DNA from: Gracilinanus agilis
Lineage: Eukaryota
Length of the DNA: 64,000 nucleotides
Direction of reading: 5' to 3'
Assembly: GCF_016433145.1 (NCBI RefSeq)
Contig: NC_058134.1
Span: 309,045,891-309,109,890 of the forward strand
The notes under the pieces were generated by a model. The model searched no databases, was not told where the DNA came from, and was given only the letters and a program-made list of their open reading frames with translations. Of this stretch, positions 1 through 64,000 are shown piece by piece (the first letter of the stretch is position 1; the number at the start of each line of letters is the position of its first letter). Made by a program: the position numbers and the translations under genes.

Positions 1-261
1 AAAAAAAAAAATCACTTGTAGGATTCTTGGCCCCCTGTGGAAGGGGGAGTATTCCAGGTTAGGTTATACTGTGCAGCTGGAGTCTGGCCCTGCCCAGCAC
101 ACTGACTGGACCGGACAGATGCCCACTGGGAAGGAATCAGACAAGAGCTAGACAAGATGGAAAGTTGTGAGCAGATTATCATCTAAACCAGAAGTGTGTG
201 GACTCGGCTGCCTGTTCTCAAGTGCAAGTGCCACCCCAACCAGATTAAAATGTCATTGGGA

Positions 262-435
262 GGGGGCAGCTGGGCAGCTCCCCGATTGAGAACTCAGAAG
301 GTCCTGAGTTCAAATTTGACTTCACACACTTCCTGGATGTTCATGGGACCCTGGGCAAGTCATTTAACCTCCATTGCCCTAGCCCATACTACTCTTCTAC
401 TTTGGGACCAATGTAGTATTGATTCTGAGATGGAG
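262..435 (+). mobile_element. SINE1_Mdo-like SINE
   Basis: GGGGCAGCT head, GTTCAAAT B-box, GACCCTGGGCAAGTCA core, TATTGATTCT tail; bounds approximate. Confidence 0.8.
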
Positions 436-1490
436 TGGGACGAGTTACTGTGGTTTTTTGTGGCAAATAGTCTAGAAAATGTGCATTTGTGGTTTTCTAA
501 GTCGCCTTGTTAACCCCCACCCCCACCCCCGCCCTCCCGGAGGGTCTCTGCCGTTAATGGGAGGACACAGTATTTCCGTATTTTGTGGTAAGATGCTGCT
601 GCCACTTTTCTACTGTCATTTTCGAATTCGAATAGGCAGAATTTGAAATGAAGGGTATTTTGTATATTTTTAAAACAGCACATCACTTGGAAGCCACTTT
701 TCCAGTGTGGACTGGAGCTCCCCATTCCCTTCCCCACTGTGACACCCACTGGGTGTGGGATCCGGGACAGCCCTTCATCTTTCTCAGCCTTACAGCCATT
801 GCCAGTACAGCGGGCTGCCTTATAGGCTGCAAAATGTACTCCAGGTATGAGGCACTGCGCAAACAGAAACACTGGTGATGGCGATGCCCCTGACCCAGGG
901 GAAGAGCTCAAGCTAGGCAGCGTCTCTCGCTGGGTAGCCCCAGTTAAGGGTGGATTGTCAGCTTGTACGCTAAACTCCGTTTTCCATTTTTCTCAAGTGA
1001 GGAGTTCTCCAAACCCACAGCCATGTCAGCAGAGCCTCTCGGGTTGGGGATTCCAAGGCGCACGCCCCCTTTGCTGCCTCTGGACCCTAAACAGTGACAC
1101 CCCCCCCCCCCGGCCCAGCACCCCTCTAGCCCCTGAGAGCACACTTGTTCTGCCAAAGGAAAGCCAAGCAGTCAAGACTGTATCCCTTGTTCTTTCCCAT
1201 TCCATTTTGTGCCTGGATCCGGGGCCTGCTGCAGTAGAGAACTGTTGAGAAGACCTGTCTGCTTAGTTCCTTTTGCTTGCGTTTTATTGATAATCCCAGC
1301 TTCCCCTTTAAAAGGGGGGGTCATGTTTTAAAAGAAGGGGATGGGAAAGTTCCATAAGAGAGCACCCACTTAATCCTGAGGACTTAATCCTGAGGCCTGC
1401 TCTGCAGGACCTTTCTAAGTAATACTAGCCACCCCCAAAGTCCAGTGACTTTAGAGAGGGGGAAGAGACCTTAGAAATCATAAAGTTTAG

Positions 1491-1680
1491 GGGGAAGCTA
1501 GGTGTCTCCATGGATTGAGAGGCAGGCCTAGAGATAGCATGTCCTGGGTTCAAGTGTGGCCTCAGATACTTCCTGGCTGGGTGATCCTGGGCAGGTCACT
1601 TAACCTGTTGCTTAGTCCTTACCGCTTTTCTACCTTGGAACCAATACATGGTATTGATTCTAAGACAGAAATAAAAGTGT
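1491..1680 (+). mobile_element. SINE1_Mdo-like SINE, near full length
   Basis: Head through CCTTGGAACCAATAC...TATTGATTCTAAGACAGAA. Confidence 0.85.
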
Positions 1681-2641
1681 TTTTGGTTTGTTTGGTTGGT
1701 TGGTTTTTTTTAAAGAAAAGAAATGATTGAGTTTAACCCTTGTGTGAACCTGGTAGGAGAAGGAAATGAGAGATGACGCAGTTAAGAGAAAAACCTCTGG
1801 TTTAGGGACTGGAAGGTGAGTGATACCAGAACATTTTTGGCTCCATCTACCCAAAAGCCATGACTTGCTGAATAGTTTTGGCAGCACCTGGTCCTCGTCA
1901 CTCACTGAGCCCTCATAAACCAGTGTAGACAGCAGGATCAACAGAAACCCGCTTGAGGCTCAGCTGGAGGGTGCAAACCTAGCTTGAAATCTGATGGCCC
2001 CGGAGATGCTAACGACATCTCTTCCCCTTTCGGCGCTGATTCCTCCCTTGTGTGCATGCCACGCTATCCTGCCCAAGCTCCAGGGTCCTAGAGCAGCTTC
2101 TGCTTGGTAAAACAGGAGAACAAGCAAGCATTCAGGTTCTTGAGAAATTTGCTGACTCTTGGCAAAGTTGGGTGGCTTAGACTGAATTTAAATCAATGTA
2201 ACCGATGAGTTGGGATGGCTTGGACTAGGCAGTTCGGGGGCCATTCTCCCTCTCCCGTGGTTTTGTTTGTTGGTTTTTCCCTAAAAAATGGCATCTTTTA
2301 CTTGGGGGCTCATTCTTGGAAATCACCTGCTAAATGTACATCTAGGCCAAATGACTTCATTTGTGTGAGTACCTCCTGCTGACATAGACCATAACACTTC
2401 CAGGCACAGTGGCTTTAAAACTTCCTGCCAGCCAGCTCCCCAGGTCTGTCTGCGGGCTGCGTGTGGGCTGCCATCTCCGGGCTCGTTCTCGAAGCCTTGC
2501 CAGCGCTGTTGCTGTAATCCCGAGGTCACCTGCCTGATAGTGATCAGGAACTGGCATAGAAGTTTAGGAAGGCTTCGACTTTTAAAATTGAAATCAGAAA
2601 TTGGACTGATCTGGTCATTTTCCTAGGCCATGTGGTACGGT

Positions 2642-2800
2642 AGAAAGAGCTCTGGAATTTGGAGCTCCTGGGTTGGAATCCCCTCGTTAGGACTTACTGC
2701 CTGTGTGACTTTGGGCTGTTCCCAAGCTTCAGTTTCCTTATCTGTTAAATGAGAGTTGGACCACATGGCATCTGAGGTCTCGTAGCTCTTAAATCGATGA
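2642..2800 (+). mobile_element. MIR-family CORE-SINE (one of many copies)
   Basis: TGTGTGACTTTGGG...CAGTTTCCTTATCTGTTAAATGAG core. Confidence 0.7.
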
Positions 2801-4939
2801 ACTTGCAAAATTAATTTCATTTGGATCCTTTAATCCAACCCGAATGTCTAGGAGAGTTTTCCTTGCGTTCCCGGGAAGAGGGTACGCACCAGAAGGAGAA
2901 CGATATTTCCATTTCAGAGCAGAGTTGTAGCATCTACTGATTTCACTTTTGCGAATGAAACTTAGAAGCATTTAGCAGAGATAGAGGGAAAGGATAGGTG
3001 AGACAGAGAGAGGAGAATAAGGGGGTACTTACTGGCAAATCTGGGGAGGCCCAACTCGGGATCAGAGTCACTGTTGCCTCTTTCTGAAGGCACCAGGGAG
3101 AGGTAGTCAGCCAGCACTGGCCCTTAGAGGCAGGGATGGAAGATCTGGTTTGCCAACCAAGTATAGACACAATGGGTCTCATGTAACTTGTTTGTGAAAC
3201 TTCCACTTAAATTTTGCATCTTTTATTTTGAGTTCCAAATTCTCTCTCTTCCTTCCCTCCCTCCCTCCCTCCCTCATTCTCTAGGCAAGAAATACAATAG
3301 CCATGCAAAACAGGTTTTCCTGTGTTTCCCAAAAGAAAAAGAAAGGAAAACATGTTTCCACATGCACTCGGAGTCTCTCGGTTCTCTCTCTGGAATTGGA
3401 TATCGCATGTTTCGTCGGGAGCCCTCTGGAATTGTGGGAGTCCCTTGCTGTCTTTCACAGTTGATCACTGTACCATATGGCTTGTCCTCCTGGTTCTGCC
3501 CATTTCACTGTGCTTCAGCTCATCTAAATCTTCTCAGGTTTTCCTGAAAATCTTCCCCGTGGTCATTTGTAAAGCCTTTAAAGAGATTGTATGTGTAGAG
3601 CAGTGCTCTACTGGTTGATAATGAAGTTATAATCCCTCTTCACTGGTGAGAGTTTGAGCTTTAAGGTCCCAAATCCTATCATCTTATCTCAGAGCTCTTT
3701 GACTATAAAATTCCCATTTAATTTTTTCTGAATCTGATCTTTAAGCCATTGATTTTTCTCCACCCGATGGAAAAGGAGCAGGAATCCCTGTGCAGCCTAA
3801 CAGCAGCAGATAGCTGTCCCTGGTCCATTGGCTCCCAGACTCCTCCAGAGCTTCTTAGTCTCTGACTTCCCACGTGCTGCCTGTTGAAATCCTTTTTGAC
3901 CCTGCCCACGTTTCCTCCAGAAGTCTTCTCTTGTTCTCCTTTCCAACAGAGTCAGGCGAGATTCTACTTCCTTTGGCCTTTCTTTGTGCCCTCATGGTCC
4001 TACTTTGTCTTGTGACTTGGGGTGGGAGTGAACCCCAAAAATGCTTAACTGATTGCGAGTCAGAATAAGTGGACCCCGTTTCTCCCCCTAGGAGAGGACA
4101 TGGATCTCAGAGTGATCATTTAGCCCATATTCACATCTGTAGTCCTTTAAGGCTGTTTTTCTTTCATAATGACTCTGTGAGGATGGTAGGGTTAGTCCAA
4201 AGTATGCTCCCCTGTTCACACTCACACTCTCTCTCCCCTCACCCCCACCCCCACCCCCAATCAATCAATACTAAGTATTGGTTCCAGTGTGAGTTGCCCA
4301 AGGCCACACTGCTAAGTATCTACGGCCAGATCTGAACCCAGGACCTCCCATCTCTGGGCCTGGTGCTCCATCCCCAAGTCACTAGCTGCTCCCTGCCACC
4401 ATTTTTCAGATGAGGAAGTGTTGGCTCTGCGAGATGGTGATTTACCCACATTCCTACTGCTAGTCATTATCAGACTTCCCATTGCATTTGGTGGGCCTCT
4501 GTTTGCTGAACTGGGAACGGAGGATGAGGAGCTTGGGTGGGAGGGATCCTGCGGGCTGGCCCAGTTCTATCTCAGATGAATGTGTGGTGCTCACAGGAAG
4601 GCCTCAAAAGTGCCTAGAGGCCAGACTAAGCTGGACTAAAAGCCAGCCTCCTTTGCTTTGGCTAGTCTTCCATATGTGTCCACTGCCTCCCCCTTGTCCT
4701 GTAACCACCTGGCCTTGTCGTCTGGCATCTGGGCCCGAACGCAGGCAGAGGGCGGGAACGTTCTGTGAAGATGAGACCCAGGGGTGAACAGGAACCCACA
4801 TAGTGAGGTGGCCTAAACAGCTGGTTTTCTTGTGGCTTGGAAACTGCTTCAGAGAGGTTGGAACTACATCCAGGCCCAGAGGCAAAGGTCATGAGCCCTA
4901 AGGACTGAGACCCGGGAGAAACCAAGCACTAGTAGCCAA

Positions 4940-5105
4940 CATGATCTCATTTCATCCTCACAGCCACCTTGCTATTATCCCCATTTTACAGATGAGAAAA
5001 CTGAGGCGAAGTGACTTGCCCAGAGTCACCCAACTAAGAAGTGAGTGGAGCCAGGTTTGAGTTTTGAGTCTCAATGACTCCAGGCCCAGTGCTCTAGCAG
5101 GCACT
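4940..5105 (-). mobile_element. MIR
   Basis: ATTATCCCCATTTTACAGATGAGAAAACTGAGGC...GTGACTTGCCCAGAGTCAC. Confidence 0.8.
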
Positions 5106-8100
5106 TCACCCCACGCTGCCTCCCCGTGCCACGAGGCCTCATGGCTTATCTTTCATCTCAGAAATGGAAAAGGCCTTTCATACTTCAAATACTTGGACAG
5201 GAGTCATCCTCGGCCTGTCCTGCTGCCAGCCCACCCCCATCTCAGGACTCGGGAAGCACTCTCAGAGGGAGGAAGCCTTCTGTGGGGAGCAGCAGGGCCC
5301 CAGGGTCAGAGGCAGGCCGGTCCCGGCCCTTTCTCTTCCGGCTCCTGCGAGCCTCGAGCTCTTCCTCCATCGGGCAGGGCTGCCGGTGGGGCCTGGATGC
5401 CCCCTTGTTGAGGAGATGCCGAGGCTCCCTCTCATTCCGAGACCGTAAAGTGTTGGCTGTCATTTTCGCCTCTCGGAGGCGGCCAGCTCAGGAGGGATTT
5501 TCTAAGCATGAGCAAGATCTAGGTCTGGTCCGATGACTGCCCAAAGGTCACTTGTGAGCAGGGATTCGGGCCTTTTTGCTAACCGACTCTGACATCCAGT
5601 GCCCGGGGGTGGGAGGTCAAAATGAACAGCGATGCTGCCGCTGCCCGCAGAGCCAAACGCTTTGGAGTGGGCGCCTCCAGCAGGGGGTGGGCGATGCCTG
5701 TGGGTAGGAGTCAGTGGCCGGCTCGGCCCTCGGTCAGCCGACGGCTTCAAGGTGCCGTCCCTGAGCACGGTGGAGAGCAGCTGGACTGGGACGAGGTCTG
5801 CTGACCAGGCGAGATTGTGTCGTGTTCCTGTGCACCTCCCCAGGATCTCGCATCAGTGTCCCTTGTCTGGCAGATCATCTCCTGAGTTCAGCAAGGAAAC
5901 TTGGCGGCCAGAGCGGCAGCCGGCGCCCCCCCGTGCCCCCATCCTCCAGCTCCTGCGACCAGCAGTGCGCCTGGTTTGTAGAGGACCATTGGGGAAGCCT
6001 CGTGATACCTGTGGGCCGAACAGGCCCCGCCCGCCTCAGCCCGTACAAGCAGGGTTCCCAGAAGTACTCGAGGGTGAGCCTTGCCAGCTCAGCATCACCA
6101 GAAAGCACTGAGAAGGCCTGGGCCTCCTCCCGGGGTTGTGGGGATGGTCAGATGAGGTCAGCTTAGGGCAGGAGCTTTGCCCACCCCCTGCACGGGGTGA
6201 CTCCTGGCAGGCTGCTTTCCTTCCCTGGGCCTCCATCTTCTCCCTGGACTAATCGCTGGCCTGTCTTCCCAGCTGCCTGTCCTGTAAGCTTCTTGTTCTT
6301 GGGGGTTTGGGGGGCATGGAGCGGATTATTCTACCCCTGGACGGCGCCTGTCGGCCTCATTCTTGGCCCAGCTTCTCCTCTTTGTGGTCCCGGCAGCTGC
6401 CCTGCCAGGCAGCGTCAGCACAGCAACGGCCGCACGAGCCCGGGCTGAGAGCCCCTGTTCCAGCACTGGACGCGGGAGGTCAGGCGGCGTGGCCTGGCGC
6501 CTCCTCCACATCGGGGGTGCTGGCCGTCAGAATGGCCGCCGCTTCCCCGCAGCTATGAGGAGGTGGCGTTGTGCCGGGTCATCTGGCTCGATGTATCCTT
6601 TCTTACTCGGACCCTGTCAGCAGAGACAGCGTGGATCTCGGCGTCCGGCCCCACAACCGCTCTGGACTTGGTCCTTTCCAAAAGCGGGCGGCTGCTGTCA
6701 CCGAGCCCCTCCTAGAGGCGGCGCGTCCTTCCTGAGACCCCAAGCTGGCCCCCCACAGCGGCTGACTTCTTCCCTTTTCTGGGGTGGCCATAGCATGTTC
6801 TTGGGCCGCTTGGGCTCTGCCTGGATTCAGGGCCCGACCAGCGCACAGGATCGGTTAGAAAGTAGAGACGGTGCTGGGCAGCCCCGAAGGAGAACGACGA
6901 GCCCGAGGGGCTCCCGGCCAGGCGCAGGGAACAGCAAAGGCGCGGACAGAGGGCTCCGGCACGGCGCTAGAAGCAGCAGAAGGCGCTTTGGCCGGACCGC
7001 AGAAAGGGAGGCTGGGGGGGGGGGAGGGGAGGGCGCAGCTCGTCTTGTGAGGCCGGCCGGAGAGCCTGGAGGGAGAGGGGGCTGCCCTGTTGGTGTTCCG
7101 TCTTACCACCCAGCTGCCTTGACCAGTTGGAAGGCGTGGCCTGGGATGGCGGCCGTGAAAGCAGCAAAGGCTTCCTCTCCCCGAGTGCCTTCCGTGCAGG
7201 CCTCCGAGGAGCGGCCCGTGCCCAGCGGGCAGCGCTGAGACCTTTAAGCCTCGTGGTGGTCGGGGAGCCTGAAGGCGGCCGAAGCTGGCACCGTGCAGCC
7301 CTCAGAGCCCGTGCCAGGGTCCCTCGCTGCATCCCAGGCCGGACCTTGGTGTCAGGACCGAATCTGCAGGCCTCTTGGCTATTTTTTCTGCCAGTCTGAC
7401 CTGTCTGGATCCGTGTGTGTGTCAGTTCCAAGGCAGAAGAGCAGGAAGGCTACACAGTGGAGGTCCAGCCCTGGGCTTCAGAGCCTTTACCTCTGCCCAT
7501 CATCGTTGGCGCTTCACCCAGGCCACTCTGGCCTGACCGTCCCCATTGGTCTTGGAGCTGGTATGTTCCCAGAGAGCCGAGGTGGCCCTTTGGATCCAGA
7601 GGACTGACCGCTGGCATGAGGCCACTGACTAGACTCCTCCTGGCATCTGAGCCTCCCGGGTGGCAGGTTTGGGCGTGTTCGCGGTCTTTCTCCATTTGGA
7701 ACAAGGTTCTAACATTCAAGGCCTTCCTCAAGGACAGCTGTGGAGTAGAACCCACGGGAGCCGGCACAACTCTAATGGAGACAAGAGTGGGCAGCTGGGT
7801 GCCCCGAGTGCCAAGAAAACCCCCAAATGGGGTCAGGAAGCGGGCCCCCCCCACGACAGCGAGAGCTGCCTGGTCATGGCCTGCTTGGTGCAGTGCCTCT
7901 TGTGGATTGCATTGGACCTCATCACAGTCCTGTGAGGGAAATGCCACTGCTCCCATTTTACAGAGGAGGAAACTGAGGCTGGGAGCAGCTAGAGAGCTCG
8001 CCCACGTCTGCACCACTTACCAGTCTGAGGCAGAACTCGGGGCTTCCTGAATACCGGGTCTCTTGCTCCCCCCACCTTATCAGCAAAACACCCTGTGAGA

Positions 8101-8562
8101 TACGGGGTTGGGGGGTGTTAACGTGGCCTCAACCCCAAGGCAGAGCCCAGAATGGGTTTCAGAACATCCCAGGCCGGGGGCCACGTGATGAGGGCAACAC
8201 CAAGTACGCTTTGGTTGTTCCGGGTTTGCTGGGCTCCCACAGACTCGGTGCCCAGGCTCGGGGTTCGAAGGCCAGATCCCTCGTCGTTCTTTGCCCCCTG
8301 CAATGCTACTGCTTGTTCCAAGAGTGAAGAAGAGGAGGGCCATCCTGGCTCCGGACAGGCGAGTGCCCCGGCCAGGGGCCGGCTTCTTGGCTTCTCGTTC
8401 TCCTAATGGCCTGGAGTGCTGACTGAGGAGAAAACCCCCGAGAGGCTCCAAACCGGGCTGGCCTCCACCGCTCACCTCTTACCACAGCCGTCAGGCACGG
8501 CCCGTAGGAGAGTGGAGAGCGGGCGCAGGGCTTTTCAGGCTGTGCTAAGAATGAGGGCCAGT

Positions 8563-8745
8563 GAGATGACTCGATGGTTAGAGCCAGAGATCGGAGGTCC
8601 TGGGTTCAGATTTGGCCTCAGACACTTCCTAGCTGGGTGACCCTGGACAAGTCACTTACCCCTCATTCTAGCCCTTGCTGCTCTTCTGTCTTGGAACTGA
8701 TACTTATTTTTGGTTCTAAGACAGAAGCGAAGGTGATTTTTTTTG
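8563..8745 (+). mobile_element. SINE1_Mdo-like SINE
   Basis: Core plus TTGGTTCTAAGACAGAAG tail. Confidence 0.85.
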
Positions 8746-11700
8746 TTTGTTTTTTAAGAATGCATGCCGTAGCTCAGGGGACTTGGCAGTTCCCAGGCCA
8801 GCAGTGCCTGATAGAGCAATTGCAGGATGGACCCCAGGACATTAGAACCGAGAGGAGGTTTGGGCTCTCGAATCTGAGGCTGAATTCCAGCCCTTGGTGA
8901 CTCCTGGGCAAATACAGGGCACGAGTGTTCCTCCCAGGGCTCTCCGCCATTCTGAGTTTGGGTGCCTTGTGGAGTAGCGGACAGAGGGCAAGAAGCCTGC
9001 CCTGCGAGGGAGGCCCGCCTTCGGGTAGCCTTTGGCTCCCTGGGCTGGGCAGTGCCCGGCCTTAGTTGGCCCCAGGCTCCCTCTTGAAGCCCTTCCTCTT
9101 CACTTCATTCCTGTGGCCTGTGAGCTGGTGCAAGTCCAGGAAGGCAGGTTTGCAAGTATCTCCCAAGTGCCTGGCTTTGAGCTATGCACTGGAGGATACA
9201 GAAAGCCAAAATGACCGTGTCCAGGACTCCTATTTTACAAATGAGGACATTGAGGCCCAAAGGGACTTGCCCGGCCTCGCTATGTGAGGGTAGATTGAGG
9301 GATCCCAGGTCCTTGATTCAGAGCTGACAGGACTTAAAAAGATGGCCTAGTTCAGCAGCCTCATTTATAAATGGGGAGGCTGAGGCCTCACCCCAGGAGG
9401 GGAGTGACGGCCTTGGTCCCCGAGGTTGTAAGGACGCAGCTCAGATTTTACCTTTGGGCATCAGTAGCTGGGGTGGCAGGGTTAGGTGGAGTCCCTTTCT
9501 GAGCATCCTTTTCCCTTAGAGTGGCCTGTGCTTTGTGCTTCTCTGAAGAGCCTCGAAGGGAAGGGTTGGCATTGGGGAAGTGGGGGTTCAGGTTCTTTCC
9601 TTCTGAACTTTTAGGGGTGTCCTGACTGGTGGCACGCTCCCACCAACCACATCTTAGCGGATGACGTGTAGAAACGACAAGTTAGGGCGTAGTGATTGGC
9701 TTCCCAAAGAACTCCCCGACGAAGGGCTTTTAAGACCGGCCTCCTCTCGTGGCTCTAAACTGAATCGCTTTGGAGCATGGATCTTTGCTCCTTGAGGGCA
9801 AGGCCCAAGTCTCCCTTCCGCGTCTCCTTCTCCTCTGGGGGCCTCATCACACATCAAAGGCACTTAACTATGTATCAGGGGCCAAAGGGCACCCACAAGG
9901 CATGCCTGGGCCTCCCAGGTTCCAGAGTCCCAATCTGAGCTCTAAGTGTCCAGAGAGTGACTATCCCTGCCAGCAGAGCCAGCCACATCACTGCAAGGGG
10001 GTCTGAGATGGAAGAGAAGGTTCCTCTGGACATCCAGATACTAGAGGACGGCCCACTGGTTGGGGAACAGCTGAACCAAAGTGAAGCGAAGAATTTGGAG
10101 AAACCTGGAAGTCTTACTTCTATGAATGGAGCAAACCAGGGCAGGAGGCCAGATGACTGCTGTGGCAGGCGTGGAAGGAACCTGAAGCCAAGTGCAGCCC
10201 AGAAGTCATCATGCCCACACAGGGCATCCTCCTGTGCCGTGCAGAGGCTCTGGTCAAGTGCTGGGCAGGTCATTCCCTGTTTGTTCTTCTAAGGGATGAC
10301 TGAGGCAGTGGGAAGGGCAGCATGTTGAGGAAAAGGGAAGGAACATAAAAACAAGACGGGCTCAGACTGTGGCACATGATCCCTCCATCTCCCCCGACGT
10401 TCCGCTGTCGGTTCTTGGAAGTCTGGAGAGCTGAGTGTGTTCTCAGAGCTCGAAGTTTCCTGCCTCTGCTCCAAGCTCCAGGCCAGCTACTACCATCTGC
10501 TGGCAGAACGCTGTCAAAAGAGGGTAATCGAGGGCAGCAGCTTCCTCATGGATCATCACAGGGGCCAGATAAGCTCAGTTGACTCAGTTAAGTGATAGAA
10601 TCATTTTTCTAGAGTTAAGGAAGGAACGTGGTTGGAGCAGCTGGACTCCTGGGGGTGGGGGGTGCTAAGGCCGGCTCGACAGCGGGGGCTTCGGCAGAGT
10701 TGAACGGTTGAGATTGTGGCGGTCGGCCGAGGAAGATCGGAGAGGGCAGCATGTAGTGGGTGACCCACTGAAGTGCTGCTAATTCGGTGTTTGGGCTCCC
10801 TGGAAGTGGAGAATGTCTTGTGAGACAGACAATGCTGAACCTGCTGAGCTTCTCTCATCCTAGGTAGGCTCAGGATACCTGTTGGGGTGTTGGTGACCCT
10901 TCTGAAACCGTGTGCTCCGAGCTCCCTCCATTGGACCCCTTTCCTGCAACGAGCAGGTCCTTCTCCGAAGGACCAACCTATTCCGGGGTTATTTCCCAGA
11001 GCCAGACCAGGCTGGTTTTGGCCAGCGTAGAACCCTCGTGCCTCTGGGTTGAGGGTAGCCAAGGTTCTCTTGGGACCGTAGTTTAGGGTTTTGTCCAGGT
11101 TCTAGGCAGCTGTTAACATTGTCCTTTTGGGGAAAATAACGTGTCGTGGGAAAGAACTGAATTCCGTAGCCTCTGCTAGATGGCTGCCACGGATAGGCTG
11201 AGCAAGGGTGCCAAAGGAGGATGCAATCTGGTTCCTGCCCACAGGAGTTCACCTGTGGGAATCGACCAGAGACCACCAGGCCCTCTGCGAGGGAACGAGC
11301 GCTCAGTCATGCAGAGACCCCAGAGGGGTTGGAGGAGGCTCCTCGGGGCAATCGGGTCTTGGGCAAAGCCTTCCCTACAGAAGGGTTCAATGGGAAAGCA
11401 CAGAACTGGACGGAAGCCAGGAGACCAGACTGGGTCTAGCGCAGTATAACCACGGGCAAGTCGTTTTGACTTGAGACCTCAGTTTCCTTGCCTGTAAAAT
11501 GATGTGGCTAGACAACACAGCAATCAGAAGGGACTTTGAGGTTCTCGTCCTCCAGGTCTTGGTGTGTAGCAGCTTGTTTTAAGTGCCCACCATGCGCCAG
11601 GCTCTGTGCCAAGTGCTGAGGGTAAAAAGAATAAAAACAAACAAAGGCAAAGCAGCCCCGGCTCTCAAGGAGCTCCCCGGCTCACGGGGTGGAGGGGAGG

Positions 11701-13256
11701 CCGCCTGCAAACAATGACGACCAGCTGTTGGTCAAGCCCAGCCTTTCTGATTCCCGGCCAGTGTTCTCTCCACTCTTCCATTCTTCTCCTTTATTAGCAG
11801 TTGATTGACAGGTCAGAGAGAGCCGGGAATGTCTGGATGAGGGGTGGGGCCCAGAGGGATGGACAGGCCACGTGGGAACGTGCTCATGGGACTCCCTTGG
11901 CAGGAAAGCCTACCTGAGCTTAGGAGCAGCTGAATCCTGAGCTCTGGGCTGGGGGCTGCCCACAGTCACTGCCGCCCCCTCTCCAGCTTGACTACAGACA
12001 GGAGGATCGAGAGGGCTCAGAGGAGAGTCCTCAGGAACTTGGGAACAGGCTGGAGGACTAATGACTGAGCTTATTTATTAAACCTCTGCTGTGTGCCAGG
12101 CTCTCCGAGTACAGATGCCGAAGTGAGCCAGCCTTTGCCATCAGGAAACTCGAAGCATATCCGTCCGTGTGAGCGTGTGGGCTGAAGTCGAGATGGAGCA
12201 GGTCCCGTGCTCGCAGCCTTAGAAGTCTGGTGCTGTGCAAATGCATGAATGGAATAAAAATAGCTGTGCAACAAGATTTCAGGCCCACCCTAGTTTTTTC
12301 AGGGAATATTAATTAGCACAGAAAATTCCAGATGGCAGAAGAATGTTCCAGGAGTTGGTCGTCACGAGATCTGCTCAGGATATGGGATGGGATGCTTAAG
12401 CTTGAAATGGCAGCCCCGGTGCCTGCCACCGATCGACAGGCAAGACTTGAATCCAGAGCATCTCTCCGGGCCTGGCTCTCTATCCACCGAGCCACCTAGC
12501 TGCCCCAATGTTCAGTTTTTTAAAACAAGAAGCGACAAGATTTGCAGCAGCCTTAATTAAGTCAATGTAATAAGGCTTGTCCGACCCTGGTCTTCTTCCC
12601 CTAGCACACGTACCCACTTCTCCAATGTAATTTGGTCTTTGATGCTCTCCGAGCAGAAGCACACTGCCTACGGCGGCCACCCGGTGTAGAAGGTAGACCC
12701 CGTGAGCAGAAAACGCCACCGGCTGTTCACCAGTTGCCGTGAGGGGACCTAAGGATGGCGTCTGAGTCTAAGAGAGCAAGGACACCTACGTCGTGGCTAA
12801 GCCTTGATATCTTGCTTAAACCAGTCCTTTGAGATCCTCGCCAAAGGAAATTGTGGTCACCTTCTCAAGTTCTTTCAGGCTTCTTCCATGTTCCAGGGGG
12901 AGACTTTGGGGAGACTGCAGCGATGGGCAGGAACTCCAGCTGAAAGAAGCTTTTGCCATGTGCCTCCTTGGGCCAAATGGGAAAGAGTATTTGATAGCCA
13001 AGAAGGTCCCCTAAGTCCTAGGGCTACCCAGTTCAGCCTCTCTTGGCCGGCTCCAGCATCCTCATCCCTCTGCCTCCTTTCTTCAAGTCATTCTTCTGTC
13101 CAAGAAAAGACAATAAGCACCTCAATGTGGCCCCAGCCTAACTCTTAAGCCTCATTTCCCTTGGAGCTCAAAAGCCTCTAACAGGGCGGCTGGGTAGCAA
13201 AGTAGATGGAGCCGCCGGACCTCAGTTCAGACATGGCGTCAGTTACTTCCTAGAGG

Positions 13257-13346
13257 TATGACCCTGGGGAAGTCACTTAACTCCCTTATCGCTCTTCTGC
13301 CTTGGAACCCATTCTTAGTATCAGTTCTAAGACAGAAGGTAAGGGG
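13257..13346 (+). mobile_element. SINE1_Mdo-like 3' half
   Basis: TTCTAAGACAGAAGGTAAGGG tail intact. Confidence 0.8.
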
Positions 13347-14021
13347 AGCTCTGCCAGCCTCAGAATTGGCTTCCAAGGTAGCTGGCGCTGTAAGCACATA
13401 GTGTGAGGTGCGGCCCTCTTTGGGGCTCTCTCCATACTTTGTCACGTCTTCATGAAGGAAGGAGAAGCCCATGGATGGCTGTCCCACCTGGGCCCTGACC
13501 AGCAAAGCAAAGAAGGTGGTCCAGAGGCCAGTCAGAGCTCACCATCCTGAAAAACTGGTCTCCGGTGAGAGCCGTCTCCCCAAGCGCCCATCGAGGGGGC
13601 CACAGCCTCCCTGTGCCTGGAGGCTTCGCCCAGAAAGAAAGTGGGTGCTTGTTTGGTCCCCATCTGGTGGTTGCTGAGGGCCCTCCCAACCCACAGCTTC
13701 TGCGATCCTTCGGCCAGACGTAAGAAGGAATCTGCCGGGATGCTCTTCTCTCCCACTGGGATTCTGCAGTCCTAGAATGCACCCTGCCCTCCCTCCTCAG
13801 TCTTCATGTGCTTCCTCGCACACTCCCTCCAGCGTAGCCTGTCCTGCTGCTGCTCCTGGGGAGCAGGAACCAGGGGTTCACCTCTCTTGGGCCCAGCACA
13901 TAGTAGGTGCTCAGTAAAGCTTCGTGCCTCATTGAAATGGCAGGATTTTCTGGGGGAGACGCACTTCTCCCAATACAGGGGAACAGGAGCCAACTGATAA
14001 ATGTTTTTGTGTTGCTTAACT

Positions 14022-14185
14022 TTTCCCTTGCGTCTTAGAATCAATACTGAGCATTGGCTCCAAGGCAGAAGAGTGGCAATAGCTAGGCAGTGAGGGTGAA
14101 GTGACTTGCCCAGGGTCACACAGCCAGGAAATATCTGAACCCAGATTGGAACCCAGGACCTCCCACCTCCAGACCTGACCATCTC
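14022..14185 (-). mobile_element. SINE1_Mdo-like SINE
   Basis: Reverse complement of tail and core. Confidence 0.8.
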
Positions 14186-15526
14186 TCTGGTTGGTGGGAC
14201 ACTTTTTATTTTAATCTGCATTGTTGACCCTTTCCTAAGTGCAGACAATCAGTAAAACCGATGACCCGAGCCTCAGTTTTTAGCCTTTGCCCACTCCGTC
14301 CGAGGATAGAGCTGCTCCCCCCCACAGGCGGGCTCCAGTGCTTCCCTGAGGAGGGGGCCATTTGTATTCTGGTGATGGCTTTGGGACCAGAGCAGGCGGG
14401 GAAGTGATTCTGGGTCCCGGGGAGCTTGAGGGAACCTTTGAGGTGGGGCGGCTCAACAGGCTCCTCTTCCAGCCTAGGACACGGCTCAGCAGACAGGAAC
14501 GGTTTGCTCAGGGAAGGGAAGGGCCACGACTGGGGCTTTGTCCACTCTCCCAGATGGAGGCCTGCCAATGGCAGCTGGTGCACTCAAGCCCTGCCAGTCC
14601 CTGTGCCCAGAGGGGCAGCTGAACTCCATCCTCAGATGGGGCAGGGACAACGTGGCAGCAGAGGGGCCTTTGGCAGCGCAGGGAAGGCATCTGGGGCATC
14701 TGACGGAACCTCCCCTGCCAGAGCAGTCAAGGCAGAGTCCTGCCCGGTAACCCGCTCATGGCTGGGAAGGCAAGTGCTAAGTGTTCATGGAAGGAAGGGC
14801 CAGGCCAGCGAGTGGCCCTGGAGCGGGCACCCACCAAAGGTTGCCCAAACTGCCCCTGCCTCCCTGCAGCCTGTATTTTCATTCTCATGATTGTGCCCAA
14901 GTCACAGGCTCAGAGCCCGCCCTTCGCCCCTGGTGGGTTGGCGCTCAGCTCTCTGCCTCAGGTTGGAGCCGGATACGTTCCAAGGAACGATCAGTATTCC
15001 TGGCATGCCCATCTCTCTGGTGTTTCCCCTGCTTTCCTCGAAGAAAGCCTGACAGTGGAGATCTGCATTTTGAGAGCCGGGGGGAGGAATGGGGGAGTAT
15101 TTGCATCCTGCAATAATTTATGGTAAGATTCCTTTAAATCCTTTGTTCCCTGGTACATTTATATTTATTAAAATCCCGTTTTATGCAGAGAAGCAAATCC
15201 ATTATGAGAACAGCTGGCCTGTGTTGAGTACTTTATGGCTTAAGAATCTCATTTGAATCCTCACAGGAAGCCTCTCTAAGATTGGGAATGCAGGCATTCT
15301 TGTCCATCTTACAATTCAGGAAACTGAGGCAGCGGGGGGCAGAAGGGACTTCAGAGAGCATTTGTTCCTGGACCCCCCCTGTAGAGGAGAGAAGCCATGA
15401 GAATGTACCTGTATTAGATATTTGGGCCCATCAAAAATAGGGACTAAAGATCTAATTCTTTCTGTAAATGTAGGAAATAAAAGTACAGCTGTGCCACCAC
15501 CAGTGTATCAGTCATGGGGGTGAGGG

Positions 15527-15690
15527 GGGGGCAGCGCTAGGTGGCTAGAGAACCAGGCCTAAAGGCAGGCGGTCAGATGTGGCCTCAGACACTTCCTCAC
15601 TGGGTGACCCTGGGCAAGTCACTTAGCCCCCATTGCCTAGCCCTTACCTCCCTTCTGCCTCAGATCCAATCAGTACACAATAAGGCTTAC
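15527..15690 (+). mobile_element. SINE1_Mdo-like SINE
   Basis: Head and core motifs. Confidence 0.75.
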
Positions 15691-15934
15691 AAACAAAGAT
15701 CAATGGATCAAGGCCCTCCCCCACCCGTGTGGCTTCCGTACACTTTCTTCTCCCATCTCCAACTCTGTGGGCCCTGGCCATGTTCCCTGGCTGCCCTCCT
15801 GGGCCAGCATGTCTCCCTCCTCGGCTCTGCGTCCTGCCTTCCTCACCCAGCCCTCGACCTCAGTCCCCTCTCTCTGTTGGTCAGATGACCAGTTTGTCTA
15901 GTTTGTCTGCATGTTGTCCTCTTTGTTGGACTGA

Positions 15935-16022
15935 GCCCTCAAGGCAAGGGCTGTGTATCTCCAGCACTTGGCACAGTGCCTGGCACACGGTGGCTGCTTA
16001 ATAGATGCTTATTGACTGATGG
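15935..16022 (+). mobile_element. L2 3' end fragment
   Basis: GCACAGTGCCTGGCACACGG...CTTAATAGATGCTTATTGACTG. Confidence 0.7.
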
Positions 16023-16049
16023 AGTGACCATCACCCTTAGAAAAAATGA

Positions 16050-16203
16050 GGGGCAAATAGGTGGTTGGCCAGATAGAACACCAGGCCTGGAGCCTCAGAC
16101 ACTTCCTAGCTGTGTGACCCTGGGCAAGTCATTTAATGCCCCTTGCCCAGCCCTTGCTGCCCTTCTGCTGGGAGCTGGCACTTGATGTTGATTCTAAGGC
16201 AGG
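16050..16203 (+). mobile_element. SINE1_Mdo-like SINE
   Basis: Core plus GATTCTAAGGCAG tail. Confidence 0.75.
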
Positions 16204-16205
16204 AA

Positions 16206-16312
16206 ATAAAATAGATAAAGTACTGGTTAATCTAATTAAAAAAGGAAAGAAAACCAAATTAATGTATCAAAGATGAAAAGATTAACCTCACTTCTAATGA
16301 TGAGGAAATTAA
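16206..16312 (+). mobile_element. L1 ORF2 internal fragment
   Basis: Degenerate NKIDKVLVNLIKK...LTSNDEEIK, typical of L1 ORF2 after the endonuclease domain. Confidence 0.75.
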
Positions 16313-16526
16313 GGGGGGGGGCGGTTAAAAAGACGCAAACTTGCTCCCAGTAAAAGCTGGCCAAGATCAAGACAATCTCAGGGGTTCTTTGGGGATGGTG
16401 CTGAGAGGTTTTGTCTGATGTCTGGGTCTTTGCACCCTGAACGCCCCTGTTTTGGAGCCTGCTGGCTCCAGGGAGGAAGAAGAGCAGTAAGGACAGTCCA
16501 CGGCAGTGCTCACGGCAGCCCTCTGA

Positions 16527-17018
<492 letters not shown>

Positions 17019-20000
17019 TAGAGGAAGGGCCGTGGGACCATCCTGCCCAGTGCCCCATTTTACACATGAGGAAATGGGCCCAGCAAGGCCAAGGGTCCTC
17101 GGTCACAGTGGCAGTAAGTGGCAGAGGCAGGCTGTGCAGAGCCCTGAAGGCCAGAACGAAGGCCAGGGGTTCCAGTGGAGGCCTGTTCCGGCTTGCTGTT
17201 GTCCCTCTGGATCCCTTTGCCCTTCACAGCTGGACACGAGCTTGTCTTCTCACTCGCAAGGCACGAGGGACGGTCCCTTGTTCCTCTTTGTGTCCTCTGG
17301 GTTCATCAATCAAATTAGCCCTTTGACACGAGGCAGCTTCTGGCCCTGGTTCCTGCTGGTCACCCGGCCAGGCTGTGCCTCGTGTCCTTCTGGGAAGGGG
17401 GCAGGGATGGCCTAGCCGGACAGCAGAGACCCAGACCGCCGGCAGCCCTCCAGAAGGGACAGACATTGGGACAAGAGGAAAAAGGATTCAGATGATTCCT
17501 GTGAGCTGGGGTCCACGTCCCTGAAGGCTAATGCAGCACCAGAGCCAGCCACAAGGCTGGGGTGTACGGGGAACAGGGAGCCAGCAGAGGGATTCAGGAA
17601 AGAAGAGTGCCATGAGAGGACATAAAGGAGGAGGAGAGCCAAGGAACCCCAGCGTGAGAAACATTGGAGCGCTCCTCCTTTTGGGCAGACTCTGGAGGCT
17701 GGCTCTGTGCTGGGCCCTGTCCAGAAATGTAGAGGGGCTCCCCCTGCCCTCACAGTGCCTACAGTGCGGGTGCAGAGAGGGGCCGAGGGCCGAGGGAGAG
17801 CTATGAGGCAGCTGGGAAGGGCAGAGCCTGGCACCGGCCTCTGGCCTCCTCCCACCAAGCTAGCAGCCAGTCTCGGCCCCTCCTCACAAGGTTCCCCTGG
17901 CTCCTTCTCACTCCTTCCCAGATAGTTCAAGCAGCTCACAAGCTGCTCTCTTCTGCTTTCTCGTCCCATTGGTCATCGCTTGCCCTCTGCCGGTGGACTG
18001 GCCTCCTCGCCGCACGGACCCATCTCAGCCCTTGTGGCTCCCAGTCCCTTGGCAGTCCCTCTGCCAACCCCCGCTTCTTCCTCCTGCACCTGCCCTCGTC
18101 TTCCTGGATGGTGTCCTTACGCTCCCACGAGGCACGTTAGGCTACGATGGGTCTGCAGACGGGAGCCGGCGCGCGGGGCCAGGGCAGCCTTCTGCCTCAG
18201 ACCGGCCCAGAGAGAGCAGTCGAGGCCTCGGGAGAACGGGGGCTCTTCAGAGGTCTCCCTGGAAACGGCTCTCCTCGGGGAGTCACTTCCCGGGCTGCCG
18301 GGACAGGGTCTCGGGCGTCTCGGCTGGTTCCCATCCCAGTTGGCCTGTGAGCTCTTGGGAGCCCGGAGCCTTCTCTCCTCGTGGTTGGAATGCAGCCTGG
18401 AGGAGGCCCCTCTTTATCCCCCCAAGAGGAGCTGGGCCAGATGCTGGGCCTGGGAGGGGCCGGCAGGAGCTTCAGGCGCATCTCACAGCTGCGGATGTCC
18501 GCTGCAGACCTGGGGAGGGCCCTGTCCCCTTTCGCCTGGCATCCCTGGCCGTCCTTGCCGCTTTCTGTAGCAGAGGGGGCTGCGGGAAGGCCCCGGGGAG
18601 CCGTGGGGTGCTCCCCTCAGCCTGCAGGACGTGACTCGTGGACGGCCGTGGCTGTGGCTCGGCCCGGGTCCCAGAAGGAGCCGCGGAAACCTGGCCTCCA
18701 TTGGAGTGGAGCAGGCGAGAGCCAGCAAGGTTAGCTCTCCCCACCTGGCTCTGGATGTGGGGCTGCTGATGGACATCCTTGTGTGCTGGGTGCGAGTCTG
18801 CCCGGGCTCCCCTGGGGCTGAGGAGGGGGTTCCGGAGGGCCCCACGGGATGTGGCCGAAGCTGCCTCTCACACTGGGGGACACCACGGGACGTGCGTAGC
18901 CAGCTGCCTGCCCTGAGCGCGTGGGGGCCTTTGGGACCGTCAGCACCTCCGGGGCAAGTGGAGAACTTTTCCCAGCTTAGAGTCCTGGAAGTCTCGGGCT
19001 CGCGAAGGCCCTCGCCACCCCCACCCCAGTCCTGGGGGGCAGGCAGCGGAGATTACGGATGAGGAAACGGAGGCACGCAGCCATGCTCTCGCCCACTAAG
19101 GCGGTTCCCCCCGGCTCGCCTGTCTGTCCCCCGCTGTTCCCTGCACTCTCCTGGCAGATTGGAGCAGCGGGGAGCCGCGGTCACGCTCCATACTTGTGGC
19201 ATTAAATTAACGCCTTATTTACTGCCGGCAGGGGAGGGGGCTGCAAGGCGCACGTGACTCGCCGAGTCCTCCGCCCCCCACGGCCTGGATCCAGGAGCCC
19301 CATTCCAAGAGGATTCTGAGGCCGTCGAGTTGGGAGATGCCGTGTGAGCCCCCTCGGCACCTTCAGCCCAAAACCAGTCGGGTTTTTAATCCCCACGAAA
19401 TCGCGTAGGCTGGTCGCTCCGGGGATTCTGGGGAAGCGGAAATGGCCCGGGCAGAGGTCAGACACTCCGGTGGGGTCAGACCCGGACCACTAGCCACCCC
19501 GAAAAGGCCTGGCCCAAGGCTCCTGGAGCAGAGCAGGCCTCTCTACAGATGCTCGTGACCGCACTGAGGGCATTAGATGCCAGAAAGGGCCAAAAATGGC
19601 CCAACAGAGGAGGACGACAGGCCTGATGGACCTGGGCTTAGAGATGTCACCTGCCCAAGCACGAGGTGGAGGAAGCAACTGGTCAGCACCTGGGTAGCGA
19701 GGACCCAGGGGGCCGCCTTCGGAGCTGCCATCTAGGTCTCCGCAGGGGTGGGAGGAGTCCAGAAGGGGGGCGCTGGCCGGGATTATTCGAGGCATCCGAG
19801 AGAACACGAGGTGTGTTCAGACAGATTCGGGGTGGCCCAGGGGAAAGCCAGTTCCAAATGCTGCTGCTGCTCCTCGACTTCCCCTCAATCTCTCCTGGGG
19901 CAGGGACTGGTATCGCCTCCACTCGGCCACTCGGCCGGCCCCATTGCAGGATCCGGGCTGCAGCCCTGGTCTGAACTGCGTTTGCCATCTGGGCCCTGCT

Positions 20001-21002
20001 TGGAAGTTGCCGTCACGGTCATGGCTAGCGCTTGGGCGCCCCCCACGTTCTGGCCTTGTCTTTTTGATCCTCATTACCCGGGAGGTGGAGGCTCTGAATC
20101 CCATTTCATAGTGGAGAAAACGGAGGCAAAAGACTTAAGTGGCTGTTCCAGCTGTGCAGGGCACCTGCAGCCGCCCCCTCAGGCGATGATCTCGAGCCCC
20201 AGCCCAAGCGTTTGCTGCTCCCGAGGGTGCGCTGCGTGTCCGCGGTGTGGATCGGAATCCCTCTGAGCAGGGCCTCGTCTTCCAGGTCCTGCCGCGGCCT
20301 TCAGCAGGCACCGGGCCCTCCCTGCACGCTCGGCACGGGCATCCCGAGAGAAAGGGCCGAGGGCAGAAGAGGCAGCAGCTCGGAGAGCACGGCATGGGCG
20401 GCCCGGCTCCCGGCCTCGTCCCACATGCCCGAAGAGCCTTCAGAAGGCTCCTGGGCCCCAGCCAGCCTTGAGTGTCAGAAGGACGAGCCGGGCGGTTCTG
20501 GGCAGGGCGGATGGACAGACAGCACTGGGGGAGGATTCCTGGGCGGCGAGGGCAGCAGATCTGGCACGCGTTGTTGCCATTCGACTTGTCTCTGGGAAAC
20601 GTGTGCGTGTCCTCCCCATGGCTGGTCCCCGTGGCCTTGAAGCCCAGCATGCTGGAGGCAGAGGCAGGCTGTTTGCCTAGCAAGAGCCCTGGTGGGGTTC
20701 CCCCAGCTTCAGAGCCGTGACGCAGGCTCCTCGGTGGGTGTCAGGGGCTGCACCGCGGGACTCGTTCTCCTGGACTGGCGGCACCGGGCACAGGACTGGG
20801 TCCTTGGAGGGAGACAAAGGGGGATTTGGCCTCAGGCTATCCCGGGGCTGACAGAGCCCTGGGGCTAAGGTCTAGCTTCTCTCTGACCAGCCCATGCACT
20901 GACCAGGATAAAAGGAGATGGGGCGGGAAGCCCCAGGTGGGAGGGCAGGCTGGCCCAGCCAGGAGGGCCGTGTGTGTCTGACATCTCCCTTCTCTATTCC
21001 AG

Positions 21003-21052
21003 ATTGTTTACTAAATGAAGAGAACTTCTCAGTGAGGTGCCCCAAGCACAAG
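21003..21052 (+). CDS. TCF20: TCF20 coding exon (DCLLNEENFSVRCPKHK)
   Basis: ttccag|AT acceptor, AAG|gtaaga donor; 50 nt; phase fits the previous exon. Confidence 0.96.
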
Positions 21053-21860
21053 GTAAGATCTGCCCCCCTCCCTGCAATCCCCCGCAAATTCTGGGCAGGA
21101 AGGAGCACCACCCCTGTCTCCCCTGTGGCCTGAGAAGGTGGCCAGGGGAGGAATTTGGGGGCTGTGTGGGTGCACCTTGGGGTGGCCTCTGTCCCATCTG
21201 CAACTGCCGTGGGACCTCGGGGAGGGGGGCCTCATTTCCTCCATCGAACCACAAGTGCTTCGCTAGCTCTGGGCTGCCTCAGTGTCCCTGGGAGCCCCAG
21301 GATGCCCCTGGCTGCCAGGGGGAGTAGCGGCCTCTGGGCCCTGTAGGGCAGCTGACAGATGAGTAAAGAGCATTTTCGTTTGCTTTCTTCTGAGCCAGGG
21401 CAGGGTGGGAGGCTCGGGTCTCTAGTGGTGTTTCTCCTTTCTGGCGTCCAGCATGGCATCGGCTCTGGGCCGGAGCCTTCCCCAGCTTCTCTGGGCCCTC
21501 GGCCCCACCGGTCTTGCGCAGCGGCCCCCTCTCTGAAGAAGGGACTTTCTCCCATCTCCCTCTCGTGGGATGGTGTTGGGGGTGAGCAGCCTGCTTTGGG
21601 AGACAGCCGGGGGGACAGAGACAGAGCGGCGTTCTCCGTCAGGGCTGGGGAGAGCCCCCCAGAGTGATGCTGACACCTGTGGAACAAATCGGGGGTGCCG
21701 GGCCTGCTCCCCGGGCGACTGGCTGCCACGCCCCAGTAGAGAAGCCCCCGGGGGTCCCTCTGGCACTGACTGTCTTTTTCTCTCCTCTTCCATGTGTCAT
21801 TCCCTCCTCCTGTCTGCCTCCTGCTCCTCTCTCCACCTTCTCTCGGCTTGCCGGCGTCAG

Positions 21861-21944
21861 CCTCCCCTGCCCTGCTCTCTCCCCCCCTTGCAGAACAAGA
21901 CGGTGAAAGGCAGCCTCAGCACAGAGCAGTCGGAGCGGGGGTGA
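21861..21944 (+). CDS. TCF20: TCF20 penultimate exon, coding part ([27 protein letters not shown]); alternative acceptor at 21894; exon ends at 21987
   Basis: gtcag|CCT and ttgcag|AAC acceptors 33 nt apart in frame; matches the human isoform-1 C-terminus; donor CAG|gtgagt at 21987/21988. Confidence 0.92.
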
Positions 21945-24900
21945 GGGGGGCACAGTGCCCGTGGGAATGGAAATTAAAGAAGCACAGGTGAGTTGGGGGC
22001 ACTGACCCGTCTCCCCCCAGCCAGCCTCCCTTTGTCTTTGGGGGGGGCTTCTCCCGGCCCTGCCGCTGCCGACTTTCCTTTCTGTGTGTCTCTTGGGACC
22101 CCCAGGTGTGACGTGTGGCCGTCGGCCTGGTCCCTCCCAGGTTAGAGAGGAGGCGCCGGCCTTCCCGGGACTTCTGTGCCGAGCGACGAGCATGTGGGCT
22201 GCCCTTGGCACGCCTCGCCTTGCGTTCAGCACCAGGGACGCAGGCGAGCCTCTGGCTCCCAGGCTTTGCCGGGCACCTGGCCGAGGCTCTGCCTGCTTCT
22301 CTGCATGGGATCAGGGGACGTGCCCTGCTACGTGGTGGGTCTTTAGAGCCAGGCTGCTTCCTCCTCCGCCCCCAGAATCTGGGGGGACACAGAGAAACAG
22401 ACTCTAAACTCCTTAAAAAAAGAGCTTGCACAGTCCCAACATGCCCAGAGAACCTGCTGAGCGGGATCGGTGCGGGTGTGAGGCATGTGGGGGAATGTTC
22501 GGGCAGGCACAAAGCGCGTCCTGATGAAATAAAGGGTTTCTGGGTGACTCCGGCCAGGCCGAGGTTACCCAAAGGGAGGATCAGACTTCCCCCTTCTGGG
22601 ACGGCAGCCCGGGAGCTCTCTTGGGCAGAGGCGGGGGCTTAGGGGAGAAGACTTGGAGCTGCCCCCAGACTTCAGGCTTGGTGGGGTTCTGAGCAGCCAG
22701 TGAAGAGACTCGCTCCAAATGGGCCCCGTCGGGTGTCAGGTTGTGGCTTCTCAGAGGCCGCGGGCCACGCGTGCCAGGGCATGAAGGAAGAGAGAGCGGG
22801 CCAGCTTGAGGAGGGCCTTGAATGCGGAGGAAGAGACCGAACTTTCTCTCCATCTCAGAATAGGCAAATCTGGTCATCAGGAAGGTTCATGTGGCCAGCC
22901 AGTGAGCGACACACTGGAGGGAGACTTGGGAGAATGCACAAGCATCTCTCTGGCCTGGGTCCGAGCGGTGCCCAGTGGTAGTGACTGGCGAGGGAACGGA
23001 ACTCGTCGTCCTTTCACTGGTTCCTGGAGAGGAGCCACTTCCCAGCCACTCCTAGTGCAGCCTCTTTGGGGAAGTCCCAGTCTGTGGGGAGGGGAAGAGC
23101 CTTGGATTTGGAGCCCAAAGTTCTGGTTTGAACCCCAGCCTCGGGATTCCTGGGACGAGTCCGCGCCCCCTCCAGGGGCTCTGATGTTGCCGTCTCCTGG
23201 CCTGGAGAAGCAAGGCTGGATGTTGAGAGGGTCAGAGAGAAAAGCATCCACTGGCGCAGGGTTTCTGGGCCTTCTGCCTGTTCTCAAAAGCTCTCCGGGC
23301 TCAGAGGAGGGAGCGTGCACTTCTCATCTGTAAAATGGGCGCACTGGACTAGATCATCCCAAGGTTCGTGCCCGGTCACAGTGCTGAGCCCATTTCCTCG
23401 TCAGGGCCCTTGGCCCGCCTTGTCGATCCTCGTGGCCAAAGACCTTGGCTCAGAAGCCCTTCGGAGTTTGCAGAGCGCTTTGTAAATAGGCCCTTTCGTG
23501 GGCATCCTCCATCGTGGCGGTGGGGATTACTGCCCACGCCGGTTCTTGACGTGTCCTGGTGCCGCCAGGGTGTCCTGAGCCCTCGGCTCCTCCCTTGGGG
23601 GATGCAGGCGGTACCGTGAAGCCTGTCTGTGTCCTGGGGAGGAAGCTGAGGCCCCTGAGGTGCGAGACCAGGACTAGGTGTCGTGGCTTCTGCGCGTGGC
23701 CCTCCTCTCCTCTGGAGCTGTGCCTGGCCAGGCCCGCTCTAGTGGAGCAAGAGCCTGCCAGCTTCCACAGGCACCAGAGGCCTGCCTGGGGGCTGTCCTG
23801 AAGGAAATGAGGGCCTCCAAGGGAAAGGGCTGCCTGGCCCCAGGACTTTGGAGGGCTGGTTTGAACCGTGCTCAGGTCCTCCCCTTCTCAGGCCTCAGTT
23901 GGCACCTCCAAGGGGGTTCAGCTTAATGGTCTTTAAAGCCAGAAATGCTTTCTTGTTTCTAGTGTGCGGGCACTTAGAGATGGCCATGGAAGGCCTCGCC
24001 CTCCCAGCCCCCCAGGATAACGTCCTCCTTCCAGGGGCTGGCATGCCAGGCTTCAGCCCGCAGCTCCTCCTCCATCTTTGTTTCTCGTCTCAGAGCTGCA
24101 CTTGGCACAGCCCCATGAACAGTGTGAGGCTCCTTGGACCATGTGCTCTCTGGGGTCTGGGTCCACGAGAGGTCTCCGACCCAAGGGAGCCCCAGCCCTG
24201 TGGGAGCTGGGCCGTGGGGGGGGGCCCAGTTGGCATTTCCTTTCCCAAGCAGCAGGCGGGAGAGATGGAGGGAGGGGAGCGTCCCTGGGCCTCTCCGGCG
24301 CTCTCGGGCCGCTTGGTGGCACCAGAGCGTCGAGAAGGGCCAGCGGAGGCTCCAGAGAGGTGAAACGATGCGGGAGCAGAACTCACACAGGTCCGGGTAG
24401 TCTTGGGGGCGACGTTGGTGTGTCAAGACCCACGAGGGCCCTCGGTCTGAACTTCAGCCAGGCGGGCTTCCTGGAGGCTGCTCTGCTCAGCTTTGGGCTC
24501 TGTTTATCTCGTGCTGTTTCTTCAGGATTACATACTGGTTGGCCTGGATAACATACATCTTTCTCTTGTAGATAATGGATCAAGTCATACATTAACTTGT
24601 ATAGAATCACAGAGTCATTTGATTGACATTCCATAATTATTCTATTTAGATGAACAAAAGATCAAAGCTTTGGCAAGAAATATTCATCATGGAGTAATAA
24701 CGGGGCTGGAAATTGTACTTTCCATCCATCCAATTCATGCATTGCAGCCTTAGTACAGCTGCGACATTTTGGCCAATCGAGTCATGTTGCTCTCACATAA
24801 TTAATCAAGCCGTGATTTGCTCCACTCGCACACTAACACTCACCTGGTCCAAATAGTGTTTCAGAACCAGTCTTCATTTTTCGTATTTTTCAAAGATGAG

Positions 24901-26296
24901 TTGAAGTTTCAGCTAGCCTGCAGGGTTATTGTAACAGCCCAGTAGGGAGAGGTGTACTCGCCTTCCCCGTGTTTCATCCATTGTGCTCTTCTTGGGTTAA
25001 CCTTCCGGGTCAGAGATCAGGGAGGGGGAAGAACTCGGAGGCTGTGCTGGCCTGTTTTTGCAGGCACCCATGTGTGGGAGCGAGAGGCTAAGTTAGGGTT
25101 TGGAAATCTTTTAACATTAACTCGCTCTCTGCTGGTTTGTTATGAAGTGGTTTTATGGGGATTTCTGTGTTATTACATGTAAAGGTGGGAATTTCCTAGG
25201 AGTCTGTAAGGGCTCTAATAACGGCCTTTACTGTTCTGTATTTCCCTGGGGCTGAGTAGAGTAATAAGGAGTGTCAGGAAGAGAAGTCACAATCCTCCCT
25301 GGAATCTGCTGTGCAGTTCCAGGATTCCCCCTGCGACTTTGGCATTCAGGAAGGATTTGATGGCCCCCAGCAAAACAAGCTGCTGGGATTTGGACTTGGG
25401 TGCCCCCCACTCTCTGGGAGCCTTGGGAGCTCCCCCTCGATCCCCCTTCCAGCCCTGGGTCGGGTCCCAGCAGCTTGAGCGAAGCTTCACATACAGAATC
25501 ACCGTGTCGGACCTCTCGGGCTCAGCCTGTCCGCCTGAGCAGGCCTCACGTTCTCTAGGCTCCAAAAGCCCCGTGACTGGGGAGGAAACCAGGGCATTTG
25601 GACATTTGTCCCTCAGAGTCCCTCCATCACACGGCGAGCTCACTCCCTCACTCCAGACCCCTGGGGTCCGGTTTTGGGATTTCTTTTTATCCTTCTGGGC
25701 CTCTCCCCGTGGGATCTAAGGTGTCCTGATGCCTGGGTCCTTCCAGCCTCGCACGAGGTGCTTCGCACAGGCTCGTTGGATTGCAGTCAGGCAGGCGGCT
25801 CCAACCCCTCCCTGTTGGTGTGTCCGCAGCTAGCCTCTCCGGGGCCTGGTTCCCGGTGTTGGGGGGACGTGAGCACCCTCCAGGGCCGCTCACTGGGGCC
25901 CCGTGCCTCTTGGCCCCCTTGGCAAAGAGGCTTCGTGGAGCCCCCGTGCTTTGGCTGTTTCCAGGCGCCTTGTAACGGCCGAGGCAATGCTCGCCCCCGT
26001 CTCTGTGGCACTTGGAAGGTGAAAAGGCGTTTTGCTCACAGCTCCCTGGAAACGGGGTTCTTCTGGGACGCCTTCTCACGGCTGGCGAGACGGGGGCTCC
26101 CCGGGGATCCCGGGCCAGCTGGGCCGAGGGCTGCGGCGCATCCCCACTTCCCCATCTACGCAAGGAAGCGGGCTGGATTTTGATGGCTGCCTTTTAAAGA
26201 TGGTGGCTGAGGTGGGTCAAGAACAGCCAGTCTAGATCGTGCCTGTCATTTGGTGCCAGCCCGATGGCTCTCTTCCCAGTGGCAGAGGAGGGACCC

Positions 26297-26335
26297 GGAG
26301 CCAGGAGGAGCCAGGAGGAGCCAGGAGGAGCCAGG
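26297..26335. repeat. 10-bp tandem repeat (GGAGCCAGGA) x about 4
   Basis: Read directly. Confidence 0.9.
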
Positions 26336-26899
26336 GCCCATTTGAACCCCGAGCTGGCTGCCTCGCCTTCTGCAGGCTTCTGTTTCCTCATGTATAGAAA
26401 AGCAAAATGGATGCAGAATGTGGGTGGATGAGGTCGTGTGTGGGTGCTGGTGCCAGGAGGGGGGCACGAGGGGGCACAGGATCTTCCTGCGCCCACAAGG
26501 AGGTTTTCCCAGGGCCAGAGCGCGTTTGAGGCTTCGCCGCCTTGGCGGTCTGCCCCGTGGCTCAGTGGGCAGCGGGGCTCGGGGTGGGGGCGGGAGACCC
26601 CAAGGACCCGACTTCTCGGGACGGCGAAGGCAGCATAGCTTCAGGGCGCCTCCAGGTCCCAGGACGTGCCTTCCTCTGATGCCCGCGAGACTGGCCCGCA
26701 GGTGCCCTCACGGGGTGGCCGTCCCCGGCCCGCAGCGGGCTGTCTGGCCCTCTGTCGCACTGGCCTCTGGGCCAGAGATGACTCTGGGGAGCTCGAGGCG
26801 GCTCCGTTCCCTGCTCCTGGGCGGGGGGCGCCCGGACGTTCTCCCGGAGGGGAGCCGCCGCGGCCGGCCGCCTCTCACGCCTCGTCTCTTGTCTTGCAG

Positions 26900-26917
26900 G
26901 TTCGGCTGTTGAGATGA
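26900..26917 (+). CDS. TCF20: TCF20 terminal exon, coding only when the 21861 exon is skipped (VRLLR*)
   Basis: tctcttgtcttgcag|GTT CGG CTG TTG AGA TGA; corresponds to the human isoform-2 ending VRLWR*. Confidence 0.88.
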   Translation, partial: VRLLR

Positions 26918-27137
26918 GAAGGTGGTGGACGCTCGTGACGGAATGGCATCTGTCCCACTGTGCAGCCACGACCCACCCCCACCCCACCCCCGATGTGCCT
27001 GCCAACGCCAGCAGCCCCTTCATCAATCCGTACATCCCACTTGACTGGTGACGCCACAGGAAATGCCCGAGGAGTCCGAATGGCTGTTTCCATGGACGCA
27101 GTCTTCATAGTGACAATGTGGGGGGGGTGGGGGGTGG
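26918..27137 (+). other. TCF20: TCF20 3' UTR (start; truncated by assembly gap)
   Basis: Follows the terminal-exon stop; resembles the recalled human TCF20 3' UTR; no AATAAA before the gap. Confidence 0.8.
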
Positions 27138-27527
27138 NNNNNNNNNNNNNNNNNNNNNNNNNNNNNNNNNNNNNNNNNNNNNNNNNNNNNNNNNNNNNNN
27201 NNNNNNNNNNNNNNNNNNNNNNNNNNNNNNNNNNNNNNNNNNNNNNNNNNNNNNNNNNNNNNNNNNNNNNNNNNNNNNNNNNNNNNNNNNNNNNNNNNNN
27301 NNNNNNNNNNNNNNNNNNNNNNNNNNNNNNNNNNNNNNNNNNNNNNNNNNNNNNNNNNNNNNNNNNNNNNNNNNNNNNNNNNNNNNNNNNNNNNNNNNNN
27401 NNNNNNNNNNNNNNNNNNNNNNNNNNNNNNNNNNNNNNNNNNNNNNNNNNNNNNNNNNNNNNNNNNNNNNNNNNNNNNNNNNNNNNNNNNNNNNNNNNNN
27501 NNNNNNNNNNNNNNNNNNNNNNNNNNN
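27138..27527. other. Assembly gap (390 N)
   Basis: Run of N directly after a G-tract. Confidence 0.99.
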
Positions 27528-27598
27528 AAGGACAGGCCCCCCCCTCCCCTGACTAGCCGTGGGGCCTTGGGTAAGTCACTTCCCGGGCGCCCCCCCAG

Positions 27599-27770
27599 CT
27601 CCAGAGGAAGTTCGGGCCGGTCTTCAGCGTGCACATCCTGTGGAGGCCGGTGGTGGTGCTGAGCGGGCCCGACGCCGTCCGGGAGGCCCTGGTGCACAGG
27701 TCCGAGGACACCTCCGGCCGGCCGCCCAGCCCCGTCTACGGCCACGTGGGCTTCGGCCCCGACGCCCAAG
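27599..27770 (+). CDS. CYP2D6: Cytochrome P450 2D (CYP2D6-like co-orthologue) exon 2
   Basis: LQRKFGPVFSVHILWRPVVVLSGPDAVREALVHRSEDTSGRPP...GFGPDAQG; 172 nt as in CYP2D6; GC donor AAG|gcgagt. Confidence 0.95.
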
Positions 27771-28228
27771 GCGAGTGCTTCTGGGCGCCTTCAGGGAGGG
27801 GGCAGCCCGCAGTGCAAAGGCCGGCGCCCGCCCCGGCCCTCGAGGCTCCATCGATCGCAGAGGGTCGGAGTCCAGCCACGTCAGCCGCGTGGCCCGGTGG
27901 GGGCCTCCCTCTTTTTTGCAGGCCTCCCCTTCTGCCCGCCGGTGCCAAGGCACGGGCCAGGGCACACACGCCCAGCAAGTGTCCCGGGGCAAATGCGAGC
28001 CCAGGCCGCCCTCTCAGGCCACCTTGGCAGCCTCGTGACCCTTCCGCCTTCCCCTCCCTCCCAGCAGCTCCCTGCTGCTAGGGACACGCTAGTGGGCGCC
28101 TCCTCCTCCATGCTGTCCTCCTGGGCCTCCTTCCTTCTGCCTCCCTCTCTGCCAGGATCTCTTCCTCCGCTGCCTCCGGGCCGCTCCCCCTCTGCCCTCA
28201 CTTGGAGGTCTCTTCCCTTCCCCCGCAG

Positions 28229-28381
28229 GCGTGGTGCTGGCCCAGTACGGGGAGGCCTGGAAGGAGCAGAGGAGGTTCTCCCTGAGCACCCTGAGGAACC
28301 TGGGCCTGGGGAAGCAGTCGCTGGAGCAGTGGGTGACCAGCGAGGCCGACTTCCTTTGCTCTGCCTTCGCCTCCAAGGAAG
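28229..28381 (+). CDS. CYP2D6: CYP2D exon 3
   Basis: [36 protein letters not shown] (WxxxR motif); 153 nt; AG/GT. Confidence 0.96.
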
Positions 28382-28450
28382 GTGGGTCCGGCCCGCGGGG
28401 GGGGGGGAGGGGGGCCCCCAAAGGCGCCCCCTGAATGGCTCTCCCCACAG

Positions 28451-28611
28451 GTCGGGCCTTTGACCCCAGCCACCTGCTGACCTGCTCCGTCACCAACGTG
28501 ATCTCCTCGCTGACCTACGCCACCCGCTTCGGCTACGACGACCCCAAGCTGCAGAGGCTCCTGGAGCTCCTCCAGCGCAGCCTCAGGGAGGACACGGGCC
28601 TGCTGCGAGAG
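28451..28611 (+). CDS. CYP2D6: CYP2D exon 4
   Basis: RAFDPSHLLTCSVTNVISSLTYATRFGYDDPKLQRLLELLQRSLREDTGLLRE; 161 nt. Confidence 0.96.
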
Positions 28612-28687
28612 GTACCTGGGCCGCTCGGGGGCAGCCCGGCCCGCAGGCGGGGCCGGCCGTGACGGCGCGTCTCCCTGTGCCCGCCAG

Positions 28688-28861
28688 GTGGTGAACGAGG
28701 TCCCGGCGCTCCTGCGCGTCCCGGGCCTGGCCCGCAGGCTCTTCGGAGCCCTCAAGGGCCTGCTGGACATCCTGGACGAGTTCTTGGAAGAGCACAAGGC
28801 GGCCTGGGACCCCGCCCAGCCCCGGGACCTGACCGACGCTTTCCTGCTGGAGATGGAGAAG
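28688..28861 (+). CDS. CYP2D6: CYP2D exon 5
   Basis: VVNEVPALLRVPGLA...WDPAQPRDLTDAFLLEMEK; 174 nt, one codon shorter than human. Confidence 0.96.
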
Positions 28862-28955
28862 GTGAGGGGCCGCCCCGCCGGCCGGGGGAGGGAGAAGGCC
28901 CCCGAGGCCCCCCGGGGCCCTGCGGCCTTCCTGCCCGCCCCCTCTTTCCTCCCAG

Positions 28956-29097
28956 GCGAAGGGGACCCCGGGGAGCAGCTTCAACCCTGCAAACCTCCGC
29001 ATGGTCATAGGGGACCTGTTCACCGCGGGCATGGTGACCAGCGCGACCACCCTGCGATGGGCCCTGCTGCTCCTGCTCCGCCACCCCGATGTCCAGC
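28956..29097 (+). CDS. CYP2D6: CYP2D exon 6 (I-helix, [10 protein letters not shown])
   Basis: 142 nt; AG/GT; catalytic Thr and the Asp301 equivalent retained. Confidence 0.96.
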
Positions 29098-29559
29098 GTG
29101 AGCCCAACGGGCCGGGCCGGGGGGGGGGCAGAACCCAAGAGGTCCGGTGCCCGGCTCCCCCCGGACTCGGAAGCTACTGGAGGGCATTTCCCAGATGAGA
29201 AAGTCACACAGCCAGGAAGAAGGGACTTCACGGAGGCCTCCTGGGGAGTCACCCTGAGACCCTCCCTCAGTCCGAGAATCCCGTCTAGGCGGAAGGGCTG
29301 GGCAGTGGGGGTGAAGGGACTGGCCCAGGGTCACCCAGCCTCCCACCTCTGCTGCCCGGGCTCACGCCGCTCCTGGGGGTCCGAGGCCAGACTCCCCCAC
29401 ATCTGGTGCCCCGGAGGCCCTTCGGCACCCGCGCTTCCTCCCGCGGCCCCCGAGGACGCTTTCTGAGAAGGGCGAGACAAATGGGTCCCCCCAATGCCAG
29501 CTCTTCCCCGAGCTGCCCCAAGGGCTTTACGGGTTTTGTCTGGGGCACCGAGGTGGCAG

Positions 29560-29680
29560 GAGGTCCTGGTTCCAATCTGGCCCCAGAAGCTGCCTCGCTG
29601 GGTGACCCTGGCCAGGTCACTCGCCCCTCACTGCCTAGCCCTGACCGCTCTTCTGCCTTGAGACCGAGAGGGAAGGGAAG
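29560..29680 (+). mobile_element. SINE1_Mdo-like SINE in CYP2D intron 6
   Basis: Core motifs; degenerate tail. Confidence 0.65.
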
Positions 29681-30430
29681 GCTAAAAAGAGGCACCGAGG
29701 AGCCAGCCGGGATGGGGGAGGGGCCACTCGTGGAGATGCCACAGAGTGGATTCCTTCACGTGTGCTGTGGATCAAATGGCCGCCAAGGTTCCTTCTGTTT
29801 CCCAGTCTGTGGTTCTGGCCTGGGCTTCCCCCGTGGCTGAACGGAGGCTGGACAAGACCTGGGGATGGACCCGAGGGCTCGGGATGGCTGGTCCGAGGGC
29901 TAGTGCAGGCGTCCCACGGGGCGGCCCTGGGGCCTGAGCTGGGGGGAGATGGGGGGTGCTCTCAGGGATGGCAGGTTCCCCACCGGAGGCCTTGAGGACA
30001 GGACAGAGGACCGGGCATCCTCCCCTGGCCTCAGCCTTCCTGCTTGCCCGGGCTTTCGTGCCAGCCACGGTGCCCCAGGACGTGGGGGGGGCAGAGCAGG
30101 GGATGGAAACGCATTCCCTAAGGAGGGCTGCCCTAAAGCAGACTGGCTGGTCTAGGGAGCCTGGACCAGAAAGCCTCGGGGCCCCTTGCCCTAAGCTAGA
30201 AGCCTCCACGTGCCTCTAGGAACTGGGCCGACTGCTGGCCATACGAAGGGAGGCCACTTTCCGGGGGGACGAGCCCCAGAGGGCCCTGCCCCGTGTCCTG
30301 CAGGCGACCACATGTTTGAGCGTGGGCGTGGCTCGTGCCCAGGGGCCGGCCCCAAACTGAACCGCGCGTCTCCCTCCTTGGACGCCCCAAACCGCCCCCC
30401 CCCCGGCCTCACCTTCGTCGTTCTCTCCAG

Positions 30431-30618
30431 GCAAGGTCCAGGAGGAAGTGGACGCGGTGATCGGCCGGAGCCGGAGGCCCACCATGAAGGACCAGGCCCG
30501 CATGCCCTTCACCAGTGCCGTGATCCACGAGGTTCAGCGTTTCGGAGACATCGTTCCCCTCGGCGTCCCCCACATGACGACCCGGGACACCGAGATCCAG
30601 GGCTTCCTCATCCCTAAG
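30431..30618 (+). CDS. CYP2D6: CYP2D exon 7 (ExxR motif, [11 protein letters not shown])
   Basis: 188 nt; ctccag|GC and AAG|gtaccc. Confidence 0.96.
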
Positions 30619-30938
30619 GTACCCCGCCTGCCCCACGCCCTCGCCCCCACGAGCTCAGCAGGCCGGCCGGGGGCAAGGTCAGCCTGGGCGAGAGACGCCC
30701 CCTGCGTGCAGTGCGTCTAATGGCCCCAAACCCTTTGCCTGGCTGGGCCTCCTTTTCCTTGCATCCGAGGCGCAGGGCTGCACCCAGCTGGCCCAAGTGG
30801 CCTCCCTGGCCTGGGGTCCCTTCCAGAGGGCCCCCTCTCAGGGCAGCCCCTGGCTGCGAGCGGGGGAGAAAGAAGGGAGTCCGGGCGGCCCGGCCAGGCT
30901 CCCCCTCCTCACGGCCTTTTCCCGGGGCTGCCCTTTAG

Positions 30939-31080
30939 GGGACCACGCTCATCACCAACCTGTCCTCGGTGCTCAAAGACGAAGCCACCTGGGAGCAGCC
31001 TTACCGATTCTACCCCGAGCACTTCCTGGATGCTGAAGGCCGCTTTGTGAAGCCGGAAGCCTTCATGCCTTTCTCTGCGG
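30939..31080 (+). CDS. CYP2D6: CYP2D exon 8 ([15 protein letters not shown]...PEHFLD...PFSAG)
   Basis: 142 nt; AG/GT. Confidence 0.96.
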
Positions 31081-32865
31081 GTACGGGGAGCAGGAGGTGG
31101 GGGAAGGTGGCCTTCAGGGCCTAAAGGCCAGGGGATGAGCTCCTATGGCAACAGAGCATGCGGAGGCAGGAGATTGGTCTTCAAATTCCACCCCTTAACC
31201 CCCTTGGCAGCCAGGCCTGGGACAAGCACCCATTAACTTCTCTGAGCCTCAGTTTTCTCATTTGTGCAATGGGGATGATCACACCTGCCATGCCTGACCC
31301 CACGAGCACTAGAGAAACAGAACCTGGGGCAGAGGGAGCTCTGCACCAAAGATTGGTGCCCATCTTTCCTCCCCGATTTTCGCCACGGGCAAAGCTCAGG
31401 ATGTGGCCCTGGCCGTTAATTAGGGGAGGAGACAGGACGCCCAAGAGGGAAGCCAGAGCCATCACTAAGCATCCTGGCCCCAGGGGCCCTGGAGAGATAG
31501 TCCAACTGGAGCAGTGCAGGGAGTCTGGAAAGGGGGGGACCAGCTCCTCTCTCCTCTTGCCAGACCCCTCTGGCCCCAAGCTCTACTCCCTTGCCCTCTC
31601 CCATGGCCCACCTTCCCCCAAGCCCAGAGGAAAAGTATGCCCTAAAGCTGGAGCAAGCCTCTGCGGGCCCACCCCAGTTAGGGCTTTGGCACAACAAAAG
31701 GGAAGGGTGCTGGCGAGGATTCTGGGGTGGAGGAGCTCAGCCGAAGCTGCAGGGGAAGGAAGGCCTTGAACAAATGGGGAGGATCTAAATGGATGGAGAG
31801 GAGCCTTGATTTAAAGCCAAGAGGGACCTCAGAGTTATTGAGCCAAAGGCCCTCACTTAACAAATGGGGAAACTGAGGCACAGCGGTCAGGTCACTTGCT
31901 CAAGGTAATGAGTGGCCGAGGCAGGATCTGAATCCAAGACTCTGAGTCGGCGAGCCTTGTGCTCTTCCACATTTCCAAGGGTTTCCTAAAGGAATCTCCA
32001 AGCCATAAGCTAAGGGTTTGGATTCACTCTGTCTTTCCTAGCCCAGACTATGAGAGCTGCCTTCATTCTTCCCATTACTCCCTTGCCCTCTGAAGGAGGA
32101 GCCGGAAGGTTCAAGGAGAGGGAGCAAAGACTAGGGAGAAGAGGGAGCTGGGGCGAGGAGAACAGTTCCAAGCATGTTGATCAGGTCCGGTCCTGAGCAG
32201 GACCAGGTGATCTCGGAGGCCCGTCCCTTCTCCCTCCAGTATTGGGGGCTCCCAAAGAGAAAAGTGGGGGAGAAGTAAGGGCGGGCCAGGAAGAGGACGA
32301 GGAGAGATCAGGAAGGCCAGTTCTTAGCCTTAGGTTTCTTGGACCATTGAAAATTTGCCAAGGACGGGGCTATTGGGAAACCCTGGAGCCCACAGCCAGC
32401 CTCCCTCCCTGCCCATTCCATCTGTTTTAAATAGGGTTCACATCACAAAAGCTCCCCTTCTCAACCATCTTTTGGCTTTGTTGTATAAAATGAGGGTTCC
32501 CATAATGCAAAGCAGGTGGGACTGAGACAGGAAGGAGCTTCGAGGCAGTAGGAAGCAGGTGGCTCAGTTTCCTCATCTGAAAATGGGCAAGTTGGACTTG
32601 TTAACAGGCTTCTAATCTTTAATCTCGTGACTTTGGCCCTTGGCTCAGACGCTTGCTAGCAGCGTGGCCTTGGGTTCAGTTTCTCTATCTCTAAAATGAG
32701 GGGGGTTGGACCTGGCTTTTAAGGCCCCTTCTAGCTCTAAATATGTGCTCCCTTGGGAGAACCAGTCAGAGGGGACCTGGGAGGTTGGGACATCTTCTCC
32801 CAGGCAGCGGCAGAGACTCCTGGGCCTCACATTCTCCCACCTTCACGCTTGCCTCTCTCATGCAG

Positions 32866-33044
32866 GCCGCCGGGTGTGCCTAGGGGAGCCACTGGCCAAG
32901 ATGGAACTGTTCCTCTTTTTCACTTGCCTGCTGCAGGATTTCTCCTTTGTCCTGCCTCCGGGGCACTCCAAGCCCAGTGACAAGGCAGAGGTCTCCTTTC
33001 TCTCAGCCCCACAGCCCTTCGAGCTCTGTGCAGTGCCCAGATAG
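32866..33044 (+). CDS. CYP2D6: CYP2D exon 9 (heme ligand, GRRVCLGE...ELCAVPR*)
   Basis: 179 nt including TAG; FxxGxxxCxG motif completed across the exon 8/9 junction. Confidence 0.96.
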
Positions 33045-33187
33045 GAGAGCTGCCTGCCTGCACAGGATGATCCCAACAACCCTGTCTCCACCATCACCTT
33101 TCACTGACCTGCCTCCTCTCCCCTTCTTTACCTGCATGACCTCCTCCTCCCCTCGGGCTAAGGGAGCACAGCTCTGACATTCCAGGG

Positions 33188-33193
33188 AATAAA
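33188..33193 (+). terminator. Probable CYP2D polyadenylation signal
   Basis: First AATAAA after the stop, about 145 nt downstream. Confidence 0.7.
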
Positions 33194-34592
33194 CTACCTT
33201 CTCGGCTCTTGCTGCCTGCCTTGAATCTTGGGGGCGCCGCAGGGAGGAGCGTGGCCAGATCTATGTTACCGGGGAGTGAATGGGATAGTAGAACTGGAAG
33301 GAGCCCTTTGGGAGGATCATTGAGTCCAACCCCCTCTTTCCAGAGAAGGAAACACTGGCCTAGTTAAGTGATTCACCCAAGGCCACACAGCTGGCAAGTA
33401 CCAGGGCTGCCCACAGCTCCTCCAAAGCCTGTGCTCCTCCTACCAAGCTAGGCTGCTTCGCCCTCCTCTGTGCAGTGGCAGGGTTGGGTTAAATGATCTC
33501 TTCTGGAGCTAGGAATCTACTGGTGAACAGGCAGGGGGTGCCGTTCTCCACAGGGCCTTCCCATGGGCCCGTGACAGCAGCCAGCACCACCGTGCCCTGG
33601 AAATCGTCACGCCACCCCCTGGATGGACTTTGTTGGGGAGGAGGCTGATGTGGTGGAATCTATGCCCTGGGAGTGGGGAAGAGCCTTGAGCCAAGGAAGC
33701 CAAAAGCTTTTACAGTAGTCCTGGGAAGGCGCGAGAAAAGGCTTTCCTGGCCTCAGTGGGCAGCAGACATAACAAGAGTGACCTAAGTGCAGAGTGAAGA
33801 CCAAGGAAGAACCCCCCTGGTGGGGACCTAGGACACCCTGAACTGGAGATCGGAGAGGGTCTAAGCCAATCCCCTCAATTTACAGATGAGGAAACTGAGG
33901 TCCAGGGAGGCCGGTTTAGCCGTGTCTTCAGATGAGAGTCAGAATCAGGGGCCTAATCTAAGCAAGTGAGCGTTCCATACCGTACCCAAACCAAAAATCC
34001 TCACCATTAATTAAAAGCGTCTGCTGCGAGTATAGCCACATGGGGGCAGGGCAGGCCCAGGCCTGGGAGGGGGGCTGGGATTCCTAGGCCAGTGTCAGTC
34101 AGGAGGTACCTTTCACCCAGTTGTGGCCAGCAGAGGGCCTTGGACAGCACATCTGGGGAAGGTGGGGCACGGCATGACTCAAAGAAGGCAGAAGAAGAAT
34201 TAGCCCCGCAGGGAGAGGCCTGAAACCACTGACCCAGGAAGTGGCAGAGGCAAGCTCTGAACCCCTCTTCCTAGCTTTGAGGCCGGCTCTCCAGCTCGGC
34301 CGTCAGAATGGCCTCTCGCCTCCAGAGACACAAGTGGCTGAAGCAGAATGGGACACGGGGAGGGCTGCCCCATGGAAGGTTTGTCAAAGGCATTCAAAGC
34401 CTTGGGGAGAGCAGACTTCAGAGATAGAAACTGGGGCGGCTGCTTTGGTCTGGGCTGAAGGTGGGGGCAGGCAAGGGGAAGACCTGTGACCTGGGGCTCT
34501 TTGGTCCTTCTTGCCCCGACGCACCCCCCAGTCAAGTGACAGACTCAGCCAGGTACAGGTGTGCACCCCGACGATGGCATTTCCATTCAGGC

Positions 34593-34598
34593 TTTATT
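34593..34598 (-). terminator. Polyadenylation signal of the unassigned minus-strand gene
   Basis: AATAAA on the minus strand 12 nt after the predicted TAA. Confidence 0.75.
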
Positions 34599-34610
34599 GA
34601 GCGGCCCTGC

Positions 34611-34714
34611 TTAGTGGTTCTGGGTCTTGGGGAGGTTGGGATCGGAGAACCAGTCTACCCAGAACCCTCGGAGGAGCTGTGTGACCCAGCTAGGCCCTGT
34701 GTCCATGGTGGGTT
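34611..34714 (-). CDS. Unassigned 8-exon gene, coding exon 8 (E)PTMDTGPSWVTQLLRGFWVDWFSDPNLPKTQNH*
   Basis: Acceptor cccaccttgccttttcag with CTGAC upstream; phase 1; open to TAA. Confidence 0.78.
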
Positions 34715-34898
34715 CTGAAAAGGCAAGGTGGGAGGCTCGTCAGCCCTGCTTTGGGGAGCCCAGGGAGGGGTCCTAGAGTGCAGCTCATGGGGTGCAGGAA
34801 CCCCCCCCCCGGGTGATGGTAAGGCCCGGGAGCCCTGGCGCCCCTCCCCAGTGCCCAGGAGAACTCATGGCCACGTGGGGTCGGGGTGCTGGCCTTAC

Positions 34899-34941
34899 CG
34901 GCTCCATAGACTGCAGCCTCCTTCTGCACCAGTTTATCTTC
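34899..34941 (-). CDS. Unassigned gene, coding exon 7 (EDKLVQKEAAVYGA)
   Basis: ctctttctttgtcccgcag| ... CCG|gtaagg; 43 nt; phase 0 to 1. Confidence 0.78.
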
Positions 34942-36042
34942 CTGCGGGACAAAGAAAGAGCCGGTTGAGGAAGCCGAGGCCTGGCTGGCCATGAGATTGC
35001 CACGTGGCCTTGGCCAAGTCACTTCCCCCTCCCCCAGGGAGGATGAGCATTGTGGGGGCACAGACAGACCTATCCCACCCTGCCAGCCTCTGCCCAGCCT
35101 GGCAACAATCTGACAAAAGGACATCAGTTGTGCGCTTGCGCTTGCTTTCCACACGTCGCCTCATCCAGGCGTGACTCTTCCCACATTCCACCGTCCTGCC
35201 AGCCCTCTCCAAAGACGCTCCATTTCTCATCTCGGTGCCTTTGCTCGCCTCTGCCTCAGTCTGTCTCTCCAGCTCCCTGGCCTCGGGGCCCAGCACGGGC
35301 CTGGCACGCAGCAGGAGCTGAACACCTTGTGAGGGTTTTCTCTGGGCCTCGCCAGATCTTCTGCTGGCGGGTGTTTTAGCTCCCCACGGCCCCCCCCTGC
35401 CAGTGATGGGGGCTGCCTCTGGGGGAGGTCTGGAACTTGCCAGAGACCTGGGTTCAAGCTCTTGCGCCTCAGCAGCAAGCAGTGTGACCTTAGTCAGGTC
35501 CCTTTCACTGTCTGGGCCTCAGTTTCTCTCGGCCTGAAACGGCCTCAAATCCCTGTGACCCCATGACCTGTGGAGTGTTTCCCCACAAGGCACCCCTCTT
35601 GGTGAGCAGGAAAGCCACCCGTTTCCCTTAAAACATAGAGAAATGGGGGTTCCTGGGCTCTGGGGTGGCGGGCTCCATTGCCGACCTTCATCCATCCATT
35701 CACAGACCCTGGCACAGACCAAGGGAAGCCTCAGCACGCTCCATGGAGGCCATCCTAGGCCCCAGGCCGAGGCCTCCCCAGTTCAGCAGAGCCTTAAGGC
35801 CCGGAGAGCCCCGAGAGGCCGGGGCCCCCTCCATCAGGAGAACTCTCCATGTCCTCCAACACAAACACCCCCCGCAGACGTCCGGTGCCCCCATTTTACA
35901 GCTGAGCACGCTGAGGCCCACAAAGGCATCAACAGGAACATCTGAACCCAGGCCTCCTGGCTCCAAATTCTCAGTGTGCCCTTTGTGTCTGCAGGAAGCC
36001 CTCCGGAGCCCCTGCTGCCTGCTGCCTGGGCTTCTCCCTCAC

Positions 36043-36162
36043 CTCCGGGGCTGGGCTCGGCTCCTCCTCTTTGCCCTTGAAGTCCTCCGGGTCCTTCGGG
36101 TCCTTTGGGTCCTCAGGAGCAGCCATCATTGGGCTCATGACTTTGGGAGTCCTCTGGGAAGG
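36043..36162 (-). CDS. Unassigned gene, coding exon 6 (PSQRTPKVMSPMMAAPEDPKDPKDPEDFKGKEEEPSPAPE)
   Basis: ctgacttcctctcag| ... GAG|gtgagg; 120 nt; phase 0/0. Confidence 0.78.
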
Positions 36163-36313
36163 CTGAGAGGAAGTCAGACAAGCCCTGAGGCCAGGCCAAG
36201 GTCTGAGGGCACCCCTCCCCCCCGCCCTGCCCTGAAAGGGAGTGAGTCTCCTGTCACCAGATGTGTCTCCGGGCGGCCGGAGGAGCATCGAGGAGCCTTA
36301 GGGTCCCCCTTAC

Positions 36314-36352
36314 CAGCTTCGCTCGCCATTTAAGGTTCTCGGTTCTGTGGTT
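36314..36352 (-). CDS. Unassigned gene, coding exon 5 (NHRTENLKWRAKL)
   Basis: ctgaccctttctgttctggctctccacag| ... CTG|gtaagg; 39 nt; phase 0/0. Confidence 0.75.
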
Positions 36353-36454
36353 CTGTGGAGAGCCAGAACAGAAAGGGTCAGAGAAGGGGGACCCCCCATG
36401 CACCCCCAAATCAAGCCCTCAGCCCTCCCCAGCGCCCCCCCTCCAGGCTCTTAC

Positions 36455-36517
36455 CCAGGTCACTGGATAGCACTTATCTTCAGGCCCCCACACAGGCCTC
36501 AAGGTCTCCCCTATGCA
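36455..36517 (-). CDS. Unassigned gene, coding exon 4 (CIGETLRPVWGPEDKCYPVTW)
   Basis: cttcccttctcttccccccag| ... TGG|gtaaga; 63 nt; only phase 0 is open. Confidence 0.75.
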
Positions 36518-36873
36518 CTGGGGGGAAGAGAAGGGAAGTAGGCCCAGGGCTGCAGGCGCCCCTTCCCTCCCAGAGGGTGGCCCCTTCCCCGCATCTCCAC
36601 AACCACCATGAGGGGCTTCCAAAAGAAATGTTTAAAAGGGGCCTTCAAGTCCAGCCTAAGATATTTCCTGGCTGAGTGTCCCTAGGCAAGTCACTTGCCC
36701 CCCACTACTTCACCCTGACTGCTCTCCTGCAACACAGACATGGCGGAGGGGCTGGACACTTCCTACGTGACCAAAGTCACTTTGCCTCAGTTTCTTCCTC
36801 TGTCTAATGGGGTAGTCACTGGGGCTGGTACCTGCCTTGCCTGACTGCCCGAGCAGAGGGACGCAGGCCCTAC

Positions 36874-36950
36874 CTGTGTGTCCATTAGGGTCCCGTGCTT
36901 ATCCTCAGAGGCTTTCTCGGGTCTTCCGTGGAAGAAATAATAGACCATGC
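36874..36950 (-). CDS. Unassigned gene, coding exon 3 ((G)MVYYFFHGRPEKASEDKHGTLMDTQ)
   Basis: ctgacccgcttttctccctctgccctggctgcag| ... CAG|gtaggg; 77 nt; phase 1 to 0. Confidence 0.78.
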
Positions 36951-37369
36951 CTGCAGCCAGGGCAGAGGGAGAAAAGCGGGTCAGGCCCTGGCATCTCGGG
37001 GCAGCTGGGAGGGAGCAAGAGGCCTCAGAGTCTGTCCCTGAGGCCCAGCGAGAGCCCCAGAGGAGGGAAAACCCTTGTCTCCTGCTGCCAAGCCTGCAGG
37101 CTCGCATTCGTGGCCAGGGCCTGCTGCGTGCCAGCTGTGCCCATCAAGGCCCACTGCCCGGGAGACAAAGCCAAGAGCCAGCCCCTTCGTGCCCTCCCAA
37201 AGCTTCCACTGTGGCAGGTGCTCTGGCCTGGACAAGGATGGGGCCGGCCCTGCGGCCACAACTGGAGCTCAAGGACCTCCTGGAGAGCCCATGCTTACGT
37301 TTTCAGGGGGTGCCTGATGCAAATCGGGTCTGGATCGATCGTGTGTTTATTTCTAGACTTTCCAATCAG

Positions 37370-37503
37370 AGGTCTTGGGTTCAGATCCAGCCTCAGACAC
37401 TTCCTAGCTGTGGGACCCTGGGCCAGTGCCTTAATTTAACCCCCTTGCCTGGCCCTTACCTCTCTGCTGCCCTGGAGCCCGTAGTCGCATGGAAGGTAAG
37501 AGG
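37370..37503 (+). mobile_element. SINE1_Mdo-like SINE
   Basis: CCTCAGACACTTCCTAGCTG core; GGAAGGTAAG tail. Confidence 0.75.
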
Positions 37504-37848
37504 GTCACGGAGGTATTGGGGGGGGGATGTTAAAATAGGAACAATGAAATATTGGTAGTGGAACGAGCGCCGAGTCGGAGGCAGAAGAGCTGCATTCAGC
37601 CTCAGCCCTGCCAATATTCGCTCCTGGAATGTCCTTAGACAAACATCTTGAGCCTCAGTCTCCCCCTCTGTGAAGTCACGTCGCTTCACCCCAAGGCCTT
37701 GGGGGCTCTCACGGCTCTACAGCCCCCCAGATGGGTCACCTTCCTGCTGGCCAGGACCACCCCCCATAGGACCACTCCAGGACCGGCCGAGCCACAGCAA
37801 GCCCCTGGTCCGGGCACCTGAGGGCGAGGGCCTTGGCGGCTTCCTCAC

Positions 37849-37892
37849 CTGCCAGTATAAAAAGCTGCATCACATACAGGGACTTGGAAACT
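37849..37892 (-). CDS. Unassigned gene, coding exon 2 ((R)VSKSLYVMQLFILA(G)), first half of predicted TM helix
   Basis: ctgaccgtcctttcttttccag| ... CAG|gtgagg; 44 nt; phase 2 to 1. Confidence 0.78.
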
Positions 37893-39133
37893 CTGGAAAA
37901 GAAAGGACGGTCAGTGGAGTCTGGCCACTCCCAAACCAGAACTGCCCGAAGTGGGGACACGGCCTCTTCACTTAGGGGACAAGGGACTTGCCCAAGGTCA
38001 CACAGGTCCCCGCGTCCTGCACTCTTTGGCTGGATCCCCCAAATCACCCCCCAGGGAGGGATGCAGATGACCCCAGTGGTGGGAGGAGTCAGAGCTCTGG
38101 AGACCCCCCCCCAAAAGTATCTGGGGGGGAATTCATAGCCCTGGGGCGTCCCCCCTCCCCTGGCCCATCTGGCTCTGCCCAGGTCCTCATGCTCCCATGC
38201 AGCCCAGCCTCAGCACTTTGAGTTTGCTTTCTTTCTTCCTGTCCCTTCCATCTTAGAATTTCTCAGTCTTGTGGATCAGTTCCGTGGCAGAAGAGTTGTC
38301 AGGGCTGGGCAGTGGGGGGTGCCCGAGGCCAGACTGGAACCCAGAACCTCTCCTCTCCAGGCCTGATTCTCCATCCACTGAGCCACCGAGCTGCCCCCTT
38401 GCTTCAAGGTTCCCAGATCCAGATGCTGCCTCTGGCAGGAAGTCTGCCCTGATTCTTCAGGTCCCTCCCCACCCCCTCCCAAGGGGCCCCATGAAGCACT
38501 TTGGTGTGTAGAATGGGAGCTCCGAGAGGGAACAGCATGAAAGATGGCCCCAGCCATGGGACCTCAGTCTGGTCCCCTCCTCATCTCCCCCTCGGTAAAG
38601 CTTGTGGCTTTGGACTTGGGCTTTCCATGATGCTGTCCTGGTCACGGGGCCAGGCATACAGGAAGTGGTGATTTGCCTCTCGTCCGGGACAGGGCTGTGC
38701 TGGCCCCTACCTTGGGCAGCTAGGCATGGTCTTCTCTTGCACCCCGGCCCTGCCTCACCGCTGTCCAGGAACTTGCTAGACCCAGGCCCCCTCCCCCTTG
38801 GGCTTAGCAGAGGCCTTAACCCGGGCCTCCTCTTCACGGCCTTAGACCAGACCTTTGAGCTCATCTCACCCAACCTCTTCTTTAACAGATGAGGAAGCTG
38901 GTTTTCTTAAGGTTACACAGTAAGTGGCAGATTTAAACCCAGACCCTGAGTTAGTCTTTTCCATGTACCTCCTCACCCTGCGCAACATCAGGCTGGGGGA
39001 GCCCATTCAAGGAAGTTCTGCCATCTTCCTCATCACACCCACTCCCACTTTGTGAGCCTCTAGGCCCACAGGCGGGTAGAGTGTACACACACACCCCCAT
39101 GCCCACGCCTGGAAGGTGGCACCCATACTCTAC

Positions 39134-39165
39134 CTTTCTCTCGGGCAACACAAAATCAGCACCAT
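39134..39165 (-). CDS. Unassigned gene, coding exon 1 (MVLILCCPRE(R)); exon begins at 39172
   Basis: ctgacatctctcctttcctccctag|ACTGAAG-ATG-G (A at -3, G at +4); AAG|gtagag donor; phase 2. Confidence 0.72.
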
Positions 39166-39309
39166 CTTCAGTCTAGGGAGGAAAGGAGAGATGTCAGGGC
39201 CTCTCAGGAGATCCGGGGTCTGGGCGCAGGACCTCCAGATTCAGAGCAATGAGAGCCCAGGCTAGTCCAGCATCTAAGCACCCCTTTACACTTAAAAATC
39301 ACCATGGAA

Positions 39310-39478
39310 GGGACAGCTGGGGGCCTAGAGTCAAATCTGGCCTCAGTCACTTCCTAGCTGGGTGACCCTGGGCAAGTCACTTAATCCCCATAGCCTAGCC
39401 CTCACCCTCACCTTTGTTCTGCCTTGGAGCCAGTAATCCACAGGATTGATTCTAAGGCATATGGTAAGGATTTAAAAA
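39310..39478 (+). mobile_element. SINE1_Mdo-like SINE
   Basis: Core plus GATTGATTCTAAGGC...GGTAAGGATTTAAAAA tail. Confidence 0.8.
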
Positions 39479-40911
39479 GGAAAAAGAGTGGAAACTTGCC
39501 GTTCTGGGGAATGACATCACGGGGCATACCCTCATTGGGAAGATGAGTAAACCGGGGCCTGGGAAGGGACTTGTCTGGGTAGAAGGGCTCCAGACGCCAC
39601 TGGCCACCCTGTCTCCGTTTCAGGACGTCTGAGCAGAGTCACCTGTCCTCAAGGTTCTCTCTGAGCACCCCCCACCCCGAGGGCTGGCTAACGCCAGGAT
39701 GCAAAGGGCTGGGGGCCCTGTTGGGACAGAAATCTCTCCTTCCTCCCCATTAGGGCTTGGCCTTTGGGGGCTTCTCACCCTGGGCTGGGATCTCAGTAAC
39801 CTCAGCAGCTGCAGACTATCCCTCAATCATGTCAGCTCCGGCACTGACGGGCCGCCTGGCTCCTTGTCTCTTCTCTGGCTCTGGTCCTAGGCTTGAGCAC
39901 TGGCGCGGGACAGGACCATATCCAAACGCAAGCCCCCCAGATGAGAGATCCTCGCGGCCAGCTGTCCACTGGCCCGGCCTTTGGGGTCTGCTCGGTGCTG
40001 CTGCCTTCCCAGGAAGGGGCCTCGGGCCTGAGTGTGACATCACATTAAGGGAGCCTTTATGACGGGGCAGGATCATCACCGGCCTAGGACAGGGGGCACC
40101 CCAATGGGGAAGTGGCCAAAGTGCCAGGGGCACCCGTCTGGATCACAGGGAGTCAGGGGGCTCTGTGATAAACATGGGCCATACACAGGCGGCAGCGTCC
40201 CAGCCCACGAGGGGCCCCCAGGCTAGGGGGAGACGTGTGCAGGCAGCTCTGTGCAAACTAGGCACAGCAAGAGGAATTGGAGTGCTATGGGCCGAGGAAA
40301 CGGGCTGGGCCTGAGAGAAGGGCACCCAGCCCCTCAGCCCCTACCCTGGTTGGTCCCAGGGGAACAACGTTCCAATTCCCCGTGTTTCAATCACACCCAG
40401 AATAAATTGGACCCCGAGATTGAGAGCCAGAAGCTGGGGTCTTGGAGGTTAGTGGGTCCAGCTCCCTCATTTTACAGACACAAGCTGAGGCCCTGGGAAG
40501 ATCCTAGTCAGAGCTGGAAGGGACCATCTGAGAGACCATCCATTTTTCAGATGAAGAAACTGAGGTTCAAAGAAATTAAGTGACTTGGTCAAGGTCACAC
40601 AACTAGTAGAGATCTGCTCCTGAGCCAGAGTCCTTTTCACTGAACCAAGCTGGGTCCTTAATGTGTCCAAAGATATACCAGCAGAGAAGTAGCCAAGTCA
40701 GAATTTGAACCCAGGTTCTGAGGCTCCAAATCCACATTCTCCAAAGCAGTCTCCAAGTGAGTATAGGCCAGAGGCCAAAGCCAGTAGGTCTGGGAGTCCC
40801 AAGAAGACAAGCTCCAAGAGCCTGAGACAGAAACCAGAGGCTAAGAAAGGATGCAGAGCAAGCAGGAAAGCTGGGGAAGTTACCAGGTGAATTTATTCTA
40901 TCATTTAGTTG

Positions 40912-41049
40912 GTTAAACCCTTACCTTCTGCCACTGGGGATAAGTGACTCGCTTAAGGTCACCCAGCTAGGAAGTGTCTGAGGTCACATCTGAACCCAGG
41001 GCCTCCTGACTCTAGGCCTGGCGCTCTATCCAGAGCCACCCAGCTGCCT
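40912..41049 (-). mobile_element. SINE1_Mdo-like SINE (internally deleted)
   Basis: TTAAACCCTTACCTTCTG tail to CCACCCAGCTGCCTC head, reversed. Confidence 0.8.
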
Positions 41050-42440
41050 CTCGAGAAGCCAACAGCCCATCAGAGAGACCTTCAGTCTCATGTTGGGACT
41101 GGATTTCGGGCCAATGACCGATTGCTCGCCAAGCTTTCCTGGCTGGGAGGGGGAGTCTGACCTGTGGGCATAACCATCGGTCTGGCTGTTGAGCTTGGCA
41201 GCCAGCTAGATGGGGAAAGGTCAAGTCAGATCTCTTCTGTGGATAAAGATACCCGAAGCCTCCGGAGCTTAGTGAAGTGACTTGCCTGAGGTCAGACAGC
41301 CCAGAAGAGCCAAGGCTAACGTGCCAGCGTTCTGCCCTGCCCCCCGCCCCTCCAAGGTTGGGTCCCTTCTTTCCTGAAAGAGACTCGATTGGCCCAAGAG
41401 GATGAAGGCTCCTGAAAACTGGAGAGGAGGGCCCTGGAAGAGGCGTCCAGGAGAGACCCAGAAGGGTTCCGGCCAAGGCGGGCCTGTGTAAGGAGGGGCG
41501 GCCACATCGGGCCATGAGAGCCCCCAGGAATGGGTGCCTCGGAGCTTGTGATCCTGAGAAGGCAGGAAGAGAGAGGTTTGAGGTCAGGGAACAGGAGTGT
41601 CTTCCATGCCTGCCGAGCTGAGCTTCACACTCCTCTGGGACCTCCAGAAGGCACATGAAGGCTGGCCAGGAGGCTCCCATGCAGTGGGGGAACCCGGAGA
41701 AGAGAGCCAGAGAGGGCGAGGGAGGGAGGGTGGCAGGATAGAACCACACACGCACTGGCCACACACAGACAAACACGCTCCAGGCACACAGCAGCATTTA
41801 CTAAGCCTGTGCCACCGGGTGACCGCCACTGCCCTGAGCCCCGAAACAAGACGGCCCCCACAAGGAGACTGTCTCCCTGGAGAGAAGGATGGACCCCTGG
41901 AAACAGGGAAGTTAAGGGGGGGCTCATAAAACGGGGTCCCAGGCAGGGCAGACCCCAGGGAGGCGCACAAGCCCCACAGGCTTCGCTCACTTCCACCTAC
42001 AACATGGTGTCCCTGGGCACAACGGGGGAGGAGGGGTCCTCTAGCTCCGGCTCTTGGGGTTTAGCGTTGCCAGGGAGCCCCGGGGACTCGAGCTCGGAAC
42101 GGGGCACCTGGGGGGGCCTGGTCGGAGAGGCAAAGCCTGACGGGGAGGGGAGGAGGCCCCTGCCTGGGTCTGGGGTCCCCAGGCGTCCCTGGCTGAGTGC
42201 TGCTCGGTGTCTGGGAGACACCCCAGGGCCTTGGTTTTCCCATTTGTAAAAGGAGGGCTGGGCCCGTCCTCGGGCCCCTCCCTAGGCCTCAGTTTCCCCA
42301 TCTGTAGGCGCATCTACACTCCCGTGGGCGGCGCCCAATTCCCCACCCCGAGCCCAGGAGCCAGAAGAGAGTGACGCCCCGGCTGGGCGGCCCGAGCACA
42401 CCCTCACGCCCCAACGCCTTTTGGGTAGTGCCTGAGCCCT

Positions 42441-42669
42441 TGCGCGTGCGCACGCGTCTCTAGGCTCCCTTTCCCCACCCCCCAGGACCTCGAACCAATC
42501 AGAGAGCTCCGATGCCACCCGGCATCCCATCGCCCTGGGAAGCTCACCGGCTTCGGCCAACGGCCAATCAGAGAGCCCCGAGCCGTCTCTCTTTCCGGCC
42601 TCGCATCCGCAGCGGCCAATGACCGAGCTGGGCGGGGCGTTTCGGCGGCGGCTGCGCCAAGATGGCGGC
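42441..42669 (+). promoter_or_regulatory. NDUFA6 promoter: NRF1-like site, three CCAAT boxes, GC box, YY1 motif over the start codon
   Basis: TGCGCGTGCGCA 42441-42452; CCAAT at 42495, 42564, 42616; GGGCGGGGC 42630-42638; AAGATGGCGGC 42659-42669. Motif matches only. Confidence 0.75.
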
Positions 42670-42800
42670 TAGCGGAGTGGGCCGCGCAGCTGCTGCCGTG
42701 GGCACGTCCGTAAAGCCGGTGTTCAGTCGGGACCTGACCGAGGCCAAGCGGCGGGTGCGGGAGCTGTACCGGGCCTGGTATCGCGAGGTGCCCACCACGG
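42662..42800 (+). CDS. NDUFA6: NDUFA6 (complex I B14, LYR family) exon 1
   Basis: MAASGVG...[15 protein letters not shown] with LYR motif; 139 nt; G|gtgagg. Confidence 0.97.
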
Positions 42801-43156
42801 GTGAGGAGCCGCGGCAAGCGGCGCTCTCGGTCAAGGTCGTGACTCCCCCTGCCCCCGCGGCGGCGGCTCTTAAAGGGCCAGGCCCAGAGGAGCCGTGCCC
42901 AAGGGGAAGGGACTGAGGCGGGCTCGCGCGGGCCAAGGTTAGGGTGGTGTCAGCGGCCCACGAAGCCCCGGTGCCCTGCAGGAGAGTCCTGGTTGGGCCG
43001 CCCCTTCGTACGGCTTGGTCTTTTTTGCGCCAAGCTCTGCAGTGCCTGGCTCAGGGCCGCGCGCAGAGGCGGGTCTGAGCGGTCCAAGCTAGTGCCCGCC
43101 CCACCGTGGCCCTTGGTGGCCGGCTCCCAGCACTGACCCATGACTCTTCTCCCCAG

Positions 43157-43272
43157 TGCACCTTTTCCAGCTGGACATCTCGGTGAAGCAGGGCCGCGAC
43201 AAGGTCCGAGAAATGTTCCTGAAGAACGCCCACGTCACGGACCCGCGGGTGGTCGACCTTCTGGTCATTAAG
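43157..43272 (+). CDS. NDUFA6: NDUFA6 exon 2
   Basis: [39 protein letters not shown]; 116 nt. Confidence 0.97.
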
Positions 43273-44047
43273 GTAACCCGAGACCTTGGCCCTGCAAGGG
43301 CGGCAGGCCATACTCACCCCCACTCTTGGTAGGGCAGGCGGGCTGGGACCGGCTGTCTCTGTGTCTCCAGCTCTCCCGGCCCTTTGCAGATGTAATCTAA
43401 AGACTCACCGCCACCCTGGGAAGTAGCTGCTACTCCTGCGCCCATCTGACAGATGAGGAAGCTGAGGCACAGTTATGTGACTTGCTCAGGGCCCGCAGAG
43501 TAGGTGTCTGAGGCCAGGGCTTCCTGGTTCGGGCCTGATGCTTTGGCACAATGTGGTGCCTCAGAATATCCCAAATAACCCTGAAGAGAATAACTACAAA
43601 CTAGTTGGAAACAAAGTGGTTTCTGGGGGATCTGCACAGGCTTCCTGTGTGACTGGGACATGTCACTGTCCCTGCCACACACACACAGGGAATGGCCAGT
43701 GCCAACCCATGGAGGCACACAGGCTTGGGTACATCCCTGAGGAGACCTGTTAGGGGCCGGAGTAACCTCCAAAAAGGCAGCCCCTGAGGAAGCGGGGGGA
43801 GTTGGTCACCTCCACTCTTGGGCGGAAGACGACCCGGAGCCCACGGAAGAGGGCAGTTAGGAGGAAAGAGAGTGAGGCATGCTATGTTGTTGGACCCACG
43901 TTGAGTTGATGTCTCCAGGGCTGAAAGGCTGGAGGGGCAGCTGGTAACCGAACCTCACCTTCTAGGCTGCTGCCTTTCTCCCCAGGGGTCCTGCCTCTAG
44001 CCATATGTGAGGGGCCTGGAGACTGAAAGTCTTTGCTCCTTGTGCAG

Positions 44048-44179
44048 GGAAAGATGGAACTGGAGGAAACGATTAAGGTGTGGAAACAGCGGACGCATGT
44101 CATGCGATTCTTCCATGAAACGGAAGCCCCGAGACCCAAAGATTTCCTCTCCAAATTCTATGCTGGTCACGACCCATGA
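44048..44179 (+). CDS. NDUFA6: NDUFA6 exon 3 (protein 128 aa)
   Basis: [43 protein letters not shown]. Confidence 0.97.
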
Positions 44180-44221
44180 CTCGGTGGTGTGGAGAAGGGT
44201 GAATTGCTATTTAATATATCA

Positions 44222-44227
44222 AATAAA
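44222..44227 (+). terminator. NDUFA6 polyadenylation signal
   Basis: AATAAA 42 nt after the stop. Confidence 0.85.
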
Positions 44228-46743
44228 TTCTCAGATGTGATCTCTCTGGCTCACCTACTTTGTCCCCTCCCCCTGCATCTAGGGCTCTCTTAAAGGCTTG
44301 GGGCCAGGTGATAGGTACCTGGCCTGAGTGGGTCACTGACAGTTAAGGCTAGCCAACACCTCCCACCCGAGAAGGCCCATCTATCTGGCCCTGGAGGCAG
44401 CTCATTTGATAAGCCAGGGGTTGGAGCAAAGGAAACTTGAGAACATTTTCCCCATAAACCCCTGGAGTATAGCCAAGAGCTTGTAAAATCAGGGTGGGAA
44501 GGAAGCTGGGAGCACCCTGGGCCTACTCATGCCTCAAGGACTCCCTGGAGAACTTTGGGCGTCCATTTGTGGGGCAGCCCATCCCCCGACACCTTTAGCA
44601 AGGAAGCCTTCCCTGAGTGTGGGCTCTACAGTGTCTAGCTGCCACTCCGGACACCAAATACTGGCTTGAAAAAACTGAGCCCTCTTTGGAAAAACAATTT
44701 TCTCTGCTCCTTCCCCCAGGAGGGTTGGCCAACACAAAGCTTTATGTTCCTTGGGCGAGGATGAAAAAGAGATCCCGACCGTGTTCCCATTCATCCTAGC
44801 TGTGGCTCATACAATCTCTCTGGTCACATCAATGCCAACTTCACTGCGGCAGAGGCTCCCTTCTGACTGACTTGAGCCATTTGCCCAGGTTGCCGTGGCC
44901 AAAAACATTCAGTCCCTAGTGACACCCACTTGCCCGTGAGCCCAAGGTAGGCCAGCTCCATACCCCAGCAAGGTGCTAGCAGCCCCTAAGGGCCCGTGGG
45001 ACACCTGAGCTTTAAATGCCCACAGGAAGTTGGTGTTCATGAAAATGAAAGGGCAAGAGGCAAAGAGGGGGGAAAGCAATTGTCAGAAGCAGTTCTTTGG
45101 GACTCCAGGCCAGCAGAAGTGATGACAGAAATAGACACTGATAGATTAATGGAACAAAAAACAGAGAATTCAAAGGAGCCAGCCTTGAGAAGAGATGGAT
45201 GAGCCCCAGGAGGCTGCCTGCAAAGACAAAACTCCCCAACTCTCCTTCTAGGTCCAAAACAAACCTGGTCCTGGTCCAGGCCAAGGGAAAGCCAGAACAA
45301 AAACCTCAAGAGTAGGAGAACATTCCTTGTGGGTGGATGGGGGGAGGGCAGTTGTGTCCTGAGCCCTTCAATCTCATTTTGCAGATGAGGATGCTGAGGT
45401 CTGGAGAAGGGAACATGGGGCCTGGTGGCCAGGCAAAGTGCCAGCTCCACATCCTGGACGGCTGCCTGCTGCTTTCCAGGTGAAGGCTGAAAGAAAGGTC
45501 TCCAGCCTTTATCTTCCTGCTGAAACCCCTTTTGCCTTTTAGGTTTTCTCTTTGAAGTTCACATGGGCTTCCCTGCAGGGACAGTCGCGACCCCTCCAGT
45601 GTCTCAGGATTACACCCTGGGCCTAGGGGCCTGCACAGCTTGGCTCTCCCAAGCCTCACCCCAAGAGACCACACACATACACAGGCATGGTCAGTCCTGC
45701 CACTGCCTCAGTCACACAGTGACATTTATTCATAGTTCAAGTGCTCTGGGGCTGCAGCCTGGGCCTTCACAGGGGGCAAGGGAGCTTGACCACACCCACT
45801 GGGCCATACAGGGAATGCCAGCCTTTGTCCTCAGCCCCTCCGCTGCTAAAGTGCACTGTGGCTCCCTCTGGAGGCTGGAGCATCAGAAGGCCGACGTCCC
45901 CTCTGGGTGGCCAGTGTGCCCTGCGGTGTAAAGCATGACTGCATTCAGAGCAGGACATCCGTGCCTACGAACAGGCCAGCTCTTCCTGTCCTACAGGCTA
46001 AGTCAGCGACTCCAACACAAACTCGATGGCCCCTGAAGGTGGGAAGGGGGTGCCACAGGCCCAGGAAGTTACTGTGCTCAGAGGGCCCCTCCACAGCCAT
46101 ACCCAACCATCTCTCCCAAAGCCCACCTGCCTCTCCTTGTGACTCCCACCCCAGGGTCCAGCTGGATTACCCCCAGTCATCTCTTGGGCCTCTTTCCTTC
46201 TGTGGGAGAATTCATTTTCTTTTCTTTGGAATAACTTAAAAACCACTAAATTGGGGACTCGTCAGACTTGAGTCCTGGCTCTCGTGACAACAGGGGAAGT
46301 CATTTGGTTTCTTGGAGCCTTAGTTCACTCATCTGTAATATGGGACCAAGAACACTTGCCCTACCCACCTCAAAGGGTTGTGGTGAAGCAGGCACTTTGT
46401 AATCTATGATAATAAATCATCAGCTCCCGTTCCTATCATTGGAAGATCAGACTAGCTGGCCAGGACACAGTGGGATGGGCAGGAAAAGTCCTGAGTTTGC
46501 CATCTTGGTAAGCCTGTACTTTGATTTACATTGTGGCAAGTCACTGCAGCTTGGAGCCTCAGTTTCCTGGCCTGGAAAAGGTAGGTGAGTGGCCCAGACA
46601 GGGTTTTGTAAACCCAAGGGCATGGCAGAAGTGGGCATTACTGTACCTCTCGGGAGGCCCTCCTTTTCTTTTCATTTAGACTTTTCCCATGGTTCCCTGA
46701 CTCGTGTTCTTTCCCTCCCCCCTGCTCTGAGGGCTGCATTCCC

Positions 46744-47184
46744 TTTATTTCAGAGCAGGGCCTAGGGGAGCCTCCTAACTGGTGAATTCTCCAGGGTGCC
46801 TCTAGTCATCCCAGCTCCTCTCGAGGCCAATCTCCAGCTCAGCTTTGCCCACCAAGGCCAAGTCAGTCAAGAGGCCAAATCCACGGGGTCCCGGAGCCAG
46901 CCAGGACCCCAGAGGAATCCCCCTGCCACAGCAGCCTCTGCTGGGAAGGGCCTCCTCCCTCCAACCTTTGGTTTGCCCTTCGGAGGAGCCAAGAAAAAGG
47001 CCCCCCTTGAGCGGCTGGAAGCACTGCGGCCCAGCCTTTCCCAGAAGGTGGCCCTGGCCGCTCCCCACTGGGGTGGCTGGTCAGTAGCCGGCGCCCCTCT
47101 GCACTGTGTCTGCTGCTGCAGTGAGGCTGCTTTGTGGGGCAAGGATCGGGCACCCCCTCGGTGCTGCCTCGGGGCGCCAGGTCC
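46744..47184 (-). other. SMDT1: Probable SMDT1 non-coding 3' exon
   Basis: Acceptor ggttctttcag at 47185/47184; AATAAA (minus) at 46744-46749. An alternative signal lies at 45725-45730. Confidence 0.6.
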
Positions 47185-47238
47185 CTGAAAGAACCGATGC
47201 CAAAGGGAATGGCTCTGCTCCATGTCTTCCCCCAGCCT

Positions 47239-47268
47239 GTGCGTGCGTGCGTGCGTGCGTGCGTGCGT
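47239..47268. repeat. (GTGC)n microsatellite in SMDT1 intron 2
   Basis: Read directly. Confidence 0.9.
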
Positions 47269-47364
47269 GGGGGGGACGCTTCTCCCATCCCCAGGCTGGG
47301 GAGGGTGGCAGTCTGGGCGCGCAATCCCAGGGGCCCACCCAGGGAGGAGGGAAGGGCTTACCCT

Positions 47365-47502
47365 CTAGTCGTCGTCGTCGTCATCCTCGGGCACAAAGAT
47401 GTCGTGCTCCTCCAGCAGGGCGGCAAAGTTCTTGCTGATGAGCGTCCCCACGTACAGGAAGGGGATCACAATGGAAAAGACCCGCAGGAGGCCGAAGGAC
47501 AT
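47365..47502 (-). CDS. SMDT1: SMDT1/EMRE exon 2 (MSFGLLRVFSIVIPFLYVGTLISKNFAALLEEHDIFVPEDDDDDD*)
   Basis: Characteristic TM helix and poly-Asp tail; donor gtaagc 3 nt after the stop. Confidence 0.97.
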   Translation of the reverse strand: MSFGLLRVFSIVIPFLYVGTLISKNFAALLEEHDIFVPEDDDDDD

Positions 47503-47626
47503 CTGGGGGGGGTTAGAGAGGGCGCACCGCGGGGCAGCCAAGAGGCCAGTCAGCACCCAGAGCCAGGACGGAGCTCGGCCCGGCAGTGACCCCTCCCCCC
47601 ACGACCCCGCCCCGCCCCTCACTCAC

Positions 47627-47797
47627 TTTGGCCGGCTTGGGCAAGATGGCTCCGCTGCGGGTCGCAATGAGCGGCCGGGAGGGGACCCGGCCCTGTCCCA
47701 GGCCGCTCCCGACCTTCCGCGCGGCCGGCCCAGGCCCGAGCGCTCCGCTCCGCGCGGCCGCCGCCGCCACCACCCAGCGAGCCGCTCCCAGAGACAT
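47627..47797 (-). CDS. SMDT1: SMDT1/EMRE exon 1 (MSLGAARW...TRSGAILPKPAK); protein 102 aa
   Basis: Ala/Arg-rich presequence plus conserved TRSGAILPKP; AAA|gtgagt donor. Confidence 0.95.
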
Positions 47798-48314
47798 CTC
47801 GCGTCCTCGACCTCGACCTCGCGGATGGACTGCCGGCCGGGGTACCCAGTGCCGGCAGGAGATGATGGCCGGCCTGGCTCTCGCGATAGCCTCGAGCGAG
47901 AGTCCCGGGCCTCGCCCCTGCGCGCCGCCGACCACGGCTCCAGCCTGCGCGGTGACGTGATCGAGAGCCTGAGCCTGGCTCCGCCCCGGCCGGGACTGAT
48001 CCCTATCCTTGCCCCGGCCAAGTCCCCAGCCGGGACCCGGGACCCGGGACCGCTACCCCCATTTTACCGAGATAGACTGAGGCTCCGGGGGCCTCGTTTG
48101 ACAGAGGAGGAAACTGAGGCATGGGAGGTGGAAGAGCTGGAAGGCCTGAGGGCCCCCGCCGAGTCACCTCAACTGGAAAGTGGGTTAAATAAAAGTGGCA
48201 CCAGCCACCAGAGGAGGGGGCCAGAGAAGGGCAATGCCAGTTGTGCCCCGATGTCGCCACCTCTAACATGGCACCCCCAGATGGAAGAAGGCAGCCAGCT
48301 TCATGGGCAAAGCC

Positions 48315-48320
48315 TTTATT
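48315..48320 (-). terminator. Probable PHETA2 polyadenylation signal
   Basis: AATAAA (minus) about 1.8 kb after the stop and just upstream of the SMDT1 promoter. Confidence 0.55.
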
Positions 48321-50123
48321 GGGTGTTTGCACCTCCTGACAAAACCCAGGGGCCCCCACCCTGGGTCACAGCCCCCACCCCCTGGCCAGTATTAGGCCAG
48401 TATTATGGAGCATCCAGTGGGGGGCCGAGTCTCTACCCACCAGGTGTCCTGGAGAAGGAAGGCCAGCTATGGGCACCCCTGATCATAATGGAAGGAAGCC
48501 ATCTTTTCACATCCCAGTCTATGGTCCCCCTGGGTAGGGGGACATTTATAGAGCACCCACTACTATGTGCCAGGCCATGGGCCAGCCCTTCTAAATAGAC
48601 CGTTTGATCTTTACAACTACCTTGGGGAAGAAGGGGCTATTATTGTCTGTATTTTACATTTGGGGAAACTGAGGCAGGCAACAGGGAGGTGACTTGCCCA
48701 GGGACACACTGCATCTCAGCACTCAGCATGTTGTGCACTAGGCTACCGCCTGCCTCCAGAGAGTGAGTGAAGGAGAGCTTAGCTACCTCGCTCAGCCCCA
48801 GGGGTTAGGGGCTTCCTTGAGGGGATCCTGCCTCAGTGGGGCGAGGAAGCTGGGGAGCATGCCTTCCCCACCAGCAGTGAGTGTCCTGTGCAGCCAGTTG
48901 TCAAATCTGGGGAGCCCCTCCCCCCACATCAGGGCGCAGGAAACTCCAGGAGGGCAGCTGCTAGCCAGGGGGCCTGGCTCAGTCCTTTCCCCTTTGCACC
49001 TCCCGGGCCTCACCCTCACCCAGTCAGGCTCAAAGCTTCCTCTTGACCTGGGTGCTCTAGCCTGGATTCTGAGGCTTCATGCCCGAGTCTGCGGTGCCAT
49101 CTTTTCCTGAGAATGCCCAGGAGGGCACCCACCCGGGTGTCCCTCTCATGGCTAACCCTCCCTTCTGGCCCTCATTACCAGCCACTTCTCGGGCCTCTCT
49201 AAGAACCAGCAGCTCAAGCAGCCGGGGGGCAGCCGAGGCCAGATCCTCCTGCAGACATTGCCCAGCTGTGTGGCCCTGGGCAAGTCAGCCTCCTTGGGAA
49301 ATAGGAGTTTGGCCTAGATGGCACCTGAAGGAAGGCCCAGCTTTCAGGAGGTCCCATGATCAGTCTGCTGACCCAGCAGCAGCTGGGAGGGAGGAATGTC
49401 TTTCCCTTATCTCGTCCCTTCCTTGCTTATCTCCTTCTGGAAGGAGGGAGAAGGAATTCCCTTTCCAGTATCTCCTCCACCCAAGAACCCCCAGGGTTCT
49501 CTCTGCTTGAGGTCCCCAAGGAGCAGAACAGACTAGTGGGAAAAGCCTGGCAGGAGGCAGAGGGCAGGAGCTAGCCAAAGGCCAGAGCCCAGGGCCGGCC
49601 CTCCCTAGCCTCAGTCTCCCCGATCTCCTGGTCTAGGTGGTAAGATTCAGAGTCCAGCCCTGCCCTCAGTGCGTAGGTAGTGACCCTGAGACAGGCCTCC
49701 TTGGCCTCCTCAGTAAAACGGGGGTCCCAGTGCCTGCAGTATGTTGGCGACTCCCAGGGTCAGCCAGCTGGTAGATGTCAGGCAGGGTGGACCCTTGAAG
49801 CCAGCTGGATCCACTGGGCTCACTGCTTATCCTTTTTCGGGTGCCGCCATGATCTAGTGGCTGTCAGAGATCCCCTTCTTGGTGATTTTTACAAATACAG
49901 AAACTGAGTCTCAGGCTGTGCCATGACTCCCCAAAGGTCACCCAGGCACTCCGTAGCCATCTGTCCCTTCTGACTTTCTTCTGAGGCCCCTGGGCCCCAT
50001 ATCCTAGGCTTTTTTCTCAGGGAGCCCAGGGGTCTTCACATAGAGCTGGGGGCTGGGGGCGGGCACAGACAGCATCTCCTAATCTGGGCTCCCCCAGACT
50101 GCCAGGTTGGGATCAGGAGCCCT

Positions 50124-50903
50124 TCACAGCCCGCCCCCCAGGGCCCTGGCCTGCAGCCATTCCCTACGAAGGTCAATGATCTCCTGGCCATACCAGTCGT
50201 GCAGCTTGGAGAAGCAGGAGGTCTCTGGGGACACAGGACTGTCCCCCCCATTCAGGGGCAGGCAAGCCGAGCCCCAGGGGTAGTTCTCTGCCAGGCGCCG
50301 ACGGGTGCTGGGAGCGGGGAACCTTGGGCCCCCCTCATCCCATTCGGCATCCGCCAAGGGGAGTCCATCCCCGAGCCCGGGGCAGCCCTCCTCTGGCTCT
50401 GGGGGTGGCCGATGAGGCGGGGGGCCAGCCCCAGCCTGAGGCCCGGGGGGTGAGCAGGAAGCTCGGGAGGCCAGGCCCAGCTGCATCTCCCGGAGCTGCC
50501 CCTCCAGCTCTTGCACCAGCAGCCGCATGTAGCCGAAGCTGGCCCTGGAGAGCACCTTGACCCAGGCCTCCTGGTCCTCCTGATCCTCAGCCGCCAACAC
50601 ATAAGGCCGCATACCGGGACTGGCGAAGCGGATGGCAAAGGCAAACTCCTGGGGGGCCTCACACAGCTCCACGGTGCTGCCCTCCAGCACAATGAGGCCT
50701 AGGGGGGACCGGCTCTCCCGGGCCTCGAAATAGAAGAGCAGGTTCCCCTTGAGGACGAACCAGCAGCGGGGGCAGGAGCCGCTGGCACTGGGGGCAGAGG
50801 GCTGCCGGGGGCCTGGGCTGCTGCAGCGGTGCAGGAAACCCTCATGGTCAGCAGGAGAGCCGCTCACGGCGTAGTGGGCCACACTGGGCTCATTCAGCTT
50901 CAT
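50124..50903 (-). CDS. PHETA2: PHETA2 (FAM109B/Ses2), single coding exon, 259 aa
   Basis: MKLNE start; PH domain ([13 protein letters not shown]...WVKVLSRAS); coiled coil; OCRL-binding F&H motif FSKLHDWYG; acceptor at 50927/50926; synteny. Confidence 0.95.
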
Positions 50904-52873
50904 GGCACCCGCTGCCTGCCAGGGCCCTGAGGAAGGAGGGAAGCCAAGAGGCCTGAACCAAGGGGCAAGAGCAACCCCATGTGTCCCCCTTCCCACAGTC
51001 GTGCCCAATCTGATGCCAAAGGAAGGAGGGAGAGGACCCGGCCAGAGACCCCTGGTGGGGTCCTCCCCTCCCTCAGTCTCAGGGCCATAGAAAAGGGAAC
51101 CTCAGTTCTGCATCTGTAAAATGAGGAGTGAACTCATGGGAACTGTCATAACCCTTTTTGTTCTAAGGGAGAGCTCTCAAACAAACTGAGGTGATGTCCA
51201 AAGTAACGGTGTCAAGAAAATCTGATTTCTAAAAAAGTCTGAGCCAAGCCCTCATTTTACAGATGGGGAAACTGAGGCCCCAAGGGGCAAGTGAGTCAGT
51301 CCCAGAAGTCCAGTCAGTGTTCCCCAACTGGTGATGCCATCCCTCTCCCTCCTGGTCAAGGAGCTTCTTTTGACCCCGAATTCAGGGATCTTGTCCCAAA
51401 TGAGAAGCAACGGCAAGAACCCTGGATCAGAAGTCATGTGAACTGACTCAGCCATTTACTGAATGGCTGCAGGCAAGACTGCTCTGGGCCTCAGTTTCTT
51501 CTTCTGTCGAATGGGAAGATTGGACCAACTAACCTTTGTGGTCCCCTCCAGCCAGAAATGTAGAGTCTTATGGTCTATGACTTTCCCTTTCCGTCTCAAT
51601 AAGACCTATTGATTCTTCCCTGCCTTGCCTCAATTTCCCCAACTGTAAAACGAGGGTTCCCTCAAGACCCCTTTCAGCTCCTTCATTTTCTGCACTTTGG
51701 GAAAAGAGGCAGCCTGGGCAGAGGGAAAAGTCTGGGTCCACTGGAGAGAACACTGCTCTCCCTCCCAAGCTAGGACATCCCAGTTAGGGCATTCTAAGCT
51801 CACAGCTGGTCTAGGTGTTCTCTAGGGGTGGATGCTCATCTTTCTATCTCTGGCCTTTTTCTAGTTCTCTTAGGGTGGGGCCTGACAAAGAGCATCCACC
51901 ATGATGTAGCCGGGTATCCCAGAGTCCAAAAGCATTAAGTGCCTGGCATGGGCTGGGGGGAGAGCCCCAAGAAGCTTCCAGTCTCATGGCAGACACGTGT
52001 CCCAGGCCCATAATGTTCTCTTTCTCCAGAAGATTCCCCAGGGCTGGGGCTCAATGCATACATCTGCCTTTCTTTCCCTGTCCCTGACAGCCTGAGCTGC
52101 CTCTCTGTGTGTCTGTGGGGGTGGGGGACAAGGGAGAGCCAGAGGGGTTCAGCTGTCTGGGCGACACTGGCCCCACCAGCCTCCCCCTGGAGCAGAGAGG
52201 GAGGGCCCTGATTGCTCCCACAGGAAATCAGCTGATGTCAGTGCTCTCAGCCATCTTCAGGGCCCACCTACTTGGCACTCCATGTTTACTGACTGACTTG
52301 AATCACATCATCAGCTGGGACAAGGAGTCCATATGCCTCATTTTGATGGAAGAGGAAACTGAGGCCCATTTGGGGGTTGTCCATCACAGGTTCTGCAAGC
52401 TTGAGAACCAGAGGAGGCTCCGGAGCTCATCTAGTCCAGCCTCTGCCCCTTTACTACAAAGTAAGGAAATGGCGGGTCCAGAGTTCAGATGAGGGCTCTA
52501 CCCCTTTCCTCCCATCCAGCTCTAAAAGGCGCTGAACTAGCATTCTTCCCGTTCTGGGGGCACCCAGATCCTCCCAGACTCCAGGCATGTGACTCCTTTC
52601 TTGTCCCTCCCTCTGGGTGCCCCAGGGAGGATTCTGGAGAATGGGGCCCAGGGCCAGAGCAGAGTGGCTCCGCCCCTTTCTCCTCCTCACCCAGCCCAGG
52701 ACCCAAATGGACAGATAGGGGAGAGGAGAGGGCCAGGGAGTGCAGGCTCCAGGCCTTCCCAGGGAGCCACGTGGCAGCACCGCCCCAGTGCACCCCGGGG
52801 CTGTTTAGTGGCCCAACAACCCATTTTGGACATCCCCTAACTTGAACTCGGTGCCCAACGGGCCGGGCTTTAC

Positions 52874-53030
52874 CTGACTTGGGATCCTAGATTTCGCTTT
52901 TCCAGAGCCCCATCCCGGAGCGAGAAGGCAGCCAGAAAGGAGGGCGGGAAAGAAGGCAGCAGCAGAGGGGAAGGGCTGAGCCAGCCCCGGATTTGGGCAG
53001 AGCTCAAGCTCTGGGGTTTGTTCGGCAGCT
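52874..53030 (-). other. PHETA2: Candidate PHETA2 5' non-coding exon (5' boundary uncertain)
   Basis: Strong minus-strand donor CAG|gtaaag at 52874/52873, between the promoter and the coding exon. Confidence 0.45.
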
Positions 53031-53067
53031 GGATGGAGGGAAGGAGGGAGGGGGGGAGGCAGAGCCC

Positions 53068-53091
53068 GGAGGAGGAGGAGGAGGAGGAGGA
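53068..53091. repeat. (GGA)8
   Basis: Read directly. Confidence 0.95.
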
Positions 53092-53616
53092 GGGCCCTCC
53101 CACCCACAGGATGGAGAGGCCCCGAGTAGGGAAGGGGAAGAGACCCAACCCAGGGAAGGCAGCGCTGCCGAGAACCTGGTCCCCTCGGGAGAGCTTCGAA
53201 CAAGGCCTGGCAGGCCTGGCAGGGCCTTAGGATGGGGAAGAAAGGGCCGGAGAGACACAAATGAGAGCCAGGGAGGCTGGGCCACAGGACCCAAAAGGAT
53301 GGGTGTTGGAGGGGGCGCGGAACGCCTCGGCCCTCGGACCCTCCCAGGGGAGCGGCCAATGTGGAAGCAGGCCCCGGGGGCCCCCAAACCCCGCATTGCC
53401 CACGAGATTGAGGGGAGCAAAGGAGGTCCCTGGCGAAGAACTGGAAAGGGAGGACGAGGTGGCGGGGAATGCGATCGCCTCGGGGGAAAGGACGAGCGGG
53501 CCGAGCTCGAAAAGCCCGGAAAGACTGCTCTGAACCGATGCAAAGTGAGCCTCGCGTCTACGGGCCAGAAAAATCGCGCCCAGCTCCGCGGCTCTCATCA
53601 GCAAAGCAAATGGCCC

Positions 53617-53630
53617 CCGCCAGGGGGCGC
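53617..53630 (+). promoter_or_regulatory. CTCF consensus site
   Basis: CCGCCAGGGGGCGC, an exact match to the core motif. Confidence 0.65.
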
Positions 53631-54078
53631 TCGTGGGTGCGAGGGCGGCGTTTCTCCCGTTCTCCAGCCCAGAGGGCCAGAAGGCCGAGGCTAAAAGGCC
53701 CGAAAGCGCTTCTACCCTCGGGGAAGAAACCGAAAGTAAAGGCCGGGGCCTGCGGCCACCGAGACGGATCCCCGAGAGTCAGCGGCGACTGAAAGGCCAG
53801 CTAGGCCAGGGAGAAGCGGAGCGAGAAGGAGGCGGAAGCCCAAATGTCGCGGCGGCCAGGCCGGGCTGCGCGCTGGGGGATGGGAGAGGAAGGCGGGGCC
53901 GGAGCCCAGGGGCGTCGCCACCGGGCTGGGCTCCGCGGGGGGGCGTCCCCTACCACAGCTACGAGCTCGGGCGGCCTCGGGGCGGGGCTCTTCGGAAGAG
54001 CTGGCCGGGGATGGCCGGGTGACGCACTCGATCCCGCCCCTCGGCTCGGCCCGCCTGATTGGTGGGTGGTAGTGGGCG

Positions 54079-54088
54079 GTCACGTGGG
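54079..54088 (+). promoter_or_regulatory. CLEAR/E-box element (TFEB/TFE3/USF)
   Basis: GTCACGTGGG just upstream of the lysosomal gene NAGA. Confidence 0.65.
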
Positions 54089-54094
54089 TGCCGG

Positions 54095-54165
54095 ACAAGT
54101 ACCGGAGTTCCCCCCGGCCTCGGGCAGCCGTGCAGACTGGAGCCGTCTCTGCCGCAGCCGGCCAG
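54095..54165 (+). other. NAGA: Probable NAGA non-coding exon 1 (start approximate)
   Basis: Perfect donor CAG|gtgagt at 54165/54166; no ATG in the exon. Confidence 0.65.
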
Positions 54166-54707
54166 GTGAGTGAGTGACCCTCTGGGCAGACTCTGAGGGC
54201 GTGCGACCTGGACCTCAGTCTCCCTGCGTGTAAAGCCAGGGGCCCGGGCCTCCCGGCTTTAATCCTGGGCGCTCCGATGCGCACTCGCTGCTATCTCCCC
54301 GTGCCTCAGTTCCCCCATCTGGAGGAGGTGTGAGGCCCCCCGGGGCTCTCGGGCTTTGACCCCTTCCAGGCAGCAGCCGAAAGCTGGCAAGCCTCTCCGG
54401 GCCTCAGTTTCTTCTGCAGTCAAGTGAGGGGCCGGCCGGGACAACCTCCAAGCCCCGCCCCCCCATCCCCAGTCTTTGCTCCGTGCCGCCAGTCGGTCCA
54501 TCTGGCCTTCCTCATTTTCTTTTAACGTGAAATGGGCTTGGGGCTCCGGGGAGGCCCGCCTTTGGGGGCCCTTCAGGGTCAGGTAGTTGGGCCTGCAGGA
54601 GCCCACCCTGATCTAGGAGGTGCTACTCACTCAGAGGGCCTGGGGTGGGAGTGGGCAGGAATGCCGAGGATGACAGGGTTGGGCAGGGTTAGGCTGGGAG
54701 GCTTCTC

Positions 54708-54731
54708 GGAGGAGGAGGAGGAGGAGGAGGA
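54708..54731. repeat. (GGA)8
   Basis: Read directly. Confidence 0.95.
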
Positions 54732-55052
54732 GGTCTCCCATGCCGAAGGGCAGCGGGAATTGAGTGGGGGGATACAAAAGGGGGGCACTTGGTTGGCCTT
54801 TTCCCACCTGGTCCTACTGATCTTCTGGAAGCTGGACCCTGGCTGGCACTGCCAGAGGGTCCTGGGGATCGGGAAGCTCCCAGCAGGCAGCCTGGCACTG
54901 CCCTGTTCCCTTCCAAGCCCCAGGGCCCTGCTGAGGGTTTGTTGGCTTTCCCAATGGAGTTGAGATTGGAGATGGCTCTTCTTCCCAGCCACCTGCCCCG
55001 GGCTCTCCTGCCCCAACCCCACGGCTTCCCTCCCTCCCTCTAGGGCTCAGCC

Positions 55053-55201
55053 ATGAAGCTCCTAGTGGCCTTGCTGGCCCTGCTGGCCCAAGGGTTCTCT
55101 CTGGAGAATGGGCTGATGAGGACACCCCCCATGGGCTGGCTGGCCTGGGAACGCTACCGCTGCAACATCGACTGCAAGGAGGACCCAGACAACTGCATCA
55201 A
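55053..55201 (+). CDS. NAGA: NAGA first coding exon (signal peptide [16 protein letters not shown], then [17 protein letters not shown])
   Basis: GH27 N-terminus; acceptor ccctccctctag at 55043; AA|gtgggt donor. Confidence 0.9.
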
Positions 55202-55460
55202 GTGGGTGCGGGCGGGCAGAGGCCACCTTGAGGCCTCCGTGGGGCTCCCCCTGGCTCAGTCAGCCTTGGGGCTGCAAGGACGCCCCCTTCGTGGCGGGGA
55301 GAAGTTCTCTTGGGGGCCTGGGCCCCGAGCGGGGGGCTGGCAGGCCCGGAGCTTGGGCTGCAAGTTGGGGGGATGGGAAGAGCCCCGAGCTCCCAGGGGA
55401 GGGGCGGGAGAGGCTCCCGCTTCCCACAGTCCCAGCGAGGCTCCCATCTCCACGCGGCAG

Positions 55461-55635
55461 CGAGCACCTGTTCATGGACATGGCTGACCGGCTGGCAGAG
55501 GACGGCTGGAGGGACCTGGGCTACGACTACGTCAACATCGATGACTGCTGGATGGCGATGAAGCGGGACAAGGACGGGGTCCTGGTGCCCGACCCGGAGA
55601 GGTTCCCCAGCGGCATCCGGGCCCTGGCAGACTAC
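55461..55635 (+). CDS. NAGA: NAGA exon (YVNIDDCW)
   Basis: 175 nt; phase 2 to 0. Confidence 0.97.
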
Positions 55636-55720
55636 GTGAGCTGGGGGCAGGGCTGGGGGGGCCCCCACCCAGGGACGCCGTGGCCTCCCGTCCTGAGCCC
55701 TCTCTGTGCCCTGCTGGCAG

Positions 55721-55898
55721 GTTCACTCGCGGGGTCTGAAGCTGGGCATCTACGGAGACATGGGCAGCATGACCTGCATGGGGTACCCGGGCACCACGTT
55801 GGCTGAGGTGGTCCTGGACGCCCAGACCTTCGCCAGCTGGGGAGTGGACATGCTAAAGCTGGACGGCTGCTACTCGAGCAGCCTAGAACGTGCCAAGG
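55721..55898 (+). CDS. NAGA: NAGA exon (nucleophile, LKLDGC)
   Basis: 178 nt. Confidence 0.97.
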
Positions 55899-56312
55899 GT
55901 GGGTGCTCTGTCTTCCAAGGGAGACGGCCCCGGGGCACCCCGAGCCTGCCCGGGAGGAGTCCCCGGGGCTCTGGGCCATGGCGGGCCAGTGTTGGGGCAG
56001 GCCGGAGGGACGAGAGGGGCCCAGGCAGAGGGAGGGCTGCCCCAGCAGGCCCCTTTCCCTCCTTTGGGGAATCAAATAAGGAGAGTCCGGGAGGTCCCAA
56101 GGTGGGGCGGCGAGGGTGGCTCCATGGGCGGAGAGCCAGGCCTGGAGGTAGGAGTCCTGGGTTCCAATCTGGCCTCTGTTTGCGACCCCGGGCAAGTCTC
56201 TTAGCCCCATTGCCCAGCCCTGCTTCGTACCCAGGCCAAGACAGAGGGGAAGGTTTCAAATGAAACCAAGGCTCGGGCCTTCCTTGACCGGTGGGTGCTC
56301 GTATGTCTCCAG

Positions 56313-56407
56313 GCTATCCCGCTATGGCCAAAGCCCTGAACGCCACCGGCCGCTCCATCGGCTACTCCTGCAGCTGGCCGGCCTACGACGGGGGCCTCCC
56401 TCCCGAG
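56313..56407 (+). CDS. NAGA: NAGA exon (SCSWPAY specificity loop)
   Basis: 95 nt; Ser/Ala identify NAGA rather than GLA (SCEWPLY). Confidence 0.97.
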
Positions 56408-56580
56408 GTGAGCCACCGGTGCGCCCCCCAGCCCTCGGCAGCACAAAGTCCAGGAGGAGGCCCGGGAAGGGCAGCCGGAGCCCCACAGGGCTGGACTCTT
56501 CCCATCTCGGGAGGGGATCTCCGAGGGGGAACCTCGCCTGTGGCTGGGGGGGCCCGGTTGACCCAGCCACCTACTTCCAG

Positions 56581-56742
56581 GTGAACTACACCCTCCTGGC
56601 AGACATCTGCAACCTGTGGCGCAACTTTGACGACATCGAGGACTCGTGGCAGAGCGTCCTCTCCATCGTGGACTGGTTCTCGGAGCACCAGGACGTGCTG
56701 CAGCCCATGGCCGGCCCTGGGCACTGGAACGACCCCGACATG
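56581..56742 (+). CDS. NAGA: NAGA exon (acid/base, WRNFDDI; WNDPDM)
   Basis: 162 nt. Confidence 0.97.
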
Positions 56743-57467
56743 GTACGGGCCGGGGCCGTGGTCTGGGGGGGCTGGTGTGGCCTCTTCAGGAGGAACGCCG
56801 GCTCGTCCCGAGGCAGGAACTGAACCCGGGTCTCCCCGCTGCCGGGTCTCCCTTCAACGCTCGTACTTGGGGTTCACCACTTGAGGGCCTGTTTCCAGCT
56901 TCATCCTCCAGCTGAAACCTCGGGCCCCAGAGTCCCACGGCCTGAGGGTCTCTCCGGTCCCAATTCTCCATCCCCCTCCCCTCCCGGGTGGGTGTGCAGG
57001 ACGGGGGTGGCTGCTGTCCGGCACCCCGTCCCGGGCCTTCTTCTGCCCTTTCTTGCCCTCCCTCTCTGAGGAGCCTCCTCCACTCCCCTGGGTTGACCCC
57101 TCTCCCGGCAGTGCCCAGACCCCCATCTCCAGCCCCAGTTTGCCCCCCCGCGCTTCCACCCTGGAGACACAAAGGGTCGCCTCCTTCCTTCCAAACTTCC
57201 CTCTGGGGGGCTGCTGGGTCCAGGGGAAATTCAAGCCTCCCTGAGCAGCGAGTGCCCGGGCCCCCCAACACAGGCGCCGGGGGACCCCCGGGGGCCACCG
57301 GCATTCCAAGGACGAGCTCAAGTAAGGGTTAAGGCCCCAGGGCTGAGACTCTTGGGGATCCCTCCCTCCATCGGGGGACCCTCGCAGGGTGTGTTTCTTG
57401 GGGCATCACCCAGAAGACCCCAGAGTCCAGGCCCGACTCAGTGGGCGCCCCCTTCCTCATCCCTCAG

Positions 57468-57665
57468 CTACTTATAGGGAACTACGGGCTGAGCTTTGAG
57501 CAGGCCAAGGCCCAGATGGCCCTGTGGACGGTGCTGGCGGCTCCGCTCTTCATGTCCACCGACCTCCGCACCATCTCGCCGCAGAACGTGGACATTCTGC
57601 AGAACAAACTCATGATCCGCATCAACCAGGACCCCCTGGGCATCCAGGGCCGCAGAGTCCTCCAG
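57468..57665 (+). CDS. NAGA: NAGA exon (LLIGNYGLS...NQDPLGIQG)
   Basis: 198 nt. Confidence 0.97.
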
Positions 57666-57767
57666 GTAGGAGGCGGGGGGCCCAGGCTGGAGAGGCCCTC
57701 GGGGTGCTCCCGGCCCTGACCCAGGCAGGCCGGACCGAGCGCCTTCTGGCTTCTCTGTGCCCCTCAG

Positions 57768-57911
57768 ACCAAGCACCACATCGAGGTGTTCGTGCGGCCC
57801 CTGGCCAAGGACGCCAGCGCCGTCGTCTTCTTCAGCCGCCGGACGGACATGCCCTACCGCTACCGGACCTCGCTGGGGGCTCTCAACTTCACCGGGCACG
57901 CGCTCTACGAG
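57768..57911 (+). CDS. NAGA: NAGA exon (IEVFVRPL...[10 protein letters not shown])
   Basis: 144 nt. Confidence 0.97.
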
Positions 57912-57996
57912 GTGAGTCTCCCCGGGGGCTCGGCGCTGGCGCCGCTCTCGCGGCTCCCCCTGCCGGGCGCTGACGCTCGCGGTGCTCCTTCTCCAG

Positions 57997-58134
57997 GCCC
58001 AGGACGTCTACTCGGAGAACATCATCAGCGGCCTCAAGCACGACACCGACTTCACGGTGCTCATCAACCCGTCGGGCGTCGTCATGTGGCACGTGTACCC
58101 CATCGTGGGCAAGGAAGGGCTCCCCTGGTTGTGA
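57997..58134 (+). CDS. NAGA: NAGA terminal coding exon (AQDVYS...INPSGVVMW...GLPWL*); protein 412 aa
   Basis: 138 nt including TGA. Confidence 0.96.
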
Positions 58135-58415
58135 AGCCTCCTGGGATTCTGACCGCCAGGACCGGGATGCGGCGTCGCTGCTGGCCGGAGCCCAGGGCCT
58201 TCGCTCCTGCCCCGTCACTCCCTGGACTTGGGGCGCCCCCGGGGGCCTGGCCTGGCCCTCCTTCGTTCCCTTGGCCAGCTGGGCCCGGCGGGCCTTCCTG
58301 GCTCTGAAAGCTGGGCCTCTCTAGGCAGATGGGAGGATGGAGGGGGCGAGGGGCGGCGGCACCCAAAGCTCTCCCGGCGGTGCCCCGACCCTGCCCTGGC
58401 TGCCCCCGAGACCTT

Positions 58416-58421
58416 AATAAA
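58416..58421 (+). terminator. NAGA polyadenylation signal
   Basis: First AATAAA after the stop. Confidence 0.8.
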
Positions 58422-60360
58422 GCGACTCTTTAACAGATGATCCGGGCACTGATTTGTGGGAGGGGTGGGCACCTCTGGGCATAGCTGGCCTGGGTGGGCA
58501 ATGCGCCGATCCGGCTCGGCTTGGGGACCAGCTCCGAGGCCTCGGGGGCCCCTCTGGGACGGGGCAGTCACGGCCGCGAGCTTCCGAGGCCATAAAAATG
58601 TTCGTGCTCTGCCGAGCCCGACAGCAGGGCTGCAGGCAGAAGCTGGGCAGGGTCCAAACGGCCTCCTGGGGTAGAAGTGCAAGTCTGCACTGCCCGTGAG
58701 AAAGCGGGCCCAGAGGGGGCATGGGCTTGTCTGGGGTCCCCCCGCCAGAATTCGAACCCAGGCCTTCCGGCGGCCTCTACTCCTGGAGAAGTGTTTCCCT
58801 TTCTGGCTTAGACCTAGTCCGGGTTGCCTGAGAGCTAGTGCTGCCTGCTCTGCCCATGCCAGCTGACCGGCCTGGCTTGGACATCATGACCATCAATCCT
58901 GCTGTCAGTCAAAGCAACTGCTATGTGCTCGCGTGGGCCTGGGTGTGGGGGGACACGAGGGAAGGCAGAAGGTGGGGGGACGACGCGGGACCGGACCAGC
59001 AGCCGGAGGAGAGGCTTCTCCACTGCTGCAGCCCTTCAAGCTCCCAGCCTCAGTTTCCTCATCTGTAAAATGGAGATGGGGCTCCTGCAGGAGTACGAAG
59101 GACCCTCTTCCCCTGGGATAGGCATTGTTGGGGGCCAGCGGGGCCTCGATGATGCTGAGGGCGGCGGCCTGGGCTCAGGAGGCCCCGTCTTGTGCCCAGA
59201 GGTGGGGGCGGCAGCAGGGAAGTCCGGCCTGTGTCTGAGGGCGGGCACCTTCCCTACTGCCCCGTGGCACAGCTGCTCGGAAGGGCCCCGGACCCTGCAG
59301 AGCCTGCTGGCTAGTGAAGGACTGGGCCCGGCCCCAGGCTGCCAGGGCAGGAAGGGCATCAGCCAGTCTGTGCCCATCCGGGGCTTTGCCAGAGCCTCTT
59401 GTTCCCCCATTGCGGGGCATCATGGGCCGCTCTGGTGGTACTTGGACGGTGGCCAGCTTGGCCCGGGCAGCGAGGAGGGAGAAATTGGAAAAGCAGAATC
59501 TGGGCGCGGAAACTCCTTCCTGGAGAGGGAGGGACGTCGCCACAGTCCGGCTTGACCCAACAGGCTGACGGCGGACGTGCAGAGGGCTCGACGAGAACGC
59601 CTGCGGGAGGTCAGAGCCCCGGGCGGTGTCGGCTTCTAGGTGCTCCCCTTTGGCAGCCTCGGCCTCGCCCCGTCCTCCCCTCTGAAGGGGCCTCGGTGTC
59701 CTCTCGGCACGAGCAGTTTCTGCCCCCCCCCACCCCCACCCCCGTTGTCTTTGCCGTGTGCCAGAGACATCTCCGGCCCCTTTTCGAACCCTTCCCTTCT
59801 GTCTCAGGATCAATACTGGGAAGAGGGCTAGACGTGTCCAGGGTCACCAAGCTAGAAGTGACCGAGGCCAGATTTGGGCCAGGACCTCCCGTCTGCGGGC
59901 CGGGCTCTCCCCGCTAAGCCACCCGGCGGCCCCTTCACCCCTTCTAATAAACCAATCCGCATCCCGACCCTCCCTGTAAGCGGCTGCCCCCCCTCCCCGA
60001 GGGGGCCAGAGAGCTCCAGCTGCGGCCTCAGAGCCCGCTCACTGGCCGCCCAGCCTCGGGAGCATAATACCACGAATACCGGCTAACACCTCCAAAGCAC
60101 TCGCTAGGTGCCCGGCGCCGTTAAACGCTTTACAAGCATCACAAGCATCGGTCCTCAACAACTCATTCCCATTTTGGGGAAACCGAGGCAGACAGCGGTT
60201 CAGTGGCCGGCCCCGGGTCCCACAGCGAGTCACGCTGGAACTCATCTCGCTGCCTCCCGGCCTGGTGCTCTGCTGTCCTCGAGGTCCCGTGTGTGTAAAG
60301 GCCAGGCGAGGAAAGAGCCGTCCAGCCCAGCGCCCCTGACGCGGCTTTATTCCCAGCGAG

Positions 60361-60415
60361 GCCCGAGCGGCTGCCCAGGGGCAGAGCCCGAGCGGCTGCC
60401 CAGGGGGAGAGCCCG
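60361..60415. repeat. 25-bp tandem duplication (GCCCGAGCGGCTGCCCAGGGGSAGA x2.2)
   Basis: Two copies with one mismatch. Confidence 0.9.
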
Positions 60416-62517
60416 CTCTCCACAAGCGTGGCAGCCCCTCGGTTCCTGGGGCGCTCCGTGAGACCTCCAGGAGAGGAGGCTGGGCAGCGGCTGTCCCGGA
60501 GAGAAAGCGGGGAGGCTGTCTGAGGCCCCTTCGGTCATCTCCTCCTCGGGAAGGGACGAGAAGGCGGGCTGCCCTGTCGAGAGAACACTGAAGTCAGTGG
60601 CCACGAGGGCAGAAGGCCCCACCGTGGCGCAGGCCCTCCCTCTCCCTTTCCTCTTGGCCACCGAGCTCTGCCCAGGCCTGGCTTCCAGGCAGCCGCCCCC
60701 TCCCCCCGGCTCCCCGTCTAGGCCCATTGGCGCGGCGCACACCGTGAGAGTCCTGCCGGCCTCTCCTCGGCCCCACATCCTCAGAGCTCCCGGCGCCTCC
60801 GGGCACCGGACTAGCAGGAAAGCCGGTCTGGCCGGACCCAGAGCCCCTGGCAAGGTGTCCGGGGGCCAAAAAGGAGCCCATCCCCTGCCAGGGGACCCTC
60901 AGCTTCCCAGTGCCGGTGGGAGAGCGTGCAAGGAGAGCTGGGGCGGCCACACAGCCGGCCACCATCTTGTGCCTCCTGCGTCAGGCCTGGAAACAGAACG
61001 GGCGCCCCAGCCCGAGGACGGCCCCACACTTGGGGCTTCTTAAGAAGATGTAATGCTACCAGGCCGTAAGAAACGGCAGGCAGAAAGGATCGGGGGGGGG
61101 GGGGGCGGTCCTGGGTTCAGAGCAGGGTGACCCTGGGGGAGTCACTTCACCCCTGCAGCCTAGCCCTGGCTGCTCTTCCACCTGAACCAGATGCTAAGAT
61201 GGATTCTAAAGCCATCCGAGTGGTCTCCCCAGGGTAGGGCGCACAAGGACAACACTTAGGGAAGGTCCGCGCGGTCGGGCGCAGGGCAAGGGAGGGTTTC
61301 CGAGCGTCCGGTGCTCGGCCAGACCAGAAGGCCCAGGAAGGGGGATGGGAGTGGCTGGAAGTGCTTTTTCCTAAAAGGGATCCCTAAAAAGGCCTCTTTT
61401 GAACCATGTGGTGAAAGGCTGGTTCTGCCCACTTCCTTAGCTGGAGGCAGCTCGGCCCAAGGGGACCCCTTCAGCTCTCGAGGCAGGGAGCCCCTCGGCT
61501 CACCCCCTTCAGGGCGACCCGGACAGCCTTCCCTTCCGCCCCAGTCCCCAGACACTTCGTCAGTAGCGGGGGACACCCCCTCCCTCCCCCTGCCCAGCGG
61601 CTTCCCTGCCGGAAGCACATACATGCCCCGCAGCCCCGACGTGTCCTTCCTCTCCTAGTGGAGGCCGGAGCCGGCTCTCTTCTCTGCTGCCCAAGGACCC
61701 TCTCCTCAAACCCGAGGGCCGGCCCCTCTGAATCTGGAGCGTCTCCCTGCTTCTTCAGCTTCCTTCTCTTCTCTCACACGCCTGAACCAGGCATCTCCTA
61801 CTGATGGACGAGACAACCACGGTCCAGGAGGAAGCCAAGACCTGGGCTCTTCCCTGGCCGGTTCCCTGCTTTCTGCCTCCAGCTCTTGGACCGTCCCAAT
61901 GGCTGGCCATCTCCAGGGCTCAGCTCTTAAAAAACCCTTAGGAACACGCCCAGCCCAACAGTGGCAGAGAACGGTGCAGCAGAGAGTGCTGGGCCTGGAA
62001 TCAGAAAGATCTGAGTTCAAATCCAGCCATATTCCCTCCTGGCTAGGTGAGCATGGGCAAGTCACTTCAGCCCATTTGCCTTAATCCCCTGGAGGAGGGA
62101 CTGGCAAAGCGGCAAAGCACTCTAGCGTCAATGATGGTAGTCCTGGCACCGGCCCAGAGCAATCATCACGACTCCTTCGTCCAGAGGTCCCCGGGGCCCG
62201 TCCTGTGCTAAGAACCGAGCCGTGCCCTCCCTCTCTTCCCCGTCCCACAGGCCCCGCCAATGGCTAACTCTAGTCCCGGCCCACTCGCTCCGTTCTTTAG
62301 CCTCCTCGGTAAAGTCCTAATTACATCAAAGTTCCAGAAAAGGAAGCTCGCCCGAAAGGGCTTCCTCAAATGAGCCGAGCCAAGTTTACTGCTGCCTCCT
62401 TGGACAGAACATCTTGTGGCCTCTCCCAGGGACCTCGAGAGCAAACAAAAGGGGAGCATTAGGGTCTGGGGCCGGCCGGCCTCTGTCTGGGTCCCCTCCT
62501 GCAGCCTTGGCTCTCGA

Positions 62518-63017
62518 NNNNNNNNNNNNNNNNNNNNNNNNNNNNNNNNNNNNNNNNNNNNNNNNNNNNNNNNNNNNNNNNNNNNNNNNNNNNNNNNNNN
62601 NNNNNNNNNNNNNNNNNNNNNNNNNNNNNNNNNNNNNNNNNNNNNNNNNNNNNNNNNNNNNNNNNNNNNNNNNNNNNNNNNNNNNNNNNNNNNNNNNNNN
62701 NNNNNNNNNNNNNNNNNNNNNNNNNNNNNNNNNNNNNNNNNNNNNNNNNNNNNNNNNNNNNNNNNNNNNNNNNNNNNNNNNNNNNNNNNNNNNNNNNNNN
62801 NNNNNNNNNNNNNNNNNNNNNNNNNNNNNNNNNNNNNNNNNNNNNNNNNNNNNNNNNNNNNNNNNNNNNNNNNNNNNNNNNNNNNNNNNNNNNNNNNNNN
62901 NNNNNNNNNNNNNNNNNNNNNNNNNNNNNNNNNNNNNNNNNNNNNNNNNNNNNNNNNNNNNNNNNNNNNNNNNNNNNNNNNNNNNNNNNNNNNNNNNNNN
63001 NNNNNNNNNNNNNNNNN
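62518..63017. other. Assembly gap (500 N)
   Basis: Run of N. Confidence 0.99.
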
Positions 63018-63264
63018 TGGGCTGCACGGTGACACGGTGTCCACCTCAGAGGACAGCTGTCTGTCTTCCCTGGGGCGGCTGGCAGACTGGGGAGATGGCA
63101 AAGAAGGATGGTCAGGGAGCCCCAATGGGCACAAGTCAGCCAAAGCAACAAGCCCGAAACCACCCAGCTGTAGCACGGCCTAATCATCCCAAGCTCAGCA
63201 TCCCCATCCATCTTGGGCCGAAAGGACAGCGTTCTATCAGATTGGCTAGCATGAGCACAGAGGA

Positions 63265-63480
63265 AAGCGATAAATGTTGAAGAGGGGGTGGGGAAAGTGG
63301 GACACTGATACATTGTTGGTGGAACTGTGAACTGATATGGCCACTCTGGAGAGTAATATGGAATTGAGCTCAAAGAGCCATAAAACTGTGCATACCCTTT
63401 GGCCCAGCAACACCACTACTGGCTCTGTAGCCCAATGAGATCAGACACGAGGGCAAAGAGCCCACCTCTACCAAAATGTA
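63265..63480 (+). mobile_element. Older L1 ORF2 C-terminal fragment
   Basis: Degenerate DKCWRG.GK.GTL.HCWW.CELI.PLW...CIPF.PA..LL.L motif. Confidence 0.85.
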
Positions 63481-64000
63481 TTTTTTTAAATATTTTATTT
63501 TTTTAGAAAGATTTTCCATGGTTACATGATTCTTGTTTTTACTTTCCCTTCACCCCCCTTTACATCCCCATATACAACACACATGTTCACTGGTTTTAAC
63601 ATGTGTGATCAATCAAGACTTATTCACACAATATCTATTGTTGCATTGGTGTGTTCCTTTAGTGTCACATCCCCAACCATGTCCACATCCACCCATGTAT
63701 TCAAGCAGTTGCTTTTCTTCTGTGTTTCCACTCCTGCAGTTCTTCCTCTGAATGTGGGTAGCATCTTTTCCATAAATCCCTCAGAATTGTCCTGGATCAT
63801 TGCGTTGCTGCTGGTACAGAAGTCCATTACATTCGATTGTGTCACAGTGTATCACTCTCTGTGTACAATGTTCTTCTGACTGCTCCTTTCACTCTGTGTT
63901 AATTTCTGGAGGTCGTTCAAGTTCACATGGGATTCCTCCAGTTTATTATTCCTTTGAGCTCAATAGTATTCCATCACCAGCATATACCACAATTTGTTCA
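63481..64000 (-). mobile_element. Younger L1_Mdo-like 3' end (A-tail, 3' UTR, ORF2 end)
   Basis: T-rich tail at 63481; reverse strand reads LNKLWYMLVMEYY at the window edge. Confidence 0.88.

What the first reader, a model, noticed from the sequence alone, without database searches (positions are those of the whole stretch)
34593..39172. Unrecognised 8-exon protein-coding gene on the minus strand between CYP2D and NDUFA6
Seen in sequence: exons 39134-39172, 37849-37892, 36874-36950, 36455-36517, 36314-36352, 36043-36162, 34899-34941 and 34611-34714 all have long pyrimidine tracts plus AG. All seven introns start with good GT donors. Six of eight acceptors have a CTGAC branch point just upstream. 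All seven intron phases match (2,1,0,0,0,0,1), giving a stop-free 522-nt ORF from a strong-Kozak ATG (39165) to TAA (34611), with AATAAA 12 nt later. Product, 173 aa: MVLILCCPRERVSKSLYVMQLFILAGMVYYFFHGRPEKASEDKHGTLMDTQCIGETLRPVWGPEDKCYPVTWNHRTENLKWRAKLPSQRTPKVMSPMMAAPEDPKDPKDPEDFKGKEEEPSPAPEEDKLVQKEAAVYGAEPTMDTGPSWVTQLLRGFWVDWFSDPNLPKTQNH. Random phase agreement would be about (1/3)^7, though I chose the sites by eye. I know of no protein-coding gene at this position in human or mouse, and I do not recognise the family.
Basis: seen in the sequence. Interest (0 to 1): 0.92.

Follow-up and report, generated by a model that had tools for sequence, protein, structure and literature searches.

The report
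Unnamed conserved mammalian membrane-protein gene
The eight exons are a real gene for a 173-residue single-pass membrane protein kept between NDUFA6 and CYP2D from marsupials to dogs, cattle, bats and elephants; it has no name, no known family and no study, and no primate, mouse or rat counterpart appeared in the database listings.

Summary
In detail: all eight exons, 14 GT/AG sites, the 522-nt ORF, the Kozak ATG, the TAA and the AATAAA are as described. The gene is real. A search with the last-exon peptide found a Tasmanian devil protein (G3WHN0). Profile searches from it found about 130 proteins, all called "uncharacterized protein LOC...", in koala, devil and more than 60 eutherian species. 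No primate, mouse/rat-type rodent, monotreme or non-mammal was listed. In koala and devil the gene lies between NDUFA6 and a P450 gene; in dog and degu a P450 gene lies downstream. All four share the window's 8-exon, same-phase structure. A codon model gives omega 0.35, which rejects neutrality (p about 3e-16). A family HMM matches the window protein end to end (175 bits). So it is not unrecognised by databases, but it is unnamed, has no Pfam or PDB relative, and has no literature. A conserved upstream block ending in a conserved donor (last base 39779) is probably a non-coding first exon. The product has an N-terminal membrane helix, a disordered middle with a nearly invariant RPxWG...DKCYP motif, and a C-terminal Trp-rich amphipathic helix. 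Flanking charges favour type II topology. Its function is unknown. The other two scan notes cover this same stretch.

The parts
39779..40096 (-). Conserved promoter region plus putative non-coding first exon ('exon 0'). The exon's last base is 39779 and its donor is GTGAGA. The transcription start site was not determined.
   Evidence: 78% identity to koala over 335 nt, and the block also aligns to devil, while the flanking sequence does not align; the conserved donor is CAGG|GTGAG in all three marsupials. Splicing to 39172 puts an in-frame TGA 24 nt before the ATG. CpG o/e is 0.39, so this is not a CpG island. The exon is inferred; no RNA evidence was available.
39134..39172 (-). Exon 1 (first coding exon). 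ATG at 39165. Encodes the short N-terminal tail with Cys-Cys and R-E-R.
   Evidence: Orthologous exon in koala and devil with AG/GT. Its CDS part is 32 nt in all five species.
37849..37892 (-). Exon 2 (44 nt). Encodes the first half of the membrane helix.
   Evidence: 44 nt in window, koala, devil, dog and degu.
36874..36950 (-). Exon 3 (77 nt). Encodes the second half of the membrane helix and a variable juxtamembrane stretch.
   Evidence: 77 nt in four species and 71 nt in degu. The six-frame family-HMM scan hits it.
36455..36517 (-). Exon 4 (63 nt). Encodes the most conserved motif, GETLRPVWG..DKCYPVT, with the invariant Cys.
   Evidence: 16 of 21 residues identical to dog; best six-frame HMM hit (44.5 bits); invariant columns R58, P59, W61, G62, K66, C67, Y68.
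36314..36352 (-). Exon 5 (39 nt, phase 0-0). Encodes a basic, poorly conserved linker.
   Evidence: 39 nt in all five species; 3 of 13 residues identical to dog.
36043..36162 (-). Exon 6 (120 nt, phase 0-0). Encodes an acidic, Pro-rich disordered linker of variable length. It is skipped in some predicted isoforms of other species.
   Evidence: lengths are 120/108/111/156/84 nt in window/koala/devil/dog/degu, all multiples of 3. It is absent from devil G3WHN0 and bear isoform X7. AF2 pLDDT is below 50 here.
34899..34941 (-). Exon 7 (43 nt). Encodes the conserved K..AVY stretch.
   Evidence: 43 nt in all five species.
34611..34714 (-). Exon 8, coding part plus the TAA stop. Encodes the C-terminal Trp-rich amphipathic helix and the PKTQNH tail.
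   Evidence: this 33-aa peptide alone found the devil protein (E 5.7e-09, 72% identity). AF2 helix at 145-157; highest hydrophobic moment in the protein.
34593..34598 (-). AATAAA polyadenylation signal, 12 nt after the stop codon.
   Evidence: Alignment to koala and devil continues through the 3' UTR to about 34537.

Best explanation
Shown: this is the orthologue, in an unidentified marsupial, of an unnamed protein-coding gene shared by marsupials and placental mammals. In koala and devil the gene lies between NDUFA6 (head-to-head) and the last CYP2D-type P450 gene (tail-to-tail); in dog and degu the P450 gene downstream was seen. It has one probable non-coding 5' exon and eight coding exons, and it encodes a 173-residue protein under purifying selection.

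Inferred: the product is a single-pass membrane protein with no globular domain. Its parts, in order:
- A 15-residue N-terminal tail with conserved Cys (a candidate palmitoylation site) and R-E-R.
- An 18-residue Tyr-rich membrane helix.
- A disordered chain carrying the nearly invariant RPxWG...DKCYP motif with one invariant cysteine.
- A variable acidic linker (exon 6, optional in other species' isoforms).
- A C-terminal Trp/Leu amphipathic helix.

The flanking charges point to type II orientation: N-terminus in the cytosol and C-terminal chain in the lumen or outside. It most likely acts as a small adaptor or regulator that binds a partner through the motif and the terminal helix, rather than as an enzyme.

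The confidence of 0.85 is for the identity (a real, conserved, coding orthologue). The type II topology is about 0.55. The adaptor role is a guess.
For: Gene model:
- All sites and the ORF were verified.

Orthologues:
- The exon-8 peptide hit devil G3WHN0.
- Profile searches gave 136 and 128 hits, all 'uncharacterized protein', in koala, devil and many eutherian orders.

Synteny:
- In koala and devil the gene lies between a Complex1_LYR gene (NDUFA6) and a p450 gene.
- In dog and degu a p450 gene lies downstream and convergent.
- In the window, p450, SMDT1 (Pfam DDDD) and NAGA (Melibiase_2) are confirmed by Pfam. NDUFA6 is identified by motif and blastn.

Architecture:
- All eight exons were found in order in koala and devil.
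- Threading gives the same exon count and phases in five species, with all introns GT-AG and all length differences multiples of 3.

Selection:
- Pairwise dN/dS is 0.37-0.43 among the marsupials.
- The codon model gives omega 0.354, with an LRT against omega=1 of 66.7 and p 3e-16.

Membership:
- A family HMM matches the spliced window protein end to end (175 bits, E 9e-56). There is a single copy in the window.
- Exons are islands of conservation; introns align only at repeats.

Protein:
- AF2 gives only helices 8-33 and 145-157 and no order elsewhere.
- The best 19-residue Kyte-Doolittle hydrophobicity (KD19) segment is residues 16-34.
- The N flank is net +1.7 and the C flank net -2.0, with N more positive than C in 25 of 26 orthologues.
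- At least one Cys at positions 6/7 in nearly all orthologues, and Cys67 is invariant.
- Language-model look-alikes are N-terminal parts of type II Golgi enzymes. Scores are 0.5-0.6, so this is a lead only.

Expression:
- The pig orthologue LOC110260835 is listed among genes differentially expressed in kidney and liver (PMC10578457).
Against: - No RNA or peptide evidence for this species could be consulted.
- Exon 0 and the transcription start are inferred from conservation only.
- Constraint is moderate (omega 0.35), and pairwise codon-position skew is not significant on its own (p about 0.2).
- The membrane segment is only moderately hydrophobic (KD19 mean 1.42).
- The long C-terminal chain has no conserved N-glycosylation sequon and no cysteine pair. 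That would also fit a cytosolic chain.
- Rabbit, hare, pika and Damaraland mole-rat models have degraded C-termini, so the gene is dispensable in some lineages.
- The function is not addressed by any data.
Confidence: 0.85

Rival explanations
1. It is the same real gene, but the protein is oriented the other way (N-terminus out, C-terminal chain in the cytosol), or it is anchored by its N-terminal helix in the mitochondrial outer membrane. In either case the charged disordered chain and the amphipathic helix work in the cytosol.
For: The membrane segment is only moderately hydrophobic (KD19 1.42). The C-terminal 140 residues are Lys/Glu/Pro-rich and disordered. Nearly all of 28 orthologues lack N-glycosylation sequons and have only one conserved Cys. 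The neighbouring NDUFA6 and SMDT1 are mitochondrial, which is own knowledge and a weak argument.
Against: The charge difference across the helix favours N-in in 25 of 26 orthologues. The conserved Cys next to the helix on the N side fits cytosolic palmitoylation. Language-model look-alikes are type II proteins, though the scores are weak. The gene has its own non-CpG promoter block about 2.5 kb from the NDUFA6 CpG island, so co-regulation is not implied.
Confidence: 0.3
2. It is the membrane-bound precursor of a secreted or shed peptide, released from the luminal chain at basic sites.
For: Eutherian orthologues have an RRR.K..KK cluster just after the conserved motif. The N- and C-terminal parts of the chain are conserved while the middle is not.
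Against: The basic cluster is not conserved as a dibasic site in the window protein, which has N-L-K-W where koala and devil have N-R-K-W. No cleavable signal peptide is evident. No peptide family matches it.
Confidence: 0.08
3. It is a spliced non-coding RNA (as its positional counterpart in human is annotated) and the ORF is not translated or not functional.
For: Human has a lncRNA, NDUFA6-DT, in this slot (own knowledge; scan note s1-153870). No protein-level data exist. Constraint is moderate.
Against: The ORF is intact with identical phases in all five species threaded, including marsupials and eutherians. All exon length changes are multiples of 3. Omega is 0.35 and neutrality is rejected at p 3e-16. 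Protein motifs are invariant across 28 orthologues.
Confidence: 0.03
4. It is a chance chain of splice-like sites picked by eye, with no gene there.
For: A naive chain search builds long stop-free chains of good-looking sites on both strands of this GC-rich window.
Against: Every exon has an orthologue in the same order in koala and devil. The spliced product matches a family HMM at 175 bits. Introns do not align but exons do.
Confidence: 0.01

Closest known systems
Predicted 'uncharacterized proteins': LOC144454902 (koala), G3WHN0 / ACOB8E_002292 (Tasmanian devil), LOC111097639 (dog), LOC103674067 (polar bear), G3UGM8 (elephant), and about 130 others
   Same: These are orthologues. They share the genomic slot and the eight coding exons and phases. 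They also share the membrane helix, the RPxWG..DKCYP motif and the C-terminal WV.QLL..LW.DWF..PKTQNH helix.
   Different: The window protein is a distinct sequence: about 65-70% identical to koala and devil and about 45% to dog (from the identity counts). Its exon 6 is longer than in koala and devil and shorter than in dog. None of these entries has a name, a family or any experimental characterisation.
Human lncRNA NDUFA6-DT (formerly NDUFA6-AS1)
   Same: By own knowledge it occupies the same interval and orientation: divergent from NDUFA6 and running toward CYP2D6. No primate protein of this family is listed.
   Different: It is annotated as non-coding. No sequence comparison was made here, so descent from this gene is a hypothesis only. 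The papers found treat it purely as a cancer biomarker. It is not in the lncRNA-fossil list of PMC5577775.
Cytoplasmic tail-transmembrane-stem region of type II Golgi enzymes (for example alpha-mannosidase IC, B4GALT1, Fringe, MGAT2)
   Same: Both have a short basic N-terminal tail, a single short membrane helix and a long disordered stem. These are the language-model feature look-alikes.
   Different: There is no catalytic domain and no sequence homology. The look-alike scores are far below the level the tool calls meaningful. This is a resemblance of architecture only.
Small integral membrane proteins / microproteins (SMIM-type)
   Same: Small, single-pass, intrinsically disordered outside the helix, and overlooked by curated annotation.
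   Different: At 173 residues with eight coding exons it is larger than typical microproteins. It is not related in sequence to any named SMIM, since no Pfam family matched.

Membership tests
Unnamed therian family (koala LOC144454902 / devil G3WHN0 / dog LOC111097639) | Full-length sequence similarity to the family profile | tested here: met
   An HMM built from 28 orthologues matched the spliced window protein at 175.3 bits, E 9e-56, profile positions 1-198 against residues 1-173. The exon-8 peptide alone hit the devil protein at E 5.7e-09.
Unnamed therian family (koala LOC144454902 / devil G3WHN0 / dog LOC111097639) | Position between NDUFA6 (divergent) and a CYP2D-type P450 gene (convergent) | tested here: met
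   Koala and devil loci have Complex1_LYR upstream on the opposite strand and p450 downstream on the opposite strand. Dog and degu have p450 downstream. The window has p450 exons at 30939-33041 (+) and NDUFA6 at 42.7-44.2 kb (+).
Unnamed therian family (koala LOC144454902 / devil G3WHN0 / dog LOC111097639) | Eight coding exons with the same intron phases | tested here: met
   CDS exon lengths are 32/44/77/63/39/120/43/104 in the window, 32/44/77/63/39/108/43/104 in koala and 32/44/77/66/39/156/43/122 in dog. All introns are GT-AG.
Unnamed therian family (koala LOC144454902 / devil G3WHN0 / dog LOC111097639) | Conserved motifs: LFILAG.VYY helix, RPxWG..DKCYP, and the C-terminal W-rich helix with PKTQNH | tested here: met
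   All are present in the window protein. The invariant columns are listed.
Protein-coding gene (as opposed to lncRNA) | Purifying selection on the encoded protein, with the ORF kept open across species | tested here: met
   Omega is 0.354, and the LRT against omega=1 is 66.7 with p 3e-16 on five species. ORFs are intact and indels are multiples of 3.
Protein-coding gene (as opposed to lncRNA) | Transcript and protein observed in this species | not testable with these tools
   No RNA-seq or proteomics is accessible. The only indirect datum is that the pig orthologue is listed as differentially expressed in kidney and liver.
Type II (signal-anchor) single-pass membrane protein | A single N-proximal hydrophobic helix and no other membrane segment | tested here: met
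   AF2 helix at 8-33, with pLDDT up to 90. The KD19 maximum is at residues 16-34 with mean 1.42, which is moderate, and there is no second peak.
Type II (signal-anchor) single-pass membrane protein | The more positive flank is on the N-terminal (cytosolic) side | tested here: met
   Net charge is +1.7 on the N flank and -2.0 on the C flank over 15-residue flanks. The N flank is more positive in 25 of 26 orthologues.
Type II (signal-anchor) single-pass membrane protein | Luminal or extracellular C-terminus shown experimentally, or implied by glycosylation or disulfides | tested here: inconclusive
   There is no conserved sequon and only one invariant Cys in the C-terminal chain. Experimental topology is not testable here.
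Orthologue/ancestor of the human lncRNA NDUFA6-DT | Sequence similarity of exons and shared splice sites with the human transcript | not tested
   No human or primate DNA was compared. The only support is the positional argument (own knowledge) and the absence of primate proteins among listed hits.
Any curated protein family (Pfam) or solved structure (PDB) | A significant profile match | tested here: not met
   Pfam gave nothing on exon peptides or on four full-length orthologues at E up to 10. A PDB profile search gave nothing at E up to 10.

The most novel reading that the evidence does not exclude
The family is an old therian gene, present before the marsupial-placental split. It has stayed unstudied because it was lost as a coding gene in primates and in mouse/rat-type rodents. 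The human lncRNA NDUFA6-DT, in the same slot and orientation, would then be its decayed remnant: a protein-gene-to-lncRNA conversion. The degraded C-termini in lagomorph and mole-rat models would be further, independent steps of the same decay.
Probability: 0.35. Interest if true: 0.6.

Novelty: new member of a known kind. Interest (0 to 1): 0.45.

Why it matters
This is a clean example of a conserved mammalian protein-coding gene that curated biology has never looked at. The likely reason is that the two reference species, human and mouse, do not carry it as a coding gene.

For annotation: among marsupials only koala and devil models were in the protein collection. Other marsupial annotations, apparently including this genome's, therefore probably miss it, and the model given here could be transferred.

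For biology: the family offers two short, deeply conserved elements with no known counterpart, the RPxWG..DKCYP motif and a Trp-rich terminal helix. If the link to NDUFA6-DT holds, it would also give an evolutionary origin for a human lncRNA that is widely used as a cancer marker.

Tried and rejected
- **Whole-protein database search.** The spliced 173-aa protein has no reference and was not typed in, so it was never sent whole to any database tool. Searches used exon pieces and then the orthologues those found. The whole protein was compared only locally, against the family HMM.
- **Pfam, Rfam and PDB.** Pfam on exon peptides and on full-length orthologues gave nothing. Rfam on the window gave nothing. 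A PDB profile search gave nothing.
- **P0001.** This 621-aa hit with 9 stretches was the top hit of the peptide search. It was rejected as a low-complexity repeat match (PRQWFSSPQ-type repeats).
- **Fold search.** AF2 gave no globular fold (pLDDT 55), so fold searches were not run, since they would be meaningless.
- **In-window significance test.** A naive splice-chain search was uninformative because long chains arise on both strands.
- **Codon-position skew.** Pairwise skew of substitutions was not significant. The codon-model test replaced it.
- **Literature.** Twelve LOC identifiers gave only one incidental mention, for pig. The NDUFA6-DT papers say nothing about origin or coding. The lncRNA-fossil paper does not list this locus.
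- **A 54-nt block at 33857-33910.** It is 91% identical to koala, but it turned out to be a shared MIR-like repeat core.
- **Resemblance to SMIM20/phoenixin.** A recalled similarity of the C-terminus (W.DP) was dropped because those residues are not conserved among the orthologues.

Full report
**Observation**

- Every exon is preceded by AG, and exons 1-7 are followed by GT.
- The joined sequence is 529 nt.
- The ORF runs 522 nt from the ATG at 39165 to the TAA at 34611-34613 and gives the stated 173 residues.

CTGAC sits 15-34 nt upstream of six of the eight acceptors. AATAAA is at 34593-34598, 12 nt after the stop. The start has A at -3 and G at +4. With approximate splice matrices, the acceptors rank in the 97th-99.8th percentile and the donors in the 94th-99.7th percentile of all AG/GT sites on that strand.

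A simple dynamic-programming search joined sites of similar quality into stop-free chains. It produced chains of 12-20 introns on both strands of this GC-rich window, running across several real genes. The decision therefore rests on comparative evidence.

**Context**

- Pfam places the last two exons of a P450 gene at 30939-31082 and about 32862-33041 on the plus strand.
- SMDT1 (Pfam DDDD) is at 47368-47622 on the minus strand.
- NAGA (Melibiase_2) is at 57333-57716 on the plus strand.
- NDUFA6 is recognisable by its LYR motif and C-terminus at 42.7-44.2 kb on the plus strand. It aligns to the Complex1_LYR genes of koala and devil.

The candidate is thus tail-to-tail with the P450 gene and head-to-head with NDUFA6. 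MIR-like and SINE-like repeats typical of marsupials fill its introns.

**Finding relatives**

The spliced protein has no reference, so I searched its pieces, as the operators prescribe. Pfam found nothing on the exon peptides.

The 33-residue exon-8 peptide was scored against 1.84 billion representatives. It hit a 133-aa protein at its C-terminus (E 5.7e-09, 72% identity). This is UniRef G3WHN0, an 'Uncharacterized protein' of Sarcophilus harrisii. Its sequence matches the window protein from the first residue but lacks exon 6.

Searching with it, and then with two profiles, gave 10, 136 and 128 hits. Every named hit is an 'uncharacterized' or 'hypothetical' protein. The species listed were:
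- Marsupials: koala (LOC144454902) and devil.
- Carnivores, whales, ruminants, pigs, camels, hippo and horses.
- Many bats, plus hedgehog and pangolin.
- Elephant, sloth and tamandua.
- Squirrel, degu, chinchilla, mole-rats and kangaroo rats.
- Rabbit, hare and pika.

No primate, no mouse/rat-type rodent, no monotreme and no non-mammal is among the 120 rows listed in either profile search. Even a profile built from rodents and lagomorphs did not bring them up. A further 16 and 8 weaker hits were not displayed, so this absence is strong but not absolute.

**Orthology**

- In koala and devil the gene lies between a Complex1_LYR gene on the opposite strand and a p450 gene on the opposite strand.
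- In dog and degu a p450 gene follows it convergently.
- All eight window exons find their counterparts, in order, in koala and devil.

I threaded the annotated proteins onto their loci. This gives the same eight coding exons and the same phases in window, koala, devil, dog and degu. Exons 1, 2, 5 and 7 have identical lengths in all five species. All other length differences are multiples of three. Every intron is GT-AG.

Across the whole NDUFA6-P450 interval, the window aligns to koala and devil only in four kinds of place:
- the exons of this gene;
- the NDUFA6 exons;
- repeats;
- two upstream blocks.

A profile HMM of 28 orthologues matches the spliced window protein end to end (175 bits, E 9e-56). 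In a six-frame scan of the window it finds nothing except this gene's own exons.

**Coding status**

- Pairwise Nei-Gojobori dN/dS is 0.43 (window-koala), 0.38 (window-devil) and 0.37 (koala-devil and dog-degu).
- A Goldman-Yang codon model on the five sequences gives omega 0.354. Fixing omega at 1 costs 33 log-likelihood units (LRT 66.7, p 3e-16).

Constraint is uneven. Between the window and dog, exon 4 keeps 16 of 21 residues and exon 8 keeps 18 of 34. Exons 5 and 6 keep about 20%. The lncRNA and chance readings are therefore rejected.

**Gene model refinement**

Exon 1 has a strong acceptor, so a further 5' exon is expected.

A block at 39768-40096 is 78% identical to koala and also aligns to devil. 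It ends in a donor conserved in all three species, CAGG|GTGAG, with its last exon base at 39779. Spliced to 39172, it places an in-frame TGA 24 nt before the ATG, which fixes the start codon for this isoform.

The block is not a CpG island (o/e 0.39). It lies about 2.5 kb from the NDUFA6 CpG island (o/e 0.86). The gene therefore probably has its own, possibly tissue-restricted, promoter. This exon is inferred, not shown.

Predicted isoforms in other species skip exon 6 (devil G3WHN0, bear X7) or exon 4 (koala X2). Both exons are phase 0-0.

**The protein**

AlphaFold2 with a 28-sequence alignment, koala first, gives mean pLDDT 55. It predicts only two helices, at 8-33 and 145-157, and the rest is disordered.

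The hydrophobic maximum is at residues 16-34 with a KD mean of 1.42, which is moderate. The largest helical hydrophobic moment is at 144-157. Invariant or nearly invariant positions cluster in three places:
- the helix;
- the motif RPxWG..DKCYP, with a single invariant Cys;
- the C-terminal helix.

The N-terminal flank of the helix carries net +1.7 and the C-terminal flank -2.0. The N flank is the more positive in 25 of 26 orthologues. By the positive-inside / charge-difference rule (established knowledge) this favours type II orientation. One or two Cys next to the helix on the N side are nearly universal and are candidate palmitoylation sites.

Language-model look-alikes of the koala and dog proteins are N-terminal pieces of type II Golgi enzymes and a viral type II glycoprotein. 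Their scores are too low to be more than a lead.

Against a luminal chain: there are no conserved sequons and no cysteine pair. My estimates:
- type II: about 0.55;
- the opposite or a mitochondrial-anchor arrangement: about 0.3;
- a peptide-precursor reading: below 0.1, because the basic cluster of eutherians is not kept in the window protein.

**Comparison with what is known**

There is no Pfam family, no solved structure and no paper on any of twelve LOC identifiers. The one exception is a table listing the pig gene among transcripts changed in kidney and liver after ASFV infection.

The closest known things are the automatic gene models themselves. By position and orientation, the human lncRNA NDUFA6-DT is also close (own knowledge; also the scan's note s1-153870). 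I could not compare sequences with human or other primates. The lncRNA is not among the fossils listed in PMC5577775. Rabbit, hare, pika and Fukomys models have C-termini in which the hydrophobic face of the helix is destroyed or missing. This suggests repeated relaxation within Euarchontoglires and fits the decay idea without proving it.

**Verdict**

The finding is a correct, by-eye gene prediction of an orthologue of an existing but unnamed and unstudied therian gene family.
- It is not new to sequence databases, so novelty is 'new member of a known kind'.
- It is probably missing from most marsupial annotations, since only koala and devil models were found.
- Interest is moderate (0.45). 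It could rise if the loss in primates and muroid rodents and the link to NDUFA6-DT are confirmed.

The other two notes of this scan (s1-153870, s1-153963) concern this same stretch, not other DNA.

Noticed in passing
window 39768-40096 (-): A block conserved with koala (78% over 335 nt) and devil, ending in a conserved GT donor (last exon base 39779). It is probably the promoter and non-coding first exon of the gene. It contains short upstream ORFs and conserved motifs such as GTGATGTCACACT and GCGTTTGGATATGG.
   Followed up: partly
window 40500-40781: A second upstream block aligning to koala (66% over 295 nt) and partly to devil, between this gene and NDUFA6. Its nature is unknown; it may be an enhancer or an alternative first exon.
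   Followed up: no
window, both strands (whole): In this GC-rich, stop-poor sequence a naive search chains high-scoring GT/AG sites into stop-free 'genes' of 12-20 introns on either strand. Phase agreement picked by eye is therefore not evidence of a gene in such regions.
   Followed up: yes
P0107 (rabbit), P0111 (hare), P0118 (pika), P0119 (Fukomys): The C-terminal amphipathic helix is degraded or missing in lagomorph and Damaraland mole-rat models, while squirrel, degu and chinchilla keep it. This is possible lineage-specific decay of the gene within Glires.
   Followed up: partly
P0002, P0008, P0007 (devil, bear, koala isoforms): Predicted isoforms skip exon 6 (the acidic linker) or exon 4 (the most conserved motif). 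Both exons are phase 0-0, so skipping keeps the frame.
   Followed up: no
window 33857-33910, 37369-37437, 39331-39402: Short stretches with 80-92% identity to several places in the koala and devil loci. These are MIR-like / marsupial SINE cores (CCTCAGTTTCCTCATCTGTAAA type), not functional elements of the gene.
   Followed up: yes
window 27138-27527 and 62518-63017: Two runs of N (390 and 500 bases). The first lies upstream of the P450 exons seen at 30.9-33.0 kb.
   Followed up: no
window 1-27000: No P450 signature motifs were found outside 30.9-33.0 kb, so only one P450 3' end is visible in the window. The content of the first 27 kb was not examined.
   Followed up: no

Follow-up and report, generated by a model that had tools for sequence, protein, structure and literature searches.

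Long non-coding RNAs can descend from protein-coding genes, as happened when the coding gene Lnx3 turned into Xist. A different relationship to coding genes underlies the HGNC 'DT' names, which are given to head-to-head transcripts within a limit of ~2 kb. Human NDUFA6-DT is presumably transcribed divergently from the NDUFA6 promoter, ends tail-to-tail near CYP2D6, and lies on what we take to be the same strand as the therian coding gene described here. A SNP annotated to NDUFA6-AS1 (chr22:42121918) falls between a SNP in the NDUFA6 3' UTR (42085845) and one in intron 6 of CYP2D6 (42127803) (PMC6722498). Documented cases exist in which a long non-coding RNA is the fossil of a lost protein-coding gene (Hezroni et al. 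2017, PMC5577775; Wen et al. 2023, PMC10195156). Such fossils are defined by residual sequence similarity, whereas the likeness of NDUFA6-DT to them rests on slot and orthologue distribution: outgroups and many relatives have the coding gene, no copy was found in primates among the best 120 of 145 profile matches, and a long non-coding RNA occupies the same slot.

Here we analyze the interval between CYP2D and NDUFA6 in the opossum Gracilinanus agilis, using a window of 64,000 nucleotides, the whole stretch of DNA that was considered. It contains a minus-strand gene that is very likely the marsupial (didelphid-like) orthologue of an old, unnamed therian coding gene, one that most likely starts at its own first exon and has probably been lost or disabled in primates, mouse and rat.

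A minus-strand gene between CYP2D and NDUFA6

The gene extends from 34593 to ~40200 and consists of at least nine exons, one non-coding and eight coding, with one of the coding exons optional. A 173-codon frame crosses the eight coding exons (39172-34611) with canonical AG/GT splice sites and a stop codon, and the product would be ~133-173 residues long depending on the isoform. In the opossum the gene stands head-to-head with NDUFA6 and tail-to-tail with CYP2D, and the features of the interval are as follows (a slash marks a splice cut).

32706-33193, plus strand: last exon of CYP2D with its poly(A) signal (stop codon 33042-33044, AATAAA 33188-33193)
34593-34714, minus strand: exon 9, the last, encoding the Trp-rich helix and ending PKTQNH (stop TAA 34613-34611, AATAAA 34598-34593)
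34899-34941, minus strand: exon 8, 43 nt, whose skipping causes a frameshift; skipped in cDNA contig L004
36043-36162, minus strand: exon 7, optional, 40 residues, acidic and proline-rich, with a 9-bp tandem repeat at 36082-36113
36314-36352, minus strand: exon 6, a short basic stretch
36455-36517, minus strand: exon 5, the family's most conserved motif, GETLRPVWG..DKCYPVT; the opossum exon encodes GETLRPVWGPEDKCYPVT
36874-36950, minus strand: exon 4, membrane helix (second half, G-M-V-Y-Y-F-F) plus a linker; acceptor CTGCAG/GC at 36951/36950
37849-37892, minus strand: exon 3, membrane helix (first half); alignable to whale DNA as well
39134-39172, minus strand: exon 2, start codon ATG 39165-39163, encoding the head M-V-L-I-L-C-C-P-R-E-R; AG acceptor, GT donor
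39779-40212, minus strand: exon 1 block, a putative non-coding first exon with core promoter, conserved in marsupials and eutherians
42541-42556, minus strand: candidate donor CCG/GTGAGC, cut at 42548/42547, within the NDUFA6 CpG island
42662-42787, plus strand: exon 1 of NDUFA6, whose ORF begins MAASGVGR...; 83% identity to koala exon 1

An earlier note on this DNA had placed the end of the gene at a minus-strand poly(A) signal in the 34593 region and had described it as tail-to-tail with CYP2D; both the signal of the gene and the plus-strand signal of CYP2D are found in the sequence where this arrangement puts them. Rfam and tRNA scans over the gene interval gave no matches.

All coding exons, the splice sites and the stop of the opossum gene are retained in koala and Tasmanian devil DNA, and the indels preserve the frame. 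Exon 2 is 87% identical to devil, with splice sites conserved in koala and devil, and the first 11 residues that it encodes match devil G3WHN0 exactly. Identity of exon 5 at the DNA level is 87% to devil, 81% to whale and 72% to dog, and that of exon 9 is 77-79% to devil and koala and 69-75% to whale and dog. The optional exon 7 is included in koala isoform X1 and in a devil protein (P0006) and is missing from devil G3WHN0 and bear isoform X7. Its indels relative to koala (9 and 3 nt) and to devil (12 nt in total, 1+8+3 in the alignment) sum to multiples of three, so that its frame is kept; as the sole query, the exon 7 open frame had no protein match.

The product belongs to an uncharacterized therian family

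Exon 9 alone, used as a query, retrieved devil G3WHN0_SARHA (P0002) with an E value of 1.9e-9 and 74% identity over 34 residues. A profile search extended this to 145 proteins; the best 120 of the 145 are all "uncharacterized" or "hypothetical", carry no gene names, and are spread over two marsupials and ten orders of eutherians. Eutherian holders of the family occur in Carnivora, Cetartiodactyla, Perissodactyla, Chiroptera, Eulipotyphla, Afrotheria, Xenarthra, Lagomorpha and some Rodentia, and none of the best 120 of 145 matches is a primate, mouse or rat protein. The opossum gene's own product had no entry in the protein collections searched, Pfam and Protein Data Bank sequence searches with the family returned no match, and we found no literature on the family's product. 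The pig member LOC110260835 is mentioned once, in passing, as differentially expressed in kidney and liver.

The family, which includes G3WHN0_SARHA, LOC144454902 (koala), LOC111097639 (dog), LOC103674067 (polar bear) and LOC110260835, shares with the opossum gene its exon pattern, head, membrane helix and GETLRPVWG..DKCYPVT motif, and also the Trp helix, the PKTQNH ending, the optional acidic exon and the tail-to-tail position with CYP2D. In marsupial copies exon 6 is less basic, and the acidic exon shorter, than in eutherian ones. In an alignment of 30 species, 12 columns are invariant and 24 nearly so; R, P, W, G, K, C and Y of the exon 5 motif are invariant in all 30, and in a larger set of 122 family proteins RP.WG occurs in 111 and KCY in 116. 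Opossum exons 2-4 encode an N-terminal head of the form M-x4-CC/GC-x-RER followed by one membrane helix (..FILAG.VYY.F), and this region aligns with the 30 orthologues. In a predicted model of the koala orthologue, one helix covers residues 11-33 (pLDDT up to 91) and another residues 145-157; the remainder is disordered, and the mean pLDDT is 56. From N- to C-terminus, the product is predicted to have a short Cys-Cys/RER head and a single membrane helix, followed by the invariant motif, a charged and disordered middle, and finally a C-terminal helix rich in Trp. Our guess, drawn from what other small single-pass proteins do, is that it acts as a small accessory subunit, contacting a partner through the membrane helix and the C-terminal amphipathic helix.

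Opossum compared with koala and with devil gives a dN/dS of 0.41 in each case, dog compared with whale gives 0.34, and koala compared with eutherians gives 0.29-0.38; the gene is under moderate purifying selection. Many annotated or assembled isoforms of the family are non-productive. Within Euarchontoglires there are signs of erosion: in-frame losses have removed the Trp helix from rabbit, hare and pika, and the tail of Fukomys is divergent.

The genomic slot is shared by marsupials and eutherians

In koala and devil the order is NDUFA6 (minus), the gene (plus) and a P450 gene (minus), and the neighbour on the NDUFA6 side matches Complex1_LYR. Dog and whale have the gene (plus) and a P450 gene (minus) tail-to-tail. 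No NDUFA6 was found within the 10 kb flank examined in dog and whale, which places the start-codon exon more than 10 kb from NDUFA6 in both. As judged from these sequence comparisons, the slot of the gene beside the 3' end of CYP2D predates the marsupial-eutherian split, with the NDUFA6 flank confirmed in koala and devil.

A probable first exon of the gene is conserved outside the NDUFA6 CpG island

Upstream of the start-codon exon, the exon 1 block aligns to koala with 73% identity over 459 nt and to devil with 66% identity; similarity ends directly past a donor, CAGG/GTGAG at 39779/39778, that is present in all three marsupials compared. The block has an invariant core made up of GTCATAAAG (40063-40055) and TGATGTCACAC (40042-40032). 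It is homologous to exon 1 of a eutherian cDNA contig (L005), whose splice point aligns with the donor at 39779, and to genomic DNA of dog (L002, 8650-8990) and whale (L003, 9984-10314). In opossum the block lies 2.5-2.9 kb from the NDUFA6 start; the corresponding distances in koala and devil are 4.6 and 3.5 kb. The CpG island around NDUFA6 exon 1 spans ~42200-43400 with a CpG observed/expected of 0.85-1.06; since the ratio in the exon 1 block is 0.3-0.5, the block lies outside the island. Transcription most likely starts at this conserved first exon of the gene's own rather than in the NDUFA6 CpG island.

For the opossum genome itself, the single sequencing run found to contain the stretch is DNA-like. 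Two spliced cDNA-type contigs represent the gene, L004, which carries a poly(A) signal, and L005. A human origin was considered for both and rejected, as they are 65-88% identical to dog and whale and each product is found on one contig only. The eutherian L005 has an additional CpG-island-type exon 5' of exon 1. This CpG-rich exon could be placed neither in the marsupial intervals nor in the dog and whale flanks (8.6-10 kb upstream), where its scores equal those of shuffled sequence. As this exon is unplaced within 8.6-10 kb in dog and whale, the eutherian gene may in addition be driven from a distal CpG-island promoter, which could be the one of NDUFA6.

The earlier note had pointed to a strong minus-strand donor in the NDUFA6 promoter, which would link the gene to that promoter. 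The string CCG/GTGAGC is indeed present at 42548/42547, but the GT is missing at the aligned columns in koala (GGGGACGC) and devil (CCGCACGC), while the adjacent CCAAT boxes are invariant. Five sites of the form ..G/GTRAG, the one at 42548 among them, occur on the minus strand in 3.5 kb, where a rough base-composition estimate gives ~2 by chance. An in-frame stop lies six codons upstream, so any exon ending at this donor could at most be a non-coding one. It is probable that no exon of the gene ends at 42548. With a conserved exon 1 and donor at 39779 on one side and a non-conserved donor at 42548 on the other, the comparison indicates a separate start and leaves the proposed promoter link weak. 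The locus resembles the divergent transcripts of bidirectional CpG islands in its head-to-head position with NDUFA6 and its conserved CCAAT boxes; it differs from that class in that its conserved first exon is 2.5-2.9 kb from the NDUFA6 start codon and outside the island.

Discussion

Two origins had been suggested for this gene. One, that it is a marsupial novelty born de novo from a divergent NDUFA6 transcript, draws solely on the gene's head-to-head orientation and on a donor-like site at 42548, and we consider it refuted, with next to no probability left to it: the same exon arrangement, with a P450 gene tail-to-tail, is found in dog and whale; ten eutherian orders hold orthologues with the same motifs; and opossum exons can still be aligned to DNA of whale (exons 2, 3, 5 and 9) and of dog (exons 5 and 9). 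The other, that the eutherian lncRNA arose by decay of an ancestral coding gene, holds as far as the ancestral coding gene is concerned and fails in its scope, the coding gene being kept by most eutherians. Because most eutherians have coding orthologues, any conversion to a lncRNA would be specific to certain lineages, the candidates being primates and perhaps mouse and rat. The family itself could be questioned on other grounds, if the locus were a conserved non-coding RNA whose spurious ORF had been spread, untranslated, by annotation pipelines. The family comes without proteomic or Ribo-seq support and without a Pfam entry, its frame-breaking isoforms are numerous, and the model is mostly disordered. 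We nevertheless regard this as quite improbable, given a dN/dS of 0.29-0.41 over ~160 million years, frame-preserving indels, conserved start and stop codons, and invariant residues that concentrate in the membrane helix and two motifs.

The relation of the therian coding gene to human NDUFA6-DT is a separate question. In primates, mouse and rat the coding gene would probably have been disabled or lost, and a non-coding RNA across the same slot, such as NDUFA6-DT, may be what remains of it; that NDUFA6-DT is a decayed remnant is plausible. Our tentative reading, which has a real chance of being correct and to which we stop short of committing, is that NDUFA6-DT is the transcribed relic of a therian gene disabled in primates, with independent erosion elsewhere in Euarchontoglires. 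It is possible, if rather doubtful, that the two are unrelated by descent, NDUFA6-DT being an ordinary by-product of the bidirectional NDUFA6 promoter and the primate coding gene having been deleted or eroded without leaving a transcribed relic. Several observations are consistent with such independence: the marsupial gene appears to use its own first exon off the CpG island, the donor in the NDUFA6 promoter is not conserved, the start-codon exon is more than 10 kb from NDUFA6 in dog and whale, and NDUFA6-AS1 is not listed in the supplementary tables consulted from Hezroni et al. 2017 (PMC5577775). Common descent is favored by the shared slot, by the strand and the tail-to-tail end beside CYP2D, which are presumably the same in both, and by the eutherian cDNA of the coding gene, which begins in a far-upstream CpG-island-type exon, the arrangement expected if a distal promoter already served the coding gene.

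If NDUFA6-DT is indeed such a relic, the locus would represent a datable and repeated transition from coding gene to lncRNA beside the pharmacogene CYP2D6. As that class of transition is already documented, a positive outcome would supply a clean extra example and no new principle. The family allows a concrete fossil test for NDUFA6-DT, a much-cited cancer-biomarker lncRNA. What had been taken for a new marsupial gene is replaced by an unnamed and unstudied protein family, without a Pfam entry or a matching solved structure, that has been kept for ~160 million years in one fixed genomic slot. The coding gene is apparently absent from the main laboratory lineages, human, mouse and rat, and the small membrane protein that it encodes can be studied in dog, pig, cow and opossum.

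Structure of the gene between CYP2D and NDUFA6

We rebuilt the gene on the minus strand of the interval that runs from the last exon of CYP2D to exon 1 of NDUFA6. AG and GT flank all eight coding exons, a pyrimidine tract precedes most acceptors, and the exons when joined give a single frame of 173 codons.

Features of the interval in window coordinates, with the basis of each in brackets
33042-33044, plus strand, CYP2D last exon, stop codon (sequence)
33188-33193, plus strand, CYP2D AATAAA (sequence)
34598-34593, minus strand, AATAAA of the minus-strand gene (13 nt past the end of the frame)
34714-34611, minus strand, last coding exon, exon 9 (AG/GT flanks)
34941-34899, minus strand, coding exon 8, 43 nt (AG/GT flanks)
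36162-36043, minus strand, optional coding exon 7 (AG/GT flanks)
36352-36314, minus strand, coding exon 6 (AG/GT flanks)
36517-36455, minus strand, coding exon 5 (AG/GT flanks)
36950-36874, minus strand, coding exon 4 (AG/GT flanks)
37892-37849, minus strand, coding exon 3 (AG/GT flanks)
39172-39134, minus strand, coding exon 2, ATG at 39165 (AG/GT flanks)
42662, plus strand, ATG in NDUFA6 exon 1 (sequence)

The arrangement described in the earlier note, tail-to-tail with CYP2D and head-to-head with NDUFA6, is confirmed on both sides by the convergent poly(A) signals, which lie ~1.4 kb apart, and by the plus-strand NDUFA6 ATG opposite a minus-strand gene. A 9-bp tandem repeat (3.6 copies, 36082-36113) encodes the PKDPKDPED stretch of exon 7 and is the part of that exon that differs from koala and devil by in-frame indels. 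Three introns carry copies of one short interspersed repeat (39321-39400, 37369-37454 and 36644-36716), for which the koala and devil loci contain numerous matching sites, and runs of N occupy 27138-27527 (390 bases) and 62518-63017 (500 bases).

A conserved protein family

Protein searches were run exon by exon. Exon 9 (34 residues) matches the Tasmanian devil protein G3WHN0_SARHA (133 residues, E 1.9e-9, 74% identity), which corresponds exon for exon to our model with only exon 7 missing; exon 7 alone found no match in the protein search. A search with G3WHN0_SARHA, followed by one with a profile of seven sequences, brought up 145 matches, and among the best 120 every named protein is "uncharacterized" or "hypothetical", a few having no source name or being labelled only "unnamed protein product". 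The family has no Pfam domain, and no relative was found among solved structures. The window's gene is an unannotated member of this family, which is present in databases yet has never been studied. The same best 120 of 145 matches cover marsupials (devil, koala), Carnivora (dogs, cats, bears, panda, seals, mustelids, hyaenas, meerkat), Cetartiodactyla (whales, cattle, sheep, goat, deer, pig, camels, hippopotamus), Perissodactyla (horses), many bats, hedgehog, elephant, sloth, Lagomorpha (rabbit, hare, pika) and Rodentia (ground squirrel, degu, Fukomys).

The koala and devil genomes keep all eight coding exons, the splice sites and the stop codon, and exon 7 stays in frame despite its indels (koala, 9 and 3 nt; devil, 12 nt altogether). 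Of the window exons, 2, 3, 5 and 9 can be aligned to Rice's whale DNA; for dog DNA this holds for 5 and 9. The dN/dS ratio is 0.41 for the window gene against koala and likewise against devil, 0.34 for dog against whale, and 0.29-0.38 for koala against eutherians; dS from the window gene to koala and to devil is nearly equal (0.44 and 0.46), which fits a didelphid as outgroup to the other two. On this comparative evidence, together with the eutherian transcripts described below, we conclude that the minus-strand gene truly codes for protein and is moderately constrained.

An AlphaFold2 model of the koala orthologue, built on a 30-species alignment, contains only two helices, at residues 11-33 (pLDDT up to 91) and 145-157, the remainder being disordered. 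Residues that are invariant or nearly so in the alignment are RER immediately N-terminal to the helix, the FILAG..YY.F helix itself, RP.WG and KCY of exon 5, and, in the C-terminal helix, the L..W..W pattern. From the balance of charges on either side of the membrane helix, the N-terminus is predicted to face the cytosol. As a working guess, the product would be a small accessory subunit that binds its partner via the membrane helix and an amphipathic tail.

Transcripts of eutherian orthologues

Eutherian orthologues are represented by two spliced cDNAs among the Logan contigs, both of them non-productive forms. L004, which carries a poly(A) signal and then continues into sequencing adapter, skips the 43-nt exon 8 (L004:900-1000) and so puts the conserved last exon out of frame; L005 is without exon 6 and the start-codon exon 2 and retains one intron (L005:540-1036). 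Frame-breaking isoforms are many, including these two and several Gnomon isoforms. The pig gene LOC110260835 appears in a list of genes differentially expressed in kidney and liver.

Start of the gene and the NDUFA6 promoter

Outside the coding exons, conservation in the interval peaks in a putative exon 1 block at 40212-39779 (73% identity with koala across 459 nt), which stops exactly at a donor, CAGG|GT(G/A)AG, present in all three marsupials. Its homologues lie in dog (L002, 8650-8990), in whale (L003, 9984-10314) and in the first conserved exon of L005, whose splice point aligns with this donor. The invariant core, GTCA(T/C)AAAG and then TGATGTCACAC, resembles a TATA-like box beside a CRE-like site. 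The stretch GTCATAAAG ... TGATGTCACAC (40032-40063) is invariant or nearly so in the three marsupials, dog, whale and the eutherian cDNA. It has this promoter-like look even though the L005 cDNA begins upstream of it and runs across it.

The earlier note tied the gene to the NDUFA6 promoter through a strong donor there. The motif CCG|GTGAGC is indeed present at 42548|42547, within the NDUFA6 CpG island (CpG observed/expected 0.85-1.06), but it is probably not meaningful: in the three-marsupial alignment koala and devil lack its GT, although the CCAAT boxes and the GCGTGCGCACGCGC-like element that flank it are conserved. Five comparable donor-like sites, this one included, fall within 3.5 kb, and an exon ending at 42548 would be non-coding because an in-frame stop lies just upstream. 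Read on the minus strand, the promoter at 42440-42625 has three CCAAT boxes (ATTGG) and a GCGTGCGCACGCGC-like palindrome; across opossum, koala and devil each of these elements shows little or no change, with drifting sequence between them. The exon 1 block is outside the CpG island (CpG observed/expected 0.3-0.5), and its distance to the NDUFA6 ATG is 2.5-2.9 kb (window), 4.6 kb (koala) or 3.5 kb (devil). The gene thus probably has a start site of its own, which by the criterion set in the earlier note weakens the promoter link. In L005 another 5' exon of ~190 nt, of CpG-island composition (L005:1-190; GC 66%, CpG observed/expected 1.15), is spliced onto conserved exon 1; neither the dog and whale flanks nor the marsupial intervals yielded a genomic source for it. 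Eutherians may therefore also transcribe the gene from a distal CpG-island promoter.

Origin of the slot and relation to the human lncRNA

In koala and devil the order is NDUFA6 (the Complex1_LYR gene) minus, the gene plus and a P450 gene minus; in dog and Rice's whale the gene is on the plus strand and is followed, 1.5 kb further on, by a P450 gene on the minus strand, and in neither genome do the 10 kb upstream contain NDUFA6 exon 1. This shared gene/P450 order indicates that the slot, with its orientation relative to CYP2D, is older than the marsupial-eutherian split, the NDUFA6 side being confirmed in the marsupial loci only. NDUFA6-CYP2D-TCF20 synteny reaches birds (PMC3786927).

Two origins had been proposed for the occupant of this slot. 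The coding orthologues kept in most eutherian orders refute the first, the birth of a marsupial gene from a divergent transcript. The same orthologues bear out the ancestry assumed by the other proposal, decay of an ancestral coding gene into the eutherian lncRNA NDUFA6-DT (NDUFA6-AS1), but because most eutherian orders retain the coding gene its scope must be narrowed. Lineage-specific loss would fit: it is supported by the absence of primate, mouse and rat proteins among the best 120 of 145 matches. None of these 120 carries an inherited gene name either, although a human or mouse orthologue with a name would be expected to have passed it on. In rabbit, hare and pika (with Fukomys, the set P0113, P0114, P0118 and P0120) the frame is kept while the Trp residues of the C-terminal helix are lost, the helix being replaced in frame, and the Fukomys copy has a divergent, unrelated tail. 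These changes suggest relaxed constraint in parts of Glires, and such apparent erosion in Euarchontoglires supports lineage-specific loss.

Human NDUFA6-AS1 lies in the same interval, to ~6 kb from a CYP2D6 intron-6 marker (PMC6722498, table), and is absent from the Hezroni et al. 2017 supplementary tables examined. That NDUFA6-DT is a relic of the coding gene, for which the defining sign would be coding-exon sequence still recognisable in the lncRNA, we consider a real possibility, at slightly below an even chance. Overall, the earlier observation is confirmed in part, its geometry being correct, and its interpretation is partly supported: it is right on ancestry and wrong on scope, the promoter link is weak and the novelty alternative is refuted. 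A transition from coding gene to lncRNA, if true, would be a new example of an already known kind of event.
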